A DNA stretch of 64,000 nt from Alphaproteobacteria bacterium (GTDB lineage: Bacteria > Pseudomonadota > Alphaproteobacteria > Rs-D84): NCBI GenBank assembly GCA_009784235.1, contig WRCC01000003.1, positions 72,984-136,983 on the forward strand, written 5' to 3'. Positions 1 to 64,000 of the stretch are shown here, piece by piece. How positions within the stretch are numbered: position 1 is the stretch's first letter; the number at the start of each line of letters is the position of its first letter. The translations under genes were made by a program, and so were the position numbers. The notes under the pieces were generated by a model, which saw nothing but the letters and a program-made list of their open reading frames with translations, did no database searches and was not told where the DNA came from.

Positions 1-474
1 AGCAGAACGAGCCAATTGACCGCCCGCGCCTGGTTTCAATTCCACGTTATGCACGATTGTACCAATCGGCATATTTTTCAGCGGCATGGCGTTACCTGGC
101 TTGATATCCGCATGTTCCGCAGAAATCACAACATCGCCAATCGCCAACTTACGCGGCGCGATGATATATGCTTTTTCGCCGTCTTTGTATTCAACCAATG
201 CAATGAATGCTGTGCGGTTCGGATCATATTCCAAACGGGAAACTGTTGCTGGCACGTCTTTTTTCGTGCGCTTGAAATCAATCAAGCGATAGCTGCGTTT
301 ATGTCCGCCACCTTGGTGCGGAACAGTAACATGTCCGAAATTATTGCGTCCGCCCTTGGATTTCAATCCAACGGTCAAAGATTTTTCCGGTTTGCCGCGA
401 TGCAATTCACTGCGGTCCACCAGTACAAGACCGCGCATTCCGGGCGTATTTGGTTTATATTGTTTCAGTGCCAT
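1..474 (-). CDS. rplB: 50S ribosomal protein L2, N-terminal part; gene runs off the left edge of the window
   Basis: The reverse-strand translation from the ATG at 474 reads [69 protein letters not shown], a typical L2 N-terminus. It lies directly downstream of rplW in the S10 operon order. Confidence 0.95.
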
Positions 475-536
475 AACTTTTTACCTTTACTATACTTTGG
501 CAATAGCATCACGACGGATTATCTGCCAAAGCGTTA

Positions 537-881
537 TTATGCCGCCGCATTCGCGATTTCGATTTTCGCGTCTTTCGGCAAAGTGATGTATGCCTTTTTG
601 ACGGTTTTTTGTGTGCCTTTGGATTTGCCACGGAAAGTTTTGACTTTTCCTTTGATATTGGCAATGTTCACTTTTTCAGGCGCGACATTATATATCGCTT
701 TGATTGCCTTTGCAACTTCTTTCTTGCCGGCGCGTGGGTCGATTTCAAAAACCAATCCGTTTGATTCCGCCAATTTTGCAGACTTTTCAGAAATCACCGG
801 CCGGCGCAAGATATCATACATACCCGCGGTCGCGACAACTTTTTTTTCTGTTTTATTTTCAACTGTTTTTTTTGTTGCCAT
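537..881 (-). CDS. rplW: 50S ribosomal protein L23. The ATG at 881 gives MATKKT; the ORF track's longer 537..905 form uses a TTG.
   Basis: L23-like sequence (YDILRRPVISEKS...) in S10-operon position between rplD and rplB. The ATG sits 1 nt after the rplD stop. Confidence 0.88.
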   Translation of the reverse strand: MATKKTVENKTEKKVVATAGMYDILRRPVISEKSAKLAESNGLVFEIDPRAGKKEVAKAIKAIYNVAPEKVNIANIKGKVKTFRGKSKGTQKTVKKAYITLPKDAKIEIANAAA

Positions 882-882
882 T

Positions 883-1506
883 TTATTCACCCAATCTTTT
901 TTCAATCGCTGCCACGCCTTCTTTGGTCAAGACCAAGTTTTTGTGTTTCAAAATATCCATGACATTCAAGCCAATTGTCGGCAAAACATCAATATACGGA
1001 ATATTCGCAACAGATTTTTTGAAATTCGTATCCAATGCATCCGCACCAACAAACAATGCCGATGTTAATTTCAATTTTTGCAACGTTTTTGCCATCGCAC
1101 CGGTTTTCGCCGCCGCAACTTTTTCAGAATCAATAACAATCAATTCACCGGATTTGATTTTGGATGACAAAGCCATTTTCAGACCCAGGCTGCGAATTTT
1201 CTTTGGCAAATCGGTCGCATGTGAACGAACGACTGGTCCATGAATAACGCCACCACCACGCATGTGAACATTTTGTCTTTCACCCTGACGTGCACGTCCT
1301 GTTTTTTTCTGTTTGACCATTTTTTTGGACGAACCTGCAACATCAGCCACTGATTTCACAGCGTGCGTGCCGGCGCGTGCATTTGCACGTTGCCATGTCA
1401 CGACGCGATGCAGTATATCCGCGCGCGGTTCCAGTCCGAATATGGCATCGTTCAAGTCTGCTTTGCCGACCGCTTTGCCATCAAAATTTATAATATCGAT
1501 TTGCAT
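883..1506 (-). CDS. rplD: 50S ribosomal protein L4
   Basis: 207-aa L4-like protein (MQIDIINFDGKAVGK...KKTGRARQG...) in S10-operon position. Confidence 0.95.
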   Translation of the reverse strand: MQIDIINFDGKAVGKADLNDAIFGLEPRADILHRVVTWQRANARAGTHAVKSVADVAGSSKKMVKQKKTGRARQGERQNVHMRGGGVIHGPVVRSHATDLPKKIRSLGLKMALSSKIKSGELIVIDSEKVAAAKTGAMAKTLQKLKLTSALFVGADALDTNFKKSVANIPYIDVLPTIGLNVMDILKHKNLVLTKEGVAAIEKRLGE

Positions 1507-1508
1507 GA

Positions 1509-2294
1509 TTATTCACCCTGCCCTTCTGCTGCGACTTCTTCTGTTGCGGCTTCTTCAACCGATGGCGCTGCTTCCTCTTCAACTTCCGCTGCTGGTTCTT
1601 CTTTTACTTCTTCAACTTTTGCGGATTTCGATTTCGTTGGAATCGGCAAATCTTTATGTTCTTTTTTAATCGCATCAGTAATCAGAACGAAAGTTCCATT
1701 TGCGCCCGGCACAGCACCGGCAACATAAATCAAATTATCTTCTTCGTTAATGCCAAAAATTTTCAAGTTTTGAACGGTCATGGTTTCATTACCCATTTGA
1801 CCCGCCATCTTTTTACCTTTGAAAACACGACCCGGCCATTCGCGCATACCGGTACCGCCCAAAGAACGGTGTGCTTTCAGAACGCCGTGCGATGCTTCGA
1901 GTCCGGCGAAATTATGACGTTTCATCGCGCCTTGGAAACCTTTACCTTTGCTGGTTCCTTGGACGTCAACGAATTGACCAGCAATAAAATGTCCCGCGAC
2001 CAAAGAAGTTCCAACTGGAATCACGCAATCATCCGAAACGCGGAATTCAACGACTTTGCGATATGGTTTCACGCCCGCTTTTTGCGCCGCAACCAATTGC
2101 GGTTTCGCGGTGTGTTTTTCTTTGGCTTCTTGGAAACCCAATTGAACCGCGACATAGCCATGTTTATCCATGTTGCGATTGCCAATTACGGCACAATCAC
2201 CAACAGACAATACAGTCACCGGTGTCGAATTGCCCGCATCATCGTACAGACGCGTCATTCCGATTTTCTTTGTTATCAATCCCGAACGTTTCAT
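1509..2294 (-). CDS. rplC: 50S ribosomal protein L3 with an unusual ~45-aa acidic Glu/Ala-rich C-terminal tail
   Basis: 261 aa; MKRSGLITKKIGMTRLYD... is canonical L3. The C-terminus ...EEVKEEPAAEVEEEAAPSVEEAATEEVAAEGQGE is low-complexity and acidic. Confidence 0.95.
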   Translation of the reverse strand: MKRSGLITKKIGMTRLYDDAGNSTPVTVLSVGDCAVIGNRNMDKHGYVAVQLGFQEAKEKHTAKPQLVAAQKAGVKPYRKVVEFRVSDDCVIPVGTSLVAGHFIAGQFVDVQGTSKGKGFQGAMKRHNFAGLEASHGVLKAHRSLGGTGMREWPGRVFKGKKMAGQMGNETMTVQNLKIFGINEEDNLIYVAGAVPGANGTFVLITDAIKKEHKDLPIPTKSKSAKVEEVKEEPAAEVEEEAAPSVEEAATEEVAAEGQGE

Positions 2295-2308
2295 TTTATA
2301 TGCCTTTC

Positions 2309-2620
2309 TTATAATTTAATCTTCACATCCACACCGGACGCCAAATCCAACTTCATCAAGGCATCGACTGTCTGAGGGGTTGGATTAACAATATCAATAA
2401 CCCGTTTATGATTACGGATTTCGAATTGTTCACGGGATTTTTTATCCACGTGCGGGGAACGGTTGACTGTAAACTTTTGAATATTGGTCGGCAAAGGAAT
2501 CGGCCCCAGCACTTCCGCGCCAGTCCGGTCAGCCGCAGCCACGATAGAACGAACTGAATCATTCAGCACACGATGGTCAAACGCGGTCAATTTAATACGA
2601 ATTTTCTGTGACGGAACCAT
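2309..2620 (-). CDS. rpsJ: 30S ribosomal protein S10
   Basis: 103-aa S10 ([14 protein letters not shown]...). It is the first gene of the S10 operon. Confidence 0.97.
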
Positions 2621-2641
2621 TTTCTTTACCTTACTTTGTTT

Positions 2642-2712
2642 AAGGTTGAAGTAGGAAGTTTGAAGTTTGAAGAATTTTTACATCCTCCTACTTCAAACTT
2701 CAACCTTCAAAC
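2642..2712. repeat. Imperfect palindromic intergenic element of the GAAGTAGGAAG / GTTTGAAG family (copy 1), in the tuf-rpsJ spacer
   Basis: aaggttgaagtaggaagtttgaagtttgaag ... catcctcctacttcaaacttcaaccttcaaac forms a stem-loop. Related copies are at 20553..20622 and 46689..46719. Confidence 0.7.
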
Positions 2713-2713
2713 T

Positions 2714-3901
2714 TTATTTGATAACCTTCGCAACAACACCGGAACCGACTGTGCGTCCGCCTTCACGGATAGCAAAGCGGCGGCCTTCTTCCATAGCAAT
2801 CGGTGCAATCAATTTAACAGTGATACGCACGTTGTCGCCTGGCAAGACCATTTCTTTGTCTTTTGGCAATTCAATTGTGCCGGTGACGTCGGTCGTGCTG
2901 AAGTAGAACTGTGGACGATAGTTGCTGAAGAACGCTGTATGACGGCCGCCTTCGTCTTTCGTCAAGATATAAACTTCGGATTCAAATTCGGTGTGCGGTT
3001 GGATAGAACCCGGTTTGCACAGAATTTGGCCACGTTCGACATCTTCTTTTTTCGTACCGCGCAACAGCAATCCAACATTGTCGCCTGCTTCGCCGGTGTC
3101 CAGCAATTTGCGGAACATTTCAACGCCGGTGATGGTTGTTTTGGCTGTTGGACGCAGACCGACGATTTCAACTTCTTCGCCGACTTTGACAACACCGGTT
3201 TCGATACGGCCGGTAACAACAGTACCACGGCCGGTAATCGAAAATACGTCTTCAACAGGCATCAAGAACGGTTTGTCAATCGGACGTTCTGGCAACGGAA
3301 CATAAGTGTCCAGCGCGTTCATCAAGTTGTCAATGGCTTCTTTGCCCAGGCCGTCGTTTTTACCTTCGACAGCGGACACAGCGGAACCACGGATAATCGG
3401 TGTGTTTTCGCCGTCAAATCCGTTTGCAGACAACAATTCGCGCAATTCCATTTCGACCAATTCCAACAATTCTTCGTCTTTGGCCAAATCGCATTTGTTC
3501 AAGAACACGACGATTTTACCGATACCAACCTGGCGCGCCAACAAGACGTGTTCGCGTGTCTGTGGCATCGGACCGTCGGTCGCAGCACAAACCAAGATTG
3601 CAGCATCCATCTGCGCGGCACCGGTAATCATGTTTTTAACATAGTCCGCGTGTCCCGGGCAGTCAACGTGCGCATAGTGACGTTCTGCGGATTCATATTC
3701 AACGTGCGATGTGTTAATTGTTATGCCACGTGATTTTTCTTCTGGGGCATTGTCAATTTCTGTAACGCCTTTGTTTTTATCAGCACCAACGCCATAGTAA
3801 TGAACGATGGCAGCGGTCAATGTGGTTTTACCATGGTCAACGTGTCCAACGGTTCCAACGTTAACGTGCGGCTTGCTTCTTACGAACTTTTCTTTGGCCA
3901 T
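2714..3901 (-). CDS. tuf: Elongation factor Tu
   Basis: 395 aa; [32 protein letters not shown]...; G-domain motifs are present. Confidence 0.98.
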
Positions 3902-3939
3902 AGTTTTCTCCTTTGGCTGTTGTTTTTTATTTAATTTGT

Positions 3940-6021
3940 TTACTTGTTATGTTTTTTAATAACATCTTCGACTACGTTCGTCGGCACTTCGGAATAATGC
4001 GACAATTCCATATATGGATTGGCGCGACCTTGTGACAATGAACGCAATGTTTTGATATACCCGAACAGATTGGCCAGCGGGACATAGGCGTCGATAACCT
4101 GTGCGCCAAATTCCATTTTCATCCCGTTGATTTGACCGCGGCGGGAATTCAAATCACCAATGATGTCGCCTGTGTATTCTTCGGGCGTATTGACCGACAA
4201 TTTCATAATCGGTTCCAGCAACTTTGGTTTGGATTCCTGCATCGCTTCGCGGAATGCGGCGCGTGCGGCTATTTCAAAGCACAGAACGTTCGAATCGACT
4301 TCGTGATATTTTCCGTCAATCAACGTTGCCTTGAAATCTACGGTCGGATATCCCAACAAAGTTCCGGTATTCTGAGCCAAACGCAGCCCTTTTTCAACAC
4401 CCGGGATATATTCGCGCGGAACTGCGCCACCGACAATTTTGTTTTCGAATTCATAACCGGAACCTGGTTCCAATGGTTCAAATTCAATTTTAACCTGGGC
4501 ATATTGACCGGAACCACCAGATTGCTTTTTATGCGTGTAATCTTTGGATATCGGACGGCCGAATGCTTCGCGATATGCAATGCGTGGTTCGCCAATGTTT
4601 GCTTCGACCTTGAATTCGCGGAACAAACGGTCAACCAGAATTTCCAAGTGCAATTCACCGACACCCGCCAAAATTGTTTGGCCGGATTCTTGGTCAACAG
4701 ACACGCGGAACGATGGGTCTTCTTTGGCCAATGCTTGCAGTCCCAGCGCCATTTTTTCAATGTCCGCTTTTGCTTTTGGTTCAATCGCCAATTGCATAAC
4801 CGGCTCTGGAATATGAATGCGTTGCAAGATAACTGGTTTCTGTTCATCACACAAAGTATCACCAGTAATGGTATCTTTCAGACCGACCAGAACAACGATG
4901 TCACCCGCCGATGCTTCTTTGATTTCTTCACGGTTATTTGAATGCATCAACAGCATGCGGCCAACACGTTCACGTTTGTCTTTGGATGAATTATAAACAT
5001 ACGAACCCGACATCAATTTACCCGAGAAAATACGAATAAACATAATGTTTCCAACATACGGGTCGTTTGCGATTTTGAACGCCAGCGCGCTGAACGGTTC
5101 GGTCGCGTCCGCATGACGAACTTCTTCGGTTTCGCCGTCCATCTTGACACCCTTGATGGCTTCGATATCCATCGGGGATGGCAAATAATCAACAATCGCG
5201 TCCAACAACGGTTGCACACCAACGTTACGGAATGCGGTACCATTTAATACGGGGTTGAAATTCTGATTAATTGTACCTTGACGGATTAATCTTTTCAGTG
5301 TCGCAACGTCTGGTTTTGTGCCGCCCATGTATGCTTCCATAACTGCATCATCCAGCATAACGACTTCTTCGATTAATTTTTCATGCAGTTCATCCGCTTT
5401 GGCACGCAAGTCTTCTGGGATTTCTGTGATTTTCGGTTCTTTACCAGACCAGTCTTCCCAAACAATCGCACGCATTTCGACAACATCGACAACGCCACGA
5501 TAATCATTTTCTGCGCCAATCGGGAAATTGATAACCAGCGGATTCGCACCCAAACGTTCACGTATCATATCGACACAGCGGAAAAAGTCACCACCGATGC
5601 GGTCCATTTTATTAACAAAGCAAATACGTGGAACCGCGTAACGGTCGGCTTGGCGCCAAACTGTTTCTGTTTGTGGTTGAACACCCGACACGGATTCGAA
5701 TACTGCGACCGCACCGTCAAGCACGCGCAACGAACGTTCGACTTCAATTGTAAAGTCAACGTGTCCCGGTGTGTCAATCAGGTTAATGCGATGGTCGCGC
5801 CAGAAAGTCGTCGTGGCCGCGGATGTAATGGTGATGCCGCGTTCTTGCTCTTGTTCCATCCAGTCCATGGTCGCACCGCCATCATGAACTTCGCCGATTT
5901 TGTATGTTTTTCCGGTAAAGAACAAAATGCGTTCAGACGTCGTTGTTTTTCCGGCGTCAATATGCGCCATAATTCCAACGTTGCGGTACATGTGTAAAGG
6001 TGCGGTTTTTCCAAGAGCCAT
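3940..6021 (-). CDS. fusA: Elongation factor G
   Basis: 693 aa; [16 protein letters not shown]...; lies in the str operon upstream of tuf. Confidence 0.98.
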
Positions 6022-6045
6022 TGTTTTAAATCCTGTACTTTAATT

Positions 6046-6519
6046 TTACCAGCGGAAGTGTGCGAATGCTTTGTTCGCTTCTGCCATTTTGTGTGTGTCA
6101 ATTTTTTTCTTGAATGCGTTGCCGGTGTTATTCAGTGCATCACGCAATTCAGCAAATAATCTTTCTTCCATACTACGTTCGCCGCGTTTGCGCGCAAACA
6201 TGATAATCCAACGCAGGGCCAAAGTCTGTTGACGTTCTTTGCGAACTTCGACCGGAACTTGGTATGTGGCACCGCCGACGCGGCGACCTTTGACTTCGAC
6301 GCTTGGTTTGATTGCATCAATTGCATCCAAGAACGCGACCAGTTCATTACCGTCTTTGGCGACCTTTTTCAATCTTTCCATTGCGCCATATACAATACCT
6401 TCGGCGACTTCCTTTTTACCATCCCACATGACAATATTGATGATTTTTGCAACGACCAGATTGTTGTATTTTGAATCTGGCAGAATTTCGCGTTTGATTG
6501 CTCTGTTACGTCTTGACAT
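6046..6519 (-). CDS. rpsG: 30S ribosomal protein S7
   Basis: 157 aa; [20 protein letters not shown]...; a GGAA ribosome-binding site sits upstream. Confidence 0.97.
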
Positions 6520-6568
6520 TTTTATTTCCTTTCTTCACCCGTTTCCGGATTACTCATAAGTTATCAAC

Positions 6569-6943
6569 TTATGCTTTCTTTGTTTTTGCACCGTACAATG
6601 AACGGCTTTGTTTTCTTGCGTTAACGCCCTGGGTGTCCAGAACGCCGCGAATGATATGATATTTAACACCTGGCAAGTCTTTTACTTTGCCACCGCGAAT
6701 CATAACGACGCTGTGTTCTTGCAGATTGTGGCCTTCGCCTGGGATATATGCCGTAACTTCGTGACCATTCGCCAATTTAACGCGGGCGACTTTACGTTGG
6801 GCCGAGTTTGGTTTTTTCGGTGTAGTCGTATAAACACGTGTGCACACGCCGCGTTTTTGCGGGTTGCCTTTCATGTCCGGTGATTTCGAACGATTCGCAA
6901 TTTTCTTGCGCGGTTTCCGAATCAGTTGGTTGACGGTTGGCAT
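6569..6943 (-). CDS. rpsL: 30S ribosomal protein S12. I use the start [14 protein letters not shown] at the ATG at 6943; the ORF track extends further 5'.
   Basis: S12 hallmark sequence, with an upstream AAAGAG ribosome-binding site. Confidence 0.93.
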
Positions 6944-7167
6944 TAAAAAACTCTTTGTTTTCTGGGGCTTTTGGGGCACCCTGGTTGCTTTTTATCTACG
7001 CAAAGCCACGCCTGCGGTTTATTTTCTCCACACTTGTGGGAATTATAAACCGTTGATTTTCGCGGATTTCCGTGATTTCCCTTGCGCCAGCATCGCGCAA
7101 AGTCCAGACAGTATAAGGGCAAGCAATCCTATTGTCAAGAAAAAATGCGCATCTTCGGTGTTTTTGT

Positions 7168-7302
7168 CAGTGTAAAAGTGTAAGAGTGTAAAAAGTGTAA
7201 AAGTTTTTTTAAAACTCGTCGCGCAAAGCGCGACACATTCACTATTTGCACTAAGCAAAATTGCAAAGCAATTTTGCGATTACACTTTTATACTTTTACA
7301 CT
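7168..7302. repeat. ~135-bp intergenic repeat element (copy 1 of 2): GTGTAAAAG-type units at the left, a central GTCGCGCAAAGCGCGAC palindrome, and the inverted TTACACTTTT units at the right
   Basis: A second copy at 23233..23358 has the same architecture. Copy 1 also carries a perfect palindrome gcaaaattgc-aaa-gcaattttgc at 7254..7276. Confidence 0.75.
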
Positions 7303-7333
7303 AAAAAATCCCGGCAATTGCCGGGATTTTTTG
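7303..7333 (-). terminator. Rho-independent terminator for the OMP gene 7348..8085; it reads as a terminator in both directions
   Basis: aaaaaat-cccggcaattgccggg-attttttg. Confidence 0.75.
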
Positions 7334-7347
7334 TTTGTTGTTCTGTA

Positions 7348-8085
7348 TTAGAACTGGACCCCAAAGCGAACGCCCAAGCCGACGTCTTTGTCGCCGTCTT
7401 GCAAGAATTCGTATGTGACATAACCGCCCAAGTACATATCGTCCGTGAAGTTATAGTTCACGCCCAATTTACCGGTCAGTGTATCTGCATCGGTTGGGAC
7501 ACCGTCTGTGATGGACAAGATGTCATATGTCAAGCCAGCAACAACGTTCCAGTTGTTGTCAATCAGGTATTGACCAGACAAGCCCAAGGCCAGCGAGCGC
7601 AGACCTTCATCGCCCCAGTTGAATGCTTCGGTATTGGTGTATCCGTAAACAACGGAACCGGCCAATGTCCAGTCACGTGTAACGTAACCACCACGAACGC
7701 CAGCAGACCATGTGTACAGGTTGGCATCTTTGTCATAGAAGTTGTTACCCAGAACGGTCAAGTTACCGACGATGTCGGCTTTCCAGTTGCCCATGTCCAA
7801 CGCGCGGAACGCGGCACCCAGATCAACAGAAGACCATGCAAATTCGTTGAATTCGTCATACAATGCAACAGATGTGCCGACATAGACGGCCAATTTGTTG
7901 GTGATACCGTATCCGAACTGTGTTCCCAGGCCTGCGCCTTCGAACGCTGTATCGGTTACCAAATCAGTCACGCTATAGAACGTGCCAGCGGTTGGCAAAT
8001 ACAACGGATTGTCGTTGATTGCACCGGCGGACGCCGCAGTCGCGACACCCATGGCAACCAATGATGTTAACAGGATTTTCTTCAT
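7348..8085 (-). CDS. Outer-membrane beta-barrel protein (porin/OmpA-like barrel), with signal peptide and C-terminal ...FGVQF
   Basis: The N-terminus MKKILLTSLVAMGVATAASA is a signal peptide. The sequence has alternating amphipathic segments and a terminal Phe. It is a paralog of the C-terminal domain of 8430..9419. Confidence 0.75.
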   Translation of the reverse strand: MKKILLTSLVAMGVATAASAGAINDNPLYLPTAGTFYSVTDLVTDTAFEGAGLGTQFGYGITNKLAVYVGTSVALYDEFNEFAWSSVDLGAAFRALDMGNWKADIVGNLTVLGNNFYDKDANLYTWSAGVRGGYVTRDWTLAGSVVYGYTNTEAFNWGDEGLRSLALGLSGQYLIDNNWNVVAGLTYDILSITDGVPTDADTLTGKLGVNYNFTDDMYLGGYVTYEFLQDGDKDVGLGVRFGVQF

Positions 8086-8227
8086 TTTCCTTTCCTTTGG
8101 TTAGGTTTAAAGAGTAGATAGGTATTCCACCTATTGAACCAAGCTTAGTACATTGAAAATAAAAAGCAAAGGACTTTTTTCATAAAAAAGTAAAAAAGTA
8201 TAACGGATGATAACAATGAAAAATAGT

Positions 8228-8341
8228 TGTCATTGCGAGGAGCAAACGCGTACGCACAACGTGGCGTTTGCAAACGAAGCAATCCAGTTAATAATGAAAA
8301 TAACCTATTACTGGATTGCTTCGCATGCGCTCGCAATGACA
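8228..8341. promoter_or_regulatory. Long nested inverted repeat (~115 bp) in the spacer between two paralogous OMP genes. It could be a structured leader RNA or a small RNA.
   Basis: The outer arms tgtcattgcgag...gaagcaatccagt / actggattgcttc...ctcgcaatgaca are complementary. The left arm carries an inner hairpin gcaaacgcg...cgcgtttgc. A second 10-bp palindrome attacattgc/gcaatgtaat follows at 8343..8375. Confidence 0.5.
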
Positions 8342-8374
8342 AATTACATTGCCGCGCTGCGCTGTGCAATGTAA

Positions 8375-8408
8375 TAAAAACACGGGGGCAAGCCCCCCGT
8401 GTTTTTGG
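8375..8408 (-). terminator. Rho-independent terminator downstream of the LysM-OMP gene
   Basis: aaaaa-cacgggggc-aag-cccccgtg-ttttt. Confidence 0.8.
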
Positions 8409-8429
8409 TTTTAATTACATTACATTTAA

Positions 8430-9419
8430 TTAAAATTCAATTCCAAATTGCAAAGCCAAACCTGTGTCATCAGCCAGCTTGCCGGACTTTTCGCCCATGG
8501 CTTGGGTGGCATACAGACCCAGATATGCAGTGTTGGTAAAGTTATAGTTCACACCCAATTTACCGGTGAAATAATTTTCAATGAATTCCGGCATTTCGTA
8601 TGTGATACCTGCAACAACGTTCCAACGTTTGGTGAATACATATTGTCCTTCGGCACCAACGCGGTATGTTTTAAATCCGTCGAACGTATCGCCGACACCC
8701 GGGATGGTCAGCCAGTCATATTCGAACAAGCCCGCCAATGTCCAGCCGCATGTCGTGTAACCGAATTTGGTTCCAGCGGTCCAGTTGTATGCACCGGTAA
8801 AGAAGCGGCCATCAATCGAATCGATAACGCCCAGCTGGTTGAATTTTCCATACACATCACCTTTCCAATTTTTATCATTCAGATAACGGAAAGACAGACC
8901 TGCGCCGTATGAATCCCATGAATAGTCATCAAATTTATATGTCGAACCGGCCAAGTTCACGAACAAAGACAATCTGTCTGTGATGCCATAGCCAAGTTCA
9001 GTGCCCAGACCCCAGATGTCAAACGCTGTGTCTGTGCCCAGTGTGGTGATGCTGTAAAAGCGACCGGCAGCCGGACGATACAACGGATTTCCATCCAGAA
9101 CATTTTCGCATGCAGCGCATGTTTTTTCTTTGGCTGCTTTGACAACTGGTTGCGATTCGATTTTCGCAGGTGCTTCTTTGACTTCGGCAACTTTGGCAGT
9201 TGTGGTTGCGCGGCGGTCAGAAACGTTTATTACTTGGCCGATTTCGATTTGATTCAAATTTGAAATTTGTGGATTCAAATCTGCAATCTGTTGCAAAGTC
9301 ATTCCGTGTTTAACAGCAATTTTGGACAACCAATCACCTTTTTGAACGGTATAGGTTGCGGCCACAGCGGAACCAGCAATCAGCATGGAACCAGCAGAAA
9401 GTAAAACGATTTTTTTCAT
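8430..9419 (-). CDS. LysM-domain outer-membrane beta-barrel protein (signal peptide, LysM, Ala/Lys-rich linker, then OMP barrel ending FGIEF)
   Basis: YTVQKGDWLSKIAVKHGMTLQQIADLNP is a LysM motif. The C-terminal ~230 aa are paralogous to 7348..8085 (GVNYNFT...). Confidence 0.75.
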   Translation of the reverse strand: MKKIVLLSAGSMLIAGSAVAATYTVQKGDWLSKIAVKHGMTLQQIADLNPQISNLNQIEIGQVINVSDRRATTTAKVAEVKEAPAKIESQPVVKAAKEKTCAACENVLDGNPLYRPAAGRFYSITTLGTDTAFDIWGLGTELGYGITDRLSLFVNLAGSTYKFDDYSWDSYGAGLSFRYLNDKNWKGDVYGKFNQLGVIDSIDGRFFTGAYNWTAGTKFGYTTCGWTLAGLFEYDWLTIPGVGDTFDGFKTYRVGAEGQYVFTKRWNVVAGITYEMPEFIENYFTGKLGVNYNFTNTAYLGLYATQAMGEKSGKLADDTGLALQFGIEF

Positions 9420-9540
9420 ATAGAACTCCTGTTCTGGGTTAACGGTATGAATTTTATCCTAATGCAAAAATAAATCAAGAAAAATATAACAATTGAATTT
9501 ATTCTATTCATTGGTCACACCACATTGTGCAATGCAATAA

Positions 9541-9570
9541 AAACATCCCACTGTGGTGGGATGTTTTTCA
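9541..9570 (-). terminator. Rho-independent terminator downstream of the OMP gene 9592..10470
   Basis: Hairpin acatcccactgtggtgggatgt at 9544..9564, flanked by an A-run and a T-run. Confidence 0.75.
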
Positions 9571-9591
9571 TTCTGAAATTGCTTTGTAATT

Positions 9592-10470
9592 TTAGAATTG
9601 TACACCAAACTTCAAACCAACTTGCCAAAAGTCGTTATTCGCAGTCTGGCTGTTTTCGCTGTTCGCGGTTTGGAAGTGATACGCGACATATGGCTGTAAT
9701 GCAGCAACACCCGGCGCCACGTCGAATATAACACCGAACTGTACACCACGGTCATATATAATCGGAATACCGCTGGATTTATCGGCGTTATAGATGTTGT
9801 AATTACCTTCGAATTTCAAGCCGACTTTCTGAACGACTTCATATTCCAATTCCAATTTGAACAACGCGTTCCACAATGAATCATGTTCGAACATGCTGCC
9901 GCTTTGCAGGAATGCCCATTGCGATATACCTTGGGCCGCCCATTGGAATCTGCCTTCGTCGCCATACACACGCAATCCGGCTTGCAGATTATTTTCGCCG
10001 ATTCGTTGTTCGGTCAGCGCATCTTTGGTCCATGCAATTCCGTATTTACCAATCAAGTCAATTGCAAAAGATTTTGCCGGACGCCACATTTGCCAGTTCA
10101 CACCAATTTCTGGATTTGCAAATTGTCCGACTGCACCGGTGTATGAATTCAAGCCAAATCCATCATTATTTGCAACTTCGACCGACACAAACAATTGGTC
10201 CAATATACCGTATCTGATGCTGACATCACCGACTTGGAAATCACCGGCTTGCCAACGTGTTTCATTTGTTTGTGCTGCGTTCGAACCGGTTTGGAAATTG
10301 ATTCCACCCATAACGGCCCATTTGTTTTGTACTGGACGATATGCTGGGTTAAAGACGCTTTGCGCTATGCGGTTCCAATCCGGACCATCTGAATATTGAA
10401 AGCTGGATGCGTTTGCTGCGCCCGCCATCGTGACTGCAACCAATGAAGTTAATGCAATTTTTTTGAACAT
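9592..10470 (-). CDS. Outer-membrane beta-barrel protein (major-OMP/porin-like), with signal peptide and C-terminal FGVQF
   Basis: 292 aa; MFKKIALTSLVAVTMAGAANA signal peptide; aromatic-rich barrel segments; terminal Phe. Confidence 0.7.
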   Translation of the reverse strand: MFKKIALTSLVAVTMAGAANASSFQYSDGPDWNRIAQSVFNPAYRPVQNKWAVMGGINFQTGSNAAQTNETRWQAGDFQVGDVSIRYGILDQLFVSVEVANNDGFGLNSYTGAVGQFANPEIGVNWQMWRPAKSFAIDLIGKYGIAWTKDALTEQRIGENNLQAGLRVYGDEGRFQWAAQGISQWAFLQSGSMFEHDSLWNALFKLELEYEVVQKVGLKFEGNYNIYNADKSSGIPIIYDRGVQFGVIFDVAPGVAALQPYVAYHFQTANSENSQTANNDFWQVGLKFGVQF

Positions 10471-10546
10471 ATAAATCCCTCCTTATTTGGGTTGTTCAAA
10501 TTCTTGCACGAGAGATAGGAAATTTCACTAGGAAGCTTTTCATAAA

Positions 10547-11545
10547 TTATTTTTGACTTCTTATAATCCGCCAATTCGCATGATTAATTTTATGCTGTTC
10601 GTAATCTTTGGCAAACACATGCCCACCGGTGCCATCTGCAACAAAGAAATAATAATTTGTATCCGCCGGATTTAAAACGCTGCGAATCGCATCGCGCCCG
10701 ACCGATGCAATCGGATGCGGCGGCAAACCGTGATTCATATATGTATTATGCGGATGTGACGTTTGCAGATGACGCGTTAAAATCGGTTTGCCTTGCATAT
10801 CGCCCAGTCCATCCGTAATTGCATAAACAACGGTCGGGTCGGCTTGCAGGCGCATGCCCTTGCGCAGACGATTAATAAACACAGATGCTACTTTTGGCAT
10901 TTCGGCTTTTTTCGGCGTTTCTTTTTGCACGATTGATGCCAGCGTAATTATTTCATTCCAATTTTTCAGCGGCGGTGGCGCGCGCATTCCCGATTCAATC
11001 CAGTTTTTTTCGATTCGCTGCATTTCGCGGCGCATCAAATCCAGTACAGCTGCGCGCGATGTACCCTTGGCCACTATATAAGTATTCGGGAACAATTCGC
11101 CTTCGGCATAACAAATTGGATTTCTTGGTGGACACGAATCGCCGGTTAAAAATTGATTAGCATTCAACAACGCAATAATCTGGCGCACTGTTAACCCTTC
11201 GGGAATCATAATTGTTGTCGTTGCAACGCGACCATCTGACATTATGCGTGCAATTCGCCAAACAGATGCGCCGCGCGGAATATCGTACATTCCGCGTTTT
11301 ACATTACCGCCGAATGCACGAACCAGTAATTTAAACGGCCTTTCAAATCCGATTAATTTTTGCGATTTTAAATCTGCGGCAACGCCCGCGACAGATGCAC
11401 CACGACCAATATCAAACGTAGTATCAACACGAACATGCGAATGAATACCCAAAAACCAAATGGAAAACAGCGCGACAAAAATAATAATACCCGCACCAAA
11501 TTTTAAAAATTTTTTATGCTTTTTTTTCATGCGGCGATTATACAT
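10547..11545 (-). CDS. mltG: Endolytic murein transglycosylase MltG (YceG family)
   Basis: N-terminal TM segment followed by the YceG-like domain (IPEGLTVRQI, LASIVQKE, NTYMNHGLPPHPI). An alternative ATG start is at 11530. Confidence 0.85.
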   Translation of the reverse strand: MYNRRMKKKHKKFLKFGAGIIIFVALFSIWFLGIHSHVRVDTTFDIGRGASVAGVAADLKSQKLIGFERPFKLLVRAFGGNVKRGMYDIPRGASVWRIARIMSDGRVATTTIMIPEGLTVRQIIALLNANQFLTGDSCPPRNPICYAEGELFPNTYIVAKGTSRAAVLDLMRREMQRIEKNWIESGMRAPPPLKNWNEIITLASIVQKETPKKAEMPKVASVFINRLRKGMRLQADPTVVYAITDGLGDMQGKPILTRHLQTSHPHNTYMNHGLPPHPIASVGRDAIRSVLNPADTNYYFFVADGTGGHVFAKDYEQHKINHANWRIIRSQK

Positions 11546-11598
11546 ATAAAAACCGCACCCGCAAATAAAAATAAAAACCGGACTTTTGTCCGGTTTTT

Positions 11599-12855
11599 TT
11601 AATCAACTTTCTTTAACAACACCGTGGCATTAGTGCCGCCGAATCCAAATGAATTAGACAGCGCGACATTAACGGTGCGTTTTTTGGCGACGTTCGGAAC
11701 CAAATCGAAATTGCCGACTTCGTCAACCGGGTCTGTTAAATTAATTGTCGGCGGAACGATTTGGTCGCGAATTGCCAATGTTGTAAATATCGCTTCGACC
11801 GCGCCGGCCGCGCCCAGCAAGTGCCCGGTCATGGATTTCGTACTGGACATGGACGTGCCGGAATTTTCACCAACCAATGTTTTTACTGCTTCCAATTCAC
11901 CCGGGTCGCCGACCGGTGTCGATGTTCCATGCGCATTAATATAGTCAATCGCAGATGGTTCCAGGCCGGCATCTTTCAAAGCGGCGCGCATTGAACGCAA
12001 CCCGCCTTCACCGCCCGGTGCTGGCGCAGTCATATGACTGGCGTCTGCAGACATACCGTATCCCGCGACTTCGGCATAAATTTTTGCACCGCGCGCGACC
12101 GCATGTTCGTATTCTTCCAGTACCAATATACCTGCACCTTCACCCATAACGAATCCATCGCGACCTTTGTCCCATGGGCGCGACGCACCGGCCGGGTCAT
12201 CGTTGCGCGTGGATAATGCGCGCATTGCACAGAATCCTGCCATGCCCAGTTTTTCCATCGCTGCTTCGGCACCGCCGCAAATCATAATGTCTGCTTCGCC
12301 GCGTGATATAATCCGCGCCGAATCGCCAATCGCATGCGTACCAGTTGCACATGCAGTCACAACGCAAGTATTTGGCCCTTTGAACCCATATTTAATCGAT
12401 ACTTGACCCGCCGCCATGTTTGCGATTGAACCAGGTATAAAGAACGGACTGATATGCCGCGGACCATTGGTATGCAGTTCGATACTGGCATTATAAATAC
12501 CGGACAATCCGCCGATACCTGAACCGATGTTCACGCCGACGCGTTCTTTGTCGCCTGTATATTCAATCATGTTCGCATCGCGCAATGCTTCATCCGTTGC
12601 GACCAGTGCATATACGATAAATTTATCAATGCGGCCCTGCTCTTTCGGGCTGACGATTGTATCCGGATTATATTCGCCCGGATTATCGCCGCGTAATATA
12701 CGTCCGCCGATTTGTACCGGCAAATCTGCATATTGTTCTTCGGTTAATTTAATGATACCGGATTTACCGGCCAATATATTTGCCCAAGCATGTTCGATTC
12801 CAACGCCGACCGGGGAAACAATTCCTATTCCAGTGATGACTACTCTGCGTGTCAT
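11599..12855 (-). CDS. fabF: 3-oxoacyl-ACP synthase II
   Basis: MTRRVVITGIGIVSPVG... with the KAS II active-site context (CATG) and C-terminal GHLLGAAGAVEAIF. The ORF-track N-terminal extension to 12939 is probably not translated. Confidence 0.95.
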   Translation of the reverse strand: MTRRVVITGIGIVSPVGVGIEHAWANILAGKSGIIKLTEEQYADLPVQIGGRILRGDNPGEYNPDTIVSPKEQGRIDKFIVYALVATDEALRDANMIEYTGDKERVGVNIGSGIGGLSGIYNASIELHTNGPRHISPFFIPGSIANMAAGQVSIKYGFKGPNTCVVTACATGTHAIGDSARIISRGEADIMICGGAEAAMEKLGMAGFCAMRALSTRNDDPAGASRPWDKGRDGFVMGEGAGILVLEEYEHAVARGAKIYAEVAGYGMSADASHMTAPAPGGEGGLRSMRAALKDAGLEPSAIDYINAHGTSTPVGDPGELEAVKTLVGENSGTSMSSTKSMTGHLLGAAGAVEAIFTTLAIRDQIVPPTINLTDPVDEVGNFDLVPNVAKKRTVNVALSNSFGFGGTNATVLLKKVD

Positions 12856-12981
12856 AATAAATCTCCATTTTGTTTGATTGGGCAAATGATATTTGCCCCT
12901 ACATACCAACAACATACAAAAAATCTGCGCGGAATGCAAAACATTTCGCGCAGATTTTTATTTTTGTAAAACGACGACCGA

Positions 12982-13233
12982 TTAAGCTTTCGGGGCTTCT
13001 TTGATGTTTGCTTTGATGAACGAAATCGCATCACCAACGGTCAGCATTTTTGTCGCAGCATCATCTGGAATTGTCAAACCATATTCTTTTTCCAATTCCA
13101 TAACCAATTCCACTTGGTCCAAAGAGTCCGCGCCCAAATCGTTTTTGAACGATGCACCCAGCACAATTTTCGCTTTGTCTTTTATATCAAGTTTTTCTGC
13201 GATAATATCTATGACTTTCTGTTCAATTGACAT
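12982..13233 (-). CDS. acpP: Acyl carrier protein
   Basis: 83 aa, with the DLGADSLDQVELVMELE phosphopantetheine-attachment motif. Confidence 0.95.
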   Translation of the reverse strand: MSIEQKVIDIIAEKLDIKDKAKIVLGASFKNDLGADSLDQVELVMELEKEYGLTIPDDAATKMLTVGDAISFIKANIKEAPKA

Positions 13234-13421
13234 TTTGTTTTCCTTTGTTGTGTTAACTGATGGCCCGTCTTTTTACATTTGTTTCACTGGGCAACTTGAC
13301 GCAAGATACCATTCCAGACGCCCCCATGTCAAATAAATTCTAACAAATTATAACAAGATAGTTTTGTCAAGCAATTGATAGCACCCCGATAAATTAATTT
13401 AATATTACTTGCTATTTATTA

Positions 13422-14420
13422 TTATATTATTTGTTCTATACTTTCATTCATATTTTGACGCAATGTTTCCCGGTCGGCCGACCATTCCAGTCTCTTCATC
13501 ATAAACCTGTGCACATCGGACATTTGCACATCTTTTAATTTCGCACGCATCACAACACGGCGCCACGCGCTGCGCGGGTCGGTTAAATGTCCACGGCCGT
13601 ACGCCCCCGGAAACACATATTGTTTATTCTGCGGCAAATCGCGCAATACAACGACTGCGGCATCAGATAATGGCACTGTGCCCCAATTATCATTATTAAA
13701 ATCCATATCAGACCAGCGCATTGAAAATATTTTCGAACGATTGGCAAATCCATATATTAACATTAAAAATGCAGCGCGAATTATAACATCCGGTTCTGCA
13801 TTAATTGCCGAAACTAATCGGCGCAGGCCCGTTATATTCAATGTTCGCGCGCGGCGCAATTCTTTGAATGGTGCAATTTCTGCCGCCGGATTATTATCCG
13901 CGCATGCAAATTTAAAAATTCCGGACATTATTTCACGCATGCGGTTTGCGGTCGGCGCACCAGATTCGCGCGCGATATTATCAATGATTTTTGTCGCGTG
14001 CACCGCGGTGATATCGTTCAAATAAATCGGATATAACGACACAAATGCATGTTCCATTGCACGAATCAATTTGGCCTTTGATTCTGGTGCGCGGCGAATT
14101 TTTTTTGAAACGAATTGTTTTGCTGCCGCACCAAATGTAATTTTTTTGCTGCGCGACTTTTGCACGTTGCCTGAATCATACAATGCAGCCGCAACACGCG
14201 CGCGCGCATCAAATACATCTATTTCTGGATATCGGCCGATAATGATGCGCACATCGCGGCCATTCATACGCCGACGAACAAAGAAAGTTTTCACCCCGCG
14301 TGCAGTGATATACATTCGCAAGTGCGGTTCCGCGATATCTTGGACAACAATAAACCCGGCGCGCGGCGGCGCCAGGTTATCGAGTATATGCGGCGAAAAG
14401 AAAAATTGATGTGCCACCAT
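13422..14420 (-). CDS. P4-type (DUF4102 arm-domain) tyrosine-integrase homolog that is C-terminally short and probably catalytically inactive
   Basis: The N-terminus RMYITARGVKTFFVRRRMNGRDVRIIIGRYPEIDVFDARA matches the P4-integrase arm-binding domain. The middle region (WTVPL, LSDAAVVVL, YVFPG, HRF) aligns with the integrase core, but the protein ends before the catalytic Tyr box. The start codon overlaps the lepA stop by 1 nt (TAATG). Confidence 0.6.
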   Translation of the reverse strand: MVAHQFFFSPHILDNLAPPRAGFIVVQDIAEPHLRMYITARGVKTFFVRRRMNGRDVRIIIGRYPEIDVFDARARVAAALYDSGNVQKSRSKKITFGAAAKQFVSKKIRRAPESKAKLIRAMEHAFVSLYPIYLNDITAVHATKIIDNIARESGAPTANRMREIMSGIFKFACADNNPAAEIAPFKELRRARTLNITGLRRLVSAINAEPDVIIRAAFLMLIYGFANRSKIFSMRWSDMDFNNDNWGTVPLSDAAVVVLRDLPQNKQYVFPGAYGRGHLTDPRSAWRRVVMRAKLKDVQMSDVHRFMMKRLEWSADRETLRQNMNESIEQII

Positions 14421-16213
14421 TAATCCCCAACTTTCAGTGCATTAATAAATGCGGTTTGCGGGATTTCGACGCTGCCGAAACTGCGCAGTCGTTTTTTACC
14501 CTCTTTCTGTTTTTCAAGCAGTTTGCGTTTGCGTGATATATCGCCGCCGTAACATTTCGCGGTCACGTCTTTGCGATATGCCGCAATGGTTTCGCGCGCG
14601 ATGATTTTTCCGCCGATGGCCGCTTGCAATGGAATTTTGAATTGGTGTCTGGGAATTAAGTCCTTTAACTTTTCCACAATTTGTCGGCCGCGTTTTTCGG
14701 CAAACGAACGATGGCACAGGAAAGACAATGGTTCCACGACTTCTTCGTTAACCAGCACGGATACTTTTACCAAATCGGATGTTTCATATCCATCCAGAGT
14801 ATAATCGAACGAAGCATACCCGGATGTCAGCGATTTGACCCGGTCGTAAAAATCAAAAACTATTTCCGCCAGCGGCAGACGGTATGTCAAAACCGCACGA
14901 CGCCCGATATAAGACATATTTTCTTGAATCCCGCGGCGTTCGGAACACAGCGCCATAATCCCGCCCAAATATTGGTCGGGCAACATAATGGTCGCGCGCA
15001 CCCACGGTTCTTGAATATATTCGATGCGTGTCGGTTCTGGCATATCAGCCGGATTTTCCAAATCAACAATTTCCCCGTCGCGCAGATGAAGACGATACAG
15101 CACGGATGGAATCGTATTAATAAGATTCAGATTGAATTCGCGCGACAATCGTTCGGAAATAATTTCCATATGCAGCAGACCCAAAAAACCGCAGCGCAAT
15201 CCGAATCCCAGGGCAGACGATTTTTCAACCGTGAATACAAACGATGCGTCATTCAGCGCCAATTTTTCAGCACTTTCGCGAAGTACGGGATAATCTTGGG
15301 CTTCGACCGGAAAGAACGATGAAAACACAACCGGCACGGATGGTTTGAATCCGGGCAGTGGTTCAGCAGATTGGCCACTGTTAACAATAGTATCGCCGAC
15401 TTTGCAATCATGAATTGTCTTCATGCCCGTAATAATGAACCCTATTTCGCCCGCGTGCAAAGCATCAACGTTCACCATTTTGGGCGTAAAGTATCCGATT
15501 TTATCAATTGCATATTCCGCGCCGGTTGCGATAAATCGGATTTTCTGGCCGCGCTTTAACGAACCATCAACAACGCGCACCAGCACAACAACACCCAAAT
15601 AAGAATCATACCAAGAATCGACCAGCAATGCACGGGTCGGAGCATTTGCATCGCCATGCGGCGATGGCAAACATTGCACGATTGATTCCAGTAATTCTGG
15701 AACGCCTTCGCCTGTTTTACCCGAAACGCACAGCGCATCTGCGGCATCAATTCCAATAACGTCCGCGATTCCCGCGCGCGCACCGACAACGTCCGATGAT
15801 GGCAAATCGATTTTATTCAAGACCAGTAAAATTTCCAAATCATTATCGATGGCCAAATAAGCATTTGCCAATGTCTGTGCCTGGACACCCTGGGTCGCAT
15901 CGACCAGCAACAGCGCGCCTTCGCACGCAGCCATTGACCGCGATACTTCGTAAGTAAAGTCCACATGTCCCGGCGTATCCATTAAATTTAATTGATATTC
16001 CTGCCCATCGCGCGCTTTGTAATTCAAGCGTACAGTCTGTGCCTTGATGGTAATTCCGCGTTCGCGTTCGATATCCATGCTGTCCAGAACTTGCGATTTC
16101 ATTTCACGCGATTCCAGGCCACCGGTATATTCAATAATCCGGTCGGACAAAGTCGATTTTCCATGGTCGATATGTGCGATTACTGCGAAATTTCTGATAT
16201 TTTTTTGATTCAT
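14420..16213 (-). CDS. lepA: Elongation factor 4 (LepA)
   Basis: 597 aa; [18 protein letters not shown]...; carries the LepA C-terminal domain. Confidence 0.97.
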
Positions 16214-16478
16214 TTTATTCTCTTAACAACATGGCGGTATCACGCCCAACCGCACACGTTTTCGGCATAAACAATTCCGCTTTGGCTTTTTAAAACAAGG
16301 GTCTGTTTTGTGAACAGTGTCCAGTGCTGATTTTGTATTATGAAAATTAGCGGCCAACGATGTAGCAAACAGCACCAACGCCATACGTCCGATAAATTTA
16401 TGTAAAAAGACTGGTTTGCCGTTGCTCATTGAACCCGGAAAATATCACAGATTTTTTTGGATTTCAACAACAAATCAA

Positions 16479-17051
16479 TCAAAGCCAGGTCATCATAATG
16501 ATGCCAAACCCCGCGGCAACAACCGCCAACAGAGTCAATGGCCAAAAATACTTTTTCACAATTGTGTTTGCCTGTTCCTGGAACCGCCACAACAATGCGC
16601 CCAATATGGCGAATCGCAGCGTCCGGAATATCGCCGTCACGCCAATAAACAAAATTGGATTGAATGTCAGGAACCCAGCGCATATCGCCAATAATTTATA
16701 TGGCACAGGCGTGAATGCGGCCAAGAATATGATAAACAGACCGTGTTTTGCGAACAATGAACGTGCGATTTCGAAATTTTCCATACTGGAAAATGTAGTA
16801 ATCAGCCATGTCCCAATTGATTCAAACAACCAGAACCCAATCATATACGCGATTATCCCGCCAACCAACGACCCCAAAGATGTCACTATGACAACCGGCA
16901 ATGCCTTTTTCTTGTTCGCGACGATTGTCGGCGTCATAAATACTTCGGGTGGCAGGAACAAGAATATTGATTCACAAACGGTCAGCCAGAATATAACCCA
17001 CAAAGCCGCCGGCTTATCACATTGTTTAAGAATATAATGTTGTAATTTCAT
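16479..17051 (-). CDS. DedA/YqaA-family inner-membrane protein
   Basis: MKLQHYILK... with multiple TM helices and DedA-like spacing. The longer ORF-track start at 17078 overlaps the REP element. Confidence 0.7.
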   Translation of the reverse strand: MKLQHYILKQCDKPAALWVIFWLTVCESIFLFLPPEVFMTPTIVANKKKALPVVIVTSLGSLVGGIIAYMIGFWLFESIGTWLITTFSSMENFEIARSLFAKHGLFIIFLAAFTPVPYKLLAICAGFLTFNPILFIGVTAIFRTLRFAILGALLWRFQEQANTIVKKYFWPLTLLAVVAAGFGIIMMTWL

Positions 17052-17066
17052 AGTTAATCCATTTAT

Positions 17067-17110
17067 GTAGGGGCGCATACTTGCGCCCGGACGCGATTAC
17101 GCGCCCCTAC
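17067..17110. repeat. REP-like GC-rich palindromic element (GTAGGGGCGC...GCGCCCCTAC family), copy A
   Basis: gtaggggcgcatacttgcgcccggacgcgattacgcgcccctac. Near-identical copies are at 19970..20013 and 23751..23804. Confidence 0.8.
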
Positions 17111-17188
17111 AAATTTTATTGATTGTAAATGAATCTTTCACATATTACAATACAAATCCGAGAGAAGAAAACACAAAGGTAAAATATT

Positions 17189-17392
17189 ATGATTAAAGCT
17201 AGAGATTTCCGTACGCCGAAAAAAGTTCACAGGCCATTGGCGAAAAAATATATGCTGCGCGCGTTAGAAATGACAAATGCTCATATCGCCAATCTAGAAG
17301 AATTGGGCAAAGACTTTGAAACACAAACGTTAAAGGCAGAGAATATATCTCTCAACCTGCGGGATGCAATCATAAAAACCAAGCAAAAATAA
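17189..17392 (+). CDS. Small hypothetical protein (67 aa) immediately upstream of rbfA
   Basis: ATG with an AAAGG ribosome-binding site; it ends 1 nt before the rbfA start. I recognised no domain. Confidence 0.35.
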   Translation: MIKARDFRTPKKVHRPLAKKYMLRALEMTNAHIANLEELGKDFETQTLKAENISLNLRDAIIKTKQK

Positions 17393-17393
17393 A

Positions 17394-17756
17394 ATGCCCA
17401 AAAGACCATTCAATCCATCTTCAAATCGCGGTGAACGTATCTCATCAACGGTCCAAAAAATCGTGGCGGAAATATTGCGCGATAATTACGGTGATGACCC
17501 GGTGCTGGGCCGCGTGTCGATTGTCGGTTCCGAATCCGCCAGCGGATTAACTTTTGTACGGTTGTATTATTACATCGGCGGTGAAAGTGCTGACGTACAA
17601 TCCCGTCTGGATGGAATCGCGCCATCCATTCGCCGTGAATTGGCACATCGAATGGACCAAAAATATGTTCCGGATTTGCGATTCGCATACGATGATACTT
17701 TGGAAAAATCCGCCAGAATTGATGAATTGCTAAACAGTATATCGGGGGATTTATAA
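17394..17756 (+). CDS. rbfA: Ribosome-binding factor A
   Basis: 120 aa, RbfA-like (RVSIVGSESASGLTFVRLYY...). Confidence 0.72.
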   Translation: MPKRPFNPSSNRGERISSTVQKIVAEILRDNYGDDPVLGRVSIVGSESASGLTFVRLYYYIGGESADVQSRLDGIAPSIRRELAHRMDQKYVPDLRFAYDDTLEKSARIDELLNSISGDL

Positions 17757-18193
17757 TGACCAAAAATGAAATCTTAACATTCATAGATGCACAGAAAATT
17801 ATAATGCTTGGCACTATTGATTTAAACGACGCGCCAGCAATTCGAGCGCTGATAAATCCACGTAATCCGGAAATCGCACCGCATCTGGTGAAGTATTTCA
17901 AAAATAATGGTCGATTGATTTTTATTACTAATACTTCATCTGACAAAATCGCTCAACTGCACAGAACGCCCGCAGCAGCGCTTTATGCATATGATGAAAA
18001 CTTCAATGGATTAATGTTGTCCGGAACGGTAACGGAAGTGACCGACAACGAAACGCGCAATTCACTTTGGGATGATTCATGGAAAATTTACTATCCAGAT
18101 GGACGTGACGGTGGTGATTTTTCAGTATTGGAATTTATTCCAAAATCATATAAATTTTATGCTGGATTTAATGTAACCAAGGGCGAATTATAA
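17756..18193 (+). CDS. Pyridoxamine 5'-phosphate oxidase-like / general-stress-protein-26-type FMN-binding protein
   Basis: 145 aa; its start overlaps the rbfA stop (TAATG). The split-barrel-like pattern is a weak match. Confidence 0.5.
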   Translation: MTKNEILTFIDAQKIIMLGTIDLNDAPAIRALINPRNPEIAPHLVKYFKNNGRLIFITNTSSDKIAQLHRTPAAALYAYDENFNGLMLSGTVTEVTDNETRNSLWDDSWKIYYPDGRDGGDFSVLEFIPKSYKFYAGFNVTKGEL

Positions 18194-18279
18194 ATACTAA
18201 GGGCATACTATCTATACCCTTTATTTTTTGATATAAAAAATCCCTTTCCACTTCTCCCTTTTTCCTTTATGATACCTCT

Positions 18280-19131
18280 ATGGAAAATCTTCTTGATAAT
18301 GTTGCACCAAAATCCGCGCCGCGAAATGTAATCAGCTTTGCGAATGTTGCCGCGCGATATGACGGCGGTGCCGAAGTTTTATCGGACGTTTCATTCAATA
18401 TTAATTCGCATTCTTTCTATTTTCTGAATGGTGCATCTGGCGCAGGCAAAACGACCCTGTTGCGCCTTATCTATCACCTGTTGCCGCAATCGCGCGGGCA
18501 AATAAAGCTGTTTGGAAAATCAACGGCCGGATTATCCCGCGATGAAATCGCCGATATCCGCCGCAAAATGGCGATTGTATTCCAAGAATATTCGTTGATA
18601 TCCCATCTGTCTGTTTTCGACAATATCGCCCTGCCCTTGCGCGTGCGCGGTACATCCGAATCTTATACGAAAAAATTGGTCGCGCGGACACTGCAATGGG
18701 TTGGATTGTCGCAATATGCGAATGCCTTGCCACTGAATTTATCGGGTGGGCAACAACAACGTGTCGCGGTCGCACGTGCGATTATTACCCAACCGGAAAT
18801 ATTACTGGCCGACGAACCGACTGGAAACCTGGACGACGAATCGGCGACCAAGCTGATGGAACTGTTTATCCAAATGAACAAATCTTTCGGCACGGCGATA
18901 ATTATGGCAACGCACAGCCAGAAAATGTTGGACAGCTATGGGTTCCCGCGCATCATCGTCGGCGACCGCAAGGTTACATTCAAAGAATCCAGCGGCCGAA
19001 AAATAATCACCGACCCGCCTTTGCCTGACGGCTTCGGCGCGGCAAGAATTACACCACTGAAAAAAGACAAAACATATTTTTCCAATCTGTCCACTGATTT
19101 GGAAAAACAATTTGAAGACATCGCAGGATGA
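18280..19131 (+). CDS. ftsE: Cell-division ABC ATPase FtsE, with an unusual ~60-aa C-terminal extension
   Basis: Walker [12 protein letters not shown], signature [14 protein letters not shown], Walker [12 protein letters not shown]. An ATGA overlap joins it to ftsX. Confidence 0.9.
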
Positions 19132-19973
19132 AAAAACAACCATTGGTATTTTCTTTTGTAAAGCAGCAGCGTACATTTTTAATGGCGCTGATGGGATTGT
19201 TATCCTTTTTGGCTGTATTGTGTTTGGGATTGGTTATATCATTGGGCACCGCGGTCCAGCGGTGGAACCAGCAATGGGAACTGATGGCAACGATTCAAAT
19301 TATGCCGAACACGGACACCGCACCAATACAAAGATTATTGGCCGCTGAGCGTGCAAATATCGCCCAATCCCGCGAAATCCTCGCAGAAGAGTCTGCGCGA
19401 ATGTTGTCCGCATGGTTATCATCCGGGTCGGCTTTGACGCAATATATTCCAACGGTAATCGAATTAAAATTTAAATCACGCCGCGCATTGACCGATATGC
19501 GCACAGCGGCCACCGAAATTTCCGGCGTTCGATTTATCAGTTTTGCAGAAGGCATGAAAACATCAACCCGCGCCGGATGGAAGATAATTGCACTTGCCGC
19601 GCTTGTGCTGACACTTGTCCTTGGCGCGGTTGTTTTGTGTATTTCATATATCACACAAAATATCACGCTTATCCATCGGCGCGAATTGGAAATATTAAAC
19701 CAAGTCGGTGCACGTGACCGATTCGTCGCCCGGCAATTAATGACTATCATCGCGCAAATTACGGCCATCGCAACTGCGACTGGATTTTTGGCCGCCGCGC
19801 CGATTCTGTTTATTATCATCGCAATGGCGCGTTCATTCCGCACCGGAATGTTCACACAAATGTCAATTCCGGCGATGGGTTGGGCAATTTTGCTGGGCCT
19901 TGCGATTGCAATCGTCATTCTGGCCGTATTTACCGCACGACGAACTGTGATGGGAATATTGAAATCAGCGTAG
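19128..19973 (+). CDS. ftsX: Cell-division permease FtsX
   Basis: 281 aa, 4-TM FtsX-like topology, directly coupled to ftsE. Confidence 0.85.
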   Translation: MKKQPLVFSFVKQQRTFLMALMGLLSFLAVLCLGLVISLGTAVQRWNQQWELMATIQIMPNTDTAPIQRLLAAERANIAQSREILAEESARMLSAWLSSGSALTQYIPTVIELKFKSRRALTDMRTAATEISGVRFISFAEGMKTSTRAGWKIIALAALVLTLVLGAVVLCISYITQNITLIHRRELEILNQVGARDRFVARQLMTIIAQITAIATATGFLAAAPILFIIIAMARSFRTGMFTQMSIPAMGWAILLGLAIAIVILAVFTARRTVMGILKSA

Positions 19974-20013
19974 GGGCGCATACTTGCGCCCGGGCGCGAA
20001 TACGCGCCCCTAC
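19970..20013. repeat. REP-like palindromic element, copy B (it overlaps the ftsX stop codon)
   Basis: gtaggggcgcatacttgcgcccgggcgcgaatacgcgcccctac. Confidence 0.8.
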
Positions 20014-20019
20014 AATAAA

Positions 20020-20550
20020 ATGTTAAAACTGTTAAAACCATCTTTGTTAATTGTTACTGCGTTTGTCATTGGCGGCGCATGGTTCAAGATGTCCACCCCA
20101 GATACTTGCCCAGCGATTGCATCGGATGCAAAAATTTTCGTACTGACCGGTGATGCACGCCGAATTCCGTTCGCGGCCGACCTGTTAGATGGGCATCCAT
20201 CACGCCGGCTATATATAATTGGCGTTGGCGGATATGATTATCCGTACCTGACGCCCGGCGAATTGCGCCATCAAATAAAAATAGAAAACGAATCAAAAAC
20301 AACGGCTGAAAATGCAATCGCAATTCGCGATATCGTGCGCGAACAAAACATACGGCGCATAGTACTGGTCACAACACAAGACCATATGAAGCGCAGCGAA
20401 TTATTAATCCGACGCCAATTGCCAGATGTAAAAATCATAGAATGCCCGGTTCCCCTGCACGGCACCGATGCCGCGCTGCGCCTGGAACGCTGGACATTGG
20501 AATATATGAAATATATCGGAACGATGCTGGGCGTGGAGAGCAAGAAATAG
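20020..20550 (+). CDS. DUF218 / YdcF-like (SanA/ElyC family) protein
   Basis: MLKLLKPSLLIVTAFVIG... with N-terminal TM and conserved IFVLTGD...TTQDHMKRS motifs. Confidence 0.6.
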   Translation: MLKLLKPSLLIVTAFVIGGAWFKMSTPDTCPAIASDAKIFVLTGDARRIPFAADLLDGHPSRRLYIIGVGGYDYPYLTPGELRHQIKIENESKTTAENAIAIRDIVREQNIRRIVLVTTQDHMKRSELLIRRQLPDVKIIECPVPLHGTDAALRLERWTLEYMKYIGTMLGVESKK

Positions 20551-20552
20551 TT

Positions 20553-20622
20553 TTGAAGTAGAAGGTAAGAGGTTTGAGGATATTTTTATCTTCCTACTAC
20601 CTCAAACTTCACCCCTCAAACC
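20553..20622. repeat. Palindromic element of the GAAGTAGGAAG / GTTTGAGG family (copy 2)
   Basis: gaagtagaaggtaagaggtttgagga ... tcttcctactacctcaaacttcacccctcaaacc. Confidence 0.7.
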
Positions 20623-20626
20623 TTAA

Positions 20627-20657
20627 ATAAAAAAACGCCCCAAAGGGCGTTTTTTTA
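20627..20657. terminator. Bidirectional rho-independent terminator between convergent genes
   Basis: aaaaaaacgccccaaagggcgttttttt. Confidence 0.8.
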
Positions 20658-20873
20658 TTTCGAACCGCATTTCAGTTCATTGCATTCTGTGATAATACGA
20701 CTGTACTTTCCGTTTATCCAGCCAACACAGCTGACTTTATTATCACCCTGTTCGTGACAATGATATGGGCCGTTGCCGTCGCCGGTTGGCTTTGGTGGGA
20801 CCACATTATGCGGCGACGCAATCGCAGTCGCGGCAATCATTATCATCGGCAATGCTATCAATATTTTTTTCAT
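20655..20873 (-). CDS. Small secreted Cys-rich protein (72 aa) with signal peptide
   Basis: The N-terminus MKKILIALPMIMIAATAIASP is a signal peptide. The mature part has 4 Cys. Confidence 0.4.
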   Translation of the reverse strand: MKKILIALPMIMIAATAIASPHNVVPPKPTGDGNGPYHCHEQGDNKVSCVGWINGKYSRIITECNELKCGSK

Positions 20874-20962
20874 GTCTTGCCCTTTTTAGTTTCAATCAGT
20901 TCATATTAACCCAAAAGCCGTACATTTACAATGCCGACCTTTGGGTCTTTATACCTATATGA

Positions 20963-22225
20963 TTAGAACCCAAAGGTTACACCGGCGCGCCATGCAACGT
21001 TGCGGTCTGCATACGAACCACCGACGTTCAGCAATGTGCCGTTGTTGACATAGTGGAATGCACCAACTGCGAATCCGACTTGGTCACGATAACCACCCGT
21101 GCCGAACGACAATTGAGTATCGCCGCTGGAACGTGCATTCGGAACCAATGCAGACATCGCGGACAATCCTGCGAATCCAGCGCGCATTTCTTTGGAAATG
21201 TCGTCAACACGTTTGTCCATGCCGTCGATACGCGCATTAACTTGGCCGAATTGCGATTCCGCCCATTCATAGCTGGCGTTCAATGCGCCGACCAAGTTTG
21301 TTTGGCCGTTCATTGGGCCGACCAATGCAGACATATCACCGATATCGTCCATAGTCGCGACGTTAACACCGTTGACCGTCGGGGTCAGCGTAAAGTTAAT
21401 CGCAGATTCTGGACCTGATGTTCCTGTTGCAAAGAAGCTCATATCACCGGTTGTATCATCCAGAACGAACGAATGTTCACCGATGTGGATTTTGTTGGTG
21501 TCTGGATGACGTTTGATAAGGCTGTTCAAGCTGTCAACATCGGTTTGGATATCGCCAACTTGCGCAACAATACCGTCATTTCCGTTCGGTCCCCACAACG
21601 CTTGGTTTGCTGTTTCCAACGATGCATTGGTCGCAACCAGTTCGCTGTTCAAACCGGCAACATCATTTGACAAGTTTGTCAGATTGGTGTTAGTGGTTTG
21701 CAATTCATTGTTTGTGTTAATCAGCTCGCTGTTCAAGCCAGCCAGACCGTTGTTCAAAGTATCGAATCCATCGACAACCGCCTGGTTCAGGTTGGCCAAA
21801 TCGGTACCTTGCTGATTAACTTGGGTTTGCAAACCAGCAATGTCCGAAGCATTGGTTGCGGTTTGCGCAACAATACCGTCATTTCCATTCGGACCCCACA
21901 AAGCTTGGTTTGCAGTTTCCAAGGAAGCATTTGTTGCAACCAATTCGCTGTTCAAGCCAGCAACGTCATTTGACAGGTTTGTCAAATTGGCATTTGTGAT
22001 TTGCAATTCGTTGTTGGTGTTAACCAATTCCGAATTCAATCCGGCCATTCCAGTATTGATGGTTGAAAAGCCATCGACAACTGCTTGGTTCAAATTGGCC
22101 AAATCGGTGGCAATGTCCGCATGCGCAGCATTAAATGCGAATACAGCGGTTGCCGCCAATATTGAGATTTTAAGTTTGTTCATTACTTTCTCCGTTATGT
22201 TAGAGGTTTTGTATAATTCTTCCAT
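20963..22225 (-). CDS. Trimeric autotransporter adhesin (YadA-like C-terminal membrane anchor) with coiled-coil passenger repeats
   Basis: The C-terminal ~90 aa (ALVGPMNGQTNLVGALNASYEW...GGSYADRNVAWRAGVTFGF) resemble a YadA anchor. A signal peptide is present. The passenger holds two tandem 102-aa repeats. Confidence 0.75.
   Translation of the reverse strand: MEELYKTSNITEKVMNKLKISILAATAVFAFNAAHADIATDLANLNQAVVDGFSTINTGMAGLNSELVNTNNELQITNANLTNLSNDVAGLNSELVATNASLETANQALWGPNGNDGIVAQTATNASDIAGLQTQVNQQGTDLANLNQAVVDGFDTLNNGLAGLNSELINTNNELQTTNTNLTNLSNDVAGLNSELVATNASLETANQALWGPNGNDGIVAQVGDIQTDVDSLNSLIKRHPDTNKIHIGEHSFVLDDTTGDMSFFATGTSGPESAINFTLTPTVNGVNVATMDDIGDMSALVGPMNGQTNLVGALNASYEWAESQFGQVNARIDGMDKRVDDISKEMRAGFAGLSAMSALVPNARSSGDTQLSFGTGGYRDQVGFAVGAFHYVNNGTLLNVGGSYADRNVAWRAGVTFGF
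21547..22105. repeat. Tandem direct repeat (306-bp unit, about 1.8 copies) inside the adhesin gene
   Basis: The protein segment DLANLNQAVVDGF...ALWGPNGNDGIVAQ occurs twice. The ORF-track fragments 21513.. and 21840.. are near-identical on the opposite strand. Confidence 0.8.
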
Positions 22226-22486
22226 AATACATATGAACGATGCGGCCGCGAATCAACACACGATCGCATCGCCCCGTCCTTTTTGTCCTAGGAATGTTTT
22301 CCATGATAATACTAAATATACAAAAGTCTAGTAAATTATTCCCATTGTCAAATACTACATTAAATATATAAAATCGGCCCCGGAACTGGGTCCGCCTGCC
22401 CCATAAAACATGGCAGATTATCCCCCGATCCAGATTTTCATTGATTACCCTTGAAAACATTCATACATTGCGATATCATTGCCGCC

Positions 22487-23200
22487 ATGTTACGAACATT
22501 CATATTTTATGTCGCATTTGCTTTATTTTGGATTGGGCTTGGCGTACTGCACTTATTCGCATTGCCATCGCGCCATTTGACGCGAAAACTATTCGTATTG
22601 AATGCTATGGGTTTGCTTTGGTTGGCGCGCGTTATTACCGGTATAAAATATGAAATCCACATGGCACGGCCAGAACCAGATAAACATTTACGAATAAAAT
22701 CCGACAATAATCATGCGCGAAGTGATGGCAAAGCAATAATTGCGGCAAAACACATGTCTATTTTGGAATCTGCAGTCCTGATTATGACAGTACCGAATGC
22801 TTTCTTTATAATAAAGCGCGAATTAATGTGGATTCCAATTTTCGGTTGGGCCGCGGCCAGAATCGGATACGTACCCGTGAACAGGAATTCCGGCACGACA
22901 AATATGAAAAAATTGCTGAATACTGTCGCAAAAAAAATCATCGCGGGCGACCGATTGATTATATATCCAGAAGGCACGCGCGCCGCACCGGGCGCACCCG
23001 TAAAACTGCGCCGCGGATTATTGTTTATTGCGGAAAGCTTGAAATTACCAATCCAACCCGTTGGCACAGATTCTGGATTATATTGGCCAAAGCGGGGAAT
23101 TATGCGTCCTGGTACTGCGAATGTCTGGTTCGAACCAATGTTGCCGTACAATGCGACGCTGGAACAAATCAGCGATGCAATTGGCCGATACAGTGCATAA
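22487..23200 (+). CDS. plsC: 1-acyl-sn-glycerol-3-phosphate acyltransferase (PlsC-like). The ATG is at 22487; the ORF track starts at a TTG at 22451.
   Basis: An H(X4)E acyltransferase box (AAKHMSILESAV) and the IYPEGTR motif. Confidence 0.8.
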   Translation: MLRTFIFYVAFALFWIGLGVLHLFALPSRHLTRKLFVLNAMGLLWLARVITGIKYEIHMARPEPDKHLRIKSDNNHARSDGKAIIAAKHMSILESAVLIMTVPNAFFIIKRELMWIPIFGWAAARIGYVPVNRNSGTTNMKKLLNTVAKKIIAGDRLIIYPEGTRAAPGAPVKLRRGLLFIAESLKLPIQPVGTDSGLYWPKRGIMRPGTANVWFEPMLPYNATLEQISDAIGRYSA

Positions 23201-23232
23201 AAAACCGGCAAAAGCCGGATTTTTTTAACATA

Positions 23233-23358
23233 CAGTGTAAAAGTGTAATCGAAAAATTACTGTGTAATTTTTCTAGTGTAACAGTGATTGTGTCGCGTAA
23301 AACGCGACGACTATAAATTTTACACTTTTTACACTCTTACGTTTTTACACTAAAAAAT
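23233..23358. repeat. ~125-bp intergenic repeat element (copy 2 of the GTGTAAAAG / GTCGCG-N-CGCGAC / TTACACTTTT family)
   Basis: cagtgtaaaagtgtaa ... gtcgcgtaaaacgcgac ... tttacactttttacactcttacgtttttacactaaaaaat. It has the same architecture as 7168..7302. Confidence 0.75.
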
Positions 23359-23388
23359 TAAACCCGCATTGCGGGTTTAATTTTTTTT
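23358..23388. terminator. Bidirectional rho-independent terminator
   Basis: aaaaaa-ttaaacccgcattgcgggtttaa-tttttttt. Confidence 0.8.
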
Positions 23389-23607
23389 CGGGTCTTCAAT
23401 ATTAGCAAGTGAATAAAGCACCGATGATATTAATGATTGATACGGAACGTGTTGGGCGTCGGCCAATTCTTTGATTTTTTCCAAAACCGGTTTCGGAATA
23501 CGCATATTGATAACTGAATCAGAACGATTAAATGCGCGATAAGCCGCATATTCTTTCAGCAATGAATCAATGTTCATAACGAACAACTGCTGCATTACAT
23601 TCGGCAT
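23377..23607 (-). CDS. RHH (CopG/BrnA-like) antitoxin-type protein with no recognisable partner toxin. The ATG is at 23607; the ORF track starts at a GTG at 23628.
   Basis: NMRIPKPVLEKIKELADAQHVPYQSLISSVLYSLA matches the BrnA/COG3514-type ribbon-helix-helix pattern (RLP..L..lK..A...GIPYQ.LI...L). Confidence 0.5.
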   Translation of the reverse strand: MPNVMQQLFVMNIDSLLKEYAAYRAFNRSDSVINMRIPKPVLEKIKELADAQHVPYQSLISSVLYSLANIEDPKKN

Positions 23608-23750
23608 CCTTGACTCCTTCTGCCACACTTGCCATCACAACCGCCAATACTGGCGTATTTACGAATGACTATATCAATGTATTTACAGATGTCAATACAT
23701 TTGTATAGCGGTCTGTATTGCCGGCTGTAATGGCGATTGTGTGGGCTTTT

Positions 23751-23804
23751 GTAGGGGCGCGTACTTGCGCCCTTTAATAATGGGGCGCAAGTACGCGCCC
23801 CTAC
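23751..23804. repeat. REP-like palindromic element, copy C (perfect 22-bp inverted repeat with a 9-nt loop)
   Basis: gtaggggcgcgtacttgcgccc-tttaataat-ggggcgcaagtacgcgcccctac. Confidence 0.85.
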
Positions 23805-23886
23805 AATTACAATTATTATTTGCATTTCCCCTGCCCCCGCGCTAAAATCGCGCCGAACGTTTATATATAAAAGGAAAGGAATTTTT

Positions 23887-25203
23887 ATGATAAAAAAACT
23901 ATTCGCAATATTTGCCTTATGCATTATGCCCTATGCCTTGTCAGCTGCATTAAAAGTCGACATCATCGCCGGCAATGTCGAACCGATTCCGATTGCAATC
24001 CAAAAATTCGAATCATCTGCTGCAAATGCCAAAGATGCTGAAACCATGCGCGGCATTGTTGAAAATAATTTGCGCACGTCCGGACTGTTCCGAATAATCA
24101 GCCGTGATGCACATCCGGAACACGCGCCATTTGATTCCGTGCCCAAATTCCAAAACTGGTCAATGATAAAGGCCCAGGCATTGGTCCAGGCGAAACTGGA
24201 AAACACGCCCGATGGCAATTATCGCCTGTCATTCTATTTATGGGATGTTAATGGCAAAGAACAAATCGAAGCACAAACATTGGTATCAACCAAAAAATCT
24301 ATGCGCCGATTGGCCCATATTATGTCCGATGCGATTTACGAACGCCTGACTGGCGAAGTCGGATACTTTGATACGCAAATTGTTTTCATCGCCGAATCCG
24401 GTCCAATGTCCGACCGAATAAAACGATTGGCCATTATGGACAGCGACGGCCACGGATTCCGATACATGTCCGATGGCAAATCAATGGTTATGTCGCCCCA
24501 CTTTTCGCCAAACATGCAAACAATCGTATTCTTGTCGTATCGCAATAATGAGCCAACCATTTGGTCACTGGACATGAACACTGGCGAACAGCGTCGATTG
24601 GGCATTTTCGGCGGAATGACTTTTTCGCCCCGGTTTTCGCCCGACGGGACCAAGGTCGCCCTGTCCCTGGTCAATAATGGTGATACCAATATATTCGAAT
24701 ACGACCTGATGGATAAAACAATGCGACAATTAACGTTCGGTAATGGAATTAATACTTCGCCGTCGTATTCGCCGGATGGAACAAAAATGGCGTTTAATTC
24801 AAATCGTTCGGGGTCCCAGCAATTACACGTCTTGGATATGCGGAATTTGTCGGTTGACCGATTGTCATACGGCGGTGGCCGATATGCGACGCCGGCTTTT
24901 TCACCCGATGGAAATTATATCGCATTCACAAAAATCGCCGATGATACGTTTTATATTGGAATAATGTCGCCGCGCGGAAAAAATGAAAAAATACTGGCAT
25001 CTGGCTGGTATATGGAAGGTCCGTCATGGGCACCCGGTTCACGCCGCATAGTATATTATGAAACATCCAGGGTCCCGGGCGATGACGAACAACGGGCCAG
25101 CCGGATAAGAACCGTTGATATCATCGGCATGAATGATTATGAAATCAAGCTGCCCGATGGCATACACGGCACAGAACCGACCTGGTCACCAAAATTGCCG
25201 TAA
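23887..25203 (+). CDS. tolB: Tol-Pal system beta-propeller protein TolB
   Basis: 438 aa with signal peptide, N-terminal TolB domain and repeated beta-propeller blades (FSPDGTK..., YSPDGTKMAF...). Confidence 0.9.
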   Translation: MIKKLFAIFALCIMPYALSAALKVDIIAGNVEPIPIAIQKFESSAANAKDAETMRGIVENNLRTSGLFRIISRDAHPEHAPFDSVPKFQNWSMIKAQALVQAKLENTPDGNYRLSFYLWDVNGKEQIEAQTLVSTKKSMRRLAHIMSDAIYERLTGEVGYFDTQIVFIAESGPMSDRIKRLAIMDSDGHGFRYMSDGKSMVMSPHFSPNMQTIVFLSYRNNEPTIWSLDMNTGEQRRLGIFGGMTFSPRFSPDGTKVALSLVNNGDTNIFEYDLMDKTMRQLTFGNGINTSPSYSPDGTKMAFNSNRSGSQQLHVLDMRNLSVDRLSYGGGRYATPAFSPDGNYIAFTKIADDTFYIGIMSPRGKNEKILASGWYMEGPSWAPGSRRIVYYETSRVPGDDEQRASRIRTVDIIGMNDYEIKLPDGIHGTEPTWSPKLP

Positions 25204-25204
25204 A

Positions 25205-25230
25205 GTTCCCCTCCTGTGGAGGGGAACTTT
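25205..25230 (+). terminator. Hairpin between tolB and the nuclease gene; it may be an attenuator or weak terminator
   Basis: Perfect 10-bp stem gttcccctcc-tgt-ggaggggaac followed by ttt. Confidence 0.4.
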
Positions 25231-25249
25231 GCAGAGTTTGAATTAAAAA

Positions 25250-25699
25250 ATGAAAAAACTTTTTATATTTTTCACGCTGCTTATTTTTTGCGCCAGCGCG
25301 CACGCCGCACAAAAACGTATTTCCAAAAATACAATCGCAGACCCAGTTCACGCAACGGTAACTTATATAATCGATGGCGATACTTTTTCGGCGATGGTAA
25401 TTTTACGCGAAAACATTGAAATATCCGTCCGCGTCCGGTTTATAAATATCGACGCACCAGAATTATCCGGCGAATGCGAATCTGAAATCGTGGCGGCGTT
25501 CGCCGCCAAAGACCGGTTAGCGGAATTAATTCCCATCGGCGCCCCCGTTAAATTATTATCCGTCAAAGACGATAAATACCTGGGCCGAATCAACGCACAC
25601 GTCATTGATGCCAACGGTCGCGATGTTGGTGAAATAATGATGGCCGAAGGCCATGCCGTACCGTACGCCGGCGGCAAGCGTATAAATTGGAGTAAATAA
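25250..25699 (+). CDS. Secreted thermonuclease (staphylococcal-nuclease/SNase-like)
   Basis: Signal peptide MKKLFIFFTLLIFCASAHA, then the SNase pattern ...YIIDGDTF...VRFINIDAPE... and C-terminal GRINAHV...MMAEGHAV. Confidence 0.72.
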   Translation: MKKLFIFFTLLIFCASAHAAQKRISKNTIADPVHATVTYIIDGDTFSAMVILRENIEISVRVRFINIDAPELSGECESEIVAAFAAKDRLAELIPIGAPVKLLSVKDDKYLGRINAHVIDANGRDVGEIMMAEGHAVPYAGGKRINWSK

Positions 25700-25701
25700 A
25701 A

Positions 25702-25732
25702 AATGCGGCGATGCCGCATTTTTTATTTTGCT
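25702..25732. terminator. Bidirectional terminator between the nuclease gene and efp
   Basis: aaaaaatgcggcgatgccgcattttttatttt. Confidence 0.75.
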
Positions 25733-26289
25733 CGCTCTACATACTCCAGCGATTCTGTATTAACCACAACCCGTTCGCCTTGTTCTACAAATACCGGAAC
25801 TGTGATGCGGACACCGTTGTCCAGTATCGCCGGCTTGCCGCTGCCTGCTGCGGTCTGACCTTTCAGTGCTGGTTCAGTTTCTTCGATTGTTGCGATGACC
25901 GTTTTTGGCAAATTAATGGAAACCGGCATACCCGATATAAAATTCGCCATGACTTTCATTTCCGGTTGCAAGAACTTCACCTGTTCGCCCAAATCGGAAT
26001 TCGGCAATGTGAATTGTTCATAGTCCGACAAATTCATAAAGTGGCTGTCCGTGCCGTCATTGTACAAAAACTGGCATTCGATATCTTCGACCATCAGCTT
26101 TTCAACTTTATCTTCGGAACGGAATCGTTCGTTGCCTTTGGACCCCGTATCGACATCGCGCATTTCGCATTGGACGAACGCGCCGCCCTTGCCCGGTTTG
26201 ACTTTGGTGATGCCTGTGACTGAATAGCGGCGGCCGTTGTGGGAAATCACCCATCCGGCGCGAATATCATTTGCGGAAAATGTTGCCAT
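25723..26289 (-). CDS. efp: Elongation factor P (Lys-type loop KPGKGG)
   Basis: 188 aa; GITKVKPGKGGAFVQCEMRD...; carries the three EF-P domains. Confidence 0.95.
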   Translation of the reverse strand: MATFSANDIRAGWVISHNGRRYSVTGITKVKPGKGGAFVQCEMRDVDTGSKGNERFRSEDKVEKLMVEDIECQFLYNDGTDSHFMNLSDYEQFTLPNSDLGEQVKFLQPEMKVMANFISGMPVSINLPKTVIATIEETEPALKGQTAAGSGKPAILDNGVRITVPVFVEQGERVVVNTESLEYVERAK

Positions 26290-26339
26290 AATAAAACCCC
26301 TTGTTTTTCGGGGGCATTATAAACATATGGCCACAGATT

Positions 26340-26999
26340 TCAAGCTTTAATAAAAAATCGTAGATTCTGCGCAATCGTCGGTCGTGCCTTTTGTACCAAC
26401 CTGTATGCAATTTCCATAATAAACATGCTTTGAATATCAAACATCAGCATACCCGAAAAATCATCCGGCATGGTATCCAGCATTCCAAAAATCCGACCCG
26501 CGACATCGTCTGCATCCGCGCGGCCACCCACATCACGAATAATAATTCCGTCACTGCGTATTTGGGCCAAATTTGTCCATATATCCAACCAATCGAGCGG
26601 TTCGGTCTTTTGCAAATCAATTATAAAAAATAATTTTTTTCCGAAAAACAAGTCGTCGCGCACCGGCATTAATACCGGTACCAGTTCCACCGGACGACCC
26701 ACCACGGCAACACCGGCGGCGCCCCGACGCAAAACAGAGCTTATCTTTTCAGCCAAATCCAGCGCAACCGCATCCGATTTTTTCTTGGCCGATTTGACTT
26801 CGGCGATTAATTCCAGTGGCGACCGTTCCAGCCAGGGCCAAATAGTCGGCACATTTACATCATCCACCAAGACGTATTTAGTATCAATTTTAATTGCGCG
26901 CGTCGCGGCCGCGACTAAATCTGATGCATCACGCGCACCGATTGCAGACACATCTGCATGCCGCCATATTTCAGACAAAGTAGCGCTGTAATCAATCAT
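26340..26999 (-). CDS. Hypothetical protein (220 aa from MIDYSATL...). The ORF-track extension to 27212 is probably untranslated.
   Basis: Codon usage is consistent with its neighbours. It is divergent from 27046..28047 with only a ~46-bp spacer. I recognised no domain. Confidence 0.45.
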   Translation of the reverse strand: MIDYSATLSEIWRHADVSAIGARDASDLVAAATRAIKIDTKYVLVDDVNVPTIWPWLERSPLELIAEVKSAKKKSDAVALDLAEKISSVLRRGAAGVAVVGRPVELVPVLMPVRDDLFFGKKLFFIIDLQKTEPLDWLDIWTNLAQIRSDGIIIRDVGGRADADDVAGRIFGMLDTMPDDFSGMLMFDIQSMFIMEIAYRLVQKARPTIAQNLRFFIKA

Positions 27000-27045
27000 A
27001 ATACCGATTGTATCATAATATGTCAGTGTGCTATAATTATTTTTG

Positions 27046-28047
27046 ATGAAACGAAATATCGATAAATTTTTGCTGGGTCTTTTATGGGCGATTGCGCTGT
27101 TACTGGCGGCCAGCTTTTGGTTCGATATCCGTTTCGGGTTTAATATTTTTGCGCGCGCACATTGGCGGTATCTGGCGAATATCCAGACCACTGATGCACC
27201 GGTCAGCACCACATTCTATGTATCTCTGGTAATATTCACATTATTGTTGCCAATTGGGCTTTATTTGATATCACAGCCGTATCGCCGGATTCGCGCACGA
27301 CGCACCGTGCATTCAATAACACCAGATGCAGATTTGAATTATCGTGATTCACATACACCGTTGGCAGTATTGAATGCCCAGCCACCAACACCAATTACAC
27401 CGCCTGCCGCACCAGCGCCAGTTCGCCCACCAGAATTAAAAGTCCCACCGCATTTGCAACACAATATCATTCCGCAGAATCACAACGTGGCGATTGCGAC
27501 ACATGATGAACCACAAACAACTGAAATTCATCGTGACGTTTCCCACATAAAAAAAATAATATCCGACGCTGGATACATTATAAAGAAGTCGCCCAGCATT
27601 GGTGGCACGCGTCCTGACATCTGGGCGGCTGGTTCGGATGAAACCCTGATTGTCGGATTGGTTTGCGACGCGCGCGGCAAAATTGTTGTCAGCGAGGGCG
27701 GCGCATCAATGTGGAAATCGGATACTGATGGTGAATTCGAATCGCCAGTGTGGAAATTGTCGGGCATGGTTAACAAACTGCGTGCAACTTTTGATGAAAC
27801 ATTGGAAGATGATATAAAGGTAACAATTCACGCGTTCGTTGTAATGGATGGCGGCGAAATCGAAAATACCGAAACAGTCCGACCAATCTGGGATGCGTTT
27901 GATATAAGCGTATTCAATTCGCCAAACGCGTTGGCTGAATTTATGAAATCGAATCGTAACCGTGTATTACCAGAATCCGAAGCCGAAGATTTCGAAGCAT
28001 ATTCTGAATACATAGACACAGTTGGTGAATACTTTAACAGCCAGTAA
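27046..28047 (+). CDS. Membrane-anchored protein: two N-terminal TM helices, a Pro-rich linker, and a C-terminal NERD / PD-(D/E)xK-like nuclease-fold domain
   Basis: TM segments FLLGLLWAIALLLAASFWF and FYVSLVIFTLLLPIGLYLI. The linker reads PPTPITPPAAPAPVRPPELKVPP. The C-terminal region IISDAGYIIKKSPSIGGTRPDIWAAGSDETLIVGLVCDARGKIV resembles NERD. The first gene of the cassette has a TTG/ATG start at 27043/27046. Confidence 0.45.
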   Translation: MKRNIDKFLLGLLWAIALLLAASFWFDIRFGFNIFARAHWRYLANIQTTDAPVSTTFYVSLVIFTLLLPIGLYLISQPYRRIRARRTVHSITPDADLNYRDSHTPLAVLNAQPPTPITPPAAPAPVRPPELKVPPHLQHNIIPQNHNVAIATHDEPQTTEIHRDVSHIKKIISDAGYIIKKSPSIGGTRPDIWAAGSDETLIVGLVCDARGKIVVSEGGASMWKSDTDGEFESPVWKLSGMVNKLRATFDETLEDDIKVTIHAFVVMDGGEIENTETVRPIWDAFDISVFNSPNALAEFMKSNRNRVLPESEAEDFEAYSEYIDTVGEYFNSQ

Positions 28048-28052
28048 TAAAA

Positions 28053-28553
28053 ATGACAAAAACAGATGCGGAACGCCGCCTCGCAGATTTGATGATGGAC
28101 GATGTGCCGGTAATGGAAATTCCGGCGCGAATGGCCACGGTTCCATCCGATTGGTTCGAACGGTTTAAAAAAGTCCGGCGCGAATTTATGGAATCATTGT
28201 CTGATTCAATCCAAGAATTATCATTCTTGAATTTATCCCAAGAAACATTTATGCAATTGCTGATGGGACGCGCGATTCCGGAAAATTTGTCGCTTCGTTG
28301 GCGGCGACCACTGGAATACGGCGGCGAATTGGATATAAAAAATATGTTTATGTGTCCACGGTTTCCATACGGTCAAAATATGGACCGGTTTATTGCTGAA
28401 CAATCCGGCAATAATGTTTTATGGATTCCAAATCCGGCAAAAAAAATATATGTTCCGGCGCGATTACTGGGCGGTGGTCCGGGCGGCAATGCGACCAGTG
28501 ACCGATTGGCCGCACTGGCCGCGCAGTTTGCCGCAGACAGGGGAATGATATGA
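28053..28553 (+). CDS. Hypothetical cytoplasmic protein (166 aa), second gene of the cassette
   Basis: It follows the previous stop by 6 nt and overlaps the next gene through an ATGA overlap. A weak, degenerate HNH-like stretch (RRPLEYGGELDIKNMFMCP) is the only hint of function. Confidence 0.4.
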   Translation: MTKTDAERRLADLMMDDVPVMEIPARMATVPSDWFERFKKVRREFMESLSDSIQELSFLNLSQETFMQLLMGRAIPENLSLRWRRPLEYGGELDIKNMFMCPRFPYGQNMDRFIAEQSGNNVLWIPNPAKKIYVPARLLGGGPGGNATSDRLAALAAQFAADRGMI

Positions 28554-28993
28554 CACGCGAAGAATTCATTTCCGAATTAAAAAATCGCGGCGCGATTTTG
28601 ATGCCGACTGTATCAGACCGTGCGATTGAACTGGTTCAAAATGGATTACAGACAATGCGTGCGGCGATGATGTCGCTGGGACTGATTGACATTTATAAAA
28701 CCATCGGTGGTGGGATGATATTGGGCGATGCGAATATTTTCGGGCCGGAAAAAATTGACCGCGTATCCGCGAATTATGAATTGCCTGATATTGTGCAGAT
28801 TAATCGCGATGTGGCGAATATCGGGGCGCTGCGCGGCAAAACCATCATCGGCCGCAACCAAATGTTTTGGTTTGCATTTGATGCATTTGGAAATTTTTAT
28901 ATGCTGGATATTTTGAATTTTCGTATTCTTCGTAAATATGAAAATGACCCGTATCGCGCGATAATTGATTGTTTGGCGGTTGGTAAAATTTAA
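28550..28993 (+). CDS. SUKH / SMI1-KNR4-like putative immunity protein (147 aa)
   Basis: IGGGMILGDANIFGPEKI ... MFWFAFDAFGNFYMLDI resembles the SUKH core (...NGG... / ...FA.D..GN.Y..D...). The start has an ATGA overlap with the preceding gene. Confidence 0.4.
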   Translation: MTREEFISELKNRGAILMPTVSDRAIELVQNGLQTMRAAMMSLGLIDIYKTIGGGMILGDANIFGPEKIDRVSANYELPDIVQINRDVANIGALRGKTIIGRNQMFWFAFDAFGNFYMLDILNFRILRKYENDPYRAIIDCLAVGKI

Positions 28994-29200
28994 ATGAAAA
29001 AAATATCAATCACAATTTCCGGACACAGAACATCTCTGACACTTGAATCCGAATTCATTGATGCGCTACGTCAAATTGCCGCATCACAGAAAAAATCCAT
29101 TGCCGGATTGGTCCAAGAAATTGATGCAAATCGCGCCCGTACGACTAATCTTTCTTCGGCCGTCCGAATCTATATACTGCGATACTTAACAATAAAATAA
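28994..29200 (+). CDS. Ribbon-helix-helix (RHH_4-type) small DNA-binding protein
   Basis: KKISITISGHRTSLTLESEFIDALRQIAASQKKSIAGLVQEID fits the RHH_4 pattern (S.T..GH.TSL.LE..FW.AL..IA). Its ATG immediately follows the previous stop. The 3' end overlaps the convergent ybeY-lnt gene by ~56 bp. Confidence 0.55.
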   Translation: MKKISITISGHRTSLTLESEFIDALRQIAASQKKSIAGLVQEIDANRARTTNLSSAVRIYILRYLTIK

Positions 29201-31082
29201 TCGCCATCATCCAATTGCGGCCAATGATGCGATATGGCGTGATGCGCGATGCACCGACGGTGCCGTCCAACGTGCCCGCAACACCAATTGGCAAACTGGA
29301 TATGATTGTACCATCTGCGGCGACAAATGCGCTGATACCCGAATAATTCGCGCGAATAACGGGCACCCCAGATTCAATTGCATGCCGACGCGTCATATCC
29401 AAGTGCTGATACGGACCGGGCGTCCGACCAAACCAGGTATCGTTTGTAATATTTATAATCATATTCGGCCGGGCGCCACGCGGCACCAACGAATCTGAAA
29501 AAATAATTTCATAACAAATTGCCGGTGAAAATGTAAAATCATTTATATTGATAACTTCCGGTCCATCGCCCCGTGACATTTCGCCGGGTGTTGGAACCAG
29601 TCCGCCCAGCGGGCCATATTCGCCAAACGGAACCAAATGCGATTTATGATATATATGATTAATTGTACCGGTCGCGTCTGCGACAATCATGGAATTGTAA
29701 AACTGTGCATCGCGAATGTTTCGCGATTCTGGAACACGCACAGTATTAACGCCCGCAATAACAGTCGCATTCAATTCGCGCGCTGGTGCAAAATCAACCA
29801 AAACATTTCCATCCATATCAAACGGTATCAAAATCGGATACGCTGTTTCCGGCCAGATTATTATATCTGGATTTCCATCGCCCGTTCGACTCAATTCCAC
29901 CAACTGCCTAACAGCTTCGTCGACTGCCTCGCGATTGATTTTAAATGATTGGCCCGCCGCCGGTTGAATAATTCTGATGATTGGCGATTCAGGTGCTGGT
30001 AATTTATTAATTGCATGAATATTATAATGACCATATCCGATACCGATAATTAGCAATGGAACAAAAAGCGCAAACGACCATTTGTATTTTTTTGGATTCG
30101 TGCATGCTGCAATTAATCCAATAATTATAAACGTTAATCCCAATGCGCCCCACAGAGCCATGCTGTTTGATAGTGCCGGCCATGGCATTGTGATATTCGC
30201 AATCGGATTCCATGGAAACCCAGTCAAAAGCCATTCGCGCAACCATAAAACGAAAGTCCATGCCGCTGCGAATATAATCGGCCGGTACCAATTATTCACA
30301 CCCGTCCACTTGGTCAATAAAAACGGCAATGCAAAAACTATTCCACCAAACAACGCGATTCCAATAACGCCCGGCGCGGTCCAAATTGCAAACTGCGCCG
30401 CCAATTCCGGCACAACATATATAGAATTCAAAACCCACCAGAAATTTGCCACAGCGTACCCGGCGCCAAATGCAAAAGGCAATAAATATGATTTTTTCCG
30501 CGTGGAAATAATCGCATATGCACCACCGATTCCAATCAGCGTCGCCGGCCACAAATAAAACGGTGCGAACCCAAGTGATGCGATGACACCGCATAAAAAT
30601 GTCAATACTGGCAAATAATATTTACCACGAATTTCGGTTTTATACGGGTCCCCTATTCCCAATTTCTTTAAAATCTTTGATTCCAACGATTCCATTTTAT
30701 CTGCATCCGAATCATTTATATGGTCGTGCCCCAGCAAATGCAAAACACCGTGAACAACCATATGCGACGCATGCGCAATAAAATCATTTGGCAATTCACG
30801 CATAACTGTATCAAACGAAATAAATATATCGCCCAGCAATTCCGAATCGCCGGTTTCAAACGACAAGACATTTGTCGGCGCATCTTTCCCGCGATATTTT
30901 TTATTTAATTCTTGTATTTCAGAATCATTGGTCAATATAATGGAAACTTCCCCGTCGCCATTCGCGCCTGTGGCACGAATCGCGGTATCCACGATTTTAT
31001 CAAAATCGATTTTATGTTTTTCCCATCGCGGGTCGTTAATTGTGATGAAAACTTTTATGGACATGCTGAAATCATAAATCAT
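29145..31082 (-). CDS. ybeY-lnt: Single ORF encoding an N-terminal YbeY endoribonuclease domain fused in frame to apolipoprotein N-acyltransferase (Lnt)
   Basis: The first ~155 aa carry the YbeY zinc motif HGVLHLLGHDH and end ...LGIGDPYKTEIRGKY. Lnt TM1 follows with no stop codon (YLPVLTFLCGVIASLGFAPFYLW...). The C-terminus is the Lnt nitrilase-type domain (WPETAYP, ICYE, NDTWFG). Confidence 0.85.
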   Translation of the reverse strand: MIYDFSMSIKVFITINDPRWEKHKIDFDKIVDTAIRATGANGDGEVSIILTNDSEIQELNKKYRGKDAPTNVLSFETGDSELLGDIFISFDTVMRELPNDFIAHASHMVVHGVLHLLGHDHINDSDADKMESLESKILKKLGIGDPYKTEIRGKYYLPVLTFLCGVIASLGFAPFYLWPATLIGIGGAYAIISTRKKSYLLPFAFGAGYAVANFWWVLNSIYVVPELAAQFAIWTAPGVIGIALFGGIVFALPFLLTKWTGVNNWYRPIIFAAAWTFVLWLREWLLTGFPWNPIANITMPWPALSNSMALWGALGLTFIIIGLIAACTNPKKYKWSFALFVPLLIIGIGYGHYNIHAINKLPAPESPIIRIIQPAAGQSFKINREAVDEAVRQLVELSRTGDGNPDIIIWPETAYPILIPFDMDGNVLVDFAPARELNATVIAGVNTVRVPESRNIRDAQFYNSMIVADATGTINHIYHKSHLVPFGEYGPLGGLVPTPGEMSRGDGPEVININDFTFSPAICYEIIFSDSLVPRGARPNMIINITNDTWFGRTPGPYQHLDMTRRHAIESGVPVIRANYSGISAFVAADGTIISSLPIGVAGTLDGTVGASRITPYRIIGRNWMMAIILLLSIAVYRFGRPKKD

Positions 31083-31093
31083 AAATCATAAAT
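31073..31093. repeat. Heptanucleotide microsatellite (CATAAAT)x3, i.e. (ATTTATG)x3 on the coding strand, spanning the ybeY start codon and the ftsK-ybeY junction
   Basis: atcataaatcataaatcataaatcagc. Each unit contains an ATG on the minus strand. Confidence 0.8.
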
Positions 31094-31099
31094 CAGCAA

Positions 31100-33331
31100 T
31101 TATAAAATGTGACGCTTGTTATTCGCATCTGGGCCGCTGACAATCCCCTCTGCCTCCATTCGTTCGATAAAGGTTGCGGCTTTGTTATATCCGATGCCCA
31201 GGCGACGCTGGATGTATGAAATCGTCGGTTTGCGGTCGCGGGTTACATATTCAACTGCTTGACGATATGCATCGCCGTCTTTTTCGGATTTAGAACGCGG
31301 CATTCCTGGGATTGCTTCGTAAGCAGATGCATCGCCGCCGTATCCGGATGACGATTCTTCGGCGTCGCCGATGCCATCCACGTATTCTGGTTCCGCCTGG
31401 GCACGGATGAAATCCGCAACGCGTTTCATTTCCTTGCCTTCTATCCATGCGCTGTGAATGCGCACCGGTACGCGGCCAGCTTCACTGAACAGCATGTCGC
31501 CATTGGCCAATAATTGTTCCGCGCCCTTTTCGCCCAGCGTCGTCATGGAATCGATATTCGAACGCGCTTGGAATGAAATTCGCGTTGGAAAGTTGGCTTT
31601 GATAACACCGGTGATAACGGACGTGTCCGGACGCTGGGTCGCCATCGCCAGATGTATGCCGGCGGCGCGTGCTTTCTGTGCCAATCGCTGCACGCACGCT
31701 TCAACTTCTTTGCGTGCAACGGACATCAAATCGGCAACTTCGTCAATAATTACCACCAGATACGGCATGTGTTCGAATTCTATTTCTTGTGTTTCGAATT
31801 CCAGCGCGCCTGTCTCTGGGTCGGTTCCAACCGCGACTTGTTTTGTAATTTTTTTGCCCGATGCCGCAACTTCGTTAAAGCCTTCGATATTTTGTGCACC
31901 GGCATCTTTTAATTTTTTATACCGTTCTTCCATTTCACGCACACACCATTTCAAAGTATTGACCGCGGCATTCGCGTCCGTAACAACCGGCGTAATCAAA
32001 TGCGGAATGTCTTTCCAGATTGTAAAATCGACACCCTTTGGATCAACCATAATTAATTTGCACTCATCCGGACGGAAATGATACAGCACCGACATTATAA
32101 TAGATTGCACAAATACAGATTTACCAGAACCCGTGCGGCCGGCAATCAGTACGTGCGGCATTTTCGCCAAATCATAATACATCGGGTCGCCGGCAATATT
32201 TACGCCCAGTGCCAACGGTATGTTCAAGCGCGAATGGATAAAATCATCAGTATCGACAAGACCGCGGAACCGAACAATTTGTCGGCCGCCCAAATTCACC
32301 ATTTCAACGCCAATATAATTACTGCGCGGAATATGGGCAATGCGAATATTTTCAGTCGCCATCGCGCGCGTCATATCTTTGACTGTGTCCGCGATTTTTG
32401 CAATTCGCATTCCGGCATCCGGTTCGAATTTATATAATGTAACAATCGGTCCGGGTTCAATGCCCATGACTTTGCCATATACGCCATAATCTTGGAAATG
32501 TGTTTCCAGCATGGCGGCCGTACGTTTAAGGTCTGCGGTCACGGCATGCTTTGAAAACTTTGCTTGCTCTACCAATTCGGGTGATGGCAATTCATAATCA
32601 TCGTGGTTGGTGGTTTGTGCCGGTGGCTGGTGGCTGGTGATTTTTTTTGCGGGCACTTTTTTAACCGCGCACGTTTTCTTTTCTTTTTCTTCTTCATCTT
32701 CTTCGATTTCTTCTGTGTCATCTTCATCCGAAATTTTTTCAACTTTGATTAAATGCAGTACGGAACCAATCCAGCGTGCGGCTGAAATTATTCCGCGATA
32801 AACGGTCATAACATTCGCCCATTTTATATGCAGCAATATTCCAGACATCAATAAAAACATACCGATAAATAAAATGCCAAGCATCATCGCAATGGAACCG
32901 CCGACCAAGCCTGACAAATCACTATGAATAATTGTACCGACCAGGCCGCCGGATGACCATGCGGGAATTACCAGGCCAAGGCCCGCCGCACCAAATACAG
33001 TCGCAATAAACGCACGCATTGCGTCATATTCCGGTGTTTCATTTTCCCAATTTAATAAAATCACGGCACCCAGTCGGGTTATATAAAGCAGAACGAACAA
33101 CAATGGAATCCATCCAATACCATTAATTGCAAAAGATAAAATCACACCGATTAATGATTGTCGGCCGAAACTGCTGGCCACGCTGGCGCCATTCAGCCAG
33201 GGGTCAAATCGAAGCAACGCGATAATAAAAACAACACCGATTAAAATTATTCCCGCGCCAATAATACGCAAAGTCAAATTCTTTAACGCATTTGAAATTG
33301 ATTCGGGCAAAAATCGGGTTTGCTTTGGCAT
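31100..33331 (-). CDS. ftsK: DNA translocase FtsK
   Basis: 743 aa; N-terminal TM domain, an acidic linker, an FtsK/SpoIIIE motor (GRTGSGKSV) and a C-terminal gamma domain. Confidence 0.95.
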   Translation of the reverse strand: MPKQTRFLPESISNALKNLTLRIIGAGIILIGVVFIIALLRFDPWLNGASVASSFGRQSLIGVILSFAINGIGWIPLLFVLLYITRLGAVILLNWENETPEYDAMRAFIATVFGAAGLGLVIPAWSSGGLVGTIIHSDLSGLVGGSIAMMLGILFIGMFLLMSGILLHIKWANVMTVYRGIISAARWIGSVLHLIKVEKISDEDDTEEIEEDEEEKEKKTCAVKKVPAKKITSHQPPAQTTNHDDYELPSPELVEQAKFSKHAVTADLKRTAAMLETHFQDYGVYGKVMGIEPGPIVTLYKFEPDAGMRIAKIADTVKDMTRAMATENIRIAHIPRSNYIGVEMVNLGGRQIVRFRGLVDTDDFIHSRLNIPLALGVNIAGDPMYYDLAKMPHVLIAGRTGSGKSVFVQSIIMSVLYHFRPDECKLIMVDPKGVDFTIWKDIPHLITPVVTDANAAVNTLKWCVREMEERYKKLKDAGAQNIEGFNEVAASGKKITKQVAVGTDPETGALEFETQEIEFEHMPYLVVIIDEVADLMSVARKEVEACVQRLAQKARAAGIHLAMATQRPDTSVITGVIKANFPTRISFQARSNIDSMTTLGEKGAEQLLANGDMLFSEAGRVPVRIHSAWIEGKEMKRVADFIRAQAEPEYVDGIGDAEESSSGYGGDASAYEAIPGMPRSKSEKDGDAYRQAVEYVTRDRKPTISYIQRRLGIGYNKAATFIERMEAEGIVSGPDANNKRHIL

Positions 33332-33377
33332 ATGCGAATTATATCACAAAAGATTGAAAATATACAGGGGCGAAAAA

Positions 33378-33406
33378 TATTTCGCCCCCGTGATTATGCG
33401 ATTGTA
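33378..33406 (-). terminator. Rho-independent terminator after tatA
   Basis: caggggcgaaaaatatttcgcccccgtg, followed on the minus strand by a T-run. Confidence 0.7.
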
Positions 33407-33414
33407 AAATAGTT

Positions 33415-33690
33415 TTATTTCTTTTTCACAGCCGGTGCTTTTTTCGCCGCCGGTTTTTTTACGGTCTTTTTTGCAGCTGGCTTTTTCTTTGCGACGACCG
33501 GTTTTGTTTCCGGTTTTTTATCTGTTGCTGGTTTTTCGGCCGGTTTTTTCTTGTCGTCTTCTTTTATTTCTTTTTTAAAGATATTAATCCCTTCGGCCAA
33601 GTTTTTCATAATATTCGGAAATTTCGAATGTCCGAACAAAACCATTGCCAAAACGATTACCAATATTATTTCCCAAAACCCAATTCTCAT
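33415..33690 (-). CDS. tatA: Twin-arginine translocase subunit TatA/E with a Lys/Ala/Pro-rich tail
   Basis: MRIGFWEIILVIVLAMVLFGHSKFPNIMKNLAEGINIFKK matches the TatA TM and amphipathic helix. The C-terminus is KKKPAAKK low complexity. Confidence 0.8.
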   Translation of the reverse strand: MRIGFWEIILVIVLAMVLFGHSKFPNIMKNLAEGINIFKKEIKEDDKKKPAEKPATDKKPETKPVVAKKKPAAKKTVKKPAAKKAPAVKKK

Positions 33691-33750
33691 TTTTTCCTTC
33701 CTTTTTATAGAAATTTGTCAGAACGATGCAGATGCGCCGTTATGACAAAT

Positions 33751-34437
33751 TTATTTCGTTACAAAGCAATCAAGTCCGTCTGATTTCGCATTTCTGCAAA
33801 ATCCATTCGCATCCGAGCCATCTTTGAACCCGACAACGCGCAGGCGATGTGTGGTTTTGCCATTCGGCAGAACTGCGGCCAATACGACGAATGAACGGTC
33901 TTCGAACAATGCTTTGTGATTTGCTTGCAATCTGCGTTGTGCGGCCAATGCAGAATCACGCGTGCCGTATGAACCAACCTGGACAGACCAGCCACCGCTT
34001 ACCGCGGATGCCGCGGGTCTTGCCACTGGGGTTTTTGCAACTGGTTTTGGTGCGGGCGCCGCCGCTGTTGTTGCCGGGCGTGGACGCGGTGCTTCCACAG
34101 GTGCCGCCGCCGGATTAAATGTTGCGTTCGCGCGGTCACCAACGACACGAACCGGTGCACCGACATCATCGCTGATTTCAGGCGCGGTTTCATCACCAGC
34201 CGGGGCAATGACGGTTGGCGTCGGCAAGCTGATATCTATATCCACAGATTCTTCGCCGCCGCGGATAACACTTATTATAATGTAAGTAGCAAGGATTATA
34301 ACAATCGCAGCCAAACCGAACAAAAGCCACGGACGACGCGGACGCGCACAAGATTCCAGCGGGCCGCCATGCGGTAATTCCGGCAAATCGATATCATCGT
34401 CCAAATCGATTAATTCCAATTCTTCTCTGTCGGCCAT
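33751..34437 (-). CDS. SPOR-domain cell-division protein (DedD/FtsN-like)
   Basis: An acidic N-terminus, one TM helix, a Pro/Ala-rich linker and a C-terminal SPOR domain (GWSVQVGSYGTRDSALAAQRRL...YRLRVVGF). Confidence 0.7.
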   Translation of the reverse strand: MADREELELIDLDDDIDLPELPHGGPLESCARPRRPWLLFGLAAIVIILATYIIISVIRGGEESVDIDISLPTPTVIAPAGDETAPEISDDVGAPVRVVGDRANATFNPAAAPVEAPRPRPATTAAAPAPKPVAKTPVARPAASAVSGGWSVQVGSYGTRDSALAAQRRLQANHKALFEDRSFVVLAAVLPNGKTTHRLRVVGFKDGSDANGFCRNAKSDGLDCFVTK

Positions 34438-34497
34438 TGCGCCCTCCTTTCTATATATCCCGCTGCATTATACCACGATTCGGCCTGGCTTCAAAAT

Positions 34498-35031
34498 TTA
34501 TTTGTTGCCTGCATTATGACGCGCAATGCTGTCCATAATTATTTTGTGTGCTTGGGTAACATCGCCCCATCCGATAACGCGCGACCATACAGCTGTTTCC
34601 AAATCTTTATAATGCGCAAAGAAGTATTCAATCTTTGCCTTTAATATCGGTGGCAAATCTCCAACAGACAATATGTTGGTTTGAAACGGGTCAACTTTGT
34701 CCGTTGGCACACAGATTATTTTTTCATCTCCGCCTGCATTGTCTTCCATAATCAATACGCCAATCGGTCGCACATCGATAAGGACGCCCGGGACAAGCGC
34801 AGCACTGCACACAACCACGGCGTCCAGCGGATCACCATCATCGCCCAATGTTCCCGGAAAATACCCATAGTTTGCCGGATACAACAGCGGCGTATGCAAA
34901 ACCCGGTCAGCCTTTAACAATCCGGTTTCTTTATCAATTTCATATTTTACGTGTCCGTCTTCGGGGACTTCGATTACAACAGTCATATTATGCGGTGGGT
35001 TTGCCCCTGGTGTCAATTTTTCCAATGTCAT
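34498..35031 (-). CDS. ppa: Inorganic pyrophosphatase
   Basis: 177 aa; VVIEVPEDGHVKYEIDKETG...DGDPLDAVVV. Confidence 0.95.
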   Translation of the reverse strand: MTLEKLTPGANPPHNMTVVIEVPEDGHVKYEIDKETGLLKADRVLHTPLLYPANYGYFPGTLGDDGDPLDAVVVCSAALVPGVLIDVRPIGVLIMEDNAGGDEKIICVPTDKVDPFQTNILSVGDLPPILKAKIEYFFAHYKDLETAVWSRVIGWGDVTQAHKIIMDSIARHNAGNK

Positions 35032-35132
35032 TATTATTTTCCTTGTTTGTTCGTGTGATTATATCATGCAAAATTGCCAAAGGCAAAATAAACCCCGGAC
35101 AAAATGCCCGGGATTATACTTTAAGAATAAAA

Positions 35133-36251
35133 TCATATTCTCATGGGCATCAAGATGAATAAGCAATCCGTCTTCTTATTTGTCGATTGCCATACCGTTG
35201 GCGATAACGGGTCTTGCATCGCCAATTGCATTTTATCGCCTTCGACCTGGCCCGCAATATCCAGCAAGAATTTCACATTGAATGCAATCGTGAATGTATC
35301 ATCGCCATTGTATTCGATGTCCAGTTCTTGGGTCGCCGTACCATTATCCGCAGATGACGCATTAACAACCAATTTATTCATCGAAAATGTCAATTGAACA
35401 GTTTTCGCTTTATCCACAGATGCAACCGAAACCAAGTCAACCGCGGATATAAATTGTTTGCGGTTCAATACGGCAATTTTATCGTTGCCTTTTGGAATCA
35501 CGACGCGATAATTCGGATACTGCGCATCGACCAATTTGGATGTCAGCGTTGCCGGGCCAACGGTAAAGCGTGCCTTGGTATCCGACAATTCAATTGTAAC
35601 ATCATCAACGTTCGCATCTTCCAGCAATTTGGATAATTCGCCGATAACACGACGTGGCAAAATAACCGATGGCATATCGACCGAACCATCCGGCGCGGAC
35701 GCGCTGCACAGCGCCAGACGTTGTGAATCCGTGGCCACAGCGGTCAGCATTTTATTTTTGCCTTCGTCCGTAATGTGGAAATAAATACCGCCCAAATGAT
35801 AACGAACATCGTCGGTCGGTATTGCAAATTTCGTCTGGTTGACCAAGTGCGCCAAATCGCCCGTTGTCATGGTGAATTTCGTCGTCAAATGCGCACCCGC
35901 CATCATCGGGAAATTTTCCGCCGGCAATGTCGGTAATTTGAATATCGCGCGACCCGACGACACAACCAATTGGTCGCCAGTCTGTTTGAACTTTATTTCC
36001 GCATCATCCGGCAATTTGCGCACAATGTCGTACAGCATATGCACCGGCACAGTAACCTTGCCACCCAGTGTGATATCCGCCACAACATGTTCAACCAATT
36101 CCAAATCAACATTGGTCGCAGATAATACCAGATTATCTTTGACTTCGATTTTAACGTTCATCAAAATTGGCAAAGTCGCGCGACGTTCGACAATTGATTG
36201 CATGTGTCCCAGCGCGCGTATTAAAACTTGTCTGAATACTGAAAATTCCAT
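35133..36251 (-). CDS. dnaN: DNA polymerase III beta sliding clamp. The start MEFSVFRQ is at the ATG at 36251 with an AAGGAA ribosome-binding site.
   Basis: Three-domain beta-clamp pattern. It is not adjacent to dnaA, which lies at 44119..45417. Confidence 0.9.
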   Translation of the reverse strand: MEFSVFRQVLIRALGHMQSIVERRATLPILMNVKIEVKDNLVLSATNVDLELVEHVVADITLGGKVTVPVHMLYDIVRKLPDDAEIKFKQTGDQLVVSSGRAIFKLPTLPAENFPMMAGAHLTTKFTMTTGDLAHLVNQTKFAIPTDDVRYHLGGIYFHITDEGKNKMLTAVATDSQRLALCSASAPDGSVDMPSVILPRRVIGELSKLLEDANVDDVTIELSDTKARFTVGPATLTSKLVDAQYPNYRVVIPKGNDKIAVLNRKQFISAVDLVSVASVDKAKTVQLTFSMNKLVVNASSADNGTATQELDIEYNGDDTFTIAFNVKFLLDIAGQVEGDKMQLAMQDPLSPTVWQSTNKKTDCLFILMPMRI

Positions 36252-36337
36252 TTTACTGTTCCTTTGATATATATTCTCTCGCGTGATTTTACTGAAAAGC
36301 CCGATTCGGCGCAAGAGTAAATTTGCCTTAAATTTTA

Positions 36338-36365
36338 TTGACAAATTGGTTTTGCGCTATATAAT
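36338..36365 (+). promoter_or_regulatory. Candidate sigma70-type promoter (TTGACA, 16-nt spacer, TATAAT) upstream of the OMP gene 36375
   Basis: ttgacaaattggttttgcgctatataat. The -10 sits only ~9 nt before the annotated ATG, so either the transcript is leaderless or the true start lies downstream. Confidence 0.35.
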
Positions 36366-36374
36366 ATTTGTCAA

Positions 36375-37202
36375 ATGACTGGATTTAACAGAATCACGAT
36401 TATCATCTTTGCGTGCTTTATAATTGCGCGTGCGGCAACTGCATCATCCCCTATTAATCTATACCTGGGCACGACAATGGCATTTGCGCGATATAACGAA
36501 CCAGAAATCGACGTTACGCATAACGATAAATTTTTCCCAGGATTCATCGTGCGATTGGAACATGCCGCGCCAACCAAATCATCATTGTTCGCATCCATCC
36601 AGTACAGATATTTAACTGGAACGTACGATTACAGCGGATACCTGCAAGATAATTTCGGACGACGCTGGACATACCATGATTCCGGTATGCCGAAATCAAA
36701 ACAAGATGCAGAAATTCTGATTGGTGGATACATCAAATCTGGCGATGCGGATATCCATTATAAATTAATCGGGGGTTTGCGATATGAAAATATGACGGAC
36801 AATGGATACACGGTCAACCGCGCATTTTACCAGCGCACGCGCGATTCATATTTCGGTGTTATCGGCGCGGGCATCCGCGGTGATTTTGCAAGCTATCGCT
36901 ATCTGGAATTTATGATAAAAGCCAAACCGTTAATCAGTTCGAATCACCACAGCCGCCTGTCTGACCTGGGTGGCATATTTGCAAATTCCGGAACAATAAA
37001 ACAAAAGCAGCCCGGCGGATTCGGTGCGGAAATATCGCTGGAATACGTATATGAAATGCTTTGGTTTAATCCGTATATTTCATTTACAAAAATAGAATCA
37101 ACAAAATGGACTGATTTTAATGCCGGCGCCTTGCGCGGCCGAATCCAAGAACCGGCAAATACTATGACAGAATTCGGGATTAACCTGGGCGTGCGGTTTT
37201 AA
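36375..37202 (+). CDS. Outer-membrane beta-barrel protein (signal peptide, C-terminal LGVRF)
   Basis: 275 aa; Tyr/Gly-rich amphipathic strands; terminal Phe. Confidence 0.65.
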   Translation: MTGFNRITIIIFACFIIARAATASSPINLYLGTTMAFARYNEPEIDVTHNDKFFPGFIVRLEHAAPTKSSLFASIQYRYLTGTYDYSGYLQDNFGRRWTYHDSGMPKSKQDAEILIGGYIKSGDADIHYKLIGGLRYENMTDNGYTVNRAFYQRTRDSYFGVIGAGIRGDFASYRYLEFMIKAKPLISSNHHSRLSDLGGIFANSGTIKQKQPGGFGAEISLEYVYEMLWFNPYISFTKIESTKWTDFNAGALRGRIQEPANTMTEFGINLGVRF

Positions 37203-37984
37203 TTATCCAGCGCATCGCGAATACGCGCGCGTAATTTCTTTATATCATCATATTTCTTTATGACGCCACCTTTTGCAATCGATATGTCGCCGGTTTCTTC
37301 GGATACAACCAATACAACTGCATCCGATACTTCGGACATGCCGATTGCCGCACGATGCCGCGTGCCATATTTCCAATCCAGATTATTCTTTTCGGTCAGC
37401 GGCAAAATCGCGCCCGCAAATAAAATTTTCGCACCGGATATAATCACCGCACCGTCATGCAGCGGCGTCTTGTTAAAAAATATAGTTATCAGCAATTCCG
37501 ACGAAACATCCCCATTTATCCGGGTACCGATTTTATCAACCGTGCTGGACAATCCCTTTTGAAATACCATCAGCGCACCGGTGTGCTTTTTAGACATGTA
37601 TTCTGCCGCCCGAACAATTTCATCCGCAGTATGGTTCAATCTTTTCTTTTTTTCTGCATCAATAAAAGCATTTTTAAAAAACATCGCGCGCAGAAAAGTT
37701 ATCTGGCCCATCATGCCCAAAAATTTTCGAAGTTCCGGCTGGAATATAACGACCAATCCAATCGACATAAACAATGCAACCCATCGCGTGACATTACCCA
37801 ATATACCCAGACCCAGTTCCATAAAAATCCAGCTGACAATCCAAAGGCCCAGCAAGCCGAATAATCCGCGAACAAATTTCTCAGACGCAGACCCGCGAAT
37901 AAATTGGCGATAAAACAACCACGCCAAAACGGCGATTATCATTATCTGGACAACAGATGATATGGATGTGAATAAATCTGGCAT
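37199..37984 (-). CDS. cdaA: Diadenylate cyclase CdaA (c-di-AMP synthase)
   Basis: Three N-terminal TM helices, then a DAC domain with HDGAVII (DGA) and GTRHRAAIG (RHR) motifs. Confidence 0.85.
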   Translation of the reverse strand: MPDLFTSISSVVQIMIIAVLAWLFYRQFIRGSASEKFVRGLFGLLGLWIVSWIFMELGLGILGNVTRWVALFMSIGLVVIFQPELRKFLGMMGQITFLRAMFFKNAFIDAEKKKRLNHTADEIVRAAEYMSKKHTGALMVFQKGLSSTVDKIGTRINGDVSSELLITIFFNKTPLHDGAVIISGAKILFAGAILPLTEKNNLDWKYGTRHRAAIGMSEVSDAVVLVVSEETGDISIAKGGVIKKYDDIKKLRARIRDALDN

Positions 37985-40089
37985 TATATCCCCATATTTT
38001 GCAGCAATTCGTCAATCGGGCGATTCATCCATTCCGGGTCGCCCGGTTTTGATGGTGCACCAGAATTCATCGCTGTGCGACACGGATGGTCATCGGCCAG
38101 CCAGTTTGACAATAAATCGCTGGTTAAAAAGCCCAATCCCGCACCGGCTGCAATCGACAATCCACCCGTGAACGGCGCCAATAATAATCCGATTCCGGTT
38201 GCCGTCACTGCGCGATTCACAATTGTGCGACCGCTGACCTTTAATTCCGGTTCTGCCAAATCGCCATTAAATTCCATTGAATTCACTATATTATTCGTGG
38301 CGGAAATTTTAAGCCCACGCACCGGTGTCGCAACCATTGCCGCGCGCAGTCGTTCGCGACCCAAATCAACATACCCATGCATGCGCAGATTTATTTCTGC
38401 GGTTTCTGCAGCAACACCGCGTTCGGTCTCGACCATACCGTCGCGCAATTTTAAATTCGCAGCAACACAATTTATTTTCATCTTTTCATATTTGCCCTTG
38501 CCCGTAACCATATCCGTAACATTATGGCGCAGCGCGGTTAAAAAATCCCGACCATATAAATATTCTGTGATATCTGGTAATGCTTGACCGGAACCAACTG
38601 AAAATGCTTGGACCGGACCGGTCATATTTGCCATTAATTCAGACAAATTCGTAGCTCGACTTTCCACGTACAGTTTTACATTTGACGGCAACCCATATAT
38701 AACATTATTTTGACGTAATTGGACCAACAGCTTTCCAATATTGACATTTTCGCCGCGGGCGGCGGCGCGAATGCGAACTTCGCCATTATATTCTGCGCCG
38801 CGGGCCGCCACACGGAAATCACCATCTGCGATTTTTGATGAATGTTCCAGCGTGAACGACCCATCTTTGATATTCATGTGCGATTTGACATTCATCGTAT
38901 TAAATTCGCGGTACATAATCAAATTATCAATATCAAGATGTATGTCTGCATCCGCAATGGTCAGCAATTCCACAGGCAGCGGCGTATCTTTGAACACATT
39001 CAACGGACGGCCTGGATGCACCCACGGAACATCTGGCGCGTAAATCCACGGAAACATTTCCCGCATATTTATGGTCTTGGATTTCAATTTTATTGTCGCG
39101 TGCGGACGACGGGATGACCAATTGTACTCGCCGGAAATTGCAAAATCACTGCGCCGTGATGTTATTGATGATTTATGAATTTTTAATTTTCCGTGGTCAA
39201 ATCCGCCGGATATATTTAATTTTAATGCGGGCGTTTTCGGCAAATCCATATTGAATAATTGGCCGATTGTTACCAGGTCTGAAATTTCACCACTTATTAT
39301 AAAATCAATTGGTATCTTGCTTTTCTGTTCCAGCGCGGCATTAATGACCAATGGCGATATGCGACTGGCAATCGCAATACGCAACGGATATATTTTACGC
39401 GATTCTTCCAGTGGCAAAAATACAATCAGATATGAAAATTCATTGCCCTGCTTTTCAATAACACCACTGTATTCCAATGAATTACGCGTTTGTTTATATT
39501 TAACCTTTATAAAATCAAATTCCCAATCGGTTCGGCCATCCGGATTTATCATCGCAACTTTTGGCTCGATCAATTCCAGCGATGCCAACCCAATATCTAA
39601 ATCAAATGGAAAAGTATTGTCATCATGATGTATTTGTCCGACATCTGTGCGTTCCGTAATCTGTACCGAACTTTCGCCCTTTGCATTTTGTTCAAAGAAA
39701 ATATGCGGACGTGTCATGCGCATTTCTTCGACCGCCGGCGCATCGGTAAATAATGAAATTAAATTAATCGTTGCAGTAATTTGTTCAATGCGTGCAAAGT
39801 CTGGATTTTTCGCCCATTCAGCGTTGGCAATGCGAACTTCTTGCAGGCTGACGCGCGGACGCAAAGACAGCTTCCATGAAACCGCGCCATCGATTTCAAC
39901 TGGCAATCCGGTCGCTGCCGACAAAGTACGTGTTACATCATCACGCAAAGATTCCAAATCAATTTGTGAAATCGCAATTACCGCAGACACAGCAAGCAAG
40001 CCGAAAAACAGCATGACCGCACGAAGTATAAAGACCAAGATTCTTTTTTTACGTCTCATATCTAGTATTATGTAGGATGTAAAAGGCAA
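37984..40089 (-). CDS. AsmA-family protein (N-terminal TM anchor, large periplasmic domain)
   Basis: N-terminal region ...LPVEIDGAVSWKLSLRPRVSLQEVRIAN...INLISLF...MTRPHIFFEQNAKGES is AsmA-like. Its stop overlaps the cdaA start (TAATG). Confidence 0.65.
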   Translation of the reverse strand: MPFTSYIILDMRRKKRILVFILRAVMLFFGLLAVSAVIAISQIDLESLRDDVTRTLSAATGLPVEIDGAVSWKLSLRPRVSLQEVRIANAEWAKNPDFARIEQITATINLISLFTDAPAVEEMRMTRPHIFFEQNAKGESSVQITERTDVGQIHHDDNTFPFDLDIGLASLELIEPKVAMINPDGRTDWEFDFIKVKYKQTRNSLEYSGVIEKQGNEFSYLIVFLPLEESRKIYPLRIAIASRISPLVINAALEQKSKIPIDFIISGEISDLVTIGQLFNMDLPKTPALKLNISGGFDHGKLKIHKSSITSRRSDFAISGEYNWSSRRPHATIKLKSKTINMREMFPWIYAPDVPWVHPGRPLNVFKDTPLPVELLTIADADIHLDIDNLIMYREFNTMNVKSHMNIKDGSFTLEHSSKIADGDFRVAARGAEYNGEVRIRAAARGENVNIGKLLVQLRQNNVIYGLPSNVKLYVESRATNLSELMANMTGPVQAFSVGSGQALPDITEYLYGRDFLTALRHNVTDMVTGKGKYEKMKINCVAANLKLRDGMVETERGVAAETAEINLRMHGYVDLGRERLRAAMVATPVRGLKISATNNIVNSMEFNGDLAEPELKVSGRTIVNRAVTATGIGLLLAPFTGGLSIAAGAGLGFLTSDLLSNWLADDHPCRTAMNSGAPSKPGDPEWMNRPIDELLQNMGI

Positions 40090-40127
40090 AATCTAAATTC
40101 TACCCACTACATACTAACTACTACCTA

Positions 40128-41123
40128 CTATTCTGTTCTCAACTCTAATAACTTTGCCACGCCGCGCATAAAATCTGGCAATGGCGCCCGGACTGTCACG
40201 ACCTTGCCGGTTGATGGATGCTTGAACGATAACCGATGTGCAAATAAAAACAAGTTATTATTATCAATGAACGAACGAAGTGTTGCGGCGGCGGATTCAC
40301 AATCACTGGACCGGCACCGACCATATATGTCATCGCCGACAATCGGCGCGTTCAATGAAAATGCAGAATGCAGTCGTAATTGGTGCGTACGACCGGTCAC
40401 GGGCGAAAACCGCACCCAAGAAACCAAACCCGGCAAATGCGATACAACTTCGTATTTCGTAATCGCGCGATGTGCGCGAACACCGGATTCTTTTTTTAAT
40501 TCATCGGCTTCATCATCTGAAATAACCCGACCCTTGACCATAAAATTATCAATGATTCCGGACTTCGGCGATACATTTCCGGACAGTAATGCAAGGTATT
40601 CTTTCTTCGCATCGCGGCCCGAAAATTCTTCGGCCAACAATTGTGCCGCACGCTGATTTTTCGCCAATACAATAACACCGCTGGTGTCTCTGTCCAGACG
40701 GTGCACCAGCATGATTTTATCATGCGGAAACATGGCGGCCGCCATTTTATCCAGTGATTTTTGAATACCTGTTCCGCCCTGGGTTGCCAAGCCGGCCGGT
40801 TTATCAAACACGACAATATCTGCGTCATCATGGATTATCCGCGTGCGCAGGTTTTCCAAATCACGCATTGAAAATCGTTCGCCGGATTCCGTTCGTTTTG
40901 GTTTTTCGGATGCAATGCGCGATGTTGCGCCCGGTGGCACGCGAACCATATCGCCGGATTTTAATATTTCATCACCGCGGCAACGCCGGGAATTGATTCG
41001 GATTTGACCGCTGCGACACAGCTTGCGCAATTCGCCAATATTGACGGACGGATAATGCCGCCCAAACCAGCGGGCCAGCCGGATTCCGTCTTCGGTCATT
41101 GAAACTTTTATTGGTTCGGCCAT
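40128..41123 (-). CDS. RluA-family 23S rRNA pseudouridine synthase (RluC/D-like), with an S4 domain
   Basis: HRLDRDTSGVIVLAKN catalytic-Asp motif and an N-terminal S4-like domain. Confidence 0.85.
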   Translation of the reverse strand: MAEPIKVSMTEDGIRLARWFGRHYPSVNIGELRKLCRSGQIRINSRRCRGDEILKSGDMVRVPPGATSRIASEKPKRTESGERFSMRDLENLRTRIIHDDADIVVFDKPAGLATQGGTGIQKSLDKMAAAMFPHDKIMLVHRLDRDTSGVIVLAKNQRAAQLLAEEFSGRDAKKEYLALLSGNVSPKSGIIDNFMVKGRVISDDEADELKKESGVRAHRAITKYEVVSHLPGLVSWVRFSPVTGRTHQLRLHSAFSLNAPIVGDDIYGRCRSSDCESAAATLRSFIDNNNLFLFAHRLSFKHPSTGKVVTVRAPLPDFMRGVAKLLELRTE

Positions 41124-41134
41124 GCCGGGCCTAT

Positions 41135-41626
41135 TTAATTATAGATAATTCTGACAACGTTCTGACCCGACGAAGCGCTGCAATCGGATGGGGTTGCAGT
41201 CGCGCCGCCAAAGCGTCCGTCCGACATTTGGTATCCGACCGAATCAATCCATGCACGACCGGCAAAGAACAAGCAATCAGATTGGTTCAATCCATCGATG
41301 GTCAAAACAAATTGTTGAATATTTTCTGGATTGGTTTCGATTCTGTAATTGCCGCCGAATGGATTTTTTTGCGAAACACCGATTTGTGCGAATACTATAT
41401 TTGGATTAATTCCGGAAAAATCATCGAATCCGCCGAATTGGGCACGCACACCGGTAACAATCATGGAAACTTCATCATTAACACTGGTACGTTTTTGATT
41501 GCGCATTGCCACAGAAATCATCGCAATCGCGCCGACGGTGATAATTCCCATAATTGCCAAAACGCCCAGCATTTCAATCATACTGCGTCCGCTTTGTTGG
41601 TTTTTGAAAAATTGTTTGCGGTTCAT
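41135..41626 (-). CDS. Type IV pilin / pseudopilin (prepilin with N-terminal methylation motif)
   Basis: QSGRSMIEMLGVLAIMGIITVGAI has the G|xxxxE prepilin cleavage/methylation pattern with Glu at +5. The C-terminal Cys pair fits a pilin. Confidence 0.72.
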   Translation of the reverse strand: MNRKQFFKNQQSGRSMIEMLGVLAIMGIITVGAIAMISVAMRNQKRTSVNDEVSMIVTGVRAQFGGFDDFSGINPNIVFAQIGVSQKNPFGGNYRIETNPENIQQFVLTIDGLNQSDCLFFAGRAWIDSVGYQMSDGRFGGATATPSDCSASSGQNVVRIIYN

Positions 41627-41642
41627 TTGTAATCCTTTTACT

Positions 41643-41670
41643 TGATAGTTTTATCTTGGTCACTATAATA
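41643..41670 (+). promoter_or_regulatory. Candidate promoter for uvrC (TTGATA, 15-16-nt spacer, TATAAT); uvrC appears to start at a TTG at 41688
   Basis: cttgatagttttatcttggtcactataata followed by an AAAAGG ribosome-binding site. Confidence 0.45.
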
Positions 41671-41687
41671 GCATAAAAGGCCTGAAA

Positions 41688-43436
41688 TTGCAATTCGAAC
41701 AACTGATTGAAAATATTCCCAATGTACCCGGCGTGTACCAGATGTTTGATTTGGACGGCAACCTGCTTTATGTTGGCAAAGCCAAAGATTTACGGAAACG
41801 CCTGACCCAATATACCAATATCGACCGATTGCCATATAATATGAAACAAATGCGGCGATTGGTTTCGAATATCGAAATAATCCAGACAAAAACCGAATCG
41901 GAAGCACTCATCCTGGAATCAGATTTAATAAAGAATAAAAAGCCGCGTTATAACATACTGCTGACCGATGATAAAATGTATCCGATGCTGGCATTGACGG
42001 CCGACGAATTTCCGCGGCTTTATAAATTCCGCGGGCGCGCGACCCAGAAAAAAGACGTCTTTGGTCCGTATTCATCCATATATTCATTAAACGATACGAT
42101 TAAATTAATTCAAAAGGTATGCAAAATTCGGACTTGTACCAATTCATATATGAATAATCGAAACCGTCCGTGTTTGCTGTATCAAATCGGCCGATGCAGC
42201 GCGCCATGCACCGTGCCGAACAACGATTATAAAAATTCTGTGGCATTGGCGCGGCGAATATTATCCGGCGATATTGCAACCGTTACCAAAGAACTATCCC
42301 TATTAATGGACGCTGCATCTGAAAAATTAGATTTCGAAGGAGCGGCCAAAATCCGGGACCAAATACGCGCATTGGCTGAAACCGCATCACGCGGTAAAAT
42401 GACCACCGCGTCCGCCGATTATTTTGCCGGCGATTTCACGACCGTACCCGTAATCGCAATCGCACAAATGCGCGCCGGGCAATATATATCGAATCAAACC
42501 ATATATCCAAAGCAAACTGATGGCATGTCACCGGCCGATATTATGGAACAGACGATATTGTGGTTCTATGGGAATCGGGAATCGGGAATCGGGAATCGTA
42601 TTCCAATTATTACCAATATTGAAACACCATTATTAAAATCGAATTTCGAATCTCGAATTTCGAATTTCGCAGATGACCCCGAAATCCAAAAATTATTAAA
42701 CCAGATTTCATTAAACCGGAAAACTTTTGGTGGTGCTAAAATCAACTGGACCGAATCGGTGGGTGCGCTGGAAGAATGGATGGGCATAAAAATTGACCGC
42801 GCGGATGTGTTTGATAATTCGCACTTGTTCGGCACGAACCCGGTCGGCGCAATGATTGTATTAAACAAAGACGGATTCCAGAAAAAAGAATACCGGCATT
42901 ACAAATTAAAAGATTCGGCAGTCGCCGGTAATGATATCGGAATGATGACGGAATTTATTTCGCGCCGATATAAAAATGCCGATGACAATAATCAATTATT
43001 AATCGTCGATGGCGGACGGGCGCAGTGGAATGCTGCGAAAAAAGTTTTGAAAAAACTGAATCTGGATATTCCGGTTTTGGGTATTACAAAAGGCGAAGTT
43101 CGCGATGGTGATGAACATTTTATAAAGCCGGACGGCAGTACGGACACATCTTTATCAAAAGATTCGCCACTTTTCCTGATGCTGCGCGCCGTGCGGGATG
43201 AAGCACATCGGTTCGCGATAACGCATCACAGGGCGGTGCGCGCCAAAACGAATGTTGCCAGCACGCTGGACGATATTCCAGGAATTGGCGCCGCACGACG
43301 ACGCGCTTTGCTGCGACATTTTGGGTCGGTCGCCAGAATCGCGGATGCATCCATTGATGCAATTGCAAAGGTACCCGGAATGTCGAAATTGATGGCAGAA
43401 AAAACCTATGGACACTTTCACCCTGAAAGTGCATAA
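41688..43436 (+). CDS. uvrC: Excinuclease ABC subunit C, with in-frame heptanucleotide repeat insertions
   Basis: GIY-YIG N-terminus (VPGVYQMFDLDGNLLYVGKAKDLRKRL), a UvrBC domain, a C-terminal RNase-H-like domain and HhH. Confidence 0.95.
   Translation: MQFEQLIENIPNVPGVYQMFDLDGNLLYVGKAKDLRKRLTQYTNIDRLPYNMKQMRRLVSNIEIIQTKTESEALILESDLIKNKKPRYNILLTDDKMYPMLALTADEFPRLYKFRGRATQKKDVFGPYSSIYSLNDTIKLIQKVCKIRTCTNSYMNNRNRPCLLYQIGRCSAPCTVPNNDYKNSVALARRILSGDIATVTKELSLLMDAASEKLDFEGAAKIRDQIRALAETASRGKMTTASADYFAGDFTTVPVIAIAQMRAGQYISNQTIYPKQTDGMSPADIMEQTILWFYGNRESGIGNRIPIITNIETPLLKSNFESRISNFADDPEIQKLLNQISLNRKTFGGAKINWTESVGALEEWMGIKIDRADVFDNSHLFGTNPVGAMIVLNKDGFQKKEYRHYKLKDSAVAGNDIGMMTEFISRRYKNADDNNQLLIVDGGRAQWNAAKKVLKKLNLDIPVLGITKGEVRDGDEHFIKPDGSTDTSLSKDSPLFLMLRAVRDEAHRFAITHHRAVRAKTNVASTLDDIPGIGAARRRALLRHFGSVARIADASIDAIAKVPGMSKLMAEKTYGHFHPESA
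42570..42597. repeat. (GGGAATC)x4 heptanucleotide tandem repeat inside uvrC
   Basis: gggaatcgggaatcgggaatcgggaatc encodes GNRESGIGNR. Confidence 0.9.
42641..42668. repeat. (GAATTTC)x4 heptanucleotide tandem repeat (one unit GAATCTC) inside uvrC
   Basis: gaatttcgaatctcgaatttcgaatttc encodes SNFESRISNF. Confidence 0.9.
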
Positions 43437-43468
43437 TTGTAAACATTAAACAAAAGGAAGGAAAAATT

Positions 43469-44083
43469 ATGATTAATAAATTGAGCACTTGGTGCAAAAA
43501 AAATATGAAACTGATTGTTAATTCGTTAACCGGATTTCGGATTGTCGCGGCATTCCTGTTGATACCGCTGCTGGCCTACCAAAAATTCTGGCTGATATTT
43601 ATCCTGTTCACATTGGCCGCCGCATCTGACTTTTTCGATGGGTTCCTCGCGAAAAAATACAACGCTGTGACAAAGCTGGGCGGCGTGTTGGACCATATTG
43701 GCGATAAATTATTGATTACGATTGCATCGTTGGTCTTGGCCATGTTCTTGCAATTGTGGATTATATTTATCCCAGTAATATTGATGATTTGCCGCAATCT
43801 GTACGTATCGGGCATGCGCGAATTCTTGGGCACCCAGAAAATGGAAATGCCGGTGCCAGCATTCCGTTTTTCATGGCCGAAAATTGCAACAGTATTGCAA
43901 ATGGCGTCCATCGGATTATTGTTCTTTGTAATCTGTTTGTTGCCATACGCACCGACCAGCAAGATTTTGTATTACGTTCTGATGTCTGGTATCGTCGGTA
44001 TCTGGCTGGCGCTGGGCGCATCTTTATGGTCCGCATGGGGATACACCCGCGAATTTTGGACGAAAATTAAAAAGCTGAAATAA
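43469..44083 (+). CDS. pgsA: CDP-diacylglycerol--glycerol-3-phosphate 3-phosphatidyltransferase
   Basis: CDP-alcohol phosphatidyltransferase motif DFFDGFLAKK...GGVLDHIGDKLL. A strong AAGGAAGGA ribosome-binding site sits upstream. Confidence 0.85.
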   Translation: MINKLSTWCKKNMKLIVNSLTGFRIVAAFLLIPLLAYQKFWLIFILFTLAAASDFFDGFLAKKYNAVTKLGGVLDHIGDKLLITIASLVLAMFLQLWIIFIPVILMICRNLYVSGMREFLGTQKMEMPVPAFRFSWPKIATVLQMASIGLLFFVICLLPYAPTSKILYYVLMSGIVGIWLALGASLWSAWGYTREFWTKIKKLK

Positions 44084-44118
44084 ATTAAAATTAAAAATCC
44101 GGCATACGCCGGATTTTT

Positions 44119-45417
44119 TTATCCATGAATTAATTGTTCTATTTCGGCGGTCATCAACAGGTCAGTTTGTTTTTGCTTTTCGATTTGGGCCAATCCGTAT
44201 AGCACGGTCGCATGGTCACGGTCACCAACAATACGTCCAATTTCAGCCAACGACAAGTCAGTTGTTTGTTTAAGTACGGCCATTATAATCTGGCGCGCAC
44301 GGACAACACCCCGGACCCGTGATGGCGATGCAACATCATCAAATGATACACCCAATTTGGCCGCCATTTCACGCGCACGACCCAATGGTGTTTTTTGTTT
44401 GGTCAGTACATCCGCTAATAATTTTTCTGCAACGTCCAATGTGACATCTATATCCATCATATCACGCCACGCCGCGATTTTTTTCGCAACGCCCGACACG
44501 ATATGTCCATTCGCCGAAATACGACCAGACAAATTATCGGCAACCGCCGCCGGCACATTTGCACGTGTCATAATTGAACGGCGTACAGTTTTATTCGGCG
44601 CTACAATATCCGCGACCAGACCAGATGCCAACAATGATTGCAAACGACGGTCGAATCCGGTCAAATTCGCAGGCGATGCATTCGAAAACAACGCAATATT
44701 TTTACCCATTTTAACCAAATCAACCAACAGGCCAGTAAATTCTTCGGATGTGGCGCGCTTGCCGCAAATTGCTTGGACGTCGTCCATAATAAAGTTATCA
44801 CAATTGCGCACAAAATCTTTGAATGCGAATATATTGCGTTCAGTGATTGCACGCTGGAATTCCGCAACAAATTGCGAGCCCGTCATCATCAATGTTTTGC
44901 CATGCGCGCAACCATGCAAACATTCCGCCAATAGCGTTTTTCCGCATCCATCCGCACCGTAAATAAACAGCGGCGAGAAAGTTATTTTCCCAGCCGCAAA
45001 TTTTTTACACGCATTTACCGCAAACGCATTTTCATCGCACGCGACAAAGGAATCGAATCCTGTTGCATCGGGCGCGGTCACAGGTAATAATTCACATGTT
45101 ATGATTTCTTTCCGCGGCGCATTGTCATTCATCGGACGCGGTGAAATAGAATGAGCGGGACGACCGGCGCAAACACGAACGGACAATCCAAATTCGGACG
45201 CAAATGTATGGAGTATGTTTGTATAGGTTGCACGAACAAAATCGCATGCAAATTGGTTATGGGCAATCAACGATAGAATATTGCCATCAACAGAAAAAGA
45301 CAAAGGGGCAATCCAGGAATCAAACGCGGCGCTGTCGACACGCGATTTTATCGCGTTTTTGATGCAATCCGCAACATTTGTTGTCGCAGTCTTTGCATTC
45401 GCGCATGCCGTCATCAT
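44119..45417 (-). CDS. dnaA: Chromosomal replication initiator DnaA (divergent)
   Basis: AAA+ P-loop GADGCGKTLL, a sensor region and a C-terminal DNA-binding domain (SRVRGVVRARQIIMAVLK...DHATVLYGLAQIE). Confidence 0.85.
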   Translation of the reverse strand: MMTACANAKTATTNVADCIKNAIKSRVDSAAFDSWIAPLSFSVDGNILSLIAHNQFACDFVRATYTNILHTFASEFGLSVRVCAGRPAHSISPRPMNDNAPRKEIITCELLPVTAPDATGFDSFVACDENAFAVNACKKFAAGKITFSPLFIYGADGCGKTLLAECLHGCAHGKTLMMTGSQFVAEFQRAITERNIFAFKDFVRNCDNFIMDDVQAICGKRATSEEFTGLLVDLVKMGKNIALFSNASPANLTGFDRRLQSLLASGLVADIVAPNKTVRRSIMTRANVPAAVADNLSGRISANGHIVSGVAKKIAAWRDMMDIDVTLDVAEKLLADVLTKQKTPLGRAREMAAKLGVSFDDVASPSRVRGVVRARQIIMAVLKQTTDLSLAEIGRIVGDRDHATVLYGLAQIEKQKQTDLLMTAEIEQLIHG

Positions 45418-45616
45418 CGCGATCCCCCTTTTCCCTTTTGTGCGATATAAATTAATATATCGTTCGTTTGTGATTGGACATTAAATCAAAAAAACAAATT
45501 CACAAGCATTTTATAAAAAATATTTTTAACTTATCGGCTTGCCGCCGATTCGTTTTTTTGCCCGGTTTCCGCGGACTGTATAGGCATTGTATATACACGG
45601 TATATACATAAAACTG

Positions 45617-46648
45617 TTATGTTTTTACGTATCCGCTGCCTGTATTTTTTATGTATCCGCCGATTTCCAGCATGACCAATTCACGCTTTACTTCGGCCAC
45701 AGATTTTTTGACAAGTTCTGACAATACAGATTCCGCCATAGGAATATTTCCCAATTTATCCAGCACGTCATTATTTATGATTTCTGACTTATGATTTGTG
45801 GTTTTATTTTGCCGCGTGACTTCGAAAAAATCGCCCATGCCATCACATAATGTCGCCCGCCCCTCTTTTATCAGTCGATTCGGGCCCACGCTTCGCGAAT
45901 CGGATGGGTGGCCTGGGATGGCAAAAACCGGCCGATTATATTCAATTGCGAATTGTGCGGTTGCCATACTGCCTGATTTTTCATCTGCTTCACCAATTAT
46001 CAATTTTTCGGATAACCCGGCAATCCACCTGTTACGCTGAATAAAATTATTAGTAACCGGTTTTATGCCAACTGGTAATTCCGACACGACACATCCGCGT
46101 TCGATAATTTCATGATACAGCCGTTCATTTTCCAACGGCCATATATAATCCACACCGCCGGCCAAAACAGCAATTGTATTTGCATCGCCTGCAGCGGCCA
46201 ATGCGCCGCGATGCGCCGCCGTATCACACCCCATCGCCATACCGGACACAATTGCATGCCCACGCGATGAAAATTCATGCGCCAAATCGTACATGAATTT
46301 CATACCGGCGCCCGTTGCATGACGCGTACCAACCATTCCAACCATTGACATACGCAACGCTGCAATATTCCCACGCACTGATATCACCGGCGGATGATTT
46401 TTAACGCTGCGCAAATTGGCTGGATAATCATCCGAATCATCCGATATATATATAATGCCCATCCGCGCAGCATTGTCCATTTCGCGCCGCACCGAATCAA
46501 TATGTGACGCAGCCGCGGCCAAAGATTCCGACGCAGCCGCGGCCGACCCAAATTTATTTATCAATTCTGCGTAACGAACCGGTCCAACGCGCGGCATCCG
46601 CAGTATTAATAATTTATGAAATAATTCCTGATTGTTCATGATGCCCAA
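45617..46648 (-). CDS. dprA: DNA-processing protein DprA/Smf
   Basis: Rossmann-like DprA core (VSGMAMGCDTAAHRGALAAAG...AVLAGGVDYIWP...). Confidence 0.85.
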   Translation of the reverse strand: MGIMNNQELFHKLLILRMPRVGPVRYAELINKFGSAAAASESLAAAASHIDSVRREMDNAARMGIIYISDDSDDYPANLRSVKNHPPVISVRGNIAALRMSMVGMVGTRHATGAGMKFMYDLAHEFSSRGHAIVSGMAMGCDTAAHRGALAAAGDANTIAVLAGGVDYIWPLENERLYHEIIERGCVVSELPVGIKPVTNNFIQRNRWIAGLSEKLIIGEADEKSGSMATAQFAIEYNRPVFAIPGHPSDSRSVGPNRLIKEGRATLCDGMGDFFEVTRQNKTTNHKSEIINNDVLDKLGNIPMAESVLSELVKKSVAEVKRELVMLEIGGYIKNTGSGYVKT

Positions 46649-46688
46649 TTATAATAAAAAATGCCGCATATCGCGACATTTTATTTAT

Positions 46689-46719
46689 CTTCAAACCTAA
46701 AACTTCCTACTTCAAACTT
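46689..46719. repeat. Partial copy (one arm) of the CTTCAAAC / CCTACTTC palindromic-element family
   Basis: cttcaaacctaaaacttcctacttcaaactt lies at the dprA/plsY junction. Confidence 0.55.
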
Positions 46720-47305
46720 ATTTCTTCCACTTCCATTCAATCTTTGATTCTTTACCGTCGGCCAATCTTTGAATGTTTTCCCGGTGCTGCCACAGGCCCA
46801 ACAATGCCAACAATAGCATAACAACAAATCCATAAAATCCCATAAATAATCCAAATACAGGCAGCAAGCACAAAATAACAATCCCGGCCAGCGATGAATA
46901 TCCAAACGCGACAACCATGATTATCCAAATCAATCCGCTGATTACAAACAATATCGGATTAATGGCCATAAGAACGCCGAGCGTTGATGCAAATCCCTTG
47001 CCGCCACGGAACCCCAACCATACCGGAAAATTATGACCAACAACGGCGGCCGCACCCGCCAACATTCCAACAACCGGACCACCGACATAAAAGCCCAGCA
47101 ATACGGCAAAGATTGCTTTCAGCATATCAGATATAACAGTCAGCAACGCAACGGACAGTCCGCCATGCCGCATAACATTTGTTGCACCCGTGCTGCGCGA
47201 ACCTTTTTTACGAATATCGCCCAAGCCGAACATCTTGGCATAAATCACGCCAAATGGAATGGAACCCAACAAATAACCAATAATAATCATAATAAATGTG
47301 TTCAT
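46718..47305 (-). CDS. plsY: Glycerol-3-phosphate acyltransferase PlsY
   Basis: MNTFIMIIIGYLLGSIPFGV...; the ATG at 47305 has an AGGAGAGG ribosome-binding site. Confidence 0.9.
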   Translation of the reverse strand: MNTFIMIIIGYLLGSIPFGVIYAKMFGLGDIRKKGSRSTGATNVMRHGGLSVALLTVISDMLKAIFAVLLGFYVGGPVVGMLAGAAAVVGHNFPVWLGFRGGKGFASTLGVLMAINPILFVISGLIWIIMVVAFGYSSLAGIVILCLLPVFGLFMGFYGFVVMLLLALLGLWQHRENIQRLADGKESKIEWKWKK

Positions 47306-47379
47306 GAAGCCTCTCCTGTGTCTGGCGGACAGTATATCACAAATCGCATAAAAATTCAATTGTTAAATGCGCCCTGCTC

Positions 47380-47408
47380 TTGACTTTCGCCAAAAATATA
47401 GTCATAAT
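47380..47408 (+). promoter_or_regulatory. Sigma70-type promoter for rpsT (TTGACT, 17-nt spacer, CATAAT)
   Basis: cttgactttcgccaaaaatatagtcataat. Confidence 0.6.
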
Positions 47409-47446
47409 AGCGCCAATCTTGCAATAAATATAAAGGACTATTAAAA

Positions 47447-47707
47447 ATGGCAAACCATAAATCTGCAAAGAAACGTATATTGGTAACGGCAAAAAAGAAC
47501 GCGGTTAACATCGCCCGCCGGTCCCAGGTTAAAACATTCACCAAGAAAGCGGTCAAGGCAATCGATTCGGGTGACAAAGCCGCCGCCGTTGCCGCAACGC
47601 GCACCGCGGAATCAAAAATCATGAAATCCGCCGGCAAAGTCATGCCGAAAAAACGCGCCGCACGCAAAGTCTCTCGCCTTGTGAAAAAAGTCAACAAAAT
47701 GGCTTAA
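47447..47707 (+). CDS. rpsT: 30S ribosomal protein S20
   Basis: MANHKSAKKRILVTAKKNAVNIARRS.... Confidence 0.95.
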   Translation: MANHKSAKKRILVTAKKNAVNIARRSQVKTFTKKAVKAIDSGDKAAAVAATRTAESKIMKSAGKVMPKKRAARKVSRLVKKVNKMA

Positions 47708-47716
47708 TGAAATTAA

Positions 47717-47746
47717 AATCCCGCGAATGCGGGATTTTTTATTAAA
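47717..47746 (+). terminator. Rho-independent terminator after rpsT
   Basis: aaaatcccgcgaatgcgggattttttatt. Confidence 0.85.
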
Positions 47747-47805
47747 CCTTTGCTTTTGCTCATTGAGCACGGGAAAACCACCATATACCGACCATACTGA
47801 TTAAA

Positions 47806-47905
47806 ATTATGTTTTTTCATACTTGTATATTAGACAAGTATGAAAAAAGACATATATGGAACATAAACCTGTGGACACATACCGGACATACAAAACGCTA
47901 TTTTA
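47806..47905. repeat. Two long perfect hairpins downstream of the autotransporter gene
   Basis: ttttttcatacttgt-atattag-acaagtatgaaaaaa has a 15-bp stem. acataccggacata-caaaacgctatt-tatgtccggtatgt has a 14-bp stem. Confidence 0.7.
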
Positions 47906-47921
47906 TGTCCGGTATGTACTT

Positions 47922-50900
47922 TTAAAATTTATGACGTGCACCAATATTTATCATATACGACGTGTAAACAGCGCCCGTTTCATATGTAAATCCAGCGTAT
48001 CCGTATGACCGTTCGCCCAACGACACATTCGTTCCGGCGGCCAATTCCATGCCAGTGCCACGTGCGGATGTATGTATTTGTGCGCCGCCGAATCCGACAT
48101 TTTCATTCCCAAGCCATTCGCGGAATACACCGATTTCGACCCATGGTTTCCAAACAGATTGTGTGCCATTTGGCAAATAATTTGTCTGTAACGCTAGCTT
48201 TGTGTTGAATGCTGTGGTTGAATCGATATGAATATCATCTGCGAAATTCGTAGTCGCATTTGTTGATGGCGCATGTTTGAAGCGCAGTTCCATTTTTGGT
48301 TCCATAGACATGTGTGAACGTTGCTTTGTTCCGATATTCGCAAATTCCGGTGCGTGGAAGTAAAACAGTTTTCCGGTTTCCAATGATGTTGCAATAAAAT
48401 TGCGGTCTATATCGTATTCGACAGATTGGCCATTTGCGGCGATATTTTTCAAATCAGTATCAACCCAAAAATATCGTGCGGTTGCGTCAATAAACCATTT
48501 ATTGGATGAGCCGGATTTATGTATCCATGTTCCATATACACCGACGGATGGTGCGCGTGTTGTGCCGGTTCCGCGCTGACCATTCGATTGATGGATTCTT
48601 ATGTCGCTGGATTCCAGCATACCGGCCATAACACCGACATACATGCGGCCGGAATCAACATTTATCTGTCGGTCTATGCCACCTTCGAATCCAAGCAGAT
48701 TCATATCCGCATCGATATATTTGTGTATATCAAGATTTTTGCCGTATGCACGCGCCCAAACGCCATTATGGCGGCTTTTATCGTCACCGCGTAATTCTCC
48801 CAAACGTTTGCGTAATTCATTCATACCGGCCTTTACCACTGCCAAATGAATGACCGGAATAGCACCCGCGGTTTGCGCGGCGGATGTTATTACATAATCA
48901 GTATGAAGATACCAGTTTTCGTCCGCTTCTTGGATTAAATAATATTCGTGCGCGCCGGTATCGACCATCCCACCATTCAATGCGAATGTTGCAGATTTGT
49001 CCGTTGCATTTGTTAAATCAACAACCATGATATCTTGGGCAGACGGATCTGTTGCGCCGACAGATGTCACGAATATTGTCGTATCCCCGGTTGCGCCCAT
49101 GCCATCAACAACCAACTTATCCGTATTTGTCCCGGTTATATCAAACGACGTGTTTATATAAAGGTTTGCATTATCCGCACCCCACCAATTTACTGTTAAT
49201 GTATTAAATTGCGGTATGGTCGCCGCTGCCGGCATTATCATGGCGTATGCGGGTACTATTGCTTGACTGCGTATGTCTATATTCGCCCCATCGGTTACAA
49301 CCATACTGTTTGCTGTCGCACTTTCCAGAAAGAATACCGTTCCGCCGGAAATATTATTTGTGCCCATAAAGAAATCATTTGTCGCAACGATTGTATTTCC
49401 TGCTGTTTGACGGAATAATCCGGTGTATCCTGAATTTATACTTCCCGCGGCCAGATAAAGTGTTCCGTTATTTGACTTATTGATTGTGCCCAATCCTGCG
49501 ATGCCCCCGTCCAATGATACGGTATTGGCGGTACCGATGATGTTCATAACACTGGTCGCACCGTCCATATATATGTCGGCACCGTTGGTAATGGCTGTGT
49601 TCCCGGAAAATACAATATTGTCATTTGTAGAATCTAAATTAATTACTCCGTTCAAATGGTTGTAAATCGCGCCACCTGAATCTGCGGTGTTATTTGTAAA
49701 ACTGGTTCCGCCCGCTATGTTCAACGTCGCTGTCCCCATGTTGTAAATCGCACCGCCTTGGAATGCACTGTTGTTATCAAACCCAGTGGTATCGATATTT
49801 AACTTTACTGTATTATAGTTGATGATGGCGCCGCCCATTCCGGATGCTCCGGTGGTATAATTATTTGTAAATAATGAATCAGATATATTTACAGTCTTAT
49901 TCACGTTGTATGAAAATAGAGCGCCACCCATTGTTCCGCTGCTATTTTGATCAAATGTTGACGATGTTATGTTCGTCGTCCCCAAGCTTTCATCAAAAAT
50001 CGCACCCCCATAAATGGCGGTCGAATTATTTTGGAATAATACATTGTTGATGCCTAAACTGTTTGATGAAGCAGAGAGATATAATGCGCCGCCATTCCCA
50101 CTTGTGCTTGTTGTGTAATTTCCGATAAATGATCCATTACTTAACGTCAGACTGCTTGAGCTGTCGCCGAAAATTGCCCCGCCGTATGATACGGAATAAT
50201 TTCCGTTAAATGTAAATGTGTCTATTGTCATTGTGCTGTTGTTATAAATCGCACCACCACGCGAACCAGAGCTGTTAGTTTCAAATGAAACGCCCGTCAA
50301 ATTCATCTGGCCGCTGTTATAAATCGCGCCACCGTTTATGGTTGCGGTATTACTTACAAAGCTGGTGCCGGCGCCGATTGACATCGTGCTTGCCGTGCTC
50401 ATGTTACCCAATGCGCCACCGTTGTTTGCACTGTTGCCTTCGAAATATGAATTGTTTATTGTTGTCGCCCCTAAGATATTAAATATCGCGCCGCCATATC
50501 CATTCGATGCATTTAATGATTTGTTATTTGTAAATGATGAACCGCTGACATTTAATACGCTGCCGTTATTTGAAACATATATTGCGCCGCCGCGGGATGT
50601 CGTTGCGGTATTGTTATCAAATATTGAATTTGTGATATTAATAGTTGCCGGGGCGGACAATGTGCCTATATCTGAAATTGCCCCGCCGGTTGCGGCTGTG
50701 TTATTTGTAAATGTTGATTGGTCTATGGTTACCGTTCCTTGTTCGGCTGCAATTGCGCCGCCGCTGGATGATGCTGTGTTATTATCAAATAATACCCCCG
50801 TAACATTTAATGCACCCGCGCTGCCCAGACTGTTTATAGCGCCGCCCGAATTTGCAGTATTTTGTGCAAACGATCCGCCTGTGACGGTCAGGTTTCCAGT

Positions 50901-52361
50901 ATTTAATATCGCGCCGCCGTATCCACCACCGGCCGTGGAATTTTGTGTGAATTCTGCGCCGGATATATTTAATGTACCTGCGTTAAAAATCGCGCCGCCA
51001 CCGGTTGATGCAAGCGACTGGAACGATTGATTTTGTAAAAATGTTCCCCCCGATATTGTCATGCTGCCCAGATTATAAATCGCGCCGCCATCAAATGCGC
51101 TGTTGGTGGTAAAATCGGTATTTGTTAATGAAACCGTACCGCCCAATTCTGTATAAATCGCGCCGCCAAATCCCGATGTGGCGTTGGCCGTATTAGATGT
51201 AAAAGACGACCCGTTGATGGTTGTTGTGGCATTTGCAGTTGTGTAAACCGCACCGCCATTGCCGTATGCGATATTATTTTCAAACGTGCTGTCGGTTATG
51301 AAAAGCGAGTTTTCATAACCACCGGTAGAATAACTTGCAATCGCGCCGCCGTTGAAAGCCGTATTTCCATTAAAATCAGAATTGCTGATTTGGCCGCCGA
51401 CAAAATTCGCGACTATTACCGCACCGCCATATCCCATTGTTGCATTGGCATGATTTGTTGTAAATGTTGCGCCGTCAACCGTGAATACGCTGGCGGCTGA
51501 TGCCATTACCGCGCCACCGAATACACTGGCCGTATTGGATTCAAAAGTGCCGCCGACTATACTTAAAGATGATCCGGCCCCGTTGTAAATCGCGCCGGCA
51601 TTTCCCGCAATATTGTTTGTAAAATTCGCATCTGTTATTACAAGCGCAGCCGCATTGTAAATCCCCGCGCCATACCCGGTTGTACTGGAATTAGCATTAA
51701 ATGTCGTTCCATCAATCGTCATTGCGCCAGACATATTTTGAATGGCCGCTTTTGATACAACAAAGGTATTTGAATCAAAAGTTCCGCCTGTGATGCTGAC
51801 ATTTCCGCCATTGTTATAGATAAGGCCGTTATAATTCAAGCCATTATTAGTATTATTCGAAAAAGTCGAATTATTGATTGTTAAACCAGCGCCCGCATCC
51901 GTTTGAACAACTGTATTCAATGTATTACCAGTTACAGTTACCGTGTCCAAAACCATGCTGTATCTATTTTCAAAAAGTGGGTTTGAATATGACCCCAATA
52001 CCGCGCCTGTTAAAATAACATTATTTATATTTGTGTTCACCGTATTATTCAAAATATATTTTCCAACTCCTAAATTTATGGTCGATGGATTTGACGTGTC
52101 CGCGCTTGTAATTGTGACACCCGACGGAACTGTAACAACTGTTGTTGATGCTTCGGCGGATGTATATCCGGCCGCGATAACAATCGTATCGCCATCAACC
52201 AACAACCCAGATGCGATGACATCATGCACGGTTGCATAATCCCCTGGTCCAACGGTATATGTCGCAGCAATAGCTGAATTTATTACTAAGCTTGGCGGCA
52301 CCCCTGATAGTATTACTAATAAATATTTGATATGGTTTTTCATAATTACCCCTTTTTTCAT
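47922..52361 (-). CDS. Very large Pmp-repeat (GGAI / FxxN motif) autotransporter-type surface protein with a C-terminal beta-barrel translocator
   Basis: 1479 aa with signal peptide. Dozens of degenerate repeats containing GGAIYN, FTNN, FDNN, FESN and similar motifs. The C-terminal ~280 aa are beta-barrel-like and end ...NIGARHKF. Confidence 0.8.
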   Translation of the reverse strand: MKKGVIMKNHIKYLLVILSGVPPSLVINSAIAATYTVGPGDYATVHDVIASGLLVDGDTIVIAAGYTSAEASTTVVTVPSGVTITSADTSNPSTINLGVGKYILNNTVNTNINNVILTGAVLGSYSNPLFENRYSMVLDTVTVTGNTLNTVVQTDAGAGLTINNSTFSNNTNNGLNYNGLIYNNGGNVSITGGTFDSNTFVVSKAAIQNMSGAMTIDGTTFNANSSTTGYGAGIYNAAALVITDANFTNNIAGNAGAIYNGAGSSLSIVGGTFESNTASVFGGAVMASAASVFTVDGATFTTNHANATMGYGGAVIVANFVGGQISNSDFNGNTAFNGGAIASYSTGGYENSLFITDSTFENNIAYGNGGAVYTTANATTTINGSSFTSNTANATSGFGGAIYTELGGTVSLTNTDFTTNSAFDGGAIYNLGSMTISGGTFLQNQSFQSLASTGGGAIFNAGTLNISGAEFTQNSTAGGGYGGAILNTGNLTVTGGSFAQNTANSGGAINSLGSAGALNVTGVLFDNNTASSSGGAIAAEQGTVTIDQSTFTNNTAATGGAISDIGTLSAPATINITNSIFDNNTATTSRGGAIYVSNNGSVLNVSGSSFTNNKSLNASNGYGGAIFNILGATTINNSYFEGNSANNGGALGNMSTASTMSIGAGTSFVSNTATINGGAIYNSGQMNLTGVSFETNSSGSRGGAIYNNSTMTIDTFTFNGNYSVSYGGAIFGDSSSSLTLSNGSFIGNYTTSTSGNGGALYLSASSNSLGINNVLFQNNSTAIYGGAIFDESLGTTNITSSTFDQNSSGTMGGALFSYNVNKTVNISDSLFTNNYTTGASGMGGAIINYNTVKLNIDTTGFDNNSAFQGGAIYNMGTATLNIAGGTSFTNNTADSGGAIYNHLNGVINLDSTNDNIVFSGNTAITNGADIYMDGATSVMNIIGTANTVSLDGGIAGLGTINKSNNGTLYLAAGSINSGYTGLFRQTAGNTIVATNDFFMGTNNISGGTVFFLESATANSMVVTDGANIDIRSQAIVPAYAMIMPAAATIPQFNTLTVNWWGADNANLYINTSFDITGTNTDKLVVDGMGATGDTTIFVTSVGATDPSAQDIMVVDLTNATDKSATFALNGGMVDTGAHEYYLIQEADENWYLHTDYVITSAAQTAGAIPVIHLAVVKAGMNELRKRLGELRGDDKSRHNGVWARAYGKNLDIHKYIDADMNLLGFEGGIDRQINVDSGRMYVGVMAGMLESSDIRIHQSNGQRGTGTTRAPSVGVYGTWIHKSGSSNKWFIDATARYFWVDTDLKNIAANGQSVEYDIDRNFIATSLETGKLFYFHAPEFANIGTKQRSHMSMEPKMELRFKHAPSTNATTNFADDIHIDSTTAFNTKLALQTNYLPNGTQSVWKPWVEIGVFREWLGNENVGFGGAQIHTSARGTGMELAAGTNVSLGERSYGYAGFTYETGAVYTSYMINIGARHKF

Positions 52362-52551
52362 ATTCTACGGAAAACAAGAGAACTTTAACATTGGACAGTA
52401 ATCCCAAAAAAGCAGCCGAAATGGTAAAACACAGGTGTTTTTGTAATCTGCGGTGCAGCACAGCATGCGGGACATAGAAATTAAAAATCTGAAATAAAAA
52501 CCCGCAAATCCTTTGTGACTGCGGGTTATATTTTTTATAACAGACTATTTT

Positions 52552-53793
52552 TTAATTACCCAATAATCTGAACATATTCTTTTTATAATCTTCGACGCCC
52601 GGCTGGTCGAACGGATTCACGCCCAGCATATATCCACTGATGCCGCATGCTTTTTCAAAAAAGTAAATCAGTTGACCCAAATAATATTCATCCAATTTCG
52701 GCATTTCGATTTTTATATTTGGAACACCACCATCAATATGCGCCTGCAAAGTGCCCAGTTCCGCCATTTTATTGACCGCATCGATTCGCCTGCCCGCGAT
52801 ATAATTCAGCCCGTCCAAGTTATTGGCATCTATCGGTATTTCCAACTTGCTGTTCGGTTCCGTAATTGAAATTACGGTTTCAAAAATGGAACGTTCGCCG
52901 TCTTGAATCCATTGACCCATAGAATGCAAATCAGTTGTAAAGTTCAGGTTGGCTGGGAAAATTCCTTTGTGTTCTTTACCTTCGCTTTCGCCGAACAATT
53001 GTTTCCACCATTCGGATATAGAGTGCAGCTTTGGATGATAATTGACCAGTATCTCTATCTTTTTCCCTGAATCATACAATGCATTTCGCACAGCGGCATA
53101 TTGCATTGCTGGATTTTTATCGAAAATTGCATCGGCGCAAATCTTTTCCATCGCCCGCGCGCCATCGATTAATTTTCGAATATCAAACCCGGCGGCCGCA
53201 ATAGGCAGCAATCCGACAGGCGTCAAAACTGAAAATCGCCCACCAACATCATCCGGAATTACAAAGAATTTATAACCCCGACGGTCGCACAGTTCGCGCA
53301 GCGCCCCGCGCGATTTATCGGTTATACATACTATTTCCACGGCCGCGCCAGACAACAAACGGAATGCAATTGCTGGTTCAATCGTCGTGCCAGATTTGGA
53401 AATACAAATGACGCCGAATTTTTTACCGGCCAAAAATTCCAACAATTCGGCCAAATAATCTTCGCTGATATTATGGCCGGCGTAAATAATTTTGGGCGCC
53501 AAAAAACTGTTTGATACAGCATCGATAACAGCGCGCGCGCCCAGATAACTGCCCCCGATGCCAATGACAACAATAACTTCGCATTTTTCGCGCAAATTTT
53601 TGGCCGTGCTTTCAATATCGGATATCAATTTTTCGTCAGCCACGGATGGCAAATTCAGCCAACCCAACCATTCGACGCCCGCATCTGTACCATCATGCAG
53701 CGCACGGTTTGCATTTTCTGCCCTGGCTTTATAGCCATCAATTACCGTCGGTGAAACCGTCGAATTATCAATAAAGATTTCAATATTTTTCAT
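52552..53793 (-). CDS. pgi: Glucose-6-phosphate isomerase (short-type)
   Basis: 413 aa; [13 protein letters not shown], a SIS-domain pattern, and C-terminal catalytic region [24 protein letters not shown]. Confidence 0.9.
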
Positions 53794-53861
53794 TCACTTA
53801 CCCTTTTAATAGACACAGGGGCGGAAAATCTTCCGCCCCTATTTTAATTCACAATAACAAT

Positions 53862-54341
53862 CTATTCCGGTTTTTTGACACCATATTGCGCGATACCGAT
53901 TGTCAATCCACCGGGTATTAAATATACCCCGAATTTCATACCCGCCGCATATTCATTGGCAAACAAGGGCTTCGCGCCGGCCGCGACTATCTTTGCATGC
54001 GTTGCATCGTAATCTTTAACGGTCAGATATACTATAGTATGCGGTGCTGGTTTTGAACCATCTGGCAAAGTCGGAACTTCCATAACACCGGCGAATGGCC
54101 AGAATTGCCCGCGTGCTTTCAAGCTGTGATAATCCATTCCGCCCGCTGCGGTTTCGGAAAACTTTTCATTGCTGATTCCAAAGTTATCCTTCAAAAATTG
54201 CATGGTTTCGGCCGGCGCCGAGGAATAGAATTCAGTCCAGCTGGCCGCGCCTTCATTCTTCATCGGGTTTGCCTTCATAAACACCCAACCCGCCACAATC
54301 AGCAGCGCCAACAATACAAAAAATCCAACTTTCCAGAACAT
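53862..54341 (-). CDS. Membrane-anchored VOC/glyoxalase-like domain protein
   Basis: N-terminal TM helix. The C-terminal half resembles one glyoxalase beta-alpha-beta-beta-beta module (HTIVYLTVKDYDATHAKIVAAGAK...). Confidence 0.4.
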   Translation of the reverse strand: MFWKVGFFVLLALLIVAGWVFMKANPMKNEGAASWTEFYSSAPAETMQFLKDNFGISNEKFSETAAGGMDYHSLKARGQFWPFAGVMEVPTLPDGSKPAPHTIVYLTVKDYDATHAKIVAAGAKPLFANEYAAGMKFGVYLIPGGLTIGIAQYGVKKPE

Positions 54342-54457
54342 GTTTTATCCTTTTGGTTAATGGTAAAATTATATCATATTATGCGGAACAATACAAAATG
54401 AATAAAAACATAATCGCGCCAAAGGCGCGATTAAAAGAATCAGAAACAAAATTATAA

Positions 54458-56050
54458 CTAATTTAATGGAGCGCCCCAGTTTTGTTGGATACTACGTTCC
54501 GCATCCATAGGAGAAACGAGAACCTGCGGGGTCAGCATAACAACCAACACATCACGCGTCGATGCAGATTCGCGTGAACCCGACAACGCCATAAAGTCTG
54601 GTTTGCCCAATCCATAACGCGTGTCATTGTTCGTCTGGCGTTCAAATCCAGACAATACCAACATCTGGCCCGATTCCATAATTACCTCTTGCATGAATGA
54701 ACGTTCTTCAACATCTGGCAATTGCAGTGTGACCGAACCAATCGTTGTTGTGTTCATGGTCAATAATTCGCGCACCGACATCCGGAATAACAATAATATT
54801 TTCCCGCCATCCAAAACATTTGGTAACAGCTGCATCGAAAATCCGGTTTCAAGCGTGTCCTGGTCAACTGTTGATGATTCCACAGTTGTAAAGTTACGTG
54901 ATTCAAATCGGCGTATGTATCCGGTTGAACGTGTATTCGACACCGGCGCAATTCGGTTGTTGCGCGTCGTGACGCCGACGTTCGTGACCAATGAAACCTT
55001 GCCCTGTTTGGCCAACGCGTTAATCAAAGCACTGGAACCGGCAACCGGTGACAATGAGCCATTACGTATCTGGTCAGGCGAATAAGTATCGGGAATCCCT
55101 GTTGCCGCACCCGCCACAGCATTCGACAAGACTGCGATGTTCAAGCTGGACGATTCAGTGGTCAGCAAATTATTGCCTGGATTCGCGACCAAGTTCAATC
55201 CAGACGCCGAATTAATCGCCGCCGCTAAATTCAAACCAAATGCAGAATTATTTGATATGGAAACTTGCAAGACTTTGACGTCAATCGTAACCAATTGCGA
55301 CAGACGGTGATTTTGTTTATCTATATATTCAGACACGCGCGATTGCAGTGATGGCGGCGCAGTAACGGTAATTGTGCCCAACGAACGCGATACGCTGAAC
55401 TTTGCGTTGTCAGATGTTCCAACTATACTGGCGATGGCTTTTTCAACTTCTTCCCATTCGCGCAGTTGTGATTCCAGCGCAACCACGTTTCCATCATCAG
55501 TGCGCATTTGGGAATGGAAATTCACATCGGTGCCCAATGCATGCAAAGTAAATGTCTTGGTTTCCGTTTCAAAAAACACAACCGATTGTTTATCATAATA
55601 CCATAACAAATCCAAGTCCGTCGCAACCTGGGACAACAGACCAGACAATTTGCCCGTATAAGCAATATTCATGGTGCGTTTTAATTTTTCTGGGTTTATC
55701 TGACTGTCTATCTTTACCGGAATATTTGTAACCGAATGAATATTATTCGCCAAAACCTGTAATGATACAGGTTCCGACAATAATATGGTTATCCCTGTAT
55801 CCGATTCGAATTCGCGCGGCAGATTATTGCGATGCGCCAGCGTCGTTGATTGATTGCCCAGCCATACGCTTTCGGAAACGGACACAGTATCATTCGACCG
55901 TTTTGCCGTCGGCTGTTTCGCCATCTGGAACGCGTCATACGCATTCATAAAATCCTGGTCAACCGTTGCGGCAACTTGGCGCGATTCTTGACGCGCACAG
56001 CCCACAGTTACCAAGACCACTGTAAATATCGCTATGATTTTTTTCATCAC
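54458..56050 (-). CDS. Secretin lipoprotein (type IVb/ICE-type PilN-like secretin)
   Basis: Lipobox LVTVGC. The C-terminal secretin domain ends ...RDVLVVMLTPQVL. It is paired with a TcpQ-domain gene upstream. Confidence 0.78.
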   Translation of the reverse strand: MMKKIIAIFTVVLVTVGCARQESRQVAATVDQDFMNAYDAFQMAKQPTAKRSNDTVSVSESVWLGNQSTTLAHRNNLPREFESDTGITILLSEPVSLQVLANNIHSVTNIPVKIDSQINPEKLKRTMNIAYTGKLSGLLSQVATDLDLLWYYDKQSVVFFETETKTFTLHALGTDVNFHSQMRTDDGNVVALESQLREWEEVEKAIASIVGTSDNAKFSVSRSLGTITVTAPPSLQSRVSEYIDKQNHRLSQLVTIDVKVLQVSISNNSAFGLNLAAAINSASGLNLVANPGNNLLTTESSSLNIAVLSNAVAGAATGIPDTYSPDQIRNGSLSPVAGSSALINALAKQGKVSLVTNVGVTTRNNRIAPVSNTRSTGYIRRFESRNFTTVESSTVDQDTLETGFSMQLLPNVLDGGKILLLFRMSVRELLTMNTTTIGSVTLQLPDVEERSFMQEVIMESGQMLVLSGFERQTNNDTRYGLGKPDFMALSGSRESASTRDVLVVMLTPQVLVSPMDAERSIQQNWGAPLN

Positions 56051-56069
56051 AAGCTCTCTCTGTTTCTAT

Positions 56070-57014
56070 TTATTCCCCGCTGGCCGTCGATACTACGATG
56101 ACACGGTTTCCTTTGTAAAATTTTGCATAAGGCGTTGGGTTGGCACGTGAAAAATTACGAACCAATGCCGATGACACATCCATAAAGCGTCCTTTGAATA
56201 CCGCAGATGCCTGGACTGGATATTCACGCGATGTTGCCCAAACCAAATCCCATCCTTCTTTGTTTGCCCAATCTTGCAATACTTCACGCAATGTTTGACC
56301 GGACGCCACAACCCATGAACGAATTTGGTCATCGCCGTTGACTGGTTCCAGTTCGTCTTCACATGGTTCTTCGACCGCGAATTCATGGCCACCAAACATT
56401 GCGCCGCCGCCCATTACCGCACCACGGTCGATATTATTTTCAATGAACACGCCATTGCGTGCAATTTGTTGTTGACGCGCGATACGACCGGACCGGGACA
56501 TCGCCAAAACCGCACCACCATCGTCTTCGAGCATTTCGGCATGCATCAATGGCATGCGTGCCTGGCCTTCGAATATATTAAATCCAGCAGGCGCCGGCGA
56601 TACGTGGACTAAATTCGCGCCACCGGAAAATACATTCGGGTCAATCCCGCGCGCGCCCATATTGATATTGTTTTCGACAACCAAGTCCGCGCCGATATTT
56701 GAAACTATGCGAATATTGTCGGATGGCGACGACGACGCGTCACCAAATTGCATGTCTACATCGGAACCAGGCAACGGCCATGTCGGAAATTGGTCACCGT
56801 GCGACTGAAATTGAATTTGTGGCAATTCGCCCGGTTGAAATTGATAAATTGCCGGTGCCGCCGCAATCGGTTCACCGCCGCAACCGGTAAAGTGACCCGA
56901 TGGGTCATAACCGCACTGGACTGCATCTGGTTCCCAAACATGCGGCAAAGGTTGTGCAAAAGCATACCCAACGCAAGTCGCAAAAAGCGCGAAAATAAAG
57001 AGATTTCGGAACAT
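56070..57014 (-). CDS. PilL-like protein with a C-terminal TcpQ (toxin-coregulated-pilus Q) domain
   Basis: Signal peptide. The C-terminus reads SWVVASGQTLREVLQDWANKEGWDLVWATSREYPVQASAVFKGRFMDVSSALVRNF, a TcpQ_C-like pattern. Confidence 0.6.
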   Translation of the reverse strand: MFRNLFIFALFATCVGYAFAQPLPHVWEPDAVQCGYDPSGHFTGCGGEPIAAAPAIYQFQPGELPQIQFQSHGDQFPTWPLPGSDVDMQFGDASSSPSDNIRIVSNIGADLVVENNINMGARGIDPNVFSGGANLVHVSPAPAGFNIFEGQARMPLMHAEMLEDDGGAVLAMSRSGRIARQQQIARNGVFIENNIDRGAVMGGGAMFGGHEFAVEEPCEDELEPVNGDDQIRSWVVASGQTLREVLQDWANKEGWDLVWATSREYPVQASAVFKGRFMDVSSALVRNFSRANPTPYAKFYKGNRVIVVSTASGE

Positions 57015-57151
57015 TATTGGCTTCCTTTCCTATAATTATAAATAGATTATAACGACTTGGCCGAATCGAGGCAAGGGGAAAATAACAGCCAAAGACCGGA
57101 TTGCTAATTGATAATTTTTTTGTTACAATCCCATCAAACAAAGGCACATGT

Positions 57152-57703
57152 ATGAACTTTACAAATTTTGAAATTATAATGTTAATGATGTCTGGTGCAA
57201 TTTTTATAGCCATGGTCGTATTATTGATTTTCGCCGCGGGCGCGAGCAAAAAAATAAAAAATTTGGAATCTGCGGTCGCACGCCAGAATTCTGTGCTGTC
57301 CAAAATGTCGGGCGCATTTCGTGCCAAAGTGGCCAGCGATGCAATCGCACAAAACGCCGAAATTATTTACCAAGATATGTTACAAAATATTGCGCCGATT
57401 GTGGCCGCGTTGGAAATAAAACCACGCGATACAAATGAACATGACCTGTGGCGCAGTATCGGCGGACTGCTGGATGAATACACGAAAAATCCATTTGTTC
57501 TGGAACAATTGCGCCGATTAATAAAACTGGATTCCGCATCGACGCGCAAAGCAGATGCATTTTTGATGCGCGGCGAACAATTGCTGCACCATCTGTCCAA
57601 CGCCGACCCGGATGGATTATTGGCCGCAACATTCACGGATGGCTTGCTGGGCCAAGCGATGACCCTGCTGGCCCAGGCAAAGCAACTTGCCAATGCTAAC
57701 TGA
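57152..57703 (+). CDS. Hypothetical single-TM protein. The ATG is at 57152; the ORF track starts further upstream.
   Basis: AAGG ribosome-binding site, an N-terminal TM segment and a helical coiled-coil-like remainder. Its 3' end overlaps the sufB start. Confidence 0.4.
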   Translation: MNFTNFEIIMLMMSGAIFIAMVVLLIFAAGASKKIKNLESAVARQNSVLSKMSGAFRAKVASDAIAQNAEIIYQDMLQNIAPIVAALEIKPRDTNEHDLWRSIGGLLDEYTKNPFVLEQLRRLIKLDSASTRKADAFLMRGEQLLHHLSNADPDGLLAATFTDGLLGQAMTLLAQAKQLANAN

Positions 57704-59018
57704 ACAAACCATCATCGATATATCAAAAAAACGTGGTGAACCAGCGTGGTTGCTGGACTGGCGTCTGGCCGCGTTCGATGCGTGGAAAAAAATGGATGAA
57801 CCGCATTGGGCAGAAATAGATTACGAGCCGATTGATTACAACGCGCTGAATTATTACAAAGAGCCTACCGAAAACGTCCGCGACAATTCCGATCTGAAAA
57901 AAATATATGAAAAAATGAATCTGCCCGACGCGGAACAACGCGCATTGCTGGGCATGGCAACGGATACTGTCATAGACAGTCGCAGCGTGCATACTTCGTA
58001 TTCCGCGGAACTTTCAAAATTGGGCATTATATTTATGCCGTTTTCCGAAGCAGTCGAAAAACATCCTGATATAATAAAAAAATATTTGGGCACGATTGTA
58101 CCAGCGACGGATAATTTTTTCGCATGCTTGAACGCCGCAGTATTTTCAGATGGAACATTTGTTTATATTCCGCCGAATACTAAATGCCCGATCGATTTGG
58201 CAAGCTATTTCAGAATCGAAACTGCACATATCGGCCAATTTGAAAGAACATTAATTATAGCAGACACAGGCAGCGAACTTTCATACCTGGAAGGGTGCAG
58301 CGCGCCACGCCGTCCAAATCATCAATTGCACAGCGGCGTTATCGAAGTCATTGCGATGGACGGCGCGACCGTAAAATATGCAACAGTTCAAAATTGGTAT
58401 GCGGGTGACAAAGACGGTGGTGGCATAATAAACTTTGTCACAAAACGCGGACGATGCGATGCAAATGCAAAATTACTATGGACCCAGATTGAAATCGGTT
58501 CCGCGATGACATGGAAATATCCGTCGTCCGTGCTGACCGGCACAAACGCGCATTCTGATTTTTATTCGCTGGCCATCACGCGCGGCGGACAAATGGCAGA
58601 CACCGGCACAAAAATGATTCATATAGGAAACGATACTACATCCAACATAGTATCATACGGTGTCGCAATGGAAGAATCACGCCAGACTTTCCGTTCGCTG
58701 ACATCATTCGCGCGCGATACGCGCGGTGCGAAAAGTGCACAAAAATGCGACAGCCGTATAATAGGTGACCGTGCAGTCGTAAATACTTTCCCGACAATTA
58801 TTCATGGCAACGGCGAAAACGACCAAAGCCACGAAGCTGCGACGGGCGCGGTTGACGCGACCGCCCTGGCATACCTGGCCACTGCGGGAATCCCAGTGGA
58901 CGAAGCAACCGCGTTGATTATCGGCGGCATGGCTGCGCCGGTTCTGCGCCGATTGCCGATGGAATTTCTAGTCGAATCAAAACAGCTGATACAATTGGCA
59001 TTAAGTAATGGTGATTAA
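57687..59018 (+). CDS. sufB: Fe-S cluster assembly scaffold SufB
   Basis: 443 aa; FERTLIIADTGSELSYLEGCSAPRRP (SufB EGC.AP motif); beta-helix-like C-terminal half. Confidence 0.82.
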   Translation: MPMLTEQTIIDISKKRGEPAWLLDWRLAAFDAWKKMDEPHWAEIDYEPIDYNALNYYKEPTENVRDNSDLKKIYEKMNLPDAEQRALLGMATDTVIDSRSVHTSYSAELSKLGIIFMPFSEAVEKHPDIIKKYLGTIVPATDNFFACLNAAVFSDGTFVYIPPNTKCPIDLASYFRIETAHIGQFERTLIIADTGSELSYLEGCSAPRRPNHQLHSGVIEVIAMDGATVKYATVQNWYAGDKDGGGIINFVTKRGRCDANAKLLWTQIEIGSAMTWKYPSSVLTGTNAHSDFYSLAITRGGQMADTGTKMIHIGNDTTSNIVSYGVAMEESRQTFRSLTSFARDTRGAKSAQKCDSRIIGDRAVVNTFPTIIHGNGENDQSHEAATGAVDATALAYLATAGIPVDEATALIIGGMAAPVLRRLPMEFLVESKQLIQLALSNGD

Positions 59019-59019
59019 A

Positions 59020-59685
59020 ATGTTATCAATTAAAAATCTTTCCGTATCACACAATGACAAACAGTTATTGCATGATATTAATCTGGATGTGCCGACGGGT
59101 AGCCGATTGCTGGTGCGCGGCGCGAACGGTTCCGGTAAAACCACGCTGGTTAATACAATCGCGGGCGCGGCGGATTATAAGATTGAAAGTGGCAAAGTCA
59201 CATTTAATAAAAAAGACATTACAAAATTGGATACCGCTGCGCGCGCGCGTCTGGGTATATTTATTGGCGCGCAACATGTTCCGGAAATTCGGGGCCTGAC
59301 CGTGACCAGTTTTATGAAACATTCATTAATGGCGCATAACCCGGATTTGACGGCGGGCGATTTTTTCAAAAAATTGACCGCTGCACGCGAACAATTGGAT
59401 ATCCCGGAATCATGGATGGCGCGCAGTATTAACGTCGGATTTTCTGGCGGCGAAAAAAAACGGCTGATGTTTTTGCATTTGTTATTATTGCGTCCTGCGT
59501 TTGCCATTCTGGATGAACCTGATTCTGGCGCAGACGCAGACGCACAAAAAATGTTTGCAGATATAATAAAAGAAATGAACGAATACGGAACAACGTTTTT
59601 AATAATTTCCCACCAGGAAAAATTCACCGAAATGTTTGCACCGACCGCGATTACGACTTTGTCAGATGGTCGTATTATGATATAA
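59020..59685 (+). CDS. sufC: Fe-S cluster assembly ATPase SufC. The start MLSIKNLSVS is at the ATG at 59020; the ORF track's 59008 overlaps sufB.
   Basis: N-terminus MLSIKNL..., Walker A GANGSGKTTL, signature FSGGEKKR, Walker B ILDEPDSG. Confidence 0.9.
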   Translation: MLSIKNLSVSHNDKQLLHDINLDVPTGSRLLVRGANGSGKTTLVNTIAGAADYKIESGKVTFNKKDITKLDTAARARLGIFIGAQHVPEIRGLTVTSFMKHSLMAHNPDLTAGDFFKKLTAAREQLDIPESWMARSINVGFSGGEKKRLMFLHLLLLRPAFAILDEPDSGADADAQKMFADIIKEMNEYGTTFLIISHQEKFTEMFAPTAITTLSDGRIMI

Positions 59686-59713
59686 TGTGCGCAATCAAAC
59701 GAAAGGATTCGAT

Positions 59714-60712
59714 ATGCCAACAGCCAAAAAAACAAAAACTGCGAAACCGGTCGCGACCACAAAAATAACTGCGCCCGTGCAAACTTTATCAACATGGCTG
59801 TTGCGCGCGCCGATAAAATTTTCGCTGTTGTTCGTTGGATTAATGGTGACATTCATTGTCGCTGTGACCATTATTGCCAGCATGTTCGCCGGCGCACCCG
59901 ACGCCGTTCCGACATTTTTGGAATTAATTATTTCTGGGGTAATGCTGGTCATACCGGCGTATGCGTTTTATAAATTAGTACGGTGGTCACCAGCAAACCC
60001 GATGGACCGGCGCAGCTTTGTCGCATTGTCAATCATTGTCACCGCGGCATCATTGTTATTCACGCTTTGTATTGCCGGCATGGGTTGGTTGGGCATCGTT
60101 CCGCAATTCTGGATGGTGTATTTAATGTATATGTCGCCATGGTTGTTCTTTGCCGGATTGTTGATATTCGCATTGGCCATGATGTATTTGCTGGGCCTGT
60201 ATGTTGCCGCGCGTTATGTCGCCGCATATTGGCGCGCACGTAAAATGGGCATGTCTAAATGGAAATTTATATTGGCATTTCCGTTTGGCTGGGCATTACT
60301 GCTATATCCGTTTATGTTCTTGCCCGAAGAAATTAAAACTTCGCAAGTATTATCCATCAAGACAAATTGGTTATCACGCATCACCGAATGGACGGTTGCA
60401 AAAACATCAAACGCCGTAATACTGCTTATCATTTTGCCAATTGCGATGATTGCGATATTGTTACCGGCCGCCGCGATTGAATCAACGTCTATATCATTGA
60501 TTCCGATTGCGATATTCTTTGGTCTGTGGGCAATATATGGAACCAAAAAAATGAACAAGTCTATGTCCGGATGGTTCGCGAACATGACGGTTATTTTGAA
60601 TGTATTGGCTATCGCCACAGTTGCTTGCTTTATGTGGTTCAGCGCGCCAAAAGTATCTGCGCCGACCATGCCAGTATTTGATATCGAACAAATTGAAATA
60701 ACAGAACAATAA
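59714..60712 (+). CDS. Polytopic membrane protein of unknown function (at least 8 predicted TM helices)
   Basis: GAAAGGA ribosome-binding site before the ATG at 59714. Hydrophobic throughout. It is not a recognisable SufD or SufS. Confidence 0.45.
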   Translation: MPTAKKTKTAKPVATTKITAPVQTLSTWLLRAPIKFSLLFVGLMVTFIVAVTIIASMFAGAPDAVPTFLELIISGVMLVIPAYAFYKLVRWSPANPMDRRSFVALSIIVTAASLLFTLCIAGMGWLGIVPQFWMVYLMYMSPWLFFAGLLIFALAMMYLLGLYVAARYVAAYWRARKMGMSKWKFILAFPFGWALLLYPFMFLPEEIKTSQVLSIKTNWLSRITEWTVAKTSNAVILLIILPIAMIAILLPAAAIESTSISLIPIAIFFGLWAIYGTKKMNKSMSGWFANMTVILNVLAIATVACFMWFSAPKVSAPTMPVFDIEQIEITEQ

Positions 60713-60713
60713 A

Positions 60714-61721
60714 ATGAACGGCATAATAATATTTATCGGGCTTATATTTATCCTGTTTATCGGACGGGCGCTTTTCACGCCGCTGATATTATCTTTGTTT
60801 ATATGGTATTTGATAAACTCTGTGGCAGCATATTATCGCAAGGTTATGCCATGGCGGGAATCATGGGGCGCCGGCGCGGCGTCATTCGCATTGGCCATTG
60901 CGTCAATTGGGTGGTTTGTCTATGTATTTATTATGCAGATTCGTCCGATGTTTGTCGTTCTGGCGACGCGCCTGCCCGAAATCCAGCACCGGCTTTATGA
61001 TTCAATCGCGCATCTGGCCGGTCAATTCGGCATTGAATTAAGTATTTCTGCAATTCCAAATATCGGCAGTTTGGCTGCAAACATCGGCATGTCTGCAGCC
61101 GGATGGTTGGCGACGCTTGGACTGGTTTTAGTCTATATATTCTTTATGTTTATTGAACAAAGCACGTTCCAGAAAAAAATAGCCGCGGTATTTCCGGATA
61201 AAAAGCGGTCGAAAAAAATAAACTTCATCGTGAAATCCATCGCCGCGAATATGAAAAAATATATGTTTATGAAGACGGCTGTATCGGTCGCAACCGCCCT
61301 GCTTTCATATGCTTGGATGAAGTACTTTGGATTGGAATTCGCAGGCGTTTGGGCGTTTATCATATTCATATTAAATTATATTCCAACGTTCGGAACGATT
61401 ATCGCGACGTCTTTGCCAATCATTTATGCGATGCTGGTCGCACCGATGCTGGTGATACCAATTGCTGCGGGATTAATCACAGTCCAACTTGTATTGTCCA
61501 ATTTGCTGGAACCACGATTGACTGGGCAAACCCTTAACCTATCGACACTTGCGATACTTATCAACCTGGTGTTCTGGGGAATGTTATGGGGACCGGTTGG
61601 AATGTTCTTTTCAGTGCCGCTGTTGGTGGCGACATTCGTGATTACATCACAGTTCGACCGGACGCGATGGATTGCCGTATTGCTTTCATCCAACGGCCAG
61701 ATTCCAGAAAAAAAGGGATAA
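60714..61721 (+). CDS. AI-2E family (PerM/YhhT, UPF0118) transporter
   Basis: LNYIPTFGTIIA...LEPRLTGQTLNLS...WGMLWGPVGMFFSVPL are conserved AI-2E motifs. Confidence 0.75.
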   Translation: MNGIIIFIGLIFILFIGRALFTPLILSLFIWYLINSVAAYYRKVMPWRESWGAGAASFALAIASIGWFVYVFIMQIRPMFVVLATRLPEIQHRLYDSIAHLAGQFGIELSISAIPNIGSLAANIGMSAAGWLATLGLVLVYIFFMFIEQSTFQKKIAAVFPDKKRSKKINFIVKSIAANMKKYMFMKTAVSVATALLSYAWMKYFGLEFAGVWAFIIFILNYIPTFGTIIATSLPIIYAMLVAPMLVIPIAAGLITVQLVLSNLLEPRLTGQTLNLSTLAILINLVFWGMLWGPVGMFFSVPLLVATFVITSQFDRTRWIAVLLSSNGQIPEKKG

Positions 61722-61724
61722 TAA

Positions 61725-61749
61725 AAATGCGACTATTTGGTCGCATTTT
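61725..61749. terminator. Bidirectional terminator hairpin between the AI-2E gene and dnaJ
   Basis: aaaaatgcgactatttggtcgcatttttt. Confidence 0.7.
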
Positions 61750-62913
61750 TTAAAACAATCCGCGTTTCTTTTTTGGCGCAGTGCCAGCAAATTCAGCCAG
61801 CGCAGCTTTTTGTTTTTCAGATAATTTCTTTGGAACTTCGGTCGCGATGTCCAGATACAAATCGCCGCGGCCATTGCCCGACGGCATCCCCAATCCGCGC
61901 ATTCGCATGCGTTCGCCAACCTGGGTTCCCGCGGGAATTTTTACATCCACTTTTTTATCATCAATTATTTCAACGTCAATATTTCCGCCCAGCGCAAGTG
62001 TCGCGAACGGCACCGTCGCACGCATCAACAGATCCGCGCCGTCACGCGTAAATACTTTATCCGGTCGCACGTGAATATCGACATAGAAATCGCCTGCGGG
62101 CCCGCCCAGCATTCCGGCTTCACCCATGCCGGCCATACGCAAACGCATTCCGTCCATTGCACCCGCGGGAATTTTAACTTCGATTTCTCGTTGCTGTTCG
62201 CTGACCCCCATGCCGTCGCATTTAGCGCAACGCTTTTTTATATTGCGGCCGATACCGCTGCATTCATGGCACGGACTTTCCGTTGCAAAGAATCCATTGC
62301 GCGTGCGAACATATCCGGACCCGCCGCAAGTATTACATATCGGCGCGGATTTCGCATCCGCCGTGCCGTGTCCCGCGCATGGTTCGCATTTAACATTTGT
62401 TGTAAATTTTATTGTCTCAAGTTTTCCGAAAAAAGCATCACGCAAAGAAATTGATACTTGGTGCAGCATATCGCGACCGCGGAATTCTTGCGGTTCCGCC
62501 GCCCGACGACCCGCACCGCTGCGGCCACGTCCACCCATATTTATGCCCGCGCCACGCAGCATTTCTTCCATCATTTCGGACATATCGAGTCCATCGCCGC
62601 CGAAATTAAATTCAAACCCGCCCGCGCCGAATGGATTGCCGCCCATGCCGCCAAAAGGATTTCCGCCCGCACCGGCCGATGCGCCGTTTCCGCCCGCGAA
62701 CGCGGCATCGCCAAATCGGTCGTAAGCCGCCCTTTTTTGCGGGTCTTTCAAGATATCAAACGCATTGTTGATTTCTTTGAATTTTTCTTCGGACGCCGCG
62801 TTGCCGGCGTTTTTATCTGGATGATGCTGCATCACCAATTTGTGATATGCTTTTTTTATTTCCGCATCGGTCGCGCCGCGTGCCACGCCCAAAATTTCGT
62901 ATGGATTCGCCAT
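61750..62913 (-). CDS. dnaJ: Molecular chaperone DnaJ. No dnaK lies upstream within the window.
   Basis: J-domain (HPD), a G/F-rich region, and a four-CxxCxGxG zinc finger. Confidence 0.95.
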   Translation of the reverse strand: MANPYEILGVARGATDAEIKKAYHKLVMQHHPDKNAGNAASEEKFKEINNAFDILKDPQKRAAYDRFGDAAFAGGNGASAGAGGNPFGGMGGNPFGAGGFEFNFGGDGLDMSEMMEEMLRGAGINMGGRGRSGAGRRAAEPQEFRGRDMLHQVSISLRDAFFGKLETIKFTTNVKCEPCAGHGTADAKSAPICNTCGGSGYVRTRNGFFATESPCHECSGIGRNIKKRCAKCDGMGVSEQQREIEVKIPAGAMDGMRLRMAGMGEAGMLGGPAGDFYVDIHVRPDKVFTRDGADLLMRATVPFATLALGGNIDVEIIDDKKVDVKIPAGTQVGERMRMRGLGMPSGNGRGDLYLDIATEVPKKLSEKQKAALAEFAGTAPKKKRGLF

Positions 62914-63161
62914 GATTAAAATTCCTTTGACCTAATATAATAAAATACCAGCAAGAATCAAGCCCGGACAAAAACAAGAATTCATTCCTGTGCCGACGCA
63001 TTAATTAATATGGCAAAATAACGCGAAAATACCAAAGGAAGTCGCTGTGTCAGACAAAAAGACAGATAAAAAACCAAAATCCCCACCACCAAAAAACATT
63101 GACTTTCTGGAATTGATGCACTTGGCGGAAATATTTACGATTTCACAAAAATAAAAGCCGG

Positions 63162-63515
63162 TCAAACGACCGACTTTTTATTTTTTCTTTCGCTTACCTG
63201 CTTTGAAAATTCCGTATCAAATCTTTTACGGCATTCTTGTCTGAAGCTTTCTATTTTGCAATAGCCATCAGTATGATGATGACCTTTGCAAAAATTTTTA
63301 TATAAGTCCGAATTATAAAAAAACCGCGGGGATATAGAATATCCGGCCACAATAATATTGTTGTTTTCCATTGCAACTTCACGTGGACATGGATTCCGTT
63401 TTATGCGCATAACATTACCTTTTATTTTTGTCTGGAAAATTCTGCTTGAAACGTATTCCAGCAGAAATCCTTGTATCCGGGACGCTGGCAATCTGTATGA
63501 TTGCCGTCGCGGCAA
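63162..63515 (-). CDS. Hypothetical small Cys/His-rich protein; the start is uncertain (possibly MENNNIIVAG...)
   Basis: The ORF is open but I recognised no domain. It carries a CKGHHHTDGYCKIESFRQEC motif. Confidence 0.25.
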   Translation of the reverse strand: MPRRQSYRLPASRIQGFLLEYVSSRIFQTKIKGNVMRIKRNPCPREVAMENNNIIVAGYSISPRFFYNSDLYKNFCKGHHHTDGYCKIESFRQECRKRFDTEFSKQVSERKNKKSVV

Positions 63516-64000
63516 GTATTCCGGGCAAAATCTGATGCAATGAAAACCGATAGTGATATTATCGCATCATTGGAAATCTTGATTTTTCCAGTTGATGCTT
63601 CGCGCCGCGGACATTCTGCTGTGTTTGGATTTGGGGTATTTTTCATTTTATCTTACTTGCCCTTCGCGTATTTGCCAACAAGTCCCTTTGTCTTGTTGAA
63701 ATCTGCAATTTTCTATGGCGGCGCCAGCGACAAGGCCATGCTGGCAACGCGTCGAATACAGGTACAAGCCAGTCGCATTCCCAGATTGCAATGGCTGTCC
63801 GCCGTGCATAACCGGGCAATATAATTGTTGGAATGATTTTTCCACTTTTGTTTGAATCGACATAATGAATCCTTTTGTTTTCGGAACACATTATATTGAT
63901 TTTTAATGTTTTGTCAACTGGTTTTAAGGAAAATTAACTAAATGTGCGCACAACGAAACGCTATGCTTGCATTTTACACAATCTTTCTTTATATTGTCCC

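Follow-up and report, generated by a model that had tools for sequence, protein, structure and literature searches.

The P4/CP4-57/HPI-type integrases are built from three domains in the order Arm-DNA-bind_3, Phage_int_M and Phage_integrase. In lambda-type integrases, the arm domains read short direct repeats at a period of ~10 bp, which is about one helical turn. The tyrosine recombinase fold has also been reused as a DNA binder. For example, SroF and MrpR (YopR) are phage-encoded master repressors of SPbeta-like phages. They consist of the core-binding and catalytic domains only, with no arm domain, and bind long operators as monomers. Another example is TnsF, an inactivated tyrosine recombinase that serves as the target selector of Tn6022-like Tn7 transposons; it is encoded inside the transposon with tnsABC and carries N-terminal zinc fingers. 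The Ndc10/CBF3 centromere protein and the Crypton-derived genes are eukaryotic exaptations of the fold, with an independent origin and other domain contexts.

Here, we describe a protein, IntL, encoded in a 64-kb stretch of alphaproteobacterial DNA that is referred to below as the window. IntL has the domain order of the P4-type integrases. In contrast to them, it is ~60 residues shorter, its R-K-H-R-H-Y residues are all substituted or deleted, and its gene is found without a tRNA, att site or island, as a single core gene under vertical inheritance and purifying selection. IntL shares with SroF and MrpR a recombinase fold without recombinase function. It differs from them in being the product of a host core gene, in keeping the arm domain, and in that its DNA binding is predicted; no sequence relationship to SroF/MrpR was detectable, and there is no phage lysis-lysogeny context. 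TnsF is unrelated to IntL in sequence, and no Tn7-like or Tsy element with transposition genes lies beside intL in the window or in related loci. By analogy of mode of action, the closest known counterparts of IntL would be the recombinase-fold proteins that bind DNA without catalysis, namely TnsF and, in eukaryotes, Ndc10 and the products of the Crypton-derived genes. Literature searches covering Candidatus Enterousia and integrases that are inactive, degenerate or exapted found no description of the IntL family. Family members are currently labelled in their sources as 'integrase family protein', 'Arm DNA-binding domain-containing protein' or 'hypothetical protein'. The features of the locus are collected in Table 1.

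Table 1. Features of the intL locus; positions are those of the window.
Feature	Position	Strand	Remarks
lepA (EF4)	14420..16213	(-)	stop shares one base with the intL ATG; coupling not conserved in relatives
intL	13422..14420	(-)	332 aa, or 331 aa if GTG 14415..14417 is the start; ORF call and homology
arm-type DNA-binding domain	14166..14420	(-)	residues 1-85; most conserved part of the family
core-binding domain (SAM-like, Phage_int_M)	13878..14135	(-)	residues 96-181; PF22022; structures 2kkv, 2kj9, 2kob
catalytic-like domain, no active site	13425..13835	(-)	residues 196-332
Arg-I position (TGxR; lambda Int R212)	13740..13742	(-)	codon N227; varies across the family (N, P, T, C, G)
T248/V249 junction	13674..13679	(-)	~15-residue deletion; beta-hairpin with catalytic Lys (TKNG in relatives) gone
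S301-D302-V303-H304 in place of H-x-x-R (HDLR in relatives)	13509..13520	(-)	alignment
A315/D316 junction	13473..13478	(-)	~24-residue deletion; His/Trp-III and Tyr nucleophile (GHKS...IYAR in relatives) gone
tandem direct repeat TTGTTAT-AAT-TTGTTAG	13340..13356	(-)	candidate operator; ends 7 nt upstream of the acpP -35
acpP promoter	13303..13332	(-)	-35 TTGACA 13327..13332; 18-nt spacer; -10 TATCTT 13303..13308; promoter scan flags TG upstream of -10
acpP 5' leader	13241..13292	(-)	stem GCCC 13289..13292 / GGGC 13263..13266; GTTAAC 13252..13257; SD AAAGGA 13241..13246
acpP (acyl carrier protein)	12982..13233	(-)	invariant downstream neighbour
fabF (beta-ketoacyl-ACP synthase II)	11599..12939	(-)	comparison with relatives

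Integrase ancestry and active-site positions of IntL

IntL is a homologue of the P4/lambda-type heterobivalent tyrosine integrases, with an arm, a core-binding and a catalytic-like domain. Pfam recognises the core-binding domain above the gathering score (Phage_int_M, PF22022, residues 96-176, E 2.7e-7) and the P4-type arm (Arm-DNA-bind_3, PF13356, residues 34-80, E 2e-5). The match to the catalytic domain (Phage_integrase, PF00589, residues 199-296, E 1.7e-4) is below threshold and spans only profile positions 8-124 of 172. An NCBIfam search of IntL returned no family. A family profile built from 31 members was searched against 1.84 billion representative proteins and found 27,657 of them at E <= 0.001. 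Below the IntL family itself, the best listed matches are mostly proteins of 380-450 aa, which match profile positions ~1-306 with E values as low as ~1e-52. Twelve were aligned, and all have integrase catalytic motifs. These nearest active P4-type relatives align to IntL residues 1-306 at 25-30% identity. The IntL family forms a separate block in the search, with its eight full-length 50%-identity clusters scoring 312-460 bits versus at most 194 bits for active integrases.

Structure prediction agrees with this ancestry. The AlphaFold2 model of IntL is confident (mean pLDDT 89), and its pTM of 0.50 is expected because the three domains sit on flexible linkers. The top Foldseek match is full-length lambda integrase (1z1g; E 6e-8; prob 1.0), which is the best full-length structural match of IntL (1z1g, 1z1b); the alignment with the family profile spans lambda residues 38-224. 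The N-terminal 78 residues match the arm domains of P4-like integrases (3jtz, 3rmp; TM ~0.8). Both the tyrosine recombinase fold and the P4/HPI-type N-terminal arm domain are thus present in IntL. Phage records gave weak matches only (26% identity, E ~1e-4), and a recent phage origin of intL is therefore unsupported.

The start of the protein can be read in two ways. Base 14420 is common to the intL ATG and the lepA TAA (TAATG; the junction reads GGGGATTAATGGTG), and the second codon is a GTG. Initiation at this GTG would give the N-terminus MAHQF, which is the consensus of most homologues, and would put a Shine-Dalgarno-like run, GGGGA, at a better distance. Under either start intL abuts lepA. 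The base composition of the gene (GC 0.41-0.49) is the same as that of its neighbours.

The catalytic-like domain was compared in an alignment of the window protein, seven family members and the twelve nearest active-looking integrases, in which the active relatives carry the motifs TGxR, TKNG, HDLRR and GHKS...IYAR. IntL does not have the catalytic hexad of an active enzyme (Arg-I, Lys, His-II, Arg-II, His/Trp-III, Tyr). At the HxxR box the family reads (S/D)DV(H/Y), with His-II replaced by S or D and Arg-II by H or Y; most members have D-D-V-H/Y. The position of Arg-I is backed by HMMER: when the family profile is independently aligned with lambda Int, R212 falls on the same variable position. 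Relative to lambda integrase, R212 corresponds to a variable non-basic position, and the elements with K235, H308, R311, H333 and Y342 are deleted or replaced. The last 17 residues of IntL (DRETLRQNMN...) still align with the tail that follows the Tyr in active enzymes. Searches with tblastn, using four active relatives as queries, found no frameshifted C-terminal 60-residue segment with the Tyr box in any frame, and no second integrase-like gene in the whole 64-kb window. As judged from these alignments, all six catalytic positions are lost through substitution and two internal deletions, and not through a simple C-terminal truncation.

The sequence-only reading had taken the protein for a P4-type integrase homologue with a degenerate HxxR box. 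The Pfam domains and the profile match at E ~1e-52 agree with the former, the arm motif that it quoted corresponds to IntL residues 35-74, and S301-D-V-H304 agrees with the latter. Its suggestion that an alignment to active relatives would reveal loss of R-K-H-R-H-Y held for all six residues. It had also called the protein truncated before the Tyr box. The box is indeed absent; 'truncated' is not quite right, because the C-terminal tail is retained and the losses are internal deletions of ~15 and ~24 aa together with substitutions.

Inheritance and gene neighbourhood of intL

Of the 328 homologues found in a word-indexed search, the best 120 are all 330-353 aa long, span 98-100% of the IntL sequence with 47-62% identity, and come from uncultured Alphaproteobacteria or 'Rickettsiales' metagenome-assembled genomes (MAGs). 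In a collection of species-representative genomes, a relative of intL is encoded in at least 294 species-level genomes. The 80 that were retrieved are MAGs from rumen, hindgut, human gut and termite gut, many named Candidatus Enterousia, and one of the 80 is a circular chromosome of 958,618 bp. The lineage is the GTDB order Rs-D84, with genomes of ~0.75-1.0 Mb (PMC12306168).

Hundreds of species, at 44-100% protein identity, have intL with an unbroken frame and a constant length; full-length members are 327-353 aa. The median dN/dS is 0.075 (Nei-Gojobori; 82 ortholog pairs with unsaturated dS), and the divergence of IntL (47-58% identity to the window protein) is similar to that of AcpP, RbfA and MltG in the same loci. 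Conservation is unevenly distributed along the protein. Nearly half of the invariant residues, 28 of 58, fall in the arm domain, among them K44, R49, R51 and R58. Mean pairwise identity within the family is 0.69 in the arm, 0.44 in the core-binding and 0.60 in the catalytic-like domain, versus lower and about equal values of 0.38, 0.33 and 0.44 in active relatives. We conclude that intL is a vertically inherited core gene of these reduced-genome gut Alphaproteobacteria and is under strong purifying selection. IntL is almost certainly a functional, non-catalytic protein.

Upstream of intL lies lepA, which is 83-90% identical to genes whose products have GTP_EFTU and LepA_C domains. Downstream are acpP and fabF, followed on the same strand by a mltG/yceG homologue. 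Comparison with relatives suggests that the true start of fabF is probably near 12855, which would give a product of ~418 aa. The order (vtt, rbfA) lepA - gap - intL - acpP - fabF is present in all 86 related loci in which the flanks are available. The two sides of intL differ in their spacing. In most loci, 108-143 bp separate intL from acpP; the outliers are two loci at 376 and 1694 bp. The distance from lepA to intL ranges from -11 to 2276 bp, is at most 30 bp in only 8 of 69 loci, and includes ORFs in 55 of the 69. Within this stretch are 0-4 tandem copies of a Cys-rich ORFan family of ~141 aa; a Pfam search of those in relatives gave no match.

Two relatives at 46% identity (P0121 and P0123) keep lepA-intL-acpP-fabF despite a rearranged rbfA/vtt side. 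In locus L090, rbfA is on the opposite strand and three more genes separate it from lepA, with lepA-intL-acpP intact. A short contig from a relative at 35% identity (P0126) carries intL-acpP-fabF and a cut-off upstream gene of 29 aa. In one divergent relative, also at 35% (P0128), intL lies between an acyl-ACP thioesterase gene and recR and not beside acpP, and acpP-type repeats were not found near it. The constant partner of intL is acpP, not lepA.

Signs of a mobile element are absent. ARAGORN detected no tRNA or tmRNA and Rfam, at gathering thresholds, no family in the whole 64-kb window, and an att-site reading was rejected on these scans. No recombinase, transposase or Tn7 gene was found near intL in the window or in ~150 related loci. 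Neither an att site nor flanking direct repeats nor island or prophage cargo was found; the neighbours are lepA, acpP, fabF and mltG in all loci. The sole repeats at the intL locus are the promoter-proximal TTTGTTAT pair described below.

These results bear on the rest of the sequence-only reading, which had placed the gene, as a domesticated or decaying integrase outside any active mobile element, in an operon with lepA. It was right about the overlap of the ATG with the lepA stop, which is at base 14420, about the flanking core genes (lepA upstream, acpP-fabF downstream), about the lack of a tRNA-like attachment site and about the lack of a mobile element, which it would have given up for a tRNA or att site with island genes, or for a Tyr box in a missed frame; neither was found in the 64 kb. 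Domesticated is the fitting term of its pair. Decaying is not, given the dN/dS of 82 pairs, the narrow length range and the spread of the family described above. An operon with lepA does not hold across the family, given the variable lepA-intL distance and the ORFs that intervene, and the overlap with lepA is limited to the window and a few relatives.

The acpP promoter and its tandem repeats

Immediately downstream of the intL stop is a tandem direct repeat with the family consensus TTTGTTAT-N2-TTTGTTAT, that is, an 8-mer with a 10-bp period. When 76 distinct intL-acpP spacers are aligned, the repeats are part of a block that reads TTTGTTAT-nR-TTTGTTATAATTtC-TTGACA-N~10-AAAATGaTAgtTT and is followed by the leader and the Shine-Dalgarno sequence AAAGGA. 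The family promoter (TTGACA, 17-nt spacer, TG-n-TAgtTT) is a near-consensus extended sigma-70 promoter. The consensus of its -10 region is AAAATGaTAgtTT, and the promoter is also denoted TTGACA/TGATAGTTT. Information content is 1.0-1.8 bits at all 8 positions of both repeat copies and drops sharply beyond the distal copy, on its upstream side.

In the ~880 kb examined, this tandem arrangement is all but confined to the acpP promoter. With at most one mismatch, TTGTTAT-N3-TTGTTAT occurs at the acpP promoter in 81 of 84 loci, and elsewhere there are only 3 matches in 820 kb on both strands; three further matches are the same acpP site, with acpP unmapped or the repeat overlapping the intL stop. 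Of the 73 occurrences of the pattern GTTAT-N5-GTTAT, 72 are at the acpP promoter; the other spacings have 0-11 occurrences. An exact search of metagenome contigs for the repeats with the -35 found 69 places, and all 61 that are informative, with sufficient flanking sequence, have intL immediately upstream and acpP downstream. Within the 64-kb window, the repeat listed in Table 1 is the sole match at one mismatch or fewer. The sole candidate for a second copy in the window, TTGTTATCATCCGTTAT at 8200..8216 on the (-) strand, is not counted as a regulon site; comparison with two related loci (L005 and L066) suggests that a separate conserved element, GTTATAC followed by a T-run, accounts for its 3' half, and in L005 this element is half of a terminator hairpin.

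Two observations concern what the repeats belong to. In one species (loci L072 and L145), a 495-aa ORF on the other strand is inserted between intL and acpP, and the repeats stay at the acpP promoter, which makes them part of that promoter rather than of intL. The proximal repeat together with the following AAT reads TGTTATAAT, a perfect extended -10, and TGNTATAAT is commoner in the window than expected (13 observed, 3.6 expected). As a result, the repeats could be promoter elements stacked on one another, or else an UP-like element.

Between the promoter and acpP, the leader has a short stem whose sequence varies between species with the pairing kept, and a conserved GTTAAC. RNAalifold found no structure in the aligned leaders, because the MAFFT register splits short stems. 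When the leaders are folded one by one, a small hairpin with differing stem sequences appears at a fixed position, with modest z-scores (median -1.3).

Possible roles of IntL

We propose that IntL, which has kept all three DNA-contacting modules, is an exapted integrase that has become unable to cut or join DNA. It probably acts as a non-catalytic, sequence-specific DNA-binding protein. Its most likely target would be the TTTGTTAT pair in the acpP-fabF promoter (about -42 to -59): since lambda-type arm domains read direct repeats spaced by about one turn, this pair is the obvious candidate operator. The arm domain would read the repeats in the way that integrases read arm-type sites, and IntL would tune acpP-fabF transcription locally, up or down. 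The steps of this proposal differ in strength. That IntL binds DNA is likely. That it binds the TTTGTTAT repeats and regulates acpP is possible, and is offered with some doubt. An exapted IntL that is bound to the repeats and tunes acpP-fabF is, tentatively, the best explanation overall. The whole gene order is conserved in these reduced genomes, so the adjacency of intL and acpP may be historical. Similarly, gene and repeats alike are restricted to the clade and inherited vertically, which makes their joint presence weak evidence and not an independent line. The repeats could equally be the site of another factor, such as a regulator of the OmpR type, which also reads direct repeats.

Much of the same evidence can be read with the targets of a DNA-binding IntL elsewhere. 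IntL would then be architectural or nucleoid-associated, or would regulate other genes; its position beside acpP would be a frozen relic of the ancestral insertion site, and the repeats would be promoter elements or the site of another factor. This reading is a serious if doubtful possibility. Adjacency alone says little when order is conserved over the entire vtt-rbfA-lepA...acpP-fabF-mltG region, TGTTATAAT is a consensus extended -10 of a kind enriched in the window, the repeats remain with acpP after the L072/L145 insertion, and the intL of P0128 sits in a different context without repeats. It is harder to reconcile with a tandem form that is essentially confined to the acpP promoter in ~880 kb, with the conservation of every position of both 8-mers, including bases that sigma-70 ignores in an extended -10, and with the tolerance of insertions on the lepA side in most species versus only 2 of 84 loci on the acpP side. 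A bolder form of the preferred proposal makes the domesticated heterobivalent integrase a dedicated, promoter-specific transcription factor for acpP-fabF across the whole order Rs-D84, the TTTGTTAT sites possibly being fossil att arm sites; so wide a claim is rather unlikely to be correct.

The remaining readings give IntL another kind of task or none. In TnsF, an inactivated tyrosine recombinase already serves as a target selector. In the same way, IntL might assist Xer or another integrase as a non-catalytic partner or subunit that selects the site or helps synapsis; the conserved catalytic-like domain (0.60) and the C-terminal helix would fit protein-protein contacts. The absence of recombinase, transposase and Tn7 genes near intL in the window and ~150 related loci, the absence of att-like or dif-like inverted repeats and the stable vertical inheritance of the locus make this improbable. 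A role unrelated to DNA, for example in RNA or ribosome function within an rbfA-lepA translation-factor operon, is more improbable still: it draws on the overlap of the intL start with the lepA stop in the window and on the presence of rbfA and lepA upstream in most relatives, but the coupling is found in only 8 of 69 loci, lepA-intL-acpP stay together in L090 where the upstream block is rearranged, and the best-conserved part of the protein is the arm DNA-binding domain. It is hardly credible that intL is a decaying remnant or pseudogene, or a still-active recombinase with an unrecognised nucleophile. Loss of the catalytic motifs is what decay would produce, and the Pfam match of the catalytic domain is below threshold; against decay stand the dN/dS of 0.075, an intact frame of constant length in hundreds of species at 44-100% identity and a confident AlphaFold2 model, and against residual activity the loss of six of six catalytic positions, two of them by deletion of their structural elements.

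The bacterial precedents that were found still work for a mobile element, a phage for SroF/MrpR and a transposon for TnsF, whereas intL has become fixed in its host. intL persists to 44% protein identity as a single-copy, syntenic gene in genomes that have shed most non-essential genes, and its annotation as 'integrase family protein' inflates mobile-element counts in Rs-D84 (Ca. Enterousia) genomes. Together with the repeat pair it makes a compact, testable candidate protein-DNA pair from an uncultured lineage. If IntL binds the acpP repeats, it would document a passage from integrase arm-site recognition to ordinary transcriptional control of a central lipid-synthesis operon. If it is a dedicated regulator of acpP-fabF, it would control the supply of acyl carrier protein and would be one of the few regulators retained in genomes of ~0.8-1 Mb.

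Neighbourhood of intL in related genomes

The spacing between intL, the catalytically dead integrase homologue, and acpP is tight, with only two exceptions among 84 loci. One is L014, where it measures 376 bp, and the other is the single species represented by L072 and L145, where the two genes are separated by an inserted 495-aa ORF on the opposite strand, whose product appears to be repeat-rich, with a hydrophobic N-terminus. The lepA-intL gap is variable and contains zero to four tandem, same-strand copies of a Cys-rich ORFan of about 141 aa (66 members at 42 loci), the copy number of which differs from species to species. This family occurs only in the relatives, with no copy in the window, and has no match in Pfam.

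The most divergent intL family member, P0128 (353 aa, 35% identity), is flanked by an acyl-ACP thioesterase gene and recR, and its gene has its own TTGACA/TATTAT promoter. The TTGTTAT repeats, the candidate operator upstream of acpP, are absent at this locus. As at other intL loci, a neighbour of P0128 is ACP-related; this may be coincidence.

Features of the window and of related loci
Feature	Location	Strand	Remarks
P0128 locus	L087 2580-5033
495-aa inserted ORF	L072 6022-7509	(-)	also L145
Cys-rich ORFan copies (examples)	L001 5554-5988; L004 4788-5975	same strand	tandem
acpP 5' leader hairpin region	window 13241..13292	(-)
acpP-fabF hairpin	window 12919..12959
Inverted heptamer arrays	L014 3100-3350; L058 intL-acpP spacer; L005 7000-7050
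TTGTTATCATCCGTTATACTTTTTT	window 8196..8216	(-)	5' of outer-membrane-protein gene
TGNTATAAT (examples)	window 13347..13355; 27029..27037; 34295..34303; 58067..58075
Second TTGACA	window 13365..13370	(-)	also L014 about 3355

Hairpins and RNA genes

A small hairpin occupies a fixed position in the acpP 5' leader of the window and about 70 related loci. Its pairing is preserved while the stem sequence depends on the species (GCCC/GGGC, GTTC/GAAC, GGTC/GACC, GTCAT/ATGAC), and 3' of it lie a conserved (A/G)TTTAAC and the SD AAAGGA. Folding the leaders gives modest z-scores, with a median of -1.3; RNAalifold, run on their MAFFT alignment, predicted no structure. A hairpin with an 18-bp stem lies between acpP and fabF, bordered by an A-run and a T-run. 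It has the appearance of a bidirectional terminator or attenuator. Across the 64 kb of the window there is no tRNA, tmRNA or rRNA, and no member of another Rfam family.

Repeat arrays and promoter elements

In termite-gut lineages, long inverted arrays of tandem heptamers are found in intergenic DNA near the intL-acpP locus, GTCGTTG/GTCGTTA being opposed to CAACGAC/CAATGAC and GGTAATC to GATTACC. Within the window, the 5' half of TTGTTATCATCCGTTATACTTTTTT is similar to the acpP repeats; the CGTTATAC and T-run of this site recur 3' of mltG in L066 (about 10933..10961) and also in L005 (7065..7110), where they lie in the 3' half of a terminator hairpin.

Loci of the termite-gut subgroup carry another TTGACA 8-9 nt 5' of the distal acpP repeat; this second hexamer could be an additional promoter element. 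TGNTATAAT occurs 13 times in the window against 3.6 expected, and this excess suggests that extended -10 promoters are in frequent use in this organism.

Follow-up and report, generated by a model that had tools for sequence, protein, structure and literature searches.

Four genes on the forward strand occupy positions 27046 to 29200 of the 64,000-nucleotide stretch of alphaproteobacterial DNA analysed here (the window). The first, g1 (27046-28047), encodes a membrane-tethered protein of 333 amino acids and has an alternative TTG start at 27043; g2 (28053-28553) encodes a cytoplasmic protein of 166 aa with a putative HNH-like beta-beta-alpha core; g3 (28550-28993), a protein of 147 aa that profile comparisons place with the divergent SUKH (SMI1/KNR4, YrhA-like) proteins; and g4 (28994-29200), a ribbon-helix-helix protein of the RHH_4 type, 68 aa long. 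On the opposite strand, across a putative divergent control region of 46 bp (27000-27045), lies up219 (26340-26999), which encodes a soluble protein of 219 aa and is a conserved neighbour of the other four. A first-pass annotation, made from the sequence of the window, had described g1-g4 as a tightly coupled plus-strand cassette, and that description holds: the coordinates, the ATGA overlap of g2 and g3 (with an AGGGGA Shine-Dalgarno sequence 5' of it) and the 0-nt junction between g3 and g4 were all reproduced, as were the divergent spacing of about 46 bp and the overlap of about 56 bp between the 3' end of g4 and the convergent ybeY-lnt gene (56 nt, 29145-29200). The g1-g2 gap measures 5 nt rather than 6, and the divergent gene is where it had been placed, its product being one residue shorter than the 220 aa given. 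The housekeeping surroundings then noted (efp, ybeY-lnt) extend to tolB and ftsK. Each gene has homologs, numbering from about 90 to more than 150; these counts, the dN/dS ratios of 0.08-0.17 and the gene order kept in 80 species loci establish g1-g4 as true genes, not chance ORFs.

The g1 protein begins with two hydrophobic segments (residues ~8-26 and 57-75), the loop between them being conserved. A proline-rich linker follows (~96-160; 21.5% Pro over residues 96-160), in which an RPP(R/E)L motif at residues 127-131 is near-invariant; the two transmembrane (TM) helices and the Pro-rich linker of the first-pass annotation are both borne out. By the positive-inside rule, the globular domain beyond the linker would face the cytoplasm. 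This C-terminal domain (~160-333; nt 27523-28047) has a restriction-endonuclease fold, the model containing the alpha-beta-beta-beta-alpha-beta core. It had been read as a NERD or PD-(D/E)xK-like nuclease; the fold stands, but the catalytic triad and a match to a family HMM do not. Among 85 family members there is no conserved Asp on beta2 together with a conserved (D/E)xK on beta3: the canonical positions are hydrophobic or variable, Asp191 is present in 14 of the 85, and position 201, where the Lys of ExK belongs, is L, V or I. The motif quoted in favour of a nuclease, RPDIWAAG...CDARGK, can indeed be read in the window protein, but the family as a whole does not conserve it, and its CDARGK stretch lies within an insertion confined to the closest subclade. 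The family does retain K180, E199 and D324. Searches of Pfam, NCBIfam and PADLOC with the window protein gave zero matches; NERD was matched by 1 of 33 family members, at E 0.14, and by way of Pfam no other nuclease model matches; the family profile found nothing significant among PDB sequences. Two further assemblies of this strain carry a g1 allele with a 2-bp frameshift; if the allele is genuine, some cells at least can do without g1.

For g2 the earlier claim was of a weak HNH-like stretch. A putative HNH-like beta-beta-alpha core can be placed at residues ~79-117 (nt 28287-28403); the protein further shows a basic surface that is conserved, a disordered stretch rich in Gly and the conserved motif GGNATSDRL. 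The catalytic His and a match to an HNH HMM are missing. Position 83, that of the general base, is His in 0 of 120 members (F in 79, L in 20, W in 19, M in 2), and along the whole protein no His column reaches 90% conservation in the same 120. As to the structural Asn of the hairpin and a metal-ligand His or Asn on the helix, N97 and D111 are invariant (100%), whereas at position 106 the window protein has Tyr and 77 of the 120 members (64%) have His. Among 29 members scanned, no HNH model came up at E<=1, and direct Pfam, NCBIfam and PADLOC scans yielded nothing usable; Foldseek with the g2 model against the PDB, and the family profile against PDB sequences, gave nothing significant. Judged from the alignments, the nuclease folds of g1 and g2 have both lost their canonical catalytic residues family-wide. 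(Rehh, a recently described divergent HNH toxin (bioRxiv 10.64898/2026.09.22.753552), was considered as a counterpart of g2 and ruled out, being His-rich and secreted.)

The case for g3 is built in steps. Scanned directly, the window protein matches nothing in Pfam, and 5 of 29 family members match SMI1_KNR4 weakly, with scores under the gathering threshold (best E 0.0044). Distant relatives are reached with the family profile (E 1e-10 to 1e-3), 12 out of 28 being SMI1_KNR4, SUKH_5 or SUKH_6 proteins; the hhalign probability is 97.8%. One relative outside the family bears the name "YrhA family protein", and the NCBIfam YrhA model is matched weakly (E 0.079). Against PDB sequences the g3 profile gave nothing significant. 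Through this transitive profile relationship, g3 is a divergent member of the SUKH/SMI1_KNR4 superfamily, the core that the first-pass annotation had seen in it. It adjoins the HNH-like g2, although g2 is without the catalytic His.

Four of the five families (g1, g2, g3 and up219) have no annotation in Pfam, NCBIfam, PADLOC or PDB sequences. The fifth, g4, matches Pfam RHH_4 (PF13467) over nearly its full length (residues 2-65 of 68; E 4.4e-21; 75.1 bits against a gathering cutoff of 25), which confirms its earlier classification. It is retained in 79 of 80 loci with a mean column identity of 62%, and in nearly all of them abuts g3 (median 1 nt). On the source contigs g4 is uncalled as a gene; it is called, and tagged RHH_4, in the two loci L084 and L085. 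Its family profile made a sole find among PDB sequences, the unannotated 3kk4 (BP1543), and a literature search on RHH_4/PF13467 gave unrelated papers only. We predict that g4 is probably the regulator of the operon.

The divergent gene, up219, is upstream of the block in 75 of the 80 species loci, at a median spacing of 43 nt. Neither the protein nor its family profile has a match in Pfam or among PDB sequences; its dN/dS is 0.17, and of its partial correlations in the mirror-tree analysis the one with g1 is the strongest (0.61). The spacer between the two is conserved across species at the DNA level. In the window it holds two extended -10 boxes, TGcTATAAT at 27029-27037 (+) on the g1 side and TGATACAAT at 27015-27007 (-) on the up219 side. 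Since each box stands only 7-8 nt from its own ATG, the mRNAs of g1 and up219, if started from these predicted promoters, are probably leaderless. A -10-like hexamer ending 8-10 nt 5' of the g1 ATG recurs in 60 of 69 loci, and a TGn extension in 64 (n=69). Within the Enterousia clade the two -10 boxes together make up a palindrome, TATCAY-AAWT-RTGATA, which is found without mismatch in 49 of 83 loci, occurs once per matching locus, and falls within the up219-g1 spacer in those loci whose spacers were compared; the window locus has no convincing copy of this 16-mer. The palindrome may be an RHH operator, for which it is a candidate, or merely two symmetric divergent extended -10 boxes. Scans for intrinsic terminators and sigma-70 promoters did no better than on shuffled sequence, and the promoter and operator functions of the 46-bp spacer are to be taken as putative, read from its letters.

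How faithfully is this arrangement kept? The first-pass annotation had proposed comparing the neighbourhoods of homologs, and this was done for the best 80 (all of the order Rs-D84) of the 211 GTDB species genomes that have a g2 relative. In these 80 best loci g1-g4 are co-localised, g2 and g3 stand together, and the order g1-g2-g3-g4 is common to all; the junction medians across species are -1, 9.5 and 1 nt. The most distant homologs of g1 and g3 that were found, in L084 and L085, have the same arrangement. At the 3' side, ybeY-lnt(-) follows in most loci, though at least 8 have it 1.7-4.4 kb off; the upstream neighbour is efp in the window and trmB in L084 and L085; and in one locus (L022) g4 lies 3 kb from g3, still beside ybeY-lnt. 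The dN/dS values are 0.083 for g2, 0.104 for g3, 0.141 for g4 and 0.165 for g1, with 0.132 for ybeY-lnt. On average, pairs of g2, g3 and g4 proteins are identical at fractions of 0.60, 0.54 and 0.58, and pairs of ybeY-lnt at 0.57; distances of the cassette proteins correlate with those of ybeY-lnt. The block is under purifying selection similar to that on ybeY-lnt. Correlated residual rates join up219, g1, g3 and g2 (partial r 0.39-0.61; weak evidence), and g4 shows little residual co-evolution with the other genes of the block.

The block is single-copy in each locus retrieved, and the composition of the locus is unremarkable. There is no integrase or transposase among the called neighbouring genes, and no plasmid or phage homologs of the cassette were found; the search against defence-system models that had also been proposed gave zero PADLOC matches. 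The hosts are Rs-D84/Enterousia metagenome-assembled genomes (MAGs); the records include two complete chromosomes, 0.72 and 0.96 Mb long. The Rs-D84 bacteria are uncultured, widespread in guts, have genomes of less than 1 Mb and are thought to be dependent on partners.

What, then, is the block? The explanation that we prefer, at a probability of roughly 0.55, is that it is a lineage-specific core operon of the order Rs-D84 (Candidatus Enterousia and relatives), vertically inherited and made of catalytically degenerate nuclease and immunity folds, not a mobile toxin or defence cassette. The g1 protein would be anchored in the inner membrane, its Pro-rich linker serving as a flexible tether for a non-catalytic restriction-endonuclease-like domain in the cytoplasm. 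The dead-HNH g2 and the SUKH g3 would retain binding of the ancestral toxin-immunity type, and g1, g2 and g3, probably with up219, would form a membrane-associated binding or regulatory complex whose ligand might be nucleic acid or protein. g4 would repress both of the back-to-back, probably leaderless promoters of the 46-bp spacer and so make the block autoregulated. Domain logic and the coupling of the genes are what suggest a complex and autoregulation to us; the non-catalytic role, the membrane topology and leaderless transcription are put forward on the same conditional footing. One can also imagine a more eventful past, in which the common ancestor of Rs-D84 captured a polymorphic-toxin cassette of a restriction-endonuclease-fold toxin, an HNH toxin and a SUKH immunity gene. 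Its catalytic activity would then have been lost and the cassette domesticated, as an indispensable complex tethered to the membrane in which the former toxin-immunity interface acts as a housekeeping binding or regulatory switch, in bacteria with genomes of less than 1 Mb. We think this history possible but less likely than not.

The interpretation with which the first-pass annotation ended, a candidate toxin/immunity or defence module, fares badly against the fixed synteny in 80 of 80 loci, the lack of a PADLOC match and the missing catalytic residues. Stated in full, it would make g1 and/or g2 the nuclease toxin, g3 the immunity protein and g4 the autoregulator of an active module, anti-phage or otherwise, that has become fixed in the lineage, for example by addiction. 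A restriction-endonuclease fold, an HNH-like fold and SUKH are classic parts of polymorphic toxin/immunity systems (PMC3482391), the tight gene coupling and the RHH gene resemble a type II toxin-antitoxin operon, and a frameshifted g1 allele is to be expected if a toxin is costly; fixation throughout a clade, taken alone, may still be compatible with an addictive module. But canonical catalytic residues are absent family-wide from both candidate toxins, the single position shows no patchiness, selection is housekeeping-like and not diversifying, and copies on plasmids or phages were not found; no secretion or trafficking domain is recognised by Pfam, the positive-inside rule would put the g1 domain on the cytoplasmic side, and the host genomes are smaller than 1 Mb. 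We regard an active module as very improbable.

Might g1 instead be a non-canonical membrane nuclease, with a site relocated to K180, E199 and D324, that serves housekeeping DNA/RNA processing or salvage and has g2 and g3 as its regulators or inhibitors? By the order of secondary-structure elements in the model, K180 comes last in beta1 and E199 falls in the turn from beta2 to beta3. This places them at opposite ends of the sheet (by that order, not by coordinates), so the two are unlikely to belong to one site. The hydrophobic or variable character of the beta2 Asp and beta3 ExK positions, and the failure of NERD and other nuclease Pfam models on the family, also speak against such an enzyme, which we think unlikely even though the three g1 residues are retained, as are N97, D111 and, at 64%, His106 in g2. 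Or are the genes functionally unrelated, their adjacency being the frozen order of a slowly rearranging reduced genome in which an ancestral alphaproteobacterial RHH_4 gene stands by chance beside lineage-specific ORFans? For g4 there is something to be said for this: its residual co-evolution with the rest is slight, it is separated from g3 and beside ybeY-lnt in L022, the RHH_4 partner in Sinorhizobium and Paracoccus is DUF4169, and ybeY-lnt is likewise syntenic in most loci. Frozen order alone sits poorly, however, with overlapping or near-zero g1-g4 junctions retained in about 80 species, with upstream neighbours that vary and a ybeY-lnt that can lie kilobases away, with the known functional pairing of HNH-like and SUKH proteins, and with the correlated rates of up219, g1, g2 and g3; we would wager little on it.

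Genes kept universally by Rs-D84 genomes of less than 1 Mb are likely to be important to Rs-D84 biology. If a toxin/immunity cassette has truly been domesticated here, bacteria would offer in this block a clear case of proteins of conflict systems turned into core machinery. There is also a lesson for annotation: the set of a nuclease fold, a SUKH protein and an RHH protein is insufficient for a defence or toxin call, for which distribution and active-site conservation need checking too.

HNH-fold toxins paired with SUKH (SMI1-KNR4) immunity proteins are known from polymorphic toxin systems (Zhang et al. 2012, PMC3482391). Like them, the block has its HNH-like gene (g2) directly 5' of, and translationally coupled to, a SUKH gene (g3), and a restriction-endonuclease-fold protein (g1) is encoded alongside. 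Unlike them, it lacks a general-base His in g2 (120 of 120), an N-terminal domain for secretion or trafficking, and a cassette array, and it is single-copy in each locus retrieved, clade-syntenic and under strong purifying selection in genomes of less than 1 Mb; no toxin activity is predicted. From the PD-(D/E)xK and NERD nucleases (VRR_NUC, NucS, the Can2 nuclease domain) g1 differs in its unconserved triad, in having no nuclease Pfam match, and in the tethering of its domain by two TM helices and a Pro-rich linker with RPP(R/E)L. The full-length domain and usual size (about 68 aa) of g4 are those of alphaproteobacterial RHH_4 proteins generally; unlike the DUF4169 and RHH_4 pair beside sspB in Sinorhizobium meliloti, g4 comes last in an operon with g1-g3 and is not paired with a DUF4169 gene. 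A tether of the ZipA type consists of a TM anchor, a long Pro-rich linker and a globular cytoplasmic binding domain. The layout of g1, membrane anchor, Pro-rich linker and (as predicted) cytoplasmic C-terminal globule, is the same, an architectural analogy only; g1 is unrelated to ZipA in sequence or fold, and its globule is a restriction-endonuclease fold.

The block consists of four plus-strand genes, present where the first-pass annotation had placed them: g1 (27046-28047, 333 aa), g2 (28053-28553, 166 aa), g3 (28550-28993, 147 aa) and g4 (28994-29200, 68 aa, RHH_4). The ATG is the likely start of g1, because homologous proteins start with MK... and the gene as publicly called on the source contig has the same length of 333 aa. 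The genes are closely packed: g1 and g2 are 5 nt apart (6 nt had been claimed; the other two junctions stand), g2 and g3 overlap in an ATGA with an AGGGGA Shine-Dalgarno sequence ahead of it, and 0 nt separate g3 from g4. Upstream of g1, across a spacer of 46 bp, lies the divergent gene up219 (26340-26999, minus strand; 219 aa); downstream, g4 overlaps the convergent ybeY-lnt fusion (29145-31082, minus strand) by 56 nt at its 3' end, and both measurements agree with the original estimates. So does the description of the setting as one of housekeeping genes: tolB, efp, ybeY-lnt, ftsK, tatA, dnaN and similar genes are nearby, along with a secreted SNase-like gene. The base composition of the cassette is that of its flanks, and no integrase or transposase family is found among the called genes of the locus.

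Some of the surroundings merit a separate remark. YbeY (the rRNA maturation RNase) and Lnt (apolipoprotein N-acyltransferase) form one 645-aa ORF. The fusion, which would put YbeY on the membrane, appears to be kept across the lineage, since the best tblastn segment is ~2 kb long in most of 80 Rs-D84 loci. The SNase-like gene (25250-25699, plus strand), between tolB and efp, encodes 149 aa, with a hydrophobic stretch resembling a signal peptide at the N-terminus and a weak match to the SNase (staphylococcal-nuclease) Pfam family (E 1e-4); it was not found beside the conserved block in other species (80 loci). Upstream of tolB is a lone 76-aa CopG_antitoxin-family ORF (~23377-23607, minus strand; 5325-5555 in locus L001), and none of the genes beside it carries a toxin-family tag in the gene table.

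Matches to the g2 profile occur in 211 species-representative genomes. The hosts listed are all MAGs of uncultured gut, rumen or termite Alphaproteobacteria, including Candidatus Enterousia (some records are labelled 'Muribaculaceae' or 'bacterium'), and two complete chromosome records among them measure 0.72 and 0.96 Mb. Genomes of the order Rs-D84 are uniformly reduced, mostly <1 Mb; respiration and large parts of central metabolism are missing from its members, which are probably partner-dependent (PMC12306168). In the best 80 loci fetched of the 211, g1-g2-g3-g4 retain the same order and orientation without exception (80/80), up219 is divergent upstream in 75, and ybeY-lnt is convergent downstream in most; the median junctions along the block are 43 nt (up219|g1), then -1, 9.5, 1 and 4 nt, and up219 is linked to the operon as tightly as the four genes are to one another. 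The most distant homologs of g1 (~28% identity) and g3 (~41%) found have the same arrangement, with trmB as the upstream neighbour where the window has efp. Values of dN/dS (approximate, with dS near saturation) are 0.083 for g2, 0.104 for g3, 0.141 for g4, 0.165 for g1 and 0.174 for up219, against 0.132 for ybeY-lnt; mean pairwise identities are 0.60, 0.54, 0.58 and 0.38 for g2, g3, g4 and g1, and 0.57 for ybeY-lnt. Pairwise distances of the cassette genes correlate with those of ybeY-lnt. No relatives of g1, g2 or g3 occur in 72,556 plasmid records, and none of g2 in 50,697 phage records. With fixed synteny, low dN/dS, distances that track ybeY-lnt and no plasmid or phage relatives, the block behaves like a set of vertically inherited core genes rather than like toxin/immunity, TA or defence cassettes. 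The toxin/immunity or defence module originally proposed is therefore not supported, there being no PADLOC match either, and that the block is an active module of that kind is improbable.

What, then, are the proteins? No Pfam, NCBIfam or PADLOC match is found for g1, g2, g3 or up219, nor any significant match of their family profiles to PDB sequences; up219 has no recognisable family in either Pfam or PDB. The fold-level interpretation in the first-pass annotation was nevertheless largely right. Its nuclease-like fold for g1 holds, in that g1 belongs to the REase fold class; the catalytic motif that it quoted is not conserved. The test for PD-(D/E)xK / NERD catalytic motifs failed over 85 family members: just 14 of them have the Asp of the window's 'RPD', L/V/I stands where the Lys of (D/E)xK is expected, and the 'CDARGK...' stretch falls within a ~25-residue insertion confined to the closest subclade. 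(This insertion, residues ~208-233 at 27667-27744, is a beta-hairpin in the REase-like domain with a conserved (E/D)GGxSxW motif; it is restricted to the termite-gut subclade nearest the window and is missing from Enterousia-type homologs.) A membrane nuclease that is non-canonical but real, with g2 and g3 as its regulators, is unlikely: the only conserved charged residues of the g1 family are K180, E199 and D324, and strand order in the predicted model (rather than coordinates) would place E199 at the turn between beta2 and beta3 and K180 close to where beta1 ends, at opposite ends of the sheet. Two other assemblies of the same strain (L002 and L003), elsewhere 100% identical over ~6 kb, have a 2-bp (CT) deletion at g1 codon 190 (window ~27614-27615) that splits the gene into ORFs of 197 and 147 aa; the deletion is a genuine frameshift allele or else an artefact of assembly common to both.

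The classical HNH motif is D-H-x2-P-x3-GG-x5-N-x8-H. The g2 segment R82-[FLW]83-R84-x-P86-x3-G90-G91-x5-N97-x8-[H/Y]106 aligns with it gap-free (by eye), in line with the weak HNH-like stretch noted at the outset; the canonical catalytic His is gone. Where the general-base His should stand, the 120 family members have F/L/W/M and never His; Arg takes the place of the Asp before it, N97 never varies, and the last His is kept in 77 (it is Tyr in the window protein). Because the motif aligns but the general base is never present, g2 is best read as a probable HNH nuclease descendant lacking the canonical catalytic base; its conserved basic surface comprises R82, R84, R112, K130, K131 and R151. 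The suggested resemblance of g3 to the SUKH/SMI1-KNR4 core is borne out as well. Searched against 1.84 billion representative proteins, its profile recovers the g3 family alone down to E 1e-10 and, among weaker matches, ~35 distant relatives of similar length; 12 of the 28 scanned match SMI1_KNR4, SUKH_5 or SUKH_6, and the profile-profile probability is 97.8% (partly circular, the target set having been picked by the g3 profile). SMI1_KNR4 is matched directly but weakly by 5/29 family members, and a close relative from outside the family bears the name 'YrhA family protein'. On these sequence comparisons, g3 is classed as a divergent SUKH-superfamily protein.

The fourth protein, g4, is a genuine member of RHH_4, as first proposed (Pfam E 4.4e-21, the cassette's only direct family assignment); its sole solved relative found is the uncharacterised 3kk4. 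Gene callers missed it on the source contigs despite a Pfam E of 4e-21, the likely reason being the 56-nt convergent overlap with ybeY-lnt, which in other species can be as long as 65 nt. Between up219 and g1, the spacer shows nucleotide-level conservation across species with only ~50% protein identity. In the window it holds two extended -10 boxes: TGcTATAAT (27029-27037, plus strand), 8 nt ahead of the g1 ATG, and TGATACAAT (27015-27007, minus strand), 7 nt ahead of the up219 ATG. A -10-like hexamer ending 8-10 nt before the g1 start occurs in 60/69 loci and its TGn extension in 64/69; the pattern on the up219 side is similar. Because the boxes lie so near both start codons, g1 and up219 are probably transcribed from back-to-back promoters as leaderless mRNAs. 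Among Enterousia-clade loci these boxes combine into a palindrome conserved between species, TATCAY-AAWT-RTGATA, exact in 49/83 loci, with one site per matching locus, which lies inside the spacer in the loci inspected. It is the obvious candidate for the operator of an RHH_4 dimer, and could also be the mere footprint of two symmetric promoters.

The best-supported reading, to which we assign a probability of roughly 0.55, is a core lineage-specific operon encoding a membrane-associated, non-catalytic complex. In it, g1 would be the membrane tether, its long flexible linker carrying an REase-fold binding domain; g2 (a dead HNH) and g3 (SUKH) would form an interacting pair retaining a toxin-immunity style interface; up219 would be a co-regulated partner and g4 the autoregulator of the block; the ligand could be DNA, RNA or protein. 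Residual rate correlations, with ybeY-lnt controlled, are 0.61 for up219-g1 (the strongest for up219), 0.56 for up219-g3, 0.50 for g1-g3 and 0.47 for g2-g3, and 0.10-0.30 for g4 against the others. They lend weak backing to functional coupling of the block proteins; that these are unrelated genes kept adjacent by frozen synteny seems a poor prospect.

The block is a new, unannotated, clade-wide operon of degenerate conflict-system folds. Its main value lies in being a candidate for domestication and in adding conserved unknowns from an ecologically widespread, reduced-genome lineage. In Sinorhizobium meliloti (L086, 5682-6222) and Paracoccus (L087, 4751-5207), DUF4169 directly precedes RHH_4, beside sspB or fumC; the Rs-D84 arrangement lacks that two-gene pair. 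With PD-(D/E)xK/NERD nucleases g1 has the REase fold in common but not the catalytic motif. Among described systems, the nearest counterpart is the HNH-toxin/SUKH-immunity pair found in polymorphic toxin systems (PMC3482391). Unlike those systems, the cassette has no intact active site, trafficking domains, polymorphism or patchy, mobile distribution; what it shares with the HNH/SUKH pairs is the same domain pairing and the adjacency of the two genes.

Follow-up and report, generated by a model that had tools for sequence, protein, structure and literature searches.

The window, the 64-kb stretch of DNA analysed here, carries on its minus strand a gene (ybeY::lnt, 29145..31064) in which the coding sequences for the endoribonuclease YbeY and the apolipoprotein N-acyltransferase Lnt are joined in a single reading frame, as indicated by the ORF list and by matches to Pfam and NCBIfam. 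The frame is uninterrupted from its TAG stop codon (29145..29147) up to an alternative upstream ATG at 31082, and this full ORF (29145..31082) encodes 645 aa, in agreement with the earlier note, which had described it as an in-frame fusion of the two genes. Pfam identified YbeY at residues 25-141 (E = 8e-32), LNT_N at residues 165-321 (E = 1.5e-20) and CN_hydrolase at residues 404-618 (E = 1.6e-26), with zero stop codons between the YbeY and the Lnt domains in the ORF reading. Two full-length, strong and independent domain matches within one open frame of 1.9 kb are far beyond chance.

The likely start codon is Met7 of this ORF, the ATG at 31064, giving a protein of 639 aa, since homologues, whose N-termini align to this residue, begin there with M-x-x-(K/R)-V-F and since NCBI annotates a protein of 639 aa (MCL2538617.1) that is 100% identical to the fusion protein. 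In an exact look-up, the 645-aa form was matched and the 639-aa form gave no record. The full-length product of this uncultured organism is predicted to be about 72 kDa in size. A 7-bp repeat is located at the start codon and is present in the same copy number in four assemblies, which gives no support to phase variation via this repeat.

YbeY is a zinc-dependent endoribonuclease that acts in the maturation of the 3' end of the 16S rRNA and in ribosome quality control. It is conserved throughout bacteria, and how exactly it acts remains under debate (bioRxiv 10.1101/2023.03.20.533420). In the fusion, the YbeY module extends from Met7 to ...GDPY (30642..31064, minus strand) and is predicted to be cytoplasmic. 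It matched PF02130 with 110.3 bits (cutoff 25) over profile positions 9-129 of 129, and the NCBIfam equivalog for YbeY, TIGR00043, with 118.8 bits against a cutoff of 45. Residues 37-144 of the fusion aligned to residues 38-153 of the 155 residues in E. coli YbeY (1xm5), and a Foldseek comparison of the AF2 model with YbeY structures in the PDB yielded TM values of 0.71-0.72 to 1xm5 and 0.78 to 7y7o. The zinc-binding motif HGVLHLLGHDH (H-x3-H-x5-H) can be read in the sequence at 30720..30752 (minus strand), and its ligands H105, H109 and H115 (639-aa numbering) were invariant in 40 fused homologues, as was R58, the conserved arginine of the YRGKD..TNVLSF segment.

Lnt works on the periplasmic side, where it attaches the third acyl chain of lipoproteins. 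The Lnt module of the fusion (29148..30617, minus strand) matched the NCBIfam equivalog TIGR00546 (lnt) with 243 bits against a cutoff of 132.9 and consists of a membrane domain, recognized by LNT_N (PF20154; 30120..30590, minus strand; 74.4 bits, cutoff 27.1), and a periplasmic nitrilase-type domain, recognized by CN_hydrolase (PF00795; 29229..29873, minus strand; 93.6 bits, cutoff 23.2). Residues 15-495 of E. coli Lnt aligned to residues 153-624 of the fusion, and Foldseek yielded TM values of about 0.8 over some 500 columns to the Lnt structures 5vrg and 5n6h. The catalytic triad of Lnt is E267, K335 and C387 in E. coli numbering, with W237, E343, Y388 and E389 as further essential residues (PMC3850990). 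By alignment, the triad codons of the fusion are Glu 29847..29849, Lys 29643..29645 and Cys 29514..29516 (span 29514..29849, minus strand). The encoded residues E406, K474 and C517 were invariant across 40 homologues, and so were W285, E482, Y518 and E519, which match the four further essential residues in E. coli.

In the crystal structure of Lnt, both the N-terminus and the C-terminus are cytoplasmic (PMC5500888). With residue 15 of E. coli Lnt corresponding to residue 153 of the fusion, this topology bears out the previous argument that a cytoplasmic Lnt N-terminus permits the fusion. The stretch preceding the first transmembrane helix (TM1) carried a net positive charge in 101 of the 121 family members, which is a positive-inside pattern. 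The AF2 model (mean pLDDT 85.9, pTM 0.75) was of low confidence in the linker and one loop alone, and it showed long helices throughout the membrane-domain region as well as a C-terminal helix. The membrane orientation of the fusion would be the same as in reference Lnt, with an eight-helix membrane domain and a periplasmic nitrilase-like domain.

The zinc motif had been said to lie directly before TM1, which is not the case, as the C-terminal helix normal for YbeY, ending in ...GDPY, and the linker KTEIRGKY (30618..30641, minus strand) intervene. The fusion protein reads ...GDPYKTEIRGKYYLPV... at the junction. The linker is short (8 residues), positively charged and not conserved, with an identity among homologues of 7%, and the distance from DPY to GFAP in homologues was mostly 19-57 residues, with more than 30 different values and the frame always kept. 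A subset of the homologues has a cysteine-rich linker (C..CCPG). In the AF2 model, residues 144-146 in the linker form the segment with the lowest pLDDT (below 50).

The known partners of YbeY in other bacteria are soluble, ribosome-associated factors. This would suit a single translated chain that is later cut in the linker to release soluble YbeY, the fusion serving for co-expression only, and the unstructured, variable and exposed linker is of the kind that proteases can access. However, the low identity and the mere eight residues in the window protein leave no conserved cleavage motif, and a dedicated protease was not evident nearby. We consider such cleavage unlikely and infer that the fusion product stays in one piece.

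A single in-frame TTG without a ribosome-binding site had previously been noticed near the junction, and the locus had been taken to encode either a bifunctional protein or an lnt gene with an internal TTG start. There are two such codons (30612..30614 and 30603..30605, minus strand), the only candidate internal starts, both at the very beginning of TM1, and neither is preceded by a Shine-Dalgarno-like sequence. Initiation at one of them would produce free Lnt besides or instead of the fusion, leaving the upstream part as an overlapping ybeY gene without a stop of its own. The product would be viable, as TM1 of E. coli Lnt is preceded by no more than about 14 residues. The organism also often starts translation without a Shine-Dalgarno sequence, a strong one being present in only 17 of the 50 ORFs of the window (about a third), so that its absence at the junction is weak evidence against internal initiation.

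On the other hand, no conserved start codon was observed at the junction among homologues, in which the positions aligned to the two TTG codons were neither kept as Leu, Met or Val nor conserved as start-capable codons. Nor was any ATG, GTG or TTG preceded by a Shine-Dalgarno sequence at the junctions of the 8 fused loci, that is, the window and seven GTDB species representatives (L001-L007). A scan for promoters found 6 sites where 7.8 were expected, and none of these was near 30600..30650, leaving an internal promoter at the junction unsupported. Furthermore, a ybeY stop codon would be cost-free under internal initiation, yet it is absent from all of the at least 120 diverged homologues, irrespective of their more than 30 linker lengths. 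Internal initiation is therefore, in our view, distinctly improbable; this branch of the original alternative is unsupported, and the evidence favours a genuine fusion.

Since the window is from a metagenome-type assembly, a stop codon lost in assembly or sequencing or a frameshift could in principle have merged two ordinary adjacent genes, and adjacent ybeY and lnt genes in the same frame with a single intervening stop do exist elsewhere (L008). Against this, five contigs belonging to separate sample records, including Logan, ENA and JGI, carry the identical ORF, a comparison of three of these contigs showed 0 mismatched nucleotides, and neither a stop codon nor a frameshift was found at the junction. 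The architecture also recurs in relatives: YbeY, LNT_N and CN_hydrolase were present in all of the best 120 homologous clusters (46-61% identity), and a single ORF spanned both profiles in each of the seven species representatives (rumen, gut and other MAGs, one of them Candidatus Enterousia). The chance of an artefact is thus close to negligible. At 90% identity, the fused family falls into at least 120 clusters, and at 50% identity into about 8 representative clusters of full length; its carriers are related, uncultured gut-type Alphaproteobacteria.

The mean identity of fused homologues to the window protein was 58% for YbeY, 53% for the Lnt membrane domain and 54% for the nitrilase domain, YbeY being slightly more conserved than Lnt. 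The sequence comparisons presented here indicate that the YbeY and Lnt domains are both intact and under purifying selection. Invariant YbeY residues in combination with high conservation are what one would expect of an essential enzyme. It is very unlikely that the YbeY-like domain has instead been recruited into Lnt as a regulatory or metal-sensing module in the cytoplasm, with a free ybeY gene elsewhere doing the ribosomal job, given that the catalytic and zinc-binding residues are all invariant. The cysteines in the linkers of some homologues could bind metal, as such a module might, and the search for another ybeY gene was confined to the 64-kb window and the 6-kb flanks of L001-L007, but no second copy was found within these limits. 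Both enzyme activities would be kept in the fusion.

We also identified Lnt-only relatives at 38-44% identity (P0129, P0130, P0133, P0135 and P0139), which nest near the fused sequences in a rough neighbour-joining (NJ) tree without support values. One of these has a gene other than ybeY upstream of lnt. In view of these relatives, the fusion is not a fixed requirement and, it seems, can be reversed or circumvented.

As for gene content, corC (ybeX) had been reported as missing between the two genes, and no corC was found between the ybeY and lnt domains or elsewhere in the 64-kb window. A CorC profile, built from 15 ORFs located between ybeY and lnt at other loci, had no homologues in the window or in the flanks of L001-L008, L021 and L027. 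Both corC and ybeZ are missing from the fused locus, and ftsK is located upstream. The order ybeY-corC-lnt was observed in L014, L017, L045, L053 and others, whereas ybeY and lnt are separate, adjacent genes in three loci: L008, where lnt is in the same frame as ybeY (...NPYQE-TAA-aga-ATG, a gap also given as TAA, 5 nt, ATG), L027, where they overlap by TAATG, and L021, where they are separated by a 49-nt spacer. Long stop-to-stop frames in L010, L019 and L040 resembled PhoH-YbeY fusions; Pfam found YbeY alone in these, and they are merely open upstream frames.

The ybeY-corC-lnt and the abutting ybeY/lnt arrangements of other gut Alphaproteobacteria are plausible precursor states. The ancestral state was most likely a ybeY-corC-lnt gene cluster, from which the intervening corC would have been lost, so that ybeY abutted lnt, and the ybeY stop codon would have been lost thereafter, placing both in a single frame. 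We infer this order of steps from loci that exemplify such a route but are no proof of it, as L008, L021 and L027 do not form the direct sister group of the fused clade on the NJ tree. The fusion may have been tolerated because the N-terminus of Lnt and the C-terminus of YbeY are both free and cytoplasmic. The locus would in that case show cleanly how the loss of a stop codon can fuse genes in a tightly packed operon, with plausible intermediates visible in other gut Alphaproteobacteria.

Taken together, ybeY::lnt is in all likelihood a genuine fusion gene that has been kept by evolution, with one frame giving one polypeptide in which a cytoplasmic YbeY is tethered to the membrane through Lnt. 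A complete YbeY would be joined to TM1 of a complete Lnt by a short, flexible and positively charged linker, and a single mRNA reading frame would yield a single polypeptide. This would make YbeY a membrane-tethered RNase, produced in a 1:1 ratio with Lnt. Chemical coupling of the two reactions is not expected, since the inner membrane lies between the active sites. It is rather doubtful, albeit conceivable, that the tethering is itself functional and places YbeY, possibly the only copy in the cell, at the inner membrane to couple the maturation or quality control of the small ribosomal subunit to envelope biogenesis. If so, the fusion would provide a "Rosetta-stone" explanation for the widespread and puzzling ybeZ-ybeY-corC-lnt linkage.

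Even without such a role, a natural lineage with YbeY pinned to the membrane would imply that the enzyme works, or is at least tolerated, on a tether of down to 8 residues, which would limit the routes to the 30S subunit that can be proposed for YbeY. The fusion is also a possible clue to the neighbourhood of ybeY and lnt in so many Proteobacteria. NCBI labels all of these fusion proteins only as "apolipoprotein N-acyltransferase", so that surveys based on annotation would score these genomes as YbeY-less. The YbeY-Lnt fusion is apparently undescribed so far: our literature search, which left most papers in subscription journals outside its reach, yielded no description of it, the papers retrieved being confined to the operon of E. 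coli.

Comparison with known systems places the fusion among several partial parallels. It has the fold, the H-x3-H-x5-H zinc site and the C-terminal ...DPY in common with stand-alone YbeY proteins of E. coli (1xm5), H. influenzae (1xax) and S. aureus (7y7o), but these are soluble and about 155 aa in length, whereas only 8 residues separate YbeY in the fusion from the polytopic membrane protein that follows. RNase Y in Bacillus and RNase E, the latter via an amphipathic helix, are membrane-anchored ribonucleases. Like a tethered YbeY, they process RNA while bound to the membrane on its cytoplasmic side, and such a localization is thus compatible with RNA metabolism, although their anchors are dedicated helices rather than another enzyme and their sequences are unrelated to YbeY.

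The ybeZ-ybeY-ybeX(corC)-lnt linkage has been described for E. coli (bioRxiv 10.1101/2023.03.20.533420), and a linkage of ybeY to lnt was also present in many of the Alphaproteobacteria examined. This proteobacterial operon contains both enzymes in the same order and orientation as in the fusion, but as separate genes with corC in between, whereas the frames are joined at the fused locus, which lacks corC and ybeZ. A precedent for a functional two-domain Lnt is the Lnt-Ppm synthase Rv2051c (Ppm1) of M. tuberculosis, the halves of which are separate genes in M. smegmatis (PMC3850990). Its functional Lnt is, as in ybeY::lnt, naturally joined to the enzyme of a neighbouring gene; however, the partner enzyme in Rv2051c is C-terminal to Lnt and belongs to a related envelope pathway, whereas YbeY is N-terminal and acts in RNA processing, with no known link to lipoprotein chemistry.

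On the minus strand, positions 29145..31082 form a single open reading frame of 645 codons, as the earlier note had described, in which Pfam recognises the YbeY domain (residues 25-141), the Lnt membrane domain LNT_N (residues 165-321) and the nitrilase-type CN_hydrolase domain (residues 404-618), and for which two NCBIfam equivalog models, one of the YbeY rRNA maturation RNase and one of Lnt, give scores far over their curated cutoffs. In the numbering of the 639-aa protein, residues 37-144 align to residues 38-153 of the 155 in E. coli YbeY (1xm5) and residues 153-624 to residues 15-495 of the solved E. coli Lnt structure; since these alignments are near full-length, neither enzyme is truncated. 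The YbeY zinc motif had been read as passing directly into the first transmembrane helix (TM1) of Lnt, which is not the case: a normal YbeY C-terminal helix (...GDPY) precedes the junction, where the two domains are joined by an 8-residue linker, KTEIRGKY (30618..30641, minus strand). YbeY and the linker stand in place of the cytoplasmic tail of about 14 residues of a normal Lnt. Homologues begin at Met7 (31064; 639 aa) and the NCBI annotation starts there too, which makes it the probable start. A 7-bp tandem repeat (minus strand ATGATTT, 5.4 copies, 31069..31106) covers the ftsK stop and the upstream ATG of the fusion ORF, yields several ATGs in different frames just ahead of the likely start, and has the same copy number in four assemblies.

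Gene calls on five contigs under different sample records (sources include Logan, ENA and JGI) give the exact 645-aa product, and the three contigs that were compared had zero nucleotide mismatches to the window; the junction is thus no assembly error and the fusion is not an artefact. When about 5.8 billion protein clusters were searched, PF02130, PF20154 and PF00795 occurred together in all of the best 120 matches, at 46-61% identity. One ORF matching both the YbeY and the Lnt profile was also present at 7 loci (L001-L007) in GTDB species-representative genomes, which were MAGs from the rumen, the caecum and elsewhere carrying the labels Alphaproteobacteria, proteobacterium or Rickettsiales, together with one Candidatus Enterousia sp., from a genus of Alphaproteobacteria incertae sedis. 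Only about 8 full-length representative clusters among 1.84 billion at 50% identity belonged to the fused family, so the fusion is a narrow lineage feature. All NCBI records for fused proteins (for example P0001, P0005, P0020, P0056, P0122, P0136 and P0137) are named just "apolipoprotein N-acyltransferase"; this hides the YbeY half, an annotation trap by which name-based surveys would score these genomes as lacking YbeY.

Over 119 fused homologues, YbeY was on average 58% identical to the window protein, the two Lnt domains 53% (membrane) and 54% (nitrilase), and the linker 7%. In an alignment of 40 sequences, YbeY H105, H109, H115 and R58, the Lnt triad E406, K474 and C517 and the other essential Lnt residues W285, E482, Y518 and E519 (list for E. 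coli Lnt from PMC3850990) were all invariant. The spacing between the C-terminal DPY of YbeY and the TM1 motif GFAP took more than 30 values, mostly 19-57 residues, and was in frame every time. A frame kept across dozens of independent indels, with zero stops in any lineage, is what would be expected of a real fusion protein and not of two overlapping genes. The linkers of 33 of 115 fused homologues contained a cysteine-rich motif, C-x-D/S-...-C-C-P-G (proteins P0072-P0120; loci L002 6001-6600, L003 6001-6650, L004 and L006), which in L003 forms a metallothionein-like run, CNCGCGGKCNCVDCKCKNCSCCNCPG; the motif, not found in the window protein, may be a metal-binding insert.

The earlier note had offered internal TTG initiation of lnt as the alternative to a bifunctional protein, with a single in-frame TTG lacking an obvious ribosome-binding site. 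Two such codons were found at the start of TM1 (30612..30614 and 30603..30605), and in the window and L001-L007 a Shine-Dalgarno-like sequence preceded none of the in-frame ATG, GTG or TTG codons between the YbeY end and TM1. This is weak evidence by itself, since only 17 of 50 long ORFs in the window have a strong Shine-Dalgarno sequence. Several window ORFs, ftsK among them, carry a TATAAT-like box a few bases 5' of the ATG (start regions at 33331, 27046, 36375, 46639, 41123 and others), which suggests leaderless or very-short-leader mRNAs in the organism. The stronger argument against internal initiation is the absence of a conserved start codon: no Met is conserved between the YbeY end and TM1 in the fused homologues, including L001-L007. 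A promoter scan of the window gave no promoter-like site near the junction.

An AlphaFold2 model from the 40-sequence alignment had a mean pLDDT of 85.9 and a pTM of 0.75, with pLDDT <50 solely at the linker (144-146) and one loop. In Foldseek searches the Lnt structures of E. coli and P. aeruginosa matched the model at a target TM of about 0.8, and the YbeY structures of E. coli and S. aureus at TM 0.71-0.78; no solved structure held both enzymes. Both termini are cytoplasmic in the Lnt crystal structure (PMC5500888), in agreement with the topology proposed earlier, and the 14 residues before TM1 carry net positive charge in 101 of 121 family members; we therefore infer that YbeY faces the cytoplasm and the active site of Lnt the periplasm. 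Of the two readings offered in the earlier note, the genuine fusion is the better supported: a two-enzyme polypeptide whose YbeY part would be made 1:1 with Lnt and tethered through it to the inner membrane, each domain retaining its own chemistry. Direct coupling of the two activities is not expected, because the active sites face opposite compartments. RNA processing is compatible with membrane localisation, as in membrane-anchored RNases such as RNase Y. That internal initiation, cleavage at the linker, co-option of YbeY or an artefact replaces one intact bifunctional chain is, all four taken together, unlikely. Gene compaction may have produced the fusion as a tolerated accident, or membrane-placed YbeY may bring a real benefit.

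Most Alphaproteobacteria recovered have the order ybeY-corC-lnt (e.g. L014, L017, L045, L053, L060 and L061). As noted earlier, corC is absent between the fused genes, and it is found nowhere in the 64-kb window; the gene 5' of the fusion is ftsK, not ybeZ, and the surroundings, with dnaN, ppa, a SPOR-domain gene, tatA and ftsK, are those of an ordinary chromosome. The intervening corC has gone, with ybeY and lnt still separate, in three gut-type MAGs: L027, with a TAATG overlap and a GAGGGGG stretch just ahead, L021, with a 49-nt spacer, and L008, where the junction reads ...NPYQE-TAA-aga-ATG with lnt in the same frame, so that one substitution would fuse the pair. The L008 pair (CAVBCV010000004.1) is about 33% identical to the alphaproteobacterial fusion under the record title "Lachnospiraceae bacterium"; to our knowledge Lnt is not expected in Firmicutes, and the record is therefore likely mis-binned or mislabelled.

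Convergent to the fusion gene are four small plus-strand genes (27043..29200), syntenic with it in L001-L004 and L006: an RHH_4 ribbon-helix-helix protein (28994..29200), overlapping the fusion ORF 3' end by 56 nt, and three proteins without Pfam match (28550..28993, 28053..28553 and 27043..28047). Right after the fused gene of L006, a 97-aa ORF (8014..8304) repeats an Lnt fragment, with 67% identity to the window Lnt over 58 aa, and may be either a partial duplicate or a quirk of the assembly.

In a rough neighbour-joining tree of Lnt domains, without support values and indicative only, nearly all fused sequences formed one clade; the distant fused protein P0136 (L086) fell outside it and another, P0137 (L087), encoded directly 3' of a miaB-like gene, near the root. 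Nested among fused sequences was a small subclade with Lnt alone (P0129 and others), and on the P0129 contig the gene 5' of lnt is not ybeY. As far as this indicative tree goes, one origin of the fusion seems the minimum, with two or three possible, and there may have been one or more reversals of it. In the nearest Lnt-only relatives (L081 5195..7080; L082 5106..6991), a Cas9 gene (HNH_4, Cas9_RuvC; 990 aa, running off the locus end) lies about 2 kb 3' of the stand-alone lnt.

No published description of a YbeY-Lnt fusion was found in the literature searched; both of its parts come from well-known families, and neighbouring operon genes are often found fused. It offers a natural experiment on YbeY localisation and a possible clue to the linkage of ybeY and lnt. 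Closest to it among known systems is the E. coli operon ybeZYX-lnt (bioRxiv 10.1101/2023.03.20.533420), and the closest earlier case of a fused Lnt is M. tuberculosis Rv2051c (Lnt-Ppm1), whose counterparts in M. smegmatis are two separate genes (PMC3850990).

Follow-up and report, generated by a model that had tools for sequence, protein, structure and literature searches.

Two heptanucleotide arrays in an alphaproteobacterial uvrC as a probable local instance of a lineage-specific class of inverted period-7 repeats

The uvrC gene of this alphaproteobacterium contains two short heptanucleotide arrays that probably represent a local instance of a lineage-specific class of 7-nt tandem arrays; these usually occur two at a time in inverted orientation and are therefore hairpin-capable. 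We put at roughly 60% the reading that the uvrC tracts are a tolerated by-product of lineage-specific heptamer slippage combined with inverted-repeat template switching. The window analyzed here is the whole 64,000-nt (64-kb) stretch of DNA, and the features of the uvrC locus within it are as follows.

41688-43436, + strand: uvrC, an intact open reading frame of 582 aa (ORF list, Pfam)
42570-42598, + strand: array 1, (GGGAATC)4.1, perfect (Tandem Repeats Finder: period 7, 100% matches)
42599-42638, + strand: spacer between the arrays, native UvrC sequence IPIITNIETPLLK, which would be the hairpin loop
42639-42669, + strand: array 2, (TCGAATT)4.4 (Tandem Repeats Finder: period 7, 91% matches)
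42569-42673, + strand: predicted sense-strand RNA hairpin, array 1 with array 2 (RNA fold, -30.6 kcal/mol)

The reading frame was identified as UvrC by its Pfam matches to GIY-YIG (residues 15-89), UVR (199-229), UvrC_RNaseH_dom (369-511) and HhH (526-571), which follow the order that the family requires (GIY-YIG, UVR, RNase H-like endonuclease, (HhH)2). PDB entry 3c65, the C-terminal half of UvrC, matches the protein with E = 2.7e-39, both ends of the protein are matched by PDB UvrC fragments, and the catalytic-motif columns, including D376, D441 and the other motif residues, are invariant in an alignment of 20 sequences. Both arrays lie in the middle domain, which is degenerate RNase H-like, poorly constrained, and missing from the ~474-aa forms of UvrC, to which most of the 120 listed homologues belong.

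Array 1 (GGGAATCGGGAATCGGGAATCGGG) encodes GNRESGIGNR at residues 296-305. Array 2 can also be written as (GAATTTC)4, in which one unit reads GAATCTC, and it encodes SNFESRISNF at about residues 319-328. The initial annotation had reported two in-frame heptanucleotide tracts in uvrC, 40 nt apart and upstream of the C-terminal endonuclease and HhH domains, that encode these two peptides, and this agrees with the Tandem Repeats Finder output and the sequence, with the ORF and Pfam assignments, and with the uvrC translation. Its description of both tracts as fourfold repeats holds for the perfect (GGGAATC)4 but not for the second tract, in which one unit differs. It had also described a peptide insertion into the UvrC linker, which is true only of array 1: this array extends a disordered loop by about 2-3 residues compared with aligned orthologues (residues 297-302 have pLDDT < 50 in the AF2 model), whereas array 2 adds no length relative to orthologues or outgroup and aligns with VLGPRLSVREN and VFGSRFSARES, and with ALGAQISVRQ in the outgroup. 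Array 2 overlies a helix end and strand 324-326 (pLDDT about 75-80, AF2 model). The spacer between the arrays comprises a beta-strand (307-309) and a helix (314-320) according to AF2 secondary structure, and the protein alignment shows it to be conserved across all long-form UvrC orthologues.

Orthologous uvrC genes whose UvrC is only about 67% identical show period-7 arrays in the same two places, built from different units: (GGAACCR)5 with (GTTCCTG)4 in L004, (GRRRGCC)4 with (CGGYTYY)4 in L017, and further arrays at both sites in L008 and L001. The array-prone locus in uvrC predates the split of these species. The initial annotation had offered recent SSR expansion as one explanation, and array 1, being perfect, has indeed been recently homogenized, but the locus was array-prone before that split. 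Sequence comparison suggests several independent array expansions in uvrC; one ancient array followed by losses may be the alternative, and the relationships among the carriers come from a neighbor-joining tree of one protein, unbootstrapped. The array-free relatives P0007, P0008 and P0011 have SENPPxxK in common; its coding sequence, TCGGAAAACCCG, includes the putative proto-unit of the arrays. Selection at the protein level for the repeat peptide was rejected, as the peptides vary by species and the array 1 loop has pLDDT < 50. We also rejected an assembly artefact because the arrays recur in many independent assemblies (JGI, ENA, NCBI, Logan).

A change of one or two units in either tract, gain or loss, brings a stop at codons 306-341, as the initial annotation had foreseen for single units, and a three-unit change keeps the reading frame. 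Both other frames are closed in the spacer, so the tracts are unable to compensate for each other. These effects follow from a unit length that is not a multiple of 3, and they are the basis of the earlier proposal of a contingency locus, in which slippage would toggle between full-length UvrC and a truncated form that lacks the 5'-incision and HhH domains, with reversible loss of nucleotide-excision repair (NER). The perfection of array 1, implying recent slippage or homogenization, fits such a switch. We nevertheless regard it as highly improbable. The tracts lie mid-gene in a housekeeping repair gene, and the same-site arrays stay in frame across species that are ~33% diverged. An OFF allele was not found among the relatives examined: uvrC is a full ORF in all 19 aligned relatives and also in L002 and L015, several of them with in-frame heptamer arrays. 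A second assembly of the same organism, P0121, has the identical UvrC repeat peptide, and protein-guided scans of genomes and metagenome contigs for same-species strains returned only relatives with 63-68% identity. Conservation of the peptide in distant relatives, which had been named as an argument against a switch, was found in part, with the related peptides GNQESGTRNK, GNQEPETK and SNLESGTKN at the two sites. Loss of NER is not known to act as a strong mutator in general, and we counted this against the switch as well. A phase-variable repair gene would have been of note; the evidence, however, leads away from one.

Frameshifting heptanucleotide tracts in coding regions are known from Haemophilus influenzae, where the tracts of hmw1A/hmw2A and of TonB-dependent receptor genes have a 7-nt unit and shift the frame if they are within an ORF, as here (PMC2651432). 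Those tracts, however, have 6-38 units and show strain-to-strain variation, and they belong to surface or uptake genes, or to the promoters of such genes (PMC2651432). The uvrC tracts have four (4.1 and 4.4 units, set against a literature threshold that is not absolute) and sit in a housekeeping repair gene with no OFF allele among the relatives examined.

Period-7 arrays characterize this uncultured alphaproteobacterial clade, in which they are abundant both in intergenic spacers and in frame within housekeeping genes. The search for other 7-bp SSRs that the initial annotation had proposed was run on the window and on the relatives' loci and found many. The window contains five period-7 arrays at a self-identity of at least 80% over four units, compared with ~0.05 expected from order-3 Markov shuffles, and nine in 64 kb at an identity of at least 75%; period 7 is the sole enriched period among 6-12. 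Three of the loci outside uvrC are listed here (no strand assigned).

2642-2718: intergenic inverted pair, (GTTTGAA)n and (TTCAAAC)n (Tandem Repeats Finder, sequence, array scans)
31062-31106: lone array (AAATCAT)4 at a gene boundary (Tandem Repeats Finder, array scans)
40100-40130: degenerate array (CTACCTA)4.4, within a 38-nt spacer flanked by AsmA-like and RluC-like genes

The loci of the window differ from one another in array unit, and GGGAATC occurs in the 64 kb eight times on the + strand (four of them inside array 1) and once on the - strand. In L017 the syntenic AsmA-like/RluC-like spacer has an inverted heptamer pair. Relatives have 1-21 period-7 arrays per 10 kb, as against zero in 43 kb at the outgroup loci L021 and L022. 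Of 52 arrays, at least 19 lie within 200 nt of an inverted partner, and only two have a direct partner (chance ~1% per pair). About half of the sampled arrays are inside ORFs (uvrC, rluC, dnaA), all of them in frame. Since similar arrays are present in rluC, dnaA and other uvrC loops, they are not specific to a gene in which switching pays. Our literature searches did not find heptamer arrays described in this clade.

Array 1 and array 2 are predicted to pair at six of the seven positions per unit, two of them G·U. The window arms match only via G·U, so the pairing works only as sense-strand RNA, and it is absent from the minus-strand RNA fold and from the DNA fold of the window region. The arm-arm duplex has a predicted energy of -26.1 kcal/mol, with p = 0.000 (0/1000) when arm 2 is shuffled and p = 0.001 by comparison with synonymous recoding. 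Watson-Crick-only complementarity of the window arms was not significant (p about 0.2-0.6), and the whole-region fold was no better than dinucleotide shuffles (z = -0.23 on the + strand, -0.09 on the - strand), although such z-scores are uninformative here in that dinucleotide shuffles of this low-complexity sequence fold about equally well. With a fold no better than shuffles and a null Watson-Crick score, the pairing in the window could therefore be residual or accidental. The initial annotation had missed both the complementarity of the two tracts and their membership in a class of inverted heptamer arrays found across the clade.

The null Watson-Crick score and the lone heptamer arrays of the window would suit two unrelated neighboring microsatellites whose complementarity and likeness to the relatives' arrays are coincidental. 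We consider this quite unlikely: with ~0.05 arrays expected in 64 kb, two within 70 nt would hardly be found unless they were linked, inverted pairing is the rule for this array class, and in L004 the orthologous arrays form a perfect inverted repeat of 23 nt.

Per-species duplex tests gave significant arm complementarity in the window, L001, L004, L008 and L017. They were used because the arrays align in shifting registers, which makes alignment-based covariation a poor tool. Arm pairs from the same species fit better than cross-species pairs (p = 0.003), and the 23-nt perfect stem in L004 is predicted to fold at -66.8 kcal/mol (z = -6.2). These data bear on whether the locus is a selected mRNA element, a hairpin or a (GGGAAUC)4 G-quadruplex that would modulate uvrC translation, co-translational folding or mRNA decay. 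Such an element is unlikely in our estimation. It could draw on the sense-strand, G·U-dependent pairing in the window, on arm complementarity that exceeds synonymous recoding in five species, on the very stable L004 hairpin and on five consensus pairs with double changes. Selection for structure would also explain the repeated appearance of complementary arrays at these two sites, though we doubt that it is the cause. Significant pairing was absent in 7 of 12 orthologues (L003, L006, L009, L016, L018, L019, L020), the RNAalifold consensus on five orthologues that contains the double changes is weak (-4.5 kcal/mol, positive covariation term), and, as noted above, the window fold does not outperform shuffles. 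An AT-biased C-to-T mutation pressure would also give decay to G·U-only pairing. Rfam covariance models had zero matches at the gathering threshold in the whole 64-kb window. Inverted arrays occur all over these genomes, so a function specific to uvrC is unnecessary.

Array 1 is predicted to fit the G-quadruplex motif G3N4G3N4G3N4G3 on the sense strand. It corresponds to the (GGGAATC)3GGG oligonucleotide studied in Xanthomonas, and the same DNA oligonucleotide was reported to fold into a G-quadruplex in vitro on the basis of CD data (PMC4692102), which the mRNA-element explanation can also claim. The unit GGGAATC with four G3 tracts is confined to array 1; array 2 and the orthologue arrays lack it.

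The preferred reading, heptamer slippage followed by template switching, would proceed in three steps. A GAAAACC-like 7-nt proto-unit in the loop, still present in the array-free relatives, would first expand by slipped-strand mispairing, for which heptamers are the favored step in many bacteria. Intrastrand template switching between short quasi-palindrome arms would then copy one arm onto the other, so that the partner arm becomes a complementary array with zero net insertion. Selection on UvrC would finally retain only in-frame, stop-free variants; neither uvrC array unit has a stop codon in any frame. The window pair would be partly decayed, its arms now matching via G·U only, consistent with arm 2 having undergone C-to-T change. 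Among long SSRs, heptamers are the commonest class, for which polymerase slippage has been proposed (PMC4679880), convergent inverted GGGAATC arrays are known in Xanthomonas (PMC4692102), and three template-switching studies describe homogenization and expansion of inverted-repeat arms, coding DNA included (PMC8604942, PMC13100816, PMC8794818). Counted against this reading was that five species have complementary arrays at these same two sites, which, together with G·U-only decay on the sense strand, could reflect mRNA-structure selection.

Template-switch (quasi-palindrome) mutagenesis would explain a partner arm without net insertion (PMC8604942, PMC8794818, PMC13100816, PMC7202029), and it would explain the co-evolution of arms within a species. 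It is a mechanism rather than a family of repeats, and for uvrC only a candidate. Literature searches for its combination with tandem heptamer arrays did not find one described.

The closest known counterpart in sequence is the set of G-quadruplex-forming (GGGAATC)n repeats of Xanthomonas (Rehm et al, 2015; PMC4692102), whose unit is identical to that of array 1. As in uvrC, their modal length is four units; the arrays often form close, convergent inverted pairs (70-75 cases per genome), and there is turnover of length and sequence from one related species to the next, as here (PMC4692102). Xanthomonas is, however, an unrelated gammaproteobacterium, whereas the present host is an alphaproteobacterium, and one heptamer dominates there whereas units are diverse in this clade. 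The partner arm in the window is GAATTTC and not the GATTCCC of a Xanthomonas-type inverted pair; the second array is inverted only by G·U (duplex p at most 0.001, Watson-Crick-only null), and the inversion is clear in L004. Intragenic copies are a minority of 7-11% in Xanthomonas and make up about a third in Nostoc (PMC4692102). The uvrC pair differs further in that it straddles a conserved housekeeping coding segment and is found at matching sites in several species.

The tandem 7-nt units and period-7 excess of heptameric long SSRs are present in the window and in the relatives sampled. Over-representation of period 7 in prokaryotic long SSRs was described by Mrazek et al (2007), as summarized in PMC4679880 and PMC4692102; these repeats are placed mostly in intergenic DNA per base, as here, and a slippage origin is proposed. 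According to the surveys, coding repeats favor multiples of 3, whereas in the present sample about half of the arrays are heptamers in ORFs, in frame. Cyanobacterial STRR and Beggiatoaceae TAACTGA repeats are heptamers too; the latter have one sequence and are mostly direct repeats upstream of start codons, unlike the arrays here (PMC4679880, PMC4692102).

In some relatives, palindromic DNA has entered uvrC as a block: L016 has a contiguous palindromic insertion in uvrC loop 2 and a heptamer hairpin at 2389-2484. Rickettsia palindromic elements (RPEs) were reportedly described by Ogata et al. in 2000 as selfish palindromic DNA that lies in frame in protein-coding genes. They are contiguous insertions of about 100-150 bp that belong to a conserved sequence family. 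Like RPEs, the uvrC arrays are hairpin-capable DNA tolerated in frame at permissive protein sites of essential alphaproteobacterial genes. Unlike RPEs, the uvrC arms are locus-specific tandem heptamers on either side of native coding sequence, and one of them leaves the length unchanged.

A mobile palindromic element of this kind, inserted in frame, is very unlikely to have produced the window pair. Palindromic arms that keep the frame of an alphaproteobacterial housekeeping gene are what it predicts, the L016 insertions resemble it, and some units recur at several loci in one genome (GAAATTT and GCAGAGT in L016, GGTCGTT in L017). The segment between the uvrC arms, however, is native conserved UvrC, the units differ between window loci, and a conserved multi-copy element sequence was not found in the 64 kb sampled. 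A contiguous RPE-like insertion at uvrC itself was rejected on the native spacer and on the residues added, none by array 2 and 2-3 by array 1.

The slippage and template-switch reading does not itself account for this clade's particular step of 7 nt. We give little credence to a more far-reaching scenario, a termite-gut clade in which an active undescribed process writes inverted heptamer hairpins, also in frame into housekeeping genes, and in which the uvrC pair, present at its two sites in at least five species, is either a selected mRNA hairpin or G-quadruplex or a low-frequency frameshift switch that tunes NER.

The evolutionary interest lies in a whole lineage that tolerates 7-nt arrays, mostly hairpin-capable inverted pairs, in essential genes and between genes, with the same permissive UvrC loops hit repeatedly. 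The clade thereby offers a natural system for asking why the heptamer is a preferred slippage step in bacteria, how inverted arrays originate through template switching, and how non-triplet repeat DNA is converted to protein sequence without gene breakage. In practical terms, the heptamer tracts likely cause assembly and gene-calling errors in these MAGs.

The uvrC gene carries two heptanucleotide arrays, described in the initial annotation as (GGGAATC)4 and (GAATTTC)4. Both are present and the first is perfect; the second carries one variant unit, the interval 42570-42669 reading tat GGGAATC GGGAATC GGGAATC GGGAATC gt, a 40-nt spacer, and tc GAATTTC GAATCTC GAATTTC GAATTTC g.

Features of the uvrC locus (arrays from Tandem Repeats Finder; domains from Pfam, in residues of UvrC)
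41688-43436, + strand: uvrC ORF, 582 aa, hosts both tracts
42570-42598: array 1, period 7, 4.1 copies, 100% matches
42639-42669: array 2, period 7, 4.4 copies, 91% matches
Residues 15-89: GIY-YIG
Residues 199-229: UVR
Residues 255-299: second, RNase H-like 'UvrC_RNaseH' family, weak partial match
Residues 369-511: UvrC_RNaseH_dom
Residues 526-571: HhH

The tracts are real and beyond chance. Strict period-7 arrays of at least three copies number four in the window and zero in 20 dinucleotide shuffles. Period-7 arrays with a self-identity of 80% or more across four units number five, where order-3 Markov sequences would give 0.05. At the latter threshold no arrays were found in the window at periods 6 and 8-12; by two independent scans, period 7 is its sole enriched repeat period. 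The perfect identity of array 1 shows that it was recently homogenised. Both units are free of stop codons in all frames of both strands.

uvrC is flanked by an AsmA-like gene, an RluC-type pseudouridine synthase, a small pilin-like ORF, pgsA and dnaA, an order that relatives keep. Among the matches listed, the nearest UvrC proteins are just 60-68% identical and come from uncultured 'Alphaproteobacteria/Rickettsiales bacterium' MAGs. Several relatives bear isolate and contig labels (Lab288P3, Emb289P1, Ga01233xx) that we take to resemble those of termite-gut metagenome bins.

Solved UvrC fragments match both ends of the protein. In an AlphaFold2 model from a 20-sequence alignment (mean pLDDT 75.6), residues 243-347 are predicted to form a beta-beta-beta-alpha-beta-alpha-beta-alpha unit of RNase H-like topology. 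Array 1 (residues 296-305) occupies the loop that joins helix 282-295 to strand 307-309, with pLDDT below 50 at 297-302. Array 2 (residues ~318-328) takes in the end of helix 314-320 plus strand 324-326 (pLDDT ~75-80). The proposal that the repeats insert a peptide into the UvrC linker did not hold in its simple form: in the alignment, array 2 has as many residues as the corresponding segment of array-free relatives and the outgroup (VLGPRLSVREN, TNRFAILFRPN, ALGAQISVRQ), and array 1 exceeds the shortest loops by just 2-3 residues. Most of the 120 homologues listed, from related gut Alphaproteobacteria, are ~474-aa forms without the whole middle domain (query residues ~241-345; alignment columns ~362-518), a natural deletion of the repeat-hosting domain. 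Its absence from most listed homologues argues for weak constraint on the domain in this part of the tree.

For eleven uvrC orthologues we compared the DNA of the segment from ILWFY to DPEIQKL. The same two positions hold period-7 DNA in several species, with different units.

Arrays at the two uvrC positions in two relatives
Locus L004: GGAACCG GGAACCA GGAATCA GGAACCA GGAAT, then ATTCCTG GTTCCCG GTTCCTG GTTCCTG
Locus L017: GAAAGCC GGGGGCC GAGGGCC GAAAGCC, then CGGTTTT CGGTTCC CGATTTT CGGCCCG

Loci L008, L001, L006 and L009 show a comparable, more degenerate pattern, and in L019 the period-7 arrays are built of unrelated units. Repeat-encoded peptides of relatives (GNQESG, GNQEPE, SNLESG) are recognisably akin to GNRESG of the window. 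Other UvrC loops also host in-frame heptamer arrays, (CCTCTTA)5 in L002 and (CACRAAT)3-4 in L003, and uvrC of L016 has an in-frame (GCAGAGT)5 together with an intragenic inverted pair at 2389-2484. L016 further carries, in loop 2 of its UvrC (P0007), a ~135-nt nested palindrome at ~1940-2075, in frame, with ends TGTCATCCCG and CGGGATGACA; the UvrC of L019 (P0012) has a ~50-aa insertion with PVVPAFAGMT (alignment columns ~226-298). These larger palindromic in-frame insertions suggest that further hairpin elements also enter UvrC loops.

In the window (p <= 0.001) and in L001, L004, L008 and L017, the RNA duplex between the two arms had a better energy than both the shuffled and the synonymously recoded controls; in L003, L006, L009, L016, L018, L019 and L020 it did not. 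Arms of one species match each other better than arms of different species (p = 0.003 for the plus and 0.001 for the minus strand, by permutation). All these complementarity statistics hinge on arm limits set by peptide landmarks. The L004 pair is a 23-nt perfect inverted repeat, and its region has a folding energy of -66.8 kcal/mol (z = -6.2; 0/200 shuffles equally good). The window arms need G·U pairs: their pairing is seen in the sense-strand RNA fold and is absent from the minus-strand fold and from the fold with DNA parameters, and their Watson-Crick-only score is not significant. Compared with CGATTCC, which would complement arm 1 exactly, each unit of arm 2 (CGAATTT/CGAATCT) shows one transversion and two C-to-T changes.

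The closest known system, and the best match, is the (GGGAATC)n repeat family of Xanthomonas, which prefers four units, forms 70-75 convergent inverted pairs per genome, is 7-11% intragenic and turns over between species (PMC4692102). Its unit is identical to that of array 1. A (GGGAATC)3GGG oligonucleotide forms a G-quadruplex in vitro (PMC4692102), and array 1 is exactly this motif, on the sense strand. Orthologues' units have GG runs only, so the quadruplex is not the conserved feature. Selection for an mRNA hairpin or G-quadruplex in uvrC seems unlikely to us.

With Rickettsia palindromic elements, too, in-frame hairpin DNA is tolerated; those elements, unlike the uvrC locus, are contiguous insertions that belong to a conserved sequence family.

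Heptamer arrays recur across the clade. At >=75% identity the window has nine period-7 arrays and relatives have 0 to 21 per 10 kb (L013, 21.3; L016, 13.9; L019, 7.4; L017, 5.1), other periods being nearly empty, in a sample of 64 kb from this genome and 3-22 kb from each relative, with some heuristic gene maps. The same scan found no period-7 array in the outgroup loci L021 (UvrC 53% identical) and L022 (474-aa UvrC group), 21 kb each. The clade sequence, ~165 kb without redundancy, contains 52 arrays. At least 19 of them have a reverse-complement partner (within one mismatch, <=200 nt) and only two a direct one, by a crude test that overlooked some obvious pairs and that random unit pairs pass ~1% of the time.

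Inverted heptamer arrays in the window and relatives
Window: 2642-2676 with 2683-2718, inverted pair
L016: 237-285 with 357-407, inverted pair
L017: 907-950 with 976-1041, inverted pair
L019: 4368-4450 and 6991-7061, inverted arrays

About half of the arrays lie within ORFs (uvrC, rluC, dnaA) and half in the ~10% intergenic sequence, on a heuristic ORF map with some over-extended starts. Several loci of one genome reuse the same unit, and a single base separates AATTTCG, the unit of arm 2 in the window, from AATTTCA, the commonest unit of L016, the window's closest sampled relative. The window pair at 2642-2718, (GTTTGAA)n / (TTCAAAC)n, is intergenic between minus-strand ORFs of 103 and 395 aa, by size possibly S10 and EF-Tu; its unit CTTCAAA is found again at window 46689-46733 and L013 165-199. 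An (AAATCAT)4 array at 31062-31106 overlaps the annotated start of ORF 29145-31082 (-) with an ATG in every minus-strand unit, so that unit number could influence start-site choice. Degenerate in-frame arrays lie at 32603-32639, where the 743-aa ORF 31100-33331 (-) has a low-complexity linker, and at 23910-23941, in the signal-peptide-like N-terminus of ORF 23887-25203 (+).

As predicted earlier, slippage would frameshift uvrC before its C-terminal domains: gain or loss of one or two units in either tract brings a stop at codons 306-341, keeping GIY-YIG and UVR and losing the C-terminal endonuclease and HhH. A three-unit change (21 nt) preserves frame. Because stops close the other two frames of the spacer, a shift in one tract cannot be undone by the opposite shift in the other. 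This truncation, the unit length and the perfect tract 1 would suit a contingency locus in which slippage switches UvrC, the reading first offered, but we now consider it highly improbable. Each tract has four units only, in a housekeeping gene, whereas the phase-variable heptanucleotide tracts on record run to 6-38 units and belong to genes for surface or uptake functions, or to the promoters of such genes (PMC2651432). The arrays stay in frame at the same sites over deep divergence, no relative inspected has an OFF allele, a second assembly (P0121) encodes the identical peptide, and arrays of the same kind occur in other essential genes.

A neighbour-joining tree of gap-free UvrC columns, from one protein and unbootstrapped, places the window sister to P0007/L016, and the array-free proteins P0007, P0008 and P0011 in three separate subclades. 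These three have a common loop SENPPxxK, coded TCG GAA AAC CCG and containing GAAAACC, from which the units of the array-bearing species (GAAAACC, GGAACCA, GGAAACC, GGGAATC and GAAAGCC) look derived. At face value, this would indicate several array expansions from one shared seed; given the unbootstrapped tree, there may instead have been a single old array with later losses. Under either history, the site has been array-prone since before species divergence.

We favour, with a probability of roughly 0.6, the view that the uvrC tracts are a tolerated by-product of lineage-specific repeat dynamics; nothing calling for a uvrC-specific function was found in this analysis. Slipped-strand mispairing with a favoured 7-nt step would expand proto-units. 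According to the summaries in PMC4679880 and PMC4692102, Mrazek and colleagues proposed that heptamers are in excess among long SSRs and that polymerase contacts explain this. Intrastrand template switching between the arms of a short quasi-palindrome may copy one arm onto the other, which would account for a complementary partner array arising without length change; PMC8604942, PMC13100816, PMC8794818 and PMC7202029 document that it homogenises and extends inverted-repeat arms, also in coding DNA, and creates RNA hairpins. Selection on UvrC would then sieve for frame and stop-free variants.

A Rfam gathering-threshold scan of window 1-64000 returned no RNA family, tRNA included. A dispersed element has at least two copies in opposite orientation (7150-7345 and 23255-23395), with inverted octamer tandem arrays, (AGTGTAAA)4 and (TTACACTT)3, around small GC hairpins such as GTCGCGCAAAGCGCGAC. 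After each copy come a terminator-like hairpin and a run of T. The element is an 8-nt counterpart to the heptamer pairs. A 303-nt tandem repeat (21560-22108; 1.8 copies, 81% identity) lies within ORF 20963-22225 (-), and a long, near-perfect intergenic palindrome, TGTAGGGGCGCGTACTTGCGCCC ... GGGCGCAAGTACGCGCCCCTACA, at 23740-23810.
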